Shown here piece after piece: positions 1 through 6,588 of a DNA stretch of 6,588 bases. The translations under genes and the position numbers were made by a program. Source of the DNA: a virus. The first letter of the stretch is position 1. Each line of letters opens with the position of its first letter. The stretch covers positions 1-6,588 of the IMG/VR virus record IMGVR_UViG_3300020030_000300; one strand, 5' to 3'. The notes beneath the pieces were generated by a model. The model saw only the letters and a list, made by a program, of their open reading frames with translations, had not been told where the DNA came from and did not search any database.

Positions 1-121
1 CTTGCGTGTTTCCGAATAATAGGAGATGGAAATGCGGGCGGAAATGGACAGGTCCGTATTCACCCGCAGCGTAGAAATGTATCTTTTCATTGCAACCGAG
101 TCTATTTAAGTTTATACGTAA
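1..121. repeat. Terminal direct repeat, copy 1. It is the assembly overlap of a circular 6,467-nt genome.
   Basis: Bases 1-121 (cttgcgtgtttccgaataatagg...tttatacgtaa) recur base for base at 6468-6588, exactly at the two window ends. The Rep reading frame passes through the join without interruption. Confidence 0.95.
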
Positions 122-697
122 TCTTTTTACATAATTTTGACAATCGTAATAGTTGAGTATAGGAAGTACAGCCATATCATCAGGTACATCAAATGGCGTC
201 TCAGGGGTCGTTTTCGATACAAGACGAAGTAAATCAGCAGGCACAGCAGTAGAAGTAAATTCAATGGGTTCTTTCCGCTTAGTCTCACGATTAAAAGGAA
301 TAGTTCCGTTAACTTGCTTGCAGAAAATCGTTTGATATTCCGAGGAGAACGCGGGACGCTGAGCCACAGCAGCACGCAGAGGCATGTATTTAAATTCAGT
401 ATCAGAAGAATAACGCAGCCCATCATTAGAATACACAATCTCGCCCGAAATCATTTCCTGAGTAGTCAAGGAAACGAGAGGCATGTGTTCATTGTCATAA
501 GTTAATGTCACGAAATAACAATATTTCCACTTAGATGCGGATTTTGCAATGCGAATAGAATTAATAGATGACTGTCGGGAAATGCAATACGCACAATGTC
601 CACAGCCAACAAGAATATCCTCGCCTGTAAAGCGGTTGCGAACAACCATAGGGTTCTCGCAATGAGATGCTTTGTTTATATAATCATCCAACTGCAT
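1..697 (-). CDS. Replication initiator VP4 (HUH rolling-circle endonuclease), 5' part. It covers codons 1-232 and continues across the circular join into 6467..5500.
   Basis: This ORF is absent from the supplied track because it runs off the window edge. Hand translation of the minus strand from the ATG at 697-695 (in-frame TAA upstream at 724-722) gives MQLDDYINKASHCENPMVVRNRFTGEDILVGCGHCAYCISRQ...KYCYFVTLTYDNEH...AAGEYGPVHFRPHFHLLLFGNTQ, with no stop down to base 1. It carries a CxxC pair, FVTLTYD (RCR motif I) and HFH followed by hydrophobic residues (HUH motif II, nt 26-34), as in microvirus Rep proteins. Confidence 0.9.
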   Translation of the reverse strand, partial: MQLDDYINKASHCENPMVVRNRFTGEDILVGCGHCAYCISRQSSINSIRIAKSASKWKYCYFVTLTYDNEHMPLVSLTTQEMISGEIVYSNDGLRYSSDTEFKYMPLRAAVAQRPAFSSEYQTIFCKQVNGTIPFNRETKRKEPIEFTSTAVPADLLRLVSKTTPETPFDVPDDMAVLPILNYYDCQNYVKRLRINLNRLGCNEKIHFYAAGEYGPVHFRPHFHLLLFGNTQ

Positions 698-707
698 ATA
701 AAAATGT

Positions 708-1016
708 TTAACGTTTGTCAATTACTTGATTTCGGTTTCGGTCAGAAAACGAAATATGAAAAAAATTATCATAAACGATAAATTGGTCAAAAGGTTTGAA
801 CTCGCGGAATTCATATACCTTTTCAAGCAAATTATTATACATAGCAGATGTAGGGGGATACGGCTTGAAGTCGATAGCTTCTCCTTTCAAATGCTGAGAA
901 TTGGGCACACCTCCGACTGTCTTGTTGTGTTCGGGAGTCCGAAAGGCAGACGTAATTGTGAAATGGCAATCTGACTGTAGCAAGAATGCCAAAAACTTCA
1001 TAAGATTCTCATTCAT
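708..1016 (-). CDS. Compact zinc D,D- or L,D-peptidase of the M15 family (Peptidase_M15_3 / VanY-like fold). It is a putative peptidoglycan hydrolase (endolysin).
   Basis: The 102-aa ORF contains FTITSAFRTPEHNKTVGGVPNSQHLKGEAIDF followed by FIVYDNFFHISFSDR. This matches the M15 signature (ITSGYR-x-P-x-HN-x-x-VGG-x-x-x-S-x-H-x-x-G-x-A-x-D ... H-[VI]) with H-x6-D plus a distal H as zinc ligands. No signal peptide is evident. Its stop lies 10 nt upstream of the VP4 ATG on the same strand. Confidence 0.85.
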   Translation of the reverse strand: MNENLMKFLAFLLQSDCHFTITSAFRTPEHNKTVGGVPNSQHLKGEAIDFKPYPPTSAMYNNLLEKVYEFREFKPFDQFIVYDNFFHISFSDRNRNQVIDKR

Positions 1017-1018
1017 GA

Positions 1019-1114
1019 CTAGGCAAGATTAGATAGTAATGATGTCAGTGCTGCCACAATAGCGGAAATTACCGCAGTAATCCAATTCGTTTTCTTGTTG
1101 TTTTCTGTACTCAT
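1019..1114 (-). CDS. 31-aa single-pass membrane mini-protein. It is a candidate holin-like or membrane-disrupting partner of the peptidase.
   Basis: This ORF is below the track's size cutoff. Hand translation gives ATG (1114-1112) MSTENNKKTNWITAVISAIVAALTSLLSNLA TAG (1021-1019). It has a polar, Lys-containing N-terminus followed by an uninterrupted hydrophobic stretch of about 20 residues. The stop lies 2 nt before the peptidase ATG (gcc tag tc atg), and this is the first ORF of the minus-strand block. Its size makes coding status uncertain. A competing 30-aa ORF in another frame (ATG at 1121, MPYEYRKQQENELDYCGNFRYCGSTDIITI) has no such features. Confidence 0.45.
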   Translation of the reverse strand: MSTENNKKTNWITAVISAIVAALTSLLSNLA

Positions 1115-1140
1115 AAGGCATATGTTTTAAAATTACTCTG

Positions 1141-1172
1141 CAAATGAAAGTGTTTTTTTTGATATATGCAAA
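1141..1172 (-). promoter_or_regulatory. Candidate Bacteroidetes-type promoter for the minus-strand gene block (imperfect -7 box)
   Basis: On the minus strand, TTTG (complement of 1169-1172) is followed by a 20-nt spacer and then TTcaTTTG (complement of 1141-1148). The Bacteroides consensus is -33 TTTG / -7 TAnnTTTG, so there is one mismatch in the TA. The box lies about 27 nt upstream of the 31-aa ORF start. No exact TAnnTTTG exists on this strand within the intergenic region. Confidence 0.25.
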
Positions 1173-1228
1173 GGAATCTACGGAAATTTTATTGTGTGAG
1201 TTGTCCGTACATAGACGAGGAAAGACCG

Positions 1229-1250
1229 TTTGCCATGCAGGGATGGCAAA
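1229..1250. other. Perfect 8-bp inverted repeat with a 6-nt spacer (hairpin I, or a protein-binding palindrome)
   Basis: TTTGCCAT (1229-1236), gcaggg, ATGGCAAA (1243-1250). Outer complementary segments ttgtccgta (1201-1209) and tacggagacaa (1255-1265, 2-nt bulge) could extend it to a structure of about 65 nt. Confidence 0.7.
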
Positions 1251-1311
1251 TCCTTACGGAGACAACTATGGGCTTCGCTTGATTAACACATGAATAGTTT
1301 TGTTGATGGCT

Positions 1312-1337
1312 GTTCTTTCTCTCTCGCGAGAAAGAAC
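1312..1337. other. Perfect 10-bp stem-loop (hairpin II)
   Basis: gttctttctc (1312-1321), loop tctcgc, gagaaagaac (1328-1337). The two arms are exact reverse complements. Confidence 0.75.
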
Positions 1338-1343
1338 CAAAGA

Positions 1344-1404
1344 GCGACCCCTTCTCTCATTTTTTATCGGCTACCGCCGACAGGACAGGGAGAGAGAGAG
1401 TCGC
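1344..1404. other. Extended imperfect stem-loop (hairpin III) with a pyrimidine arm, a GC apex hairpin and a (GA)n purine arm
   Basis: The apex is tcggc (1367-1371), tacc, gccga (1376-1380). A middle stem pairs tctctc (1353-1358) with gagaga (1390-1395), and a basal stem pairs gcgac (1344-1348) with gtcgc (1400-1404). The right arm contains gagagagagag (1390-1400), and the purine run continues to about 1430. Alternative pairing registers are possible because of the low complexity. Confidence 0.5.
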
Positions 1405-1451
1405 GGGGAGAGATGAGAGGCTGAAGAAGATTCTACGTTCGAAACTTCGAT

Positions 1452-1482
1452 TTGTTAAAGTTTTGTTAATTCTGTGGTGGAA
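1452..1482. repeat. Imperfect direct repeat, copy 1 (31 bp, ends in TGTGGTGGAA)
   Basis: ttgttaaagttttgttaattcTGTGGTGGAA matches 1492-1522 at 24 of 31 positions at an exact 40-bp offset. The terminal 10-mer is identical. Confidence 0.7.
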
Positions 1483-1514
1483 TTTGCATGATTGTAAGAT
1501 TTTGGTTATATTTG
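1483..1514 (+). promoter_or_regulatory. Bacteroidetes-type promoter (-33 TTTG / -7 TAnnTTTG) driving the plus-strand cassette
   Basis: TTTG at 1483-1486, a 20-nt spacer, then TATATTTG at 1507-1514 (exact TAnnTTTG). It is the only exact -7 match I found on the plus strand in the 1115-1565 gap. It lies about 50 nt upstream of the ATG at 1566, with an A-rich leader lacking a Shine-Dalgarno site, as is typical for Bacteroidota. Confidence 0.55.
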
Positions 1515-1522
1515 TGGTGGAA
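1492..1522. repeat. Imperfect direct repeat, copy 2. It overlaps the -7 box of the plus-strand promoter.
   Basis: ttgtaagattttggttatattTGTGGTGGAA matches copy 1 at 24 of 31 positions. It contains TAtaTTTG at 1507-1514. Confidence 0.7.
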
Positions 1523-1565
1523 AAAGAAAGATAAACACCATTAATAACCAAAAACATTACAAATC

Positions 1566-1841
1566 ATGGAAAAGAACAAAACTTACGAAGTATGGAGAAT
1601 GTTGGCTGAAAAGCCGAGTATGAATGAATGTATCCATTCGGGAAGAATTCGTGACTGCAAAAAATACCTCAGAGCAGTGGAAAGCGCGTATAGAGACCTC
1701 GGGTGGAAACTGATAGTTACGGACAGAACTTTAATAGCTCTGCCTACGATAGATGCGGGAGTAGAGTACATTTACGTTATTACTGAAAATGTATCGGGCG
1801 ATGTGGAATTTAAAATGCAAGGAGGAAATGGACATGTATGA
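1566..1841 (+). CDS. Hypothetical small protein A (91 aa), encoded opposite to all canonical phage genes
   Basis: MEKNKTYEVWRMLAEKPSMNECIHSGRIRDCKKYLRAVESAYRDLGWKLIVTDRTLIALPTIDAGVEYIYVITENVSGDVEFKMQGGNGHV. The composition is balanced between charged and hydrophobic residues, and first codon positions show a strong purine bias (RNY-like). A promoter lies upstream. The competing minus-strand ORFs here have almost no acidic residues and look like antisense artefacts. I do not recognise a family. Confidence 0.7.
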   Translation: MEKNKTYEVWRMLAEKPSMNECIHSGRIRDCKKYLRAVESAYRDLGWKLIVTDRTLIALPTIDAGVEYIYVITENVSGDVEFKMQGGNGHV

Positions 1842-2037
1842 AATTATATATGTTATGAATAGTTTAGAGTTCAACATGGGTGGGTTCAGAAGAATCAGAG
1901 ATGCAAGAGATGTTTTGAAGATGGTCAGAAATGAATACATTCGTGAGGGACAGAGGACTCTACTAGTAGGGAAAGATTGTTTGCATATAGTATCCGAAAA
2001 AAATGGAAATCGGAAATATGTAATCAGAAAAGTGTAA
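1834..2037 (+). CDS. Hypothetical small protein B (67 aa from the ATG at 1834), a possible distant paralog of protein A
   Basis: MYEIIYVMNSLEFNMGGFRRIRDARDVLKMVRNEYIREGQRTLLVGKDCLHIVSEKNGNRKYVIRKV. The ATG at 1834 overlaps the stop of ORF A (ATGTATGA, 8-nt overlap) and lies 8 nt after AGGAGG (1820-1825). Alternative in-frame starts at 1828 and 1789 (the track ORF) would give longer overlaps. It shares RIRD and identically spaced L, V, Y and G residues with ORF A. Confidence 0.65.
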   Translation: MYEIIYVMNSLEFNMGGFRRIRDARDVLKMVRNEYIREGQRTLLVGKDCLHIVSEKNGNRKYVIRKV

Positions 2038-2042
2038 AGGGA

Positions 2043-2074
2043 AAGGCATGCTGTCCTCACGGATGGCAAGCCTT
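2043..2074. terminator. Stem-loop between the convergent plus-strand cassette and VP2, a candidate bidirectional terminator
   Basis: aaggcatgctgtcc (2043-2056), loop tcac, ggatggcaagcctt (2061-2074). That is 14 stem positions with one A/A mismatch and two G-T(U) pairs in the plus sense; in the minus sense those two become A-C mismatches. It starts 6 nt after the ORF B stop and ends 18 nt before the VP2 stop. There is no clean T-run, so rho-independent function is uncertain. Confidence 0.5.
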
Positions 2075-2092
2075 AGATGAGATTATATAAAC

Positions 2093-3214
2093 TTAATAGC
2101 TCACTGTAGAGTCATAGTATCTTCGACCATGACGGGACGGGGCGTTGAATGAGCCTTGACCGTCATAGGTTGAATAGCTTCGAGAACCTGAACGGTAGAT
2201 ACCGTAACCGCCTATGGCGTTGCCAATACCTGTCGAGAACTGATTAAATCTCTGCATTCGGGCATTGCGGTCGAAATTTTTCATTTCCTTTTCAGTAATG
2301 CGAGTTTTGAAATAGTCTCGCTCATACTTATTCTTATACAATTGATTGAAATTCAGAATGTCAGTACGGGCTTCCTTAGCTGACAGGGAATTTGTTGCAA
2401 TTGTCGAAGAAATGATTGCAGCAGCGGTTTTTTCTGCAATCTCGTTGCTTATATTCTGACCTTTCGCACGGGCGTAGATTTCGGCAGTTTGAGCAATTTC
2501 GCGTGAGGCTTGAGCTTCAGTCAATGCGCCTGTCTTCACCATGTTCACGAGATTCTGAGCCTTAATCGCTAGATTTGCCTGATTGTCAGCATCTATATAC
2601 TTGTTCATGATACCTTGCGCGTCAGCTTGCAAGTTGGTAAGTGTTTCTTGTGCCTGCATGAGCTTCTGTGCATATTGCAGATTAAGAAACTCCTGTTTTT
2701 CCTTGCTTTGGTCAAGTTCTGCCATTTGGTAACCTCTTGACTTATTCCAATAGCCTGATTGACCTATGGCAAAATTCTTGTAATCAACATTACCGCCAAG
2801 CGTATAAGGCAGCCATTCATTCGTAATTTCCTGACCTTTCGCGCCCGCAATTGCCTTGCGGGCGTTTGCAAGATTGGCGAATGCCTGAGTAATGTCCGAA
2901 GCACCTTGGGCAAGGTTTATAGCAGGCTCAACAGTCGGGCCTTGCGAACCTTGCGGGAGGTTAGAAGATTGCCCAATTCCTGAACCGCCATCAAGTGCAT
3001 TATATGGGTTGAAACCTGCCTCTTCCATTCGGGCGCGCCAATTAATAGGCTTATTATACTCGTTCTGCATATTCCACATTTCCAATTGGAAATCGCGGTT
3101 TTTCTTGGCCTCGTTTGCGCCAAACAGACCGCCAAGAAATGACGAGCCAACAGAAGCAATACCATTAACTAGAGCACCCGCAGCGGGTTTCGCGAGAAAA
3201 GCACCGAGTCCCAT
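2093..3214 (-). CDS. Minor capsid / DNA pilot protein VP2 (373 aa)
   Basis: The Gly/Ala-rich hydrophobic N-terminus (MGLGAFLAKPAAGALVNGIASVGSSFLGGLFG) is followed by EMWNMQNEYNKPINWRARMEEAGFNPYNAL. That resembles the conserved N-x-P-x-x-Q/W-x-x-R-x-x-x-AG-[LF]-NP motif I recall from gokusho/alpavirus VP2. A long Q/A/N-rich helical middle follows. It sits immediately after VP3-like with a TAATG stop/start overlap at 3212-3216. Confidence 0.85.
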   Translation of the reverse strand: MGLGAFLAKPAAGALVNGIASVGSSFLGGLFGANEAKKNRDFQLEMWNMQNEYNKPINWRARMEEAGFNPYNALDGGSGIGQSSNLPQGSQGPTVEPAINLAQGASDITQAFANLANARKAIAGAKGQEITNEWLPYTLGGNVDYKNFAIGQSGYWNKSRGYQMAELDQSKEKQEFLNLQYAQKLMQAQETLTNLQADAQGIMNKYIDADNQANLAIKAQNLVNMVKTGALTEAQASREIAQTAEIYARAKGQNISNEIAEKTAAAIISSTIATNSLSAKEARTDILNFNQLYKNKYERDYFKTRITEKEMKNFDRNARMQRFNQFSTGIGNAIGGYGIYRSGSRSYSTYDGQGSFNAPSRHGRRYYDSTVSY

Positions 3215-3690
3215 TATTGAGCAGGAGCAGAAGCGGGCGCAGAGGCTTCTGATTGTTGTTGCTCAGATTCCTGAACAGCCTGTTCATACTGTTGCATAAG
3301 GTCTGCATGTTCATCGCGCAACCAATCCATAACTGCCTGACGTTCTGACATTGTTTGGCAATGACGGGAAATTACCATGTCGAAGCGTTGGTTATCTGTC
3401 AAGCTGTCTTGAATAGTTGATTGGGTTGGGTGCATGCTTGCTAAAAGTTCCTGATATAGGGGGTCTCCGAGTTTTTTACGAGTTTTCTCCTGATGAAGCA
3501 GGAAATAAGTCATGTCGAACTTGCGGAATGCGCCTGACGGGGTTTCTTCAAATGCAATTTGGTCATATGGAGACAGTTGACGCATAGGTTGTGGCTCACT
3601 AGTAACCGCAGTAATATCAGGTACTTCTGATGTCATGTTGTTGAATTTCTCGAATTGTTCGGGGGTTATTCCAAAAAAGCGTTTATTCAT
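3214..3690 (-). CDS. VP3-like protein (158 aa), a putative internal scaffolding protein
   Basis: The ORF sits between VP1 (11-nt gap) and VP2 (1-nt overlap), which is the expected position and size for a microvirus scaffold. It has an acidic, Q/E-rich C-terminal tail (QQYEQAVQESEQQQSEASAPASAPAQ). Function is assigned by synteny and size only, with no diagnostic motif recognised. Confidence 0.7.
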   Translation of the reverse strand: MNKRFFGITPEQFEKFNNMTSEVPDITAVTSEPQPMRQLSPYDQIAFEETPSGAFRKFDMTYFLLHQEKTRKKLGDPLYQELLASMHPTQSTIQDSLTDNQRFDMVISRHCQTMSERQAVMDWLRDEHADLMQQYEQAVQESEQQQSEASAPASAPAQ

Positions 3691-3701
3691 AATTTCTTAT
3701 A

Positions 3702-5489
3702 TTAATACGGTAAACCATCGCGTGAAAGGTTACGAGCTACCTTAATATTAAACTGAGCATTACACAATAACTGGTCTGTATCCACCTTTTCATCAGCCTG
3801 AACGTCAAAAATCGGGTCTAATTGAGAGGGACGAACCTTAAATGACAGGTAATTAAATGCACCTTGGCCACGTTGAGCGGTTAAGATATTCATCCAATTA
3901 ATTGGGGCGACCCAATTCTTAAGAGTTGTCTGAAATGCGCCCGAAATACGGTCAATTCGCGTCTTAAAATCAGGATAGCGCAATGAATAGCCAACAAAAT
4001 AGTCGGACAAATCATTTTCGCCAAGAGCGACAGCAGATGCCGTAAGAGCCGTTAGAGGGACACTTTCTAAACCAAGAGAATCAAATGCAGGTTGCGGGAA
4101 GTCAGAAACAGCAATACGCTGTAATTGAGGGTCTGCACCATCAATGTTATAATCTACCAATGGCACAGCATGGTATATACACATAATGATACAATGTTCA
4201 GCACCTACAGTGTAACGAATTTTTCTAGAACGTCCTGAGCCAACGCCTTTACCTGCAATATTTGCTTGAGAGCCCTCAGTGTCAAGATTTGTATTTACAA
4301 CCTCAGAGATATCTATATTTCCATCGAAACCGCCAATATAATGAGCATGATTACCCATTGAATCATCACCACGGATGCCAAATTGGGCTTTCATTTGGTC
4401 GTTATAATCCTTAGATGAGAATTGTACTACTTCTTTCCAGCGTTGAAGATACTCAGCAGCACGTACAGCAAGAAATGAGATATTACTCTGCAATGATGGG
4501 TTCATTGCATATATAAAGGCATTTTGCGAAACCTGATTATCCACAGTTTCATTATTATGGAAATTCAACTTAGGGTCAAGTAGATTTCCCTGAGGTGAAA
4601 TCGTATCAGAAGATTGTGAATATAATTGAATAGAATTATAAGAGTTTGGGAATGTTTTACTAGTTTGGTATATAGGGTATTTTGTATCATCAGAATACTG
4701 TATCGAAGCAACATCTCCATACTGAGAACTTGGAAGAACACCCATGAAATAATCTTTATTATAGTTCGCATAACGAAGCTTAATCATTTCCTTGTCCAAA
4801 TTAGTATCAAACGCCTGAACTTGCAACATATAATCAGTATTATAAGCATAAGCAAGGTGACGTTCCCATTGAGAATTTGAATAGAAATCAAAATAGATTT
4901 TCTGATAAGCACACAAAGGGAGAACTGAAAGAAATTGGTCAGTTTTTCGAGACTTAAACGCAGTCGGATTTGTAGTAAACCATGAAGTCATACTAGATTC
5001 AGATACATTAGAATCAATGGCACCATAATTCAAGTAATTCAAAAGTTTCTGAGAAGTAGCACGAATAGGGAAACCCGCATCGTCCAAATCAGTGGACTTC
5101 AAATAGTTCGTAAATGTATCCTCTAGAATATCCTGAGAAACATTCGGAACGTCTTCCATTAAATAGGAATTCTGTGATTTATTAATAGCAGAAACAGCAT
5201 AATCTTTCATCTGCGCAAACGCAGTAGGTAGATTACGATTAAGCAGACGCAAGGGTACAGCATAGAAATCATAATACTCACGGATACGAGTGTAAGCAGA
5301 AGTGTTAACAGGACGGGTACGAGTAAACCAATCTTCGGAAATTTCGAAGACGTCATCCGGCATTCCATACTGCCACATCACAGGCAAAAGTTCACCGACC
5401 TTGGCGGTAAACATCTTTTTTTCGGACATGTCGAAACCTGAACGATGAATTGGAATCGACTTCCGGACGAGAGGATTAAAATCTGACAT
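3702..5489 (-). CDS. Major capsid protein VP1 (Microviridae F/VP1 family). It is 595 aa from the ATG at 5489; the maximal ORF starts at 5531 (609 aa).
   Basis: MSDFNPLVRKSIPIHRSGFDMSEKKMFTAKVGELLPVMWQYGMPDDVFEISEDWFTRTRPV...YYDFYAVPLRLL carries the conserved N-terminal capsid pattern (H-R-S-x-F-D-[LM]-S ... G-x-L-x-P ... P-x-D-x-F ... [FY]-x-V-P-x-R-L). The size is typical of Alpavirinae-like VP1 proteins with large insertion loops. I prefer the start at 5489 because homologous N-termini begin about there and it avoids a 32-nt overlap with the VP4 3' end. Confidence 0.93.
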   Translation of the reverse strand: MSDFNPLVRKSIPIHRSGFDMSEKKMFTAKVGELLPVMWQYGMPDDVFEISEDWFTRTRPVNTSAYTRIREYYDFYAVPLRLLNRNLPTAFAQMKDYAVSAINKSQNSYLMEDVPNVSQDILEDTFTNYLKSTDLDDAGFPIRATSQKLLNYLNYGAIDSNVSESSMTSWFTTNPTAFKSRKTDQFLSVLPLCAYQKIYFDFYSNSQWERHLAYAYNTDYMLQVQAFDTNLDKEMIKLRYANYNKDYFMGVLPSSQYGDVASIQYSDDTKYPIYQTSKTFPNSYNSIQLYSQSSDTISPQGNLLDPKLNFHNNETVDNQVSQNAFIYAMNPSLQSNISFLAVRAAEYLQRWKEVVQFSSKDYNDQMKAQFGIRGDDSMGNHAHYIGGFDGNIDISEVVNTNLDTEGSQANIAGKGVGSGRSRKIRYTVGAEHCIIMCIYHAVPLVDYNIDGADPQLQRIAVSDFPQPAFDSLGLESVPLTALTASAVALGENDLSDYFVGYSLRYPDFKTRIDRISGAFQTTLKNWVAPINWMNILTAQRGQGAFNYLSFKVRPSQLDPIFDVQADEKVDTDQLLCNAQFNIKVARNLSRDGLPY

Positions 5490-5499
5490 AGAAATAAAT

Positions 5500-6588
5500 T
5501 TATATGTTAATAAATGCGCCGTTGGCATCATTTAATCGCTTGTGTTTTACAAGCCGACGAGCTTTCACGGCATTATTATTCTTTAATAATCTTTCCAAAT
5601 AGGCATCTTTATAAATGTCTTGCAAATTCAAACCGATATCTTTCGGTAAGAATAAGCTATAATGATTATAGTCTGCATATTCATCCGAAACGGATTCGGC
5701 AAGGGAATATTTTTCTTGAAGAAGTCGCAGCTCACGGGTATCAAGAGCAGCGAAACAACGAGTGTATATTTTCTTTATCTCATGGAATGAGGGGTTATCG
5801 GGTAATTTCCAAAACCGTAGGAATTTGGATACGGTAAGGAATAGCCGATATATACAGCCTAGAGCAATCTCAGGGTTCAAGATTCTACCACCGACATGGA
5901 AACCATTCGGAGAAATCATACGACATTGATTTAGAATAGCATAGTCTTCGTAAATTAAACTATTTTTTGAAGCTATACATTCTAGATATGCACGAGAAAT
6001 CGCAAGAACGGAAACACCTATTTGTTCGGGTTTTCTCTTCTTGGGGAAGAGTTTAAGCCGTTGGCACGCTGTTGCCACAGCTCGAACAAGGAAAGATATT
6101 TCATTAACATCAGTTCTTCGAAGTCCATTGAATTGGGGACATACGGTATTGAGATACGAGCGGGAGGCATTAACGCTAATATGTTTAGAGTTGACGATAA
6201 GGCTTCGTCCATCACAGAGGTAAGAGGCAACCCGCGCAATCTCTTCGTCTGAAGACGAAGCAGGTTCCTGTGCTTCCATATCGAAACGCAACGAAGCGCG
6301 GCTTTTGGGTCGCATAATTTTCGACTGGCGATAAAAGACGGGAAGCATACTATTGGCACTAATATATGACGCAACGTACGATGAAGCGCCTCCTGTGGCA
6401 AGTTGTATATCTGAACGACCGAAAGTCCAACTCTTAGCGTGAGCCTGTCTAACTGTTTCGGAGAATTCTTGCGTGTTTCCGAATAATAGGAGATGGAAAT
6501 GCGGGCGGAAATGGACAGGTCCGTATTCACCCGCAGCGTAGAAATGTATCTTTTCATTGCAACCGAGTCTATTTAAGTTTATACGTAA
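5500..6588 (-). CDS. Replication initiator VP4, 3' part. Bases 6468-6588 duplicate 1-121, and the full gene is 1,665 nt (554 aa plus stop).
   Basis: The frame matches 1-697 once base 1 is joined to 6467 (697 + 968 = 1665, divisible by 3). The listed 282-aa ORF (5500-6348) is only the C-terminal part. The frame stays open upstream to 6588: ...QEFSETVRQAHAKSWTFGRSDIQLATGGASSYVASYISANSMLPVFY... SYVASY contains a Y-x3-Y pair like the catalytic tyrosines of RCR motif III in phiX174 protein A. The stop TAA is at 5502-5500. Confidence 0.9.
   Translation of the reverse strand, partial: LRINLNRLGCNEKIHFYAAGEYGPVHFRPHFHLLLFGNTQEFSETVRQAHAKSWTFGRSDIQLATGGASSYVASYISANSMLPVFYRQSKIMRPKSRASLRFDMEAQEPASSSDEEIARVASYLCDGRSLIVNSKHISVNASRSYLNTVCPQFNGLRRTDVNEISFLVRAVATACQRLKLFPKKRKPEQIGVSVLAISRAYLECIASKNSLIYEDYAILNQCRMISPNGFHVGGRILNPEIALGCIYRLFLTVSKFLRFWKLPDNPSFHEIKKIYTRCFAALDTRELRLLQEKYSLAESVSDEYADYNHYSLFLPKDIGLNLQDIYKDAYLERLLKNNNAVKARRLVKHKRLNDANGAFINI
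6468..6588. repeat. Terminal direct repeat, copy 2 (duplicate of 1-121)
   Basis: Identical 121-mer to 1-121, so this is redundant sequence rather than additional genome. Confidence 0.95.

Follow-up and report, generated by a model that had tools for sequence, protein, structure and literature searches.

Peptidases of the M15_3 family were reported in Alpavirinae and Gokushovirinae by Roux et al. 2012 (PMC3394797; PLoS One 7:e40418), who showed the microvirus peptidase to be horizontally acquired and proposed an endolysin role for it, and Kirchberger et al. 2022 (PMC9239249) listed peptidases among the likely lysis accessory genes of microviruses. In the literature, the lysis genes of microviruses that carry no peptidase are still unidentified. 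Among ssRNA phages, working single-gene lysis proteins of ~25 codons or fewer have been described, with or without a transmembrane domain (PMC7693330). Microviruses outside the phiX174 group rank with the most numerous phages in human and animal guts. Their lysis cannot be explained by the peptidase alone, which lacks a route through the membrane and is missing from many relatives.

We analyzed a window of 6,588 nt (the whole stretch of DNA under study), for which the original prediction had proposed a two-component lysis module, composed of a mini membrane protein and an M15 peptidase. Its remark that M15 peptidases had been noted before in microviruses is borne out by Roux et al. 2012. Its suggestion that a minimal M15 domain of ~100 aa would be new had to be abandoned in view of the same paper, of a 102-aa structural twin in BFVD, and of GenBank, where dozens of microviruses label the same ~100-aa protein 'peptidase'. 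The M15_3 genes of Alpavirinae and Gokushovirinae (e.g. UYL88414.1, XCD03244.1) share with the window the family, the position before the Rep gene and the shortened ~100-aa form, and the M15_3 'peptidase' proteins of GenBank microviruses are 44-61% identical to the window protein. The peptidase itself, including its ~100-aa form, is already known in microviruses; the enzyme encoded here shows no material difference from these genes, and the window adds one further member.

Roux-era work on the M15_3 genes mentioned only 'unknown' neighbor ORFs, leaving a conserved transmembrane (TM) mini gene unremarked. We found no description of a TM partner gene of the microvirus peptidase in the openly searchable full-text literature. 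As far as the searchable literature shows, the new and undescribed part is this conserved TM mini gene, its clade-wide spread, and its one-way association and co-transfer with the peptidase.

Genome organization and the M15 peptidase

The window covers the entire circular genome of an Alpavirinae-type gut microvirus. Comparison of its two ends revealed a terminal overlap of 121 nt, corresponding to a circular genome of 6,467 nt, and all recognizable virus genes in the whole window lie on the minus strand (Table 1), in the order mini ORF, peptidase, Rep, VP1, 158-aa protein and pilot protein. The pair stands first in this gene string, in line with its predicted place at the head of the operon, and the ORF coordinates, sequences and 2-nt spacing given in the original prediction were exact. 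The mini ORF is separated from the peptidase by these 2 nt (GCC TAG TC ATG), and the Rep ATG follows 10 nt past the peptidase stop. On the sister contigs L332-L337, a 554-aa product with PF23343 REP_ORF2-G2P directly follows the peptidase.

Table 1 Features of the 6,588-nt window.
Feature	Coordinates	Strand	Evidence
31-codon mini gene, single-pass membrane peptide MSTENNKKTNWITAVISAIVAALTSLLSNLA	1114..1019	-	ORF list, selection, gene callers, family signature
102-codon gene, N-terminally shortened Peptidase_M15_3, predicted LAS-fold zinc peptidase	1016..708	-	Pfam, PHROG, invariant residues, AlphaFold2, Foldseek, sequence match to T5 endolysin 2mxz, pN/pS 0.05
Rep/VP4 replication initiator, 5' part	1..697 (ATG 697), continuing past the circular junction up to 5500; 554 aa (ATG start)	-	ORF reconstruction, circularized genome
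Major capsid protein VP1	5531..3702	-	Pfam Phage_F, PHROG 514
158-aa protein	3690..3214	-	
DNA pilot protein	3214..2093	-	

We infer a host among the Bacteroidales; a scan of GTDB genomes returned no microvirus prophage by which the host could be named, but only 6 weak loci. Bacteroidales promoters are unlike the sigma-70 type, and no TAnnTTTG -7 motif was found 5' of the mini ORF. An Rfam scan of the whole window gave no matches. Paralogy of two complementary-strand ORFs was ruled out, as BLASTP similarity between them was absent.

The 102-aa protein matched Pfam Peptidase_M15_3 (PF08291) with 50.4 bits (cut-off 23.2, E=2.8e-13), residues 13-88 aligning to profile positions 37-107 of 108, and PHROG 894 'endolysin' with E=4.7e-19; PF08291 is likewise precomputed on 30/30 close homologues. 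Its motif consists of SQH-x6-D and a distal H in FFHISF. H42 (x6) D49, H87 and S23-x-x-R26 are invariant in relatives (alignments of 13 and 24 sequences), and we predict H42, D49 and H87 to be the Zn ligands and R26 to belong to the SxxR substrate motif. The H/D motif aligns with that of the T5 L-alanyl-D-glutamate endolysin (2mxz), which was the sole solved relative detected by sequence (E=4e-4, profile of 13 microvirus homologues).

The AlphaFold2 model of the peptidase, built from 24 sequences, was confident (pLDDT 91, pTM 0.82). Its best Foldseek match in the PDB was 1lbu, a Streptomyces Zn DD-peptidase (E=7e-4), and further matches to hedgehog N-domains, LysB4, LdcB and VanY, together with 1lbu, identify the predicted fold as LAS; the BFVD matches were M15/M15A peptidases, including the twin mentioned above. 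No signal peptide was found at the N-terminus, since the helix formed by residues 3-14 belongs to the confidently modeled fold. The HMM match, the modeled structure, the invariant residues and the placement of the N-terminal helix within the fold all agree with the original prediction of an intact M15 signature in a protein lacking a signal peptide.

The protein does not span a full-length M15_3 domain (~108 profile positions), its first ~36 positions being replaced by 12 residues. Typical M15_3 proteins have 125-160 aa; among the library representatives, the ~100-aa forms are nearest to the query and most of the more distant relatives have 125-160 aa. Judged by profile and model, the 102-aa protein is a bona fide M15 (LAS) domain, that is, a shortened variant of the family and not a non-member. 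Its gene is under strong purifying selection in the window's lineage (pN/pS = 0.05). Because ~36 N-terminal profile positions are lacking, we regard murein hydrolysis as only putative. We also considered an N-terminally extended peptidase of 124 aa starting from an upstream TTG/ATG, as annotated in Dulem viruses 226, 238 and 243, and rejected it, as this frame is closed by stops in the window, L003 and L005-L007, and it also shows pN/pS > 1.

Purifying selection marks the mini ORF as a genuine gene

All 8 nucleotide differences that separate the mini gene of the window from that of L214, a 90%-identical relative, are synonymous. Over 71 distinct nucleotide versions of its 27-codon form, pN/pS was 0.13 in the gene's own frame, as opposed to 1.3 and 5.2 for the two alternative frames, and the entropy at codon positions 1/2/3 was 0.21/0.08/0.65, so that variation falls mostly on the third position. 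Within the lineage of the window, the peptide hardly varies (pN/pS = 0.15). This codon-wise selection on the mini gene excludes a chance ORF, and it equally excludes a DNA or RNA element as the sole cause of conservation. Purifying selection acts on the mini ORF, which is a genuine gene.

Public gene callers predicted the 31-aa mini gene on the sister contigs L332-L337, and MKSNNIWKIIIGAVSAALGYVLNAIGL or a close variant is encoded just 5' of the peptidase in three GenBank relatives, where it is unannotated and its stop overlaps the peptidase ATG. Elsewhere in GenBank the mini gene is absent from the annotation or appears as a bare 'hypothetical protein' (e.g. bajarodmic viruses 669 and 1034). 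The gene persists among genomes whose Rep is merely 27-39% identical to that of the window, and it is a hallmark of the clade, placed just 5' of Rep.

The peptides of this family are 26-35 aa long. The window peptide has a K-rich polar N-terminus followed by 23 uncharged residues that run to the C-terminus and contain a TM helix of ~21 residues, just as the original prediction had described it (one TM helix after a short polar N-terminus). Throughout the family, the polar N-terminus, in which two K positions and one N are conserved, carries a net charge of mostly +1 to +3 (a single member has 0), and a W opens the hydrophobic stretch; 19-24 uncharged residues then reach the C-terminus as one TM helix, all charges being N-terminal. 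From the positive-inside rule, the topology is probably N-in/C-out. One Ile is invariant, and small residues occupy positions +1, +2, +5, +6, +8, +12 and +15 from it. A conserved small-residue face (S/G, A, A/S, T/G, S/N, G/A) is spaced i, i+4, i+7, i+11, i+14. Such a heptad-like small face is typical of TM helices that pack tightly together or on a partner helix, which suggests that the mini peptide may oligomerize.

The peptide could not be placed in a known holin family. Pfam holin matches were sub-threshold (best Phage_holin_3_3, 14.8 bits vs a cut-off of 28.4, E=0.033), as were those among PHROGs (best 443 'holin', E=0.011), and we discounted both, since scores this weak are expected between any hydrophobic helices. 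No match to phiX174 E or to a known amurin (e.g. Pfam Microvir_lysis) appeared in Pfam and PHROGs at E<=0.1. The mini peptide resembles a holin as a small membrane protein with at least one transmembrane domain encoded beside an endolysin gene, and lacks the hydrophilic, highly charged C-terminal domain of the holin type.

Association with the peptidase and occurrence without it

An IMG/VR scan with the peptidase alignment returned 80 loci. In counting microvirus loci, two non-microviral loci were removed and four apparent misses were resolved (GTG starts, locus edge). The mini ORF adjoins the peptidase in 89/90 related microvirus loci, with an ATGA stop/start overlap in 79 of them, and it is uninterrupted in every relative that retains it together with the peptidase, as the original prediction would have it. 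The exception is Microvirus mar63 (L015), which encodes the peptidase beside different small ORFs and no family member. Both genes are present throughout the window's lineage (L214, L332-L337).

Independently of this, we examined 76 complete genomes selected by VP1, and thus chosen blind to both genes. Both were present in 72/76 and the mini gene alone in 4/76, whereas the peptidase alone and the absence of both were each found in 0. The four genomes with the mini gene alone belong to the main group, and their nearest VP1 relatives (72-88% identity) carry the peptidase, which points to loss or exchange of the peptidase within the clade.

Altogether, at least 14 related genomes have an intact mini gene directly 5' of Rep and no peptidase (L111, L143, L147, L156, L164, L166, L178, L187, L193, L257, L258, L259, L262 and L327). 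L147, for example, encodes only VP1, a scaffold protein, a pilot protein, a 65-aa protein, the mini gene and Rep, and no other small membrane protein or lysin was found in the peptidase-less genomes. A DNA motif for IGA[VI]SAALGY identified 103 further IMG/VR loci, and in 93/103 of these the peptidase lies 21 nt past the motif; another 9 are microvirus contigs in which an intact ORF (ending ...GYILSAIGV) is followed directly by Rep, and one is a random match on a 13-kb contig. The window-subtype peptide …KKxNW[IL]TA[VI]ISA[IV]VAALTSLLSNL also occurs in bajarodmic viruses 610 and 669, MG945253, L262 and L327, in all five as an ORF immediately 5' of Rep with the peptidase absent. Most hits of a degenerate DNA motif designed on the window-type peptide were chance sites within large dsDNA contigs, and only L214, L262 and L327 were genuine.

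These results indicate that the small protein has a function of its own, given that its gene is intact in 14 genomes without the peptidase. The proposal of a two-component module holds for the tight coupling seen in 89/90 loci, but not as an obligate pairing. In the peptidase-less relatives, a short TM protein is the sole lysis candidate of a small single-stranded-genome phage, as with amurins; in the window the peptidase is present as well. The mini gene also does not behave as a holin that occurs only with a released endolysin, as those 14 genomes encode neither the peptidase nor another lysin.

The two genes also stay together when their arrangement differs. Where the M15 gene is full-length, a family member precedes the peptidase by 26 nt in L103 (bajarodmic virus 1034) and directly follows it in L110 (a rabbit microvirus), and in MG945328 and MG945336 it is overprinted on the 3' end of the M15 gene. 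In the latter two, otherwise very distant genomes, both genes lie within a common 766-nt, 76%-identical block; Kirchberger et al. 2022 (PMC9239249) described the same recombination for the peptidase alone. No member of the mini gene family turned up next to M15 in the 12 dsDNA-phage or bacterial loci examined, and in a Bacteroidales prophage the M15_3 homologue is flanked by a multi-TM holin-like gene on one side and a spanin-like gene on the other. We therefore rejected co-acquisition of the mini gene and the peptidase from dsDNA phages, as none of the 12 non-microviral loci had a family match and multi-TM holins were found there instead.

A candidate lysis effector and its relation to known systems

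The reading we favor, at somewhat less than an even chance, is that the mini peptide is an autonomous membrane-acting lysis effector, holin- or amurin-like, and that the peptidase is a coupled accessory endolysin. The virus must lyse its host, the peptidase has no membrane route, and the 5.4-6.5 kb genomes hold no other candidate, so the mini peptide as lysis effector would be the most economical solution; going by sequence, its gene is at present the strongest candidate for their lysis gene. In many lineages a shortened M15 gene of horizontal origin stands between the mini gene and Rep, translationally coupled to the mini ORF by the ATGA overlap or a 2-13 nt gap. The mini peptide would either open a holin-like lesion in the cytoplasmic membrane or, in the amurin-like manner of phiX174 E and phage M LysM, block murein synthesis at one of its membrane steps, and it would be sufficient by itself in the peptidase-less relatives. 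The signal-less cytoplasmic peptidase may reach the wall through, or after, the action of the mini peptide, and as an accessory it could make lysis faster or independent of host growth. The lysis role and this order of events are both put forward conditionally.

The evidence pulls toward both versions of this effector. Persistence of the mini gene in genomes without any lysin favors the amurin-like version, and its near-universal pairing with a signal-less murein hydrolase favors the lesion. As a membrane lesion alone releases no 25-30 nm particles through murein, the holin-like version leaves the peptidase-less genomes unexplained; the amurin-like version alone does not account for passage of the cytoplasmic peptidase through the membrane ahead of wall failure. 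We advance the fuller proposal with slightly more reserve: the 26-35-aa TM peptide may be the long-missing lysis protein of Alpavirinae-type viruses, either the smallest known holin or a new single-gene 'protein antibiotic' that hits Bacteroidales wall synthesis at the membrane, and the peptidase may be an add-on gained, lost and exchanged together with the peptide across lineages.

A non-lytic membrane role is unlikely, though not negligibly so. On this account the peptide would modulate the burst as phiX174 K does, act in superinfection exclusion or anchor replication or assembly to the membrane, and the peptidase would adjoin it merely because the site is permissive for insertion. The constant position 5' of Rep, with or without the peptidase, fits such a role, as does the want of likeness to known lysis proteins, and phiX174 itself has in K a small hydrophobic protein of the non-lytic kind. 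Under other gene orders, however, the family member stays by the peptidase and not by Rep (downstream or overprinted in L110, L330 and L331), it is co-transferred with the peptidase, and it shares an ATGA overlap with the peptidase in 79 loci; host lysis is moreover obligatory, and such a role would leave these genomes without any candidate for it. The opposite extreme, a dedicated mini-holin and endolysin in which the peptide serves only the passage of the peptidase through the inner membrane as an obligate pair, appears improbable. It draws on the adjacency and translational coupling in 89/90 loci, on the movement of the cassette as a block between distant genomes, on the signal-less enzyme, and on the pairing of its dsDNA-phage homologues with holins. 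Yet at least 14 genomes keep an intact, constrained mini gene in the absence of the peptidase or another lysin, and the peptidase was never found without the mini gene in the VP1-selected sample, so the dependence is one-way; the peptide has neither holin-family homology nor a charged C-terminal domain, and absence of the family beside M15 in the 12 non-microviral loci means that its acquisition was separate from that of the enzyme.

The peptidase might instead act at entry, as a virion-borne enzyme that opens the murein locally for the pilot protein, the mini peptide being unrelated or an export helper; we rate this as improbable too. The M15A/M15_3 fold does occur in tail and baseplate lysins of dsDNA phages (gp5-like, 800-1200-aa 'cell wall hydrolase'), and the very small size of the enzyme (102 aa) would suit such a role. 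Its gene, however, lies among non-structural genes (mini ORF, Rep) and outside the VP1-scaffold-pilot block, the enzyme is dispensable in close relatives, and its free-standing homologues are annotated and placed like endolysins; to our knowledge, no microvirus virion carries a murein hydrolase. Least credible is a recoding fusion, in which programmed frameshifting or readthrough would join the mini ORF, as a signal or anchor, to the peptidase and yield a secreted or SAR-type endolysin. The peptide does resemble a signal peptide (charged n-region, hydrophobic core, small-residue end), and the peptidase lies in the -1 frame relative to the mini ORF in the window and the main group. But the frame varies (-1 in most loci, in-frame behind a stop in L014 and L016, +1 in L103), the mini ORF lies downstream of the peptidase in L110, L330 and L331, a slippery heptamer before the stop is absent, and the peptidase has its own conserved ATG. 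With frame relation and gene order varying by lineage and the mini ORF standing alone in 14 genomes, we rejected a fusion by frameshift or readthrough.

At ~90 nt, the mini gene is a concrete, synthesizable and directly testable lysis candidate. If holin-like, it would set a new lower size limit for holins; if amurin-like, it would lead to a step of Bacteroidales wall synthesis that drugs could target. Should it prove to be neither, it would remain a core gene without annotation, which current microvirus annotation pipelines have missed or overwritten with a wrongly extended peptidase CDS.

Among known systems, the holin-endolysin cassettes found in dsDNA phages, for instance at locus L096 of a Bacteroidales prophage (multi-TM holin, M15_3 and spanin-like genes) and the system of the T5 endolysin (2mxz), likewise have a small membrane gene abutting the gene of a signal-less murein peptidase, often with overlapping stop and start, and their enzymes are related to the window peptidase (a 39% identical homologue in L096; E=4e-4 for T5 endolysin). 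Unlike the holins of these phages, the mini peptide has 26-35 aa, one TM helix and no charged C-terminal tail, shows no sequence kinship with them, and persists without an endolysin; unlike in those cassettes, a spanin or disruptin candidate was not seen here. The phiX174 K protein is likewise a small, hydrophobic, membrane-associated accessory protein of a microvirus, and non-essential, but the likeness is by analogy only, as K is overprinted on genes A and C, is unlinked to a lysin and has no similarity to the mini peptide. The amurins (phiX174 E, 91 aa, acting on MraY; phage M LysM, 37 aa, acting on MurJ; and the Sgl proteins of ssRNA phages, PMC7693330) are, like the mini peptide, very short single-TM proteins of phages with tiny single-stranded genomes, and the conserved helix face described above would be compatible with amurin-like docking onto a host membrane enzyme. 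The mini gene differs from amurin genes in having no sequence similarity to them and in occupying a slot of its own rather than being overprinted (except in MG945328 and MG945336). Amurin systems work without a muralytic enzyme, whereas the mini gene is usually accompanied by one, and Sgl genes turn over rapidly, whereas the mini gene is retained across a very broad clade.

Genome closure and an antisense gene pair

The window carries an exact direct repeat of 121 nt at its two ends (Table), and is a circularly closed assembly with a genome of 6,467 nt. Because Rep spans the circular junction, the ORF list gives merely its C-terminal 282 aa (5500..6348).

The plus strand carries two genes, whereas every other virus gene of the window is encoded on the opposite strand. 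A segment of ~440 nt bearing this pair (insertion 1599-2036) is missing from L214, a relative 90% identical to the window; among the sister contigs L332-L337, the pair occupies the same antisense position, except that the 68-aa ORF was not called in L336. The 84-aa antisense ORF exhibited a pN/pS of 0.30, and its protein has 30 homologue clusters at 60-94% identity, many of them from microvirus-sized contigs (6.0-6.6 kb); no Pfam match was found. In Microviridae, genes on the complementary strand are highly unusual. Roux 2012 (PMC3394797) reported just one such case, and there too a peptidase adjoins.

The non-coding stretches flanking the antisense genes revealed no Rfam match, and their minus strand no TAnnTTTG motif (Bacteroides-type promoter). 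Neither the replication origin nor a promoter for the gene string of mini ORF, peptidase and Rep was located.

Table Coordinates of features in the window and related loci
Feature	Locus	Coordinates	Strand	Product or note
Terminal direct repeat	window	1-121 and 6468-6588		121 nt, exact
Antisense gene 1	window	1566-1841	+	91 aa (84 aa in relatives)
Antisense gene 2	window	1834-2037	+	about 68 aa
Non-coding flanks of antisense genes	window	1115-1565 and 2038-2092
Small gene preceding mini ORF	L001/L002	2737-2931
Small gene preceding mini ORF	L147	3087-3284
Small gene preceding mini ORF	L258	2347-2502
Small gene preceding mini ORF	L262	2508-2678
Small gene preceding mini ORF	L327	3448-3654
Two overlapping ORFs ending at peptidase start, in place of mini gene	L015	2828-3008		58 aa + 40 aa
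GenBank peptidase CDS	L017, L018, L019	2938-3312		124 aa
Classical three-gene lysis cassette	L096	3342-4969		centre, 158-aa M15_3 homologue

Genes around the mini ORF

In most lineages, with or without the peptidase, an extra small gene of about 50-68 aa (for example, MQKFIISLKEKQTGRDV...) lies 5' of the single-TM mini ORF. The window showed no such gene on its minus strand; in that place it has the antisense pair. Among the relatives with a peptidase, only L015 (Microvirus mar63) lacks the TM mini gene; the two ORFs found there instead, of which the 40-aa one encodes an amphipathic, cationic product (MKRFLYELKRLLPLLKQVYPLIKSLLSACVRYLKNRRKNE), may be its functional replacement.

In Dulem viruses 226, 243 and 238 (L017-L019), the annotated peptidase start is set upstream, such that the CDS overlaps the mini ORF in a different frame. 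Stop codons close the frame of this N-terminal extension in other lineages, and its pN/pS exceeds 1; the 124-aa CDS is probably a mis-annotation hiding the mini gene.

A dsDNA-type lysis cassette

The cassette on L096, a Bacteroidales MAG contig, places a holin-like multi-TM protein (158 aa) upstream of its M15_3 homologue and an N-terminally anchored, coiled-coil, spanin-like protein (196 aa) downstream, providing a useful comparator to the mini gene-peptidase layout of the microviruses.

Follow-up and report, generated by a model that had tools for sequence, protein, structure and literature searches.

The stretch of DNA analysed here (the window, 6588 nt) is a complete circular microvirus genome of 6467 nt together with 121 nt of assembly overlap, the latter closing the window end as a direct repeat. 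All the canonical genes are encoded by the minus strand, and two further ORFs, designated A and B, are read in the opposite direction (Table 1). The host is probably a member of the Bacteroidales. The initial annotation had described a minus-strand canonical set with gaps of 11 nt or less, and this layout is retained. The measured gaps are 2 nt between the 31-aa ORF and the peptidase, 10 nt between the peptidase and VP4, and 11 nt between VP1 and the VP3-like gene, with overlaps of 1 nt (VP3-like/VP2) and 32 nt (VP4/VP1). VP4 as it was given there has to be redrawn, however. The terminal repeat shows that it is a 554-aa protein crossing the window ends, of which the ORF at 5500–6348 is the C-terminal part only.

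Table 1. Features of the microvirus genome in and around the antisense cassette (window coordinates)
Feature	Position	Strand	Remarks
M15 peptidase	708–1016	-	Canonical gene
31-aa membrane ORF	1019–1114	-	Canonical gene
Candidate main-operon promoter, TTTG-N20-TTCATTTG	1141–1172	-	Upstream of 31-aa ORF, peptidase and VP4
Nested hairpins of backbone intergenic region	1195–1290		Conservation 89–91%
Upstream element, two TGTTAA(A) repeats	1449–1471	+	Left copy of 31-nt direct repeat
Bacteroidota-type cassette promoter, -33 TTTG / 20 nt / -7 TATATTTG then T	1483–1514	+	Conserved in clade
Small hairpin GTGGTG-N16-CACCAT	1514–1541	+	At predicted transcription start
A-rich 5′ leader of ORF A	1520–1565	+	99–100% conserved
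ORF A, 91 aa	1566–1841	+	30 homologues, 60–94% identity
Shine–Dalgarno-like AAGGAGG	1819–1825	+	8 nt upstream of ORF B ATG
ORF B, 67 aa, pI 9.9	1834–2037 (ATG 1834, stop 2037)	+	Family of 30 proteins
Hairpin between convergent ends of ORF B (+) and VP2 (-)	2043–2074		Present in all relatives
VP2	2093–3214	-	Canonical gene
VP3-like	3214–3690	-	Canonical gene
VP1	3702–5531	-	Canonical gene
VP4 (Rep), 554 aa	Starts 697, wraps circle to 5500	-	Crosses the window-end repeat

The opposing pair is present as first described, including the 8-nt ATGTATGA overlap. In most relatives ORF A encodes 84 aa. In the window the usual TAA stop has become CAA, adding seven residues and creating the overlap with B. 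The sequence AAGGAGGAA is also found ahead of B in the B1-type relatives L006 and L007 and in the B2-type relatives, and is not found in the B3-type genomes.

The candidate main-operon promoter is the sole minus-strand match in the genome to the relaxed motif TTTG-N18-22-T[AT]NNTTTG, and matches occur in the same place in six of the eight relatives examined. From its sequence it would act as the promoter of the main operon. In the nested hairpins of the intergenic region the inner stem pairs TTTGCCAT with ATGGCAAA (1229–1250) and the outer stem pairs GTTGTCCGTA with TACGGAGACAAC. The inner stem has compensatory variants (AT/AT, GC/GC and GT/AC) among the relatives, and the ssDNA fold of 1180–1570 has z = -5.7. 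A homologous element is found in Dulem virus 226, which has no cassette, and these hairpins are probably an origin-type element that lies outside the cassette proper. A search of Rfam revealed no known RNA within 1000–2150. A 9-mer shared with the origin region of phiX174 (ATTAATAAC) is not conserved in the second lineage described below, and is probably there by chance. A 66-aa minus-strand ORF at 1357–1557 was set aside as a gene; the invariant promoter region overlaps it, in L001 its C-terminal portion is entirely different, and the gene tables of 15 relatives do not call it.

The antisense genes and their products

Are A and B genuine genes? The plus frames are open throughout 22 related genomes or contigs, comprising 17 from independent samples (the window and 16 loci) and five more contigs, and both genes are called by automatic gene callers. 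Among 13 unique sequences the plus frame of ORF A contains no stops and each of the five other frames contains between 30 and 99; its variable sites number 32, 28 and 63 by codon position, and dN/dS is 0.16. The B family consists of three allelic types that are 32–44% identical to each other, and despite this divergence the length is held at 67–68 aa in 16 of 17 genomes. Within types dN/dS for ORF B is ∼0.1 (range 0.06–0.19, with 0.19 for the window against L006). The plus-frame selection that the initial annotation had proposed to look for in relatives, as a dN/dS below 1, is thus found for both genes. Its dismissal of the minus-strand alternatives also stands, since the longest run without a stop in these frames varies between 34 and 113 aa, and stops occur in all relatives.

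The Microviridae are the textbook case of unidirectional genomes, and the field has assumed that backwards genes never occur. Unidirectional coding is treated as a rule of the family, and reverse ORFs have been removed on purpose (PMC9239249). By that working rule, and with a 112-aa minus-strand ORF present in the window, A and B might be taken for chance or assembly artefacts in a region that is either non-coding or encodes the minus-strand ORFs 1731–2069 and 1583–1771. The comparative data refute this, and we give it a negligible probability. In every relative the plus frames alone stay open and under constraint, the layout is common to more than 20 independent assemblies, and a fold is predicted for B with high confidence. 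Judged by these comparisons, A and B are real protein genes under purifying selection in the plus frame. Across a whole clade of human-gut microviruses, comparative genomics thus shows an antisense transcription unit that is conserved and under selection, and current annotation practice discards real genes.

The two products had been proposed to be diverged paralogues on the basis of a short alignment, and at the profile level this relationship is secure and in the same register. Alignment of the two profiles by hhalign gave a probability of 90.2% (E = 1.5e-6), and a broader A profile raised this to 94.2% (E = 1.2e-7). The score of the real alignment was 36.6, compared with 11.0 ± 2.6 (maximum 20.6) for shuffled controls, and none of 200 column shuffles reached it. 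The profile-level alignment spans only A7–52 against B2–45. The B profile also cross-matches the A-like proteins of the second lineage, with E from 1e-6 to 2e-9. The resemblance of A to B suggests that B arose by duplication of A. Distant homologues of A share the motif NKxYxVxR...GRIRDCK, and the invariant residues are N4, K5, Y7, V9, R11, G26, R27, R29, D30 and K32. Protein A (∼84 aa) is near-neutral with a pI of 5.4–6.7, and B (∼68 aa) is strongly basic, with a pI of 9.8–9.9 in all types.

The AF2 model of B is good (pLDDT 90.8, pTM 0.74), with the fold β-β-α-β-β-β. That of A is poor (pLDDT 49), with secondary-structure elements unlike those of B; the fold of A would follow from the paralogy with B only, and a Foldseek search with the low-confidence A model was meaningless. 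Comparison of B with the PDB using Foldseek gave no match with E below 0.05, and TM scores were at or below 0.45. Searching BFVD with B returned many small uncharacterized phage proteins, with TM up to 0.85. Those of the Rhodococcus phages Weasels2 and Trina, and the mycobacteriophage ‘Gp84-like domain’ proteins, match B in predicted fold and size (TM 0.75–0.85 over 67–77 columns, E down to 2e-5), and they too are present as several paralogues per phage genome. Yet the identity of these tailed-phage proteins to B is only 8–22%, with no relationship at the level of sequence, and as they are themselves of no known function the fold match yields no mechanism.

The initial annotation recognized no known family, and broader searching bears this out. 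Pfam, PHROGs, NCBIfam, PADLOC and PDB sequence searches with A, B, their variants and the homologues from the second lineage gave nothing meaningful, and no real match among GenBank phages was obtained by tblastn with A or with an A-like protein of the second lineage. The A profile, used in an exhaustive HMM search, returned 13 matches, of which two (P0063 and P0070) were discarded as low-complexity repeat proteins. A and B belong to a new, microvirus-specific family of small proteins, in which A is the conserved member and B the hypervariable basic one.

Promoter, leader and downstream hairpin

An exact promoter had been noted ahead of the cassette, and it withstands further analysis. The motif TTTG-N20-TATATTTG has no other full match on either strand and is conserved in the relatives; 0.25 matches per genome would be expected by chance, and at least one match occurred in 42 of 200 shuffles. 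The consensus of the -7 element is TANNTTTGY (PMC12632263). The cassette promoter, 52 nt upstream of the start of ORF A, agrees with the Bacteroidota primary-sigma consensus at 1483–1515 (-33 TTTG, -7 TANNTTTGY, N20). The spacer in promoters of this class is ∼19–21 nt. Transcription would start near 1520. The segment 1446–1581 is 95–100% conserved, above any coding region.

The direct repeats of 31 nt at 1452–1482 and 1492–1522 are 77% identical, and GTGTTAAA repeats are also found upstream of the homologous promoter of the second lineage. When 19 sequences drawn from both lineages were folded with RNAalifold, the small hairpin at the predicted transcription start was the one helix retained. 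Its outermost pair varies in 3 of the 19 sequences and a GC pair in one, and as it is near-invariant with no compensatory change it provides no evidence from covariation. The leader has no Shine–Dalgarno sequence. Together with the promoter it makes up an inverted repeat peculiar to the clade (1483–1572), of which it forms the right arm; the paired segments are 1483–1493/1562–1572 and 1500–1509/1544–1553. On the minus strand this folds with -14.6 kcal/mol (z = -4.2), a stability equalled in 0 of 300 shuffles. One compensatory pair, 1498/1555, changes from G-C to A-T in L013–L015. The outer stem is not conserved in the second lineage.

The hairpin that follows the cassette is real, conserved and covarying, with several compensatory changes among the relatives. 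It had been taken for the terminator of the cassette, but it is not specific to it, because it is kept in the B-less genome L002 and lies between convergent units. No T-run follows it on the plus strand, a scan for consensus terminators gave zero terminator-like sites, and the minus strand past the hairpin is only moderately T-rich. We infer that it is a two-way terminator. Given the lack of a plus-strand T-run and its survival without B, it may serve the backbone instead, as the main-operon terminator or as a structure in ssDNA.

It is very likely that 1449–2074 forms an independent plus-strand transcription unit with two tandem paralogues, the other seven genes being on the minus strand. This degree of confidence applies to what is demonstrated and to the reading as a transcription unit, and excludes our guess at the function. 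In the scheme that we propose the incoming ssDNA would first be converted into the double-stranded replicative form. Host RNA polymerase with the Bacteroidota primary sigma factor would then start at the consensus -33/-7 promoter (1483–1514), and A and B would be transcribed away from the main operon. The weaker promoter of the main operon (1172→1141) would fire the opposite way ∼310 nt off, and both convergent transcripts would end at the common hairpin 2043–2074. Being on the other strand would make A and B independent of read-through in the circular structural/lysis operon.

Ambisense circular ssDNA genomes are well known among eukaryotic viruses, in the Geminiviridae, Circoviridae and other CRESS-DNA viruses. 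Like the window, these have a circular ssDNA genome and a rolling-circle Rep, with genes on both strands transcribed divergently from an intergenic region containing the origin hairpins. They differ in their eukaryotic hosts and in an unrelated capsid and genome plan, and the antisense part of the window is a 0.5-kb accessory unit only.

Variability and a homologous module in a second lineage

Where did the cassette come from? The closest nucleotide match in GenBank, Dulem virus 226, has the same gene order but is 469 nt shorter and has no cassette, and no hidden antisense ORFs were found in the equivalent gap of Dulem viruses 226 and 255. By this comparison the cassette is an addition to a Dulem-226-like backbone. 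ORF B is deleted in L002. Relative to the proteins of the window, identity is 76–97% for the core, 60–95% for A and 32–64% for B. Similarly, dN is 0.01–0.16 for core genes, up to 0.31 for A, and ∼0.5–0.66 between types of B; dS is saturated between the B types, so that positive selection cannot be separated from old divergence and recombination. Alleles of the two genes are reshuffled. In L001, A shares 95% identity with the A of the window but B is nearly identical to that of L003, while the A of L003 itself is only 64% identical to that of the window. The locus thus combines divergence above that of the core with presence/absence variation, the mark of a hypervariable accessory region in microviruses. 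The initial annotation had called the cassette an acquired accessory module. Its accessory nature is upheld by its absence from Dulem virus 226 and the deletion of B in L002, but acquisition from outside the microviruses is not.

A homologous module is found in a second lineage of gut microviruses (L017/L018, L021 and L064–L074; lineage 2), which is not represented among GenBank phages. Homology extends over promoter, leader and hairpin (TTTG...TTAT.TTTGTGGTG...AACACCA...CAAAAA..TTACA), and the lineage-2 A-like proteins match the A profile with E from 1e-28 to 1e-37. Twelve lineage-2 genomes were examined for the A-like gene (L017, L021, L064–L070 and L072–L074), and each has a single copy, adjoining the promoter. 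B is confined to the window clade. A 73-aa ORF in L018 was considered as a possible homologue of B, with weak support (hhalign probabilities of 3% and 25%), and was rejected. The lineage-2 backbone is different from that of the window, with a Rep of 326–334 aa compared with 554 aa and no M15 peptidase. The homology of promoter, leader and A gene places the origin of the cassette within the microviruses, and shows that microviruses can swap promoter-plus-gene modules between lineages.

The orientation of the module differs between the lineages. It is opposite to VP1 in every contig of the window clade and co-oriented with it in every lineage-2 contig, where it follows Rep on the same strand as VP1, VP2, Rep and all other genes, and heads the co-oriented set. 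Its polarity with respect to the T-rich strand is the same in both lineages, that is antisense. At four-fold degenerate sites the sense strand is T-rich in every reference microvirus compared (T = 0.63 in phiX174, 0.50 in Chp2, 0.65 in SpV4 and 0.58 in Dulem virus 226), and T is 0.47 in the canonical genes of the window. The A and B genes of the window clade are the mirror image of this, with an A content of 0.40–0.69 at these sites, and lineage 2 is A-rich (0.56–0.72) in all its genes. A mirror-image bias inside the same genomes means that the bias tracks the physical strand, and not the sense of the gene or the codon preference of the host.

The cassette could, as one tentative reading of these compositions, have become antisense without any inversion, coming from a microvirus lineage that encodes its whole gene set on the complement of the packaged T-rich strand. 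In phiX174 T-richness is a mark of the packaged strand; should the same hold here, the microviruses of lineage 2 would be ‘negative-sense’ and those of the window clade truly ambisense. The window clade could have arisen through copy-choice recombination, with strand polarity preserved, between microviruses of each kind. The strand composition makes testable the old assumption that the packaged strand is always coding-sense.

On the reading of a negative-sense donor, the module might double as an entry site for RNA polymerase on the incoming strand. The packaged strand, T-rich as assumed, is the template strand for A and B. A hairpin in that strand might present the -33 and -7 elements as a duplex, from which host RNA polymerase would start on ssDNA to make a primer for the complementary strand, an immediate-early transcript of A and B, or both. 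Precedents exist in the Frpo/ssi sequences of the F plasmid and ori(-) of M13, single-strand promoters or RNAP-primed minus-strand origins in which promoter elements are set in a hairpin of the entering strand and that strand is the template; by analogy, the promoter elements of the cassette would lie inside a predicted hairpin of the entering, template strand. The minus-strand folding of the promoter–leader inverted repeat, the G1498-C1555 to A-T change, a conservation of the leader far beyond the needs of a promoter and the antisense polarity of the module in both lineages are all consistent with such an early or priming module. We nevertheless think it unlikely. Unlike those of Frpo and M13, the hairpin is a predicted one, weakly supported by covariation. 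Its long stem is not conserved in lineage 2, where RNAalifold retains only the invariant inner 6-bp helix, and two variants of the clade, C1487T and A1491G, leave G-T wobble pairs in a plus-strand fold yet produce C-A mismatches in the minus-strand one. Dulem virus 226, moreover, replicates without a cassette on the backbone hairpins alone, so that the module is not required as an origin.

A predicted antisense gene in a microvirus has one earlier mention. Roux et al. (2012; PMC3394797) described a complementary-strand ORF in Human_gut_33_003 as ‘highly unusual’, and this was the only case known to them. Like the window, Human_gut_33_003 is a human-gut microvirus with an M15 peptidase in which a gene is predicted opposite VP1. 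Compared with the cassette by description only, it is a single ORF of 153 codons in one genome, for which the paper mentions no conservation, test of selection, promoter or homologues (PMC3394797). In contrast, the cassette of the window clade has two paralogues of 84–91 and 67–68 aa that are conserved in over 20 genomes, their dN/dS being well below 1, its own promoter, and homologues in a second lineage.

Possible roles of A and B

What might the cassette do? The evolutionary pattern weakly suggests, and we put forward as a tentative guess, that A and B are soluble accessory proteins acting at a conflict interface, in phage–phage exclusion, anti-defence or host takeover. This is based on the much faster evolution of A and B compared with the core, the three reshuffled types of B, and the fact that B can be lost. 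The occurrence of the A-like gene next to the promoter in all of the lineage-2 genomes examined fits a core role in the life cycle at least as well.

In that case A would be a core protein borrowed from lineage 2, for example a functional analogue of phiX174 C or gokushovirus VP5 in DNA synthesis and packaging, and B a redundant, drifting duplicate. The strongly conserved motif of A, its single-copy gene beside the lineage-2 promoter and the dispensability of B agree with this, as does the size of A (∼84 aa), close to that of phiX174 C (86 aa). We regard a core role as doubtful, however. A window-type backbone works without A in Dulem virus 226, A evolves several-fold faster than the core within the clade (dN up to 0.31 against 0.01–0.16), and B is under clear purifying selection within types and so is not drifting. 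Nor was any sequence or profile similarity found between A and a known microvirus protein.

The initial annotation had likened the divergent layout to a genetic switch encoding a regulator or immunity function. This found no positive support, and A and B are probably not a repressor switch. As a lysogeny or immunity switch, either A or B would bind the repeats at 1452–1522 as a repressor and control the divergent lytic operon, in the manner of cI and Cro. Several features recall such an arrangement. The two promoters are back to back ∼310 nt apart, direct repeats of 31 nt, which end in TGTGGTGGAA, bracket the -33 and -7 elements, B is a basic protein (pI 9.9), and its allelic types are reminiscent of immunity types. 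Moreover, related gut microviruses of the Alpavirinae are known as prophages (PMC3091885). The proteins themselves do not match this role, with no HTH or RHH domain, no match in Pfam, PHROG or NCBIfam, and a confidently predicted β-β-α-β-β-β fold for B. Neither between the three B types nor between A proteins of 60–95% identity do the putative operators vary; B is therefore not an immunity repressor acting on the repeats, as these remain invariant while B exists as three very divergent alleles. A scan of 185,579 representative genomes (one per species; peptide-pattern seeding) revealed no prophage copy; its single match was spurious, lying inside a cellular gene of a high-GC MAG. The promoter and A of lineage 2 head an entire co-oriented gene set, which is not the layout of a switch. 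Finally, phiHBP1, which may or may not belong to the window clade, is the only cultured Bacteroides microvirus reported and did not lysogenize (PMC13064476). This phage infects B. fragilis, and its genome of 6319 nt (GenBank PV598014) encodes an M15 peptidase. Taken together, we hold the switch to be quite improbable.

Still less probable, in our estimation, is a pair of the toxin–antitoxin or effector–inhibitor kind, in which an acidic A would neutralize a basic B. Two small genes that are adjacent or overlapping, with translational coupling in the window genome, would suit such a pair, as would the difference in pI between A (5.4–6.7) and B (9.8–9.9) in all types and the far greater variability of one partner. 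But lineage 2 and L002 have A without B, the free reshuffling of A and B alleles argues against tight co-adaptation, and partners that are paralogues would be atypical. PADLOC, Pfam and NCBIfam gave no matches to either protein.

We return to the conflict interface, for which the A/B family is a candidate player, in conflict between phages or between phage and host in the Bacteroidales. A parallel may be drawn with the defensive hypervariable regions of gokushovirus prophages that Kirchberger et al. reportedly described in 2021 (PNAS), with a role said to be superinfection exclusion. The hypervariable genes of that study are said to be co-oriented with the rest of the genome and to belong to prophages of Enterobacteria; the cassette differs in being antisense, with no prophage found and a host that is probably of the Bacteroidales. 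In both, microvirus genomes that are otherwise similar differ at a small, fast-evolving and non-essential accessory locus, the alleles of which are very divergent or not homologous.

Two genes antisense to the canonical genes

The ends of the window carry an exact 121-nt direct repeat (1-121 and 6468-6588), and thus the genome is circular, of 6467 nt, the repeat being an assembly overlap. The initial annotation correctly placed VP4, the replication initiator (Rep), on the minus strand, but the VP4-like ORF at 5500-6348 is only the C-terminal part of the full protein. The genome is closest in GenBank to faecal microviruses of the Dulem, bajarodmic and Parabacteroides groups, whose VP1 is <50% identical to its own, and the match at the DNA level is limited to a short Rep segment of Dulem virus 226. 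A paper of 2025 describes phiHBP1 as the first Bacteroides microvirus to be cultured; it is lytic, lies near the Dulem group and encodes an M15 peptidase in a genome of 6319 nt (PMC13064476). The 31-aa peptide encoded directly upstream of the peptidase (MSTENNKKTNWITAVISAIVAALTSLLSNLA) is conserved, has one hydrophobic helix and is among the called genes of most relatives. It may be a holin-like lysis partner.

Positions of features in the window
Feature	Position	Strand	Remarks
M15 peptidase	708-1016	-	Pfam E 2.8e-13
Membrane peptide, 31 aa	1019-1114	-	encoded ORF
Second promoter match	1172->1141	-	relaxed -7 box; upstream of 31-aa ORF, peptidase, VP4 operon
Direct repeat, 31-nt	1452-1482 / 1492-1522
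Cassette promoter	1483-1514	+	Bacteroidota-type, TTTG-N20-TATATTTG then T; sole exact match on either strand
ORF A	1566-1841	+	overlaps ORF B by ATGTATGA
ORF B	1834-2037	+	overlaps ORF A by ATGTATGA
Hairpin 3' of B	2043-2074
Pilot protein VP2	2093-3214	-	encoded ORF
VP3-like protein	3214-3690	-	encoded ORF
Major capsid protein VP1	3702-5531	-	PHROG 514, E 7e-55
Replication initiator VP4, 554 aa	from 697, wrapping round to 5500	-	spans window ends

ORFs A and B form a cassette that reads the other way. Database searches gave 30 proteins of the B family and, for A, 30 homologues at 60-94% identity, most of them of 84 aa; all are on contigs of ~6.3-6.6 kb. We compared 16 related contigs, mostly complete circles. 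In every one A is opposite in strand to VP1, VP2, VP4 and the peptidase, and is flanked by the intergenic region on the peptidase side and by the end of VP2; a B of 67-68 aa comes next in all but one. Over 13 distinct sequences the plus frame of A has no stops and a mean dN/dS of 0.16, and the five other frames have 30-99 stops. B falls into three allelic types: B1 (the window and contig L006), B2 (L001 and L003-5) and B3 (L008-16). Identity between types is 32-44%, yet all three preserve the length, the start and a shared motif, and dN/dS within types is 0.06-0.19. The minus-strand ORFs of the region, of 34 to 113 aa, are broken in all relatives. Since the plus frames are open and under selection, chance ORFs and minus-strand genes are both refuted, and the comparison of frames proposed in the initial annotation bears out its claim of genuine antisense genes.

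At 1817-1841 of the window, CAA replaces the TAA at which A usually stops, so that A gains seven residues and the overlap with B is created. In L002, the contig that lacks B, the gene has been deleted between short AAAGT repeats (L002 5252-5330), leaving its first four codons. Two database proteins, P0058 and P0060, are chimeric; one joins the VP2 N-terminus to the B C-terminus, and the other runs from the B N-terminus into unrelated sequence. These are probably misassemblies or rearranged variants in short contigs.

How unusual is this arrangement? Roux et al. (2012) described one 153-codon ORF on the complementary strand of a gut microvirus, which they termed 'highly unusual' in its orientation, knowing of no other case (PMC3394797). 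Kirchberger et al. (2022) stated that all genes of microviruses face one direction, and dropped reverse-oriented calls from analyses on the scale of 13,000 genomes (PMC9239249). The cassette contradicts this working assumption of the field. It occupies the same kind of locus as the accessory and hypervariable loci of microviruses, but differs in being antisense, promoter-bearing and of an undescribed family.

Promoter and conserved hairpins

The cassette has its own promoter, as the initial annotation proposed, and the flanking repeats and the hairpin beyond B are likewise present as it described. The consensus for the -7 box is TANNTTTGY (PMC12632263). When this box is relaxed by one position there are exactly two matches in the whole genome, and the second is found in the same place in six of eight relatives examined. 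The 136 nt from upstream of the promoter into ORF A (1446-1581) are 95-100% identical, in genomes whose proteins differ by 5-40%. Pairing in the hairpin 3' of B is maintained through several double changes (e.g. AAGGCATGC.../...GCAAGCCTT in the window versus GAGGTGTAC.../...GTACACCTC in L001, and in others), and it is kept in L002 despite the loss of B. A scan using an E. coli-type model found no intrinsic terminator. The simplest reading is of two divergent transcription units that would meet head-on at this hairpin, with both start site and termination predicted.

Further hairpins (1195-1290, 1312-1337 and 1366-1380) lie between the two promoter matches. They are strongly conserved, with compensatory substitutions such as TTTGCCAT/ATGGCAAA versus TTTGCCGC/GCGGCAAA versus TTTGCCGT/ACGGCAAA, and the outer element is common to Dulem virus 226, which has no cassette. 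They may be origin or priming structures. Five relatives (L002, L013-L016) carry an extra GC-rich segment of ~120 nt at 1289/1290, absent from the window and the remaining relatives. A 9-mer, ATTAATAAC, occurs once in the window (1540-1548, plus), on the A-rich strand within the invariant leader of A, and at 4308-4316 of phiX174, where it flanks the viral-strand origin nick at 4306. Its conservation does not extend to the second lineage described below, and with 0.15 occurrences expected per genome the match is probably due to chance.

Paralogy and origin of the cassette

Profile-profile comparison of A with B gives a probability of 90% (E 1.5e-6), rising to 94% (E 1.2e-7) with a broader A profile, where A7-52 aligns with B2-45. 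The real alignment scores 36.6, above all of 200 column shuffles of the B alignment (11.0 ± 2.6, maximum 20.6), in the register of the paralogy suggested initially. A is near-neutral (pI 5.4-6.7) and B basic (pI 9.8-9.9 in all three types). The AlphaFold2 model of B (pLDDT 90.8) is beta-beta-alpha-beta-beta-beta; that of A is poor (pLDDT 49), with elements strand-helix-helix-strand-strand-strand. The B model has no significant structural neighbour in the PDB, but tailed phages, actinobacteriophages among them, have numerous small uncharacterised proteins that resemble it (TM up to 0.85). For A, B and their variants there is no match in Pfam, PHROG, NCBIfam, PADLOC or PDB sequences, in agreement with the first assessment, and the family is previously undescribed.

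In Dulem virus 226 the genes follow the order of the window and the conserved backbone hairpin (GTGTGAGTTGT...ACAACTAGGGGCTTCGCTT) is shared, but the genome is 469 nt shorter and lacks A, B and the cassette promoter. Thus the cassette is an addition to the backbone, and its accessory status is further seen in the deletion of B in L002. The original observation is confirmed, and the structural inferences drawn from it (antisense genes, own promoter, paralogy, accessory status) were largely right.

When 1.84 billion proteins were searched exhaustively with the A profile, distant homologues of 73-83 aa (motif NKxYxVxR...GRIRDCK) came to light in a second group of gut microviruses, lineage 2. Their genomes of 5.7-6.3 kb encode a pilot protein, a capsid protein (PHROG 514, E 3e-47) and a Rep of 334 aa (PHROG 942, E 7e-37). 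Here all genes share one strand, the A-like gene included; it comes directly after the sole intergenic region, which itself follows Rep. Some 100 nt upstream of A are homologous in DNA between this lineage and the window clade (the window and its relatives), sharing TGTTAAA repeats, the -33 TTTG, TTAT.TTTGTGGTG, AACACCA, CAAAAA and TTACA. Promoter, leader and A therefore travel as one module. DNA-pattern scans of viral and metagenome collections added 24 informative contigs, five of the window clade and 19 of lineage 2, and recovered the L001 contig again as L071. In the former the module is always opposite VP1 or opposite the only long ORFs of the contig; in the latter it is co-oriented, two short contigs being identified by the lineage-2 first ORF instead. 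By these sequence comparisons, the window clade carries the module reversed relative to its backbone. All 12 lineage-2 genomes examined have one A-like gene and none a separate B. B is confined to the window clade and similar to A, which suggests that it arose there by duplication of A.

Lineage 2 also has a 73-aa ORF just before VP1 (MNSKKLFRVVKIKNNDEDKYVIVCGKSRACE...; L018 1033-1254, L021 747-968), which weakly matches the A profile over its N-terminal half (hhalign probability 25%, E 8e-4) and may represent a third paralogue, a very distant one. Another protein of this lineage, of 67-68 aa, has a hydrophobic segment followed by a lipobox-like LQAC or LNAC (L018 827-1030, L021 538-744) and may be a lipoprotein lysis factor. 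In Dulem virus 255 (L103) a sense-strand 50-aa ORF right after VP2 (3403-3555, MKYELRIKVGRKVVFSRVGTLESCNSWIKTWEE...) takes the position of the antisense cassette, and its opening strand-strand-helix pattern looks similar by eye.

Evolution, candidate functions and strand polarity

Identity to the window is 76-97% for core proteins, 60-95% for A and 32-64% for B where present. Core genes have dN of 0.01-0.16 and A up to 0.31; between B types it reaches 0.5-0.66, with synonymous sites saturated. In L001 the A is window-like (95%), but the B almost matches the B of L003, a contig whose A is only 64% identical to that of the window, and thus the alleles have been reshuffled. The promoter and flanking repeats are unchanged across B types, which argues against B as an immunity repressor acting there, and no prophage copy was found in 185,579 species, each covered by one representative genome. 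The genetic switch read from the divergent layout is not supported, and a lysogeny switch is very improbable. The rapid change and reshuffling of A and B, with the invariant repeats and the negative prophage search, favour either of two other readings. A and B may be an accessory pair at some conflict interface, which we propose tentatively, or a borrowed life-cycle factor with its specialised duplicate; a core life-cycle role for A seems the less likely of the two, and unlikely overall.

T predominates at four-fold degenerate sites of the sense strand in phiX174 (0.63), Chp2 (0.50), SpV4 (0.65), Dulem virus 226 (0.58) and VP1/VP2 of the window (0.47). A and B of the window clade are the mirror image, with A contents of 0.40 and 0.69 and C lowest. 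The bias thus goes with the physical strand; an effect of host codon preference or of transcription polarity would be alike for all genes of one genome. In lineage 2 (L017, L018, L021, L064-L074 except L071, and L078-L096) all genes are A-rich at these sites (A 0.56-0.72, T 0.08-0.20; whole genome A 0.42, T 0.21). The module is therefore antisense to the T-rich strand in both lineages. An inverted repeat specific to the window clade (1483-1572) pairs promoter with leader (one compensatory pair; z = -4.2), and would put the -33 and -7 boxes into duplex on the entering strand. Since lineage 2 has not conserved this repeat, the idea of a single-strand promoter is speculative. T-richness marks the packaged strand in phiX174. 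If it does so here, lineage 2 may be encoded antisense to its virion strand, and polarity-preserving recombination, which involves no inversion, could have given rise to the window clade.
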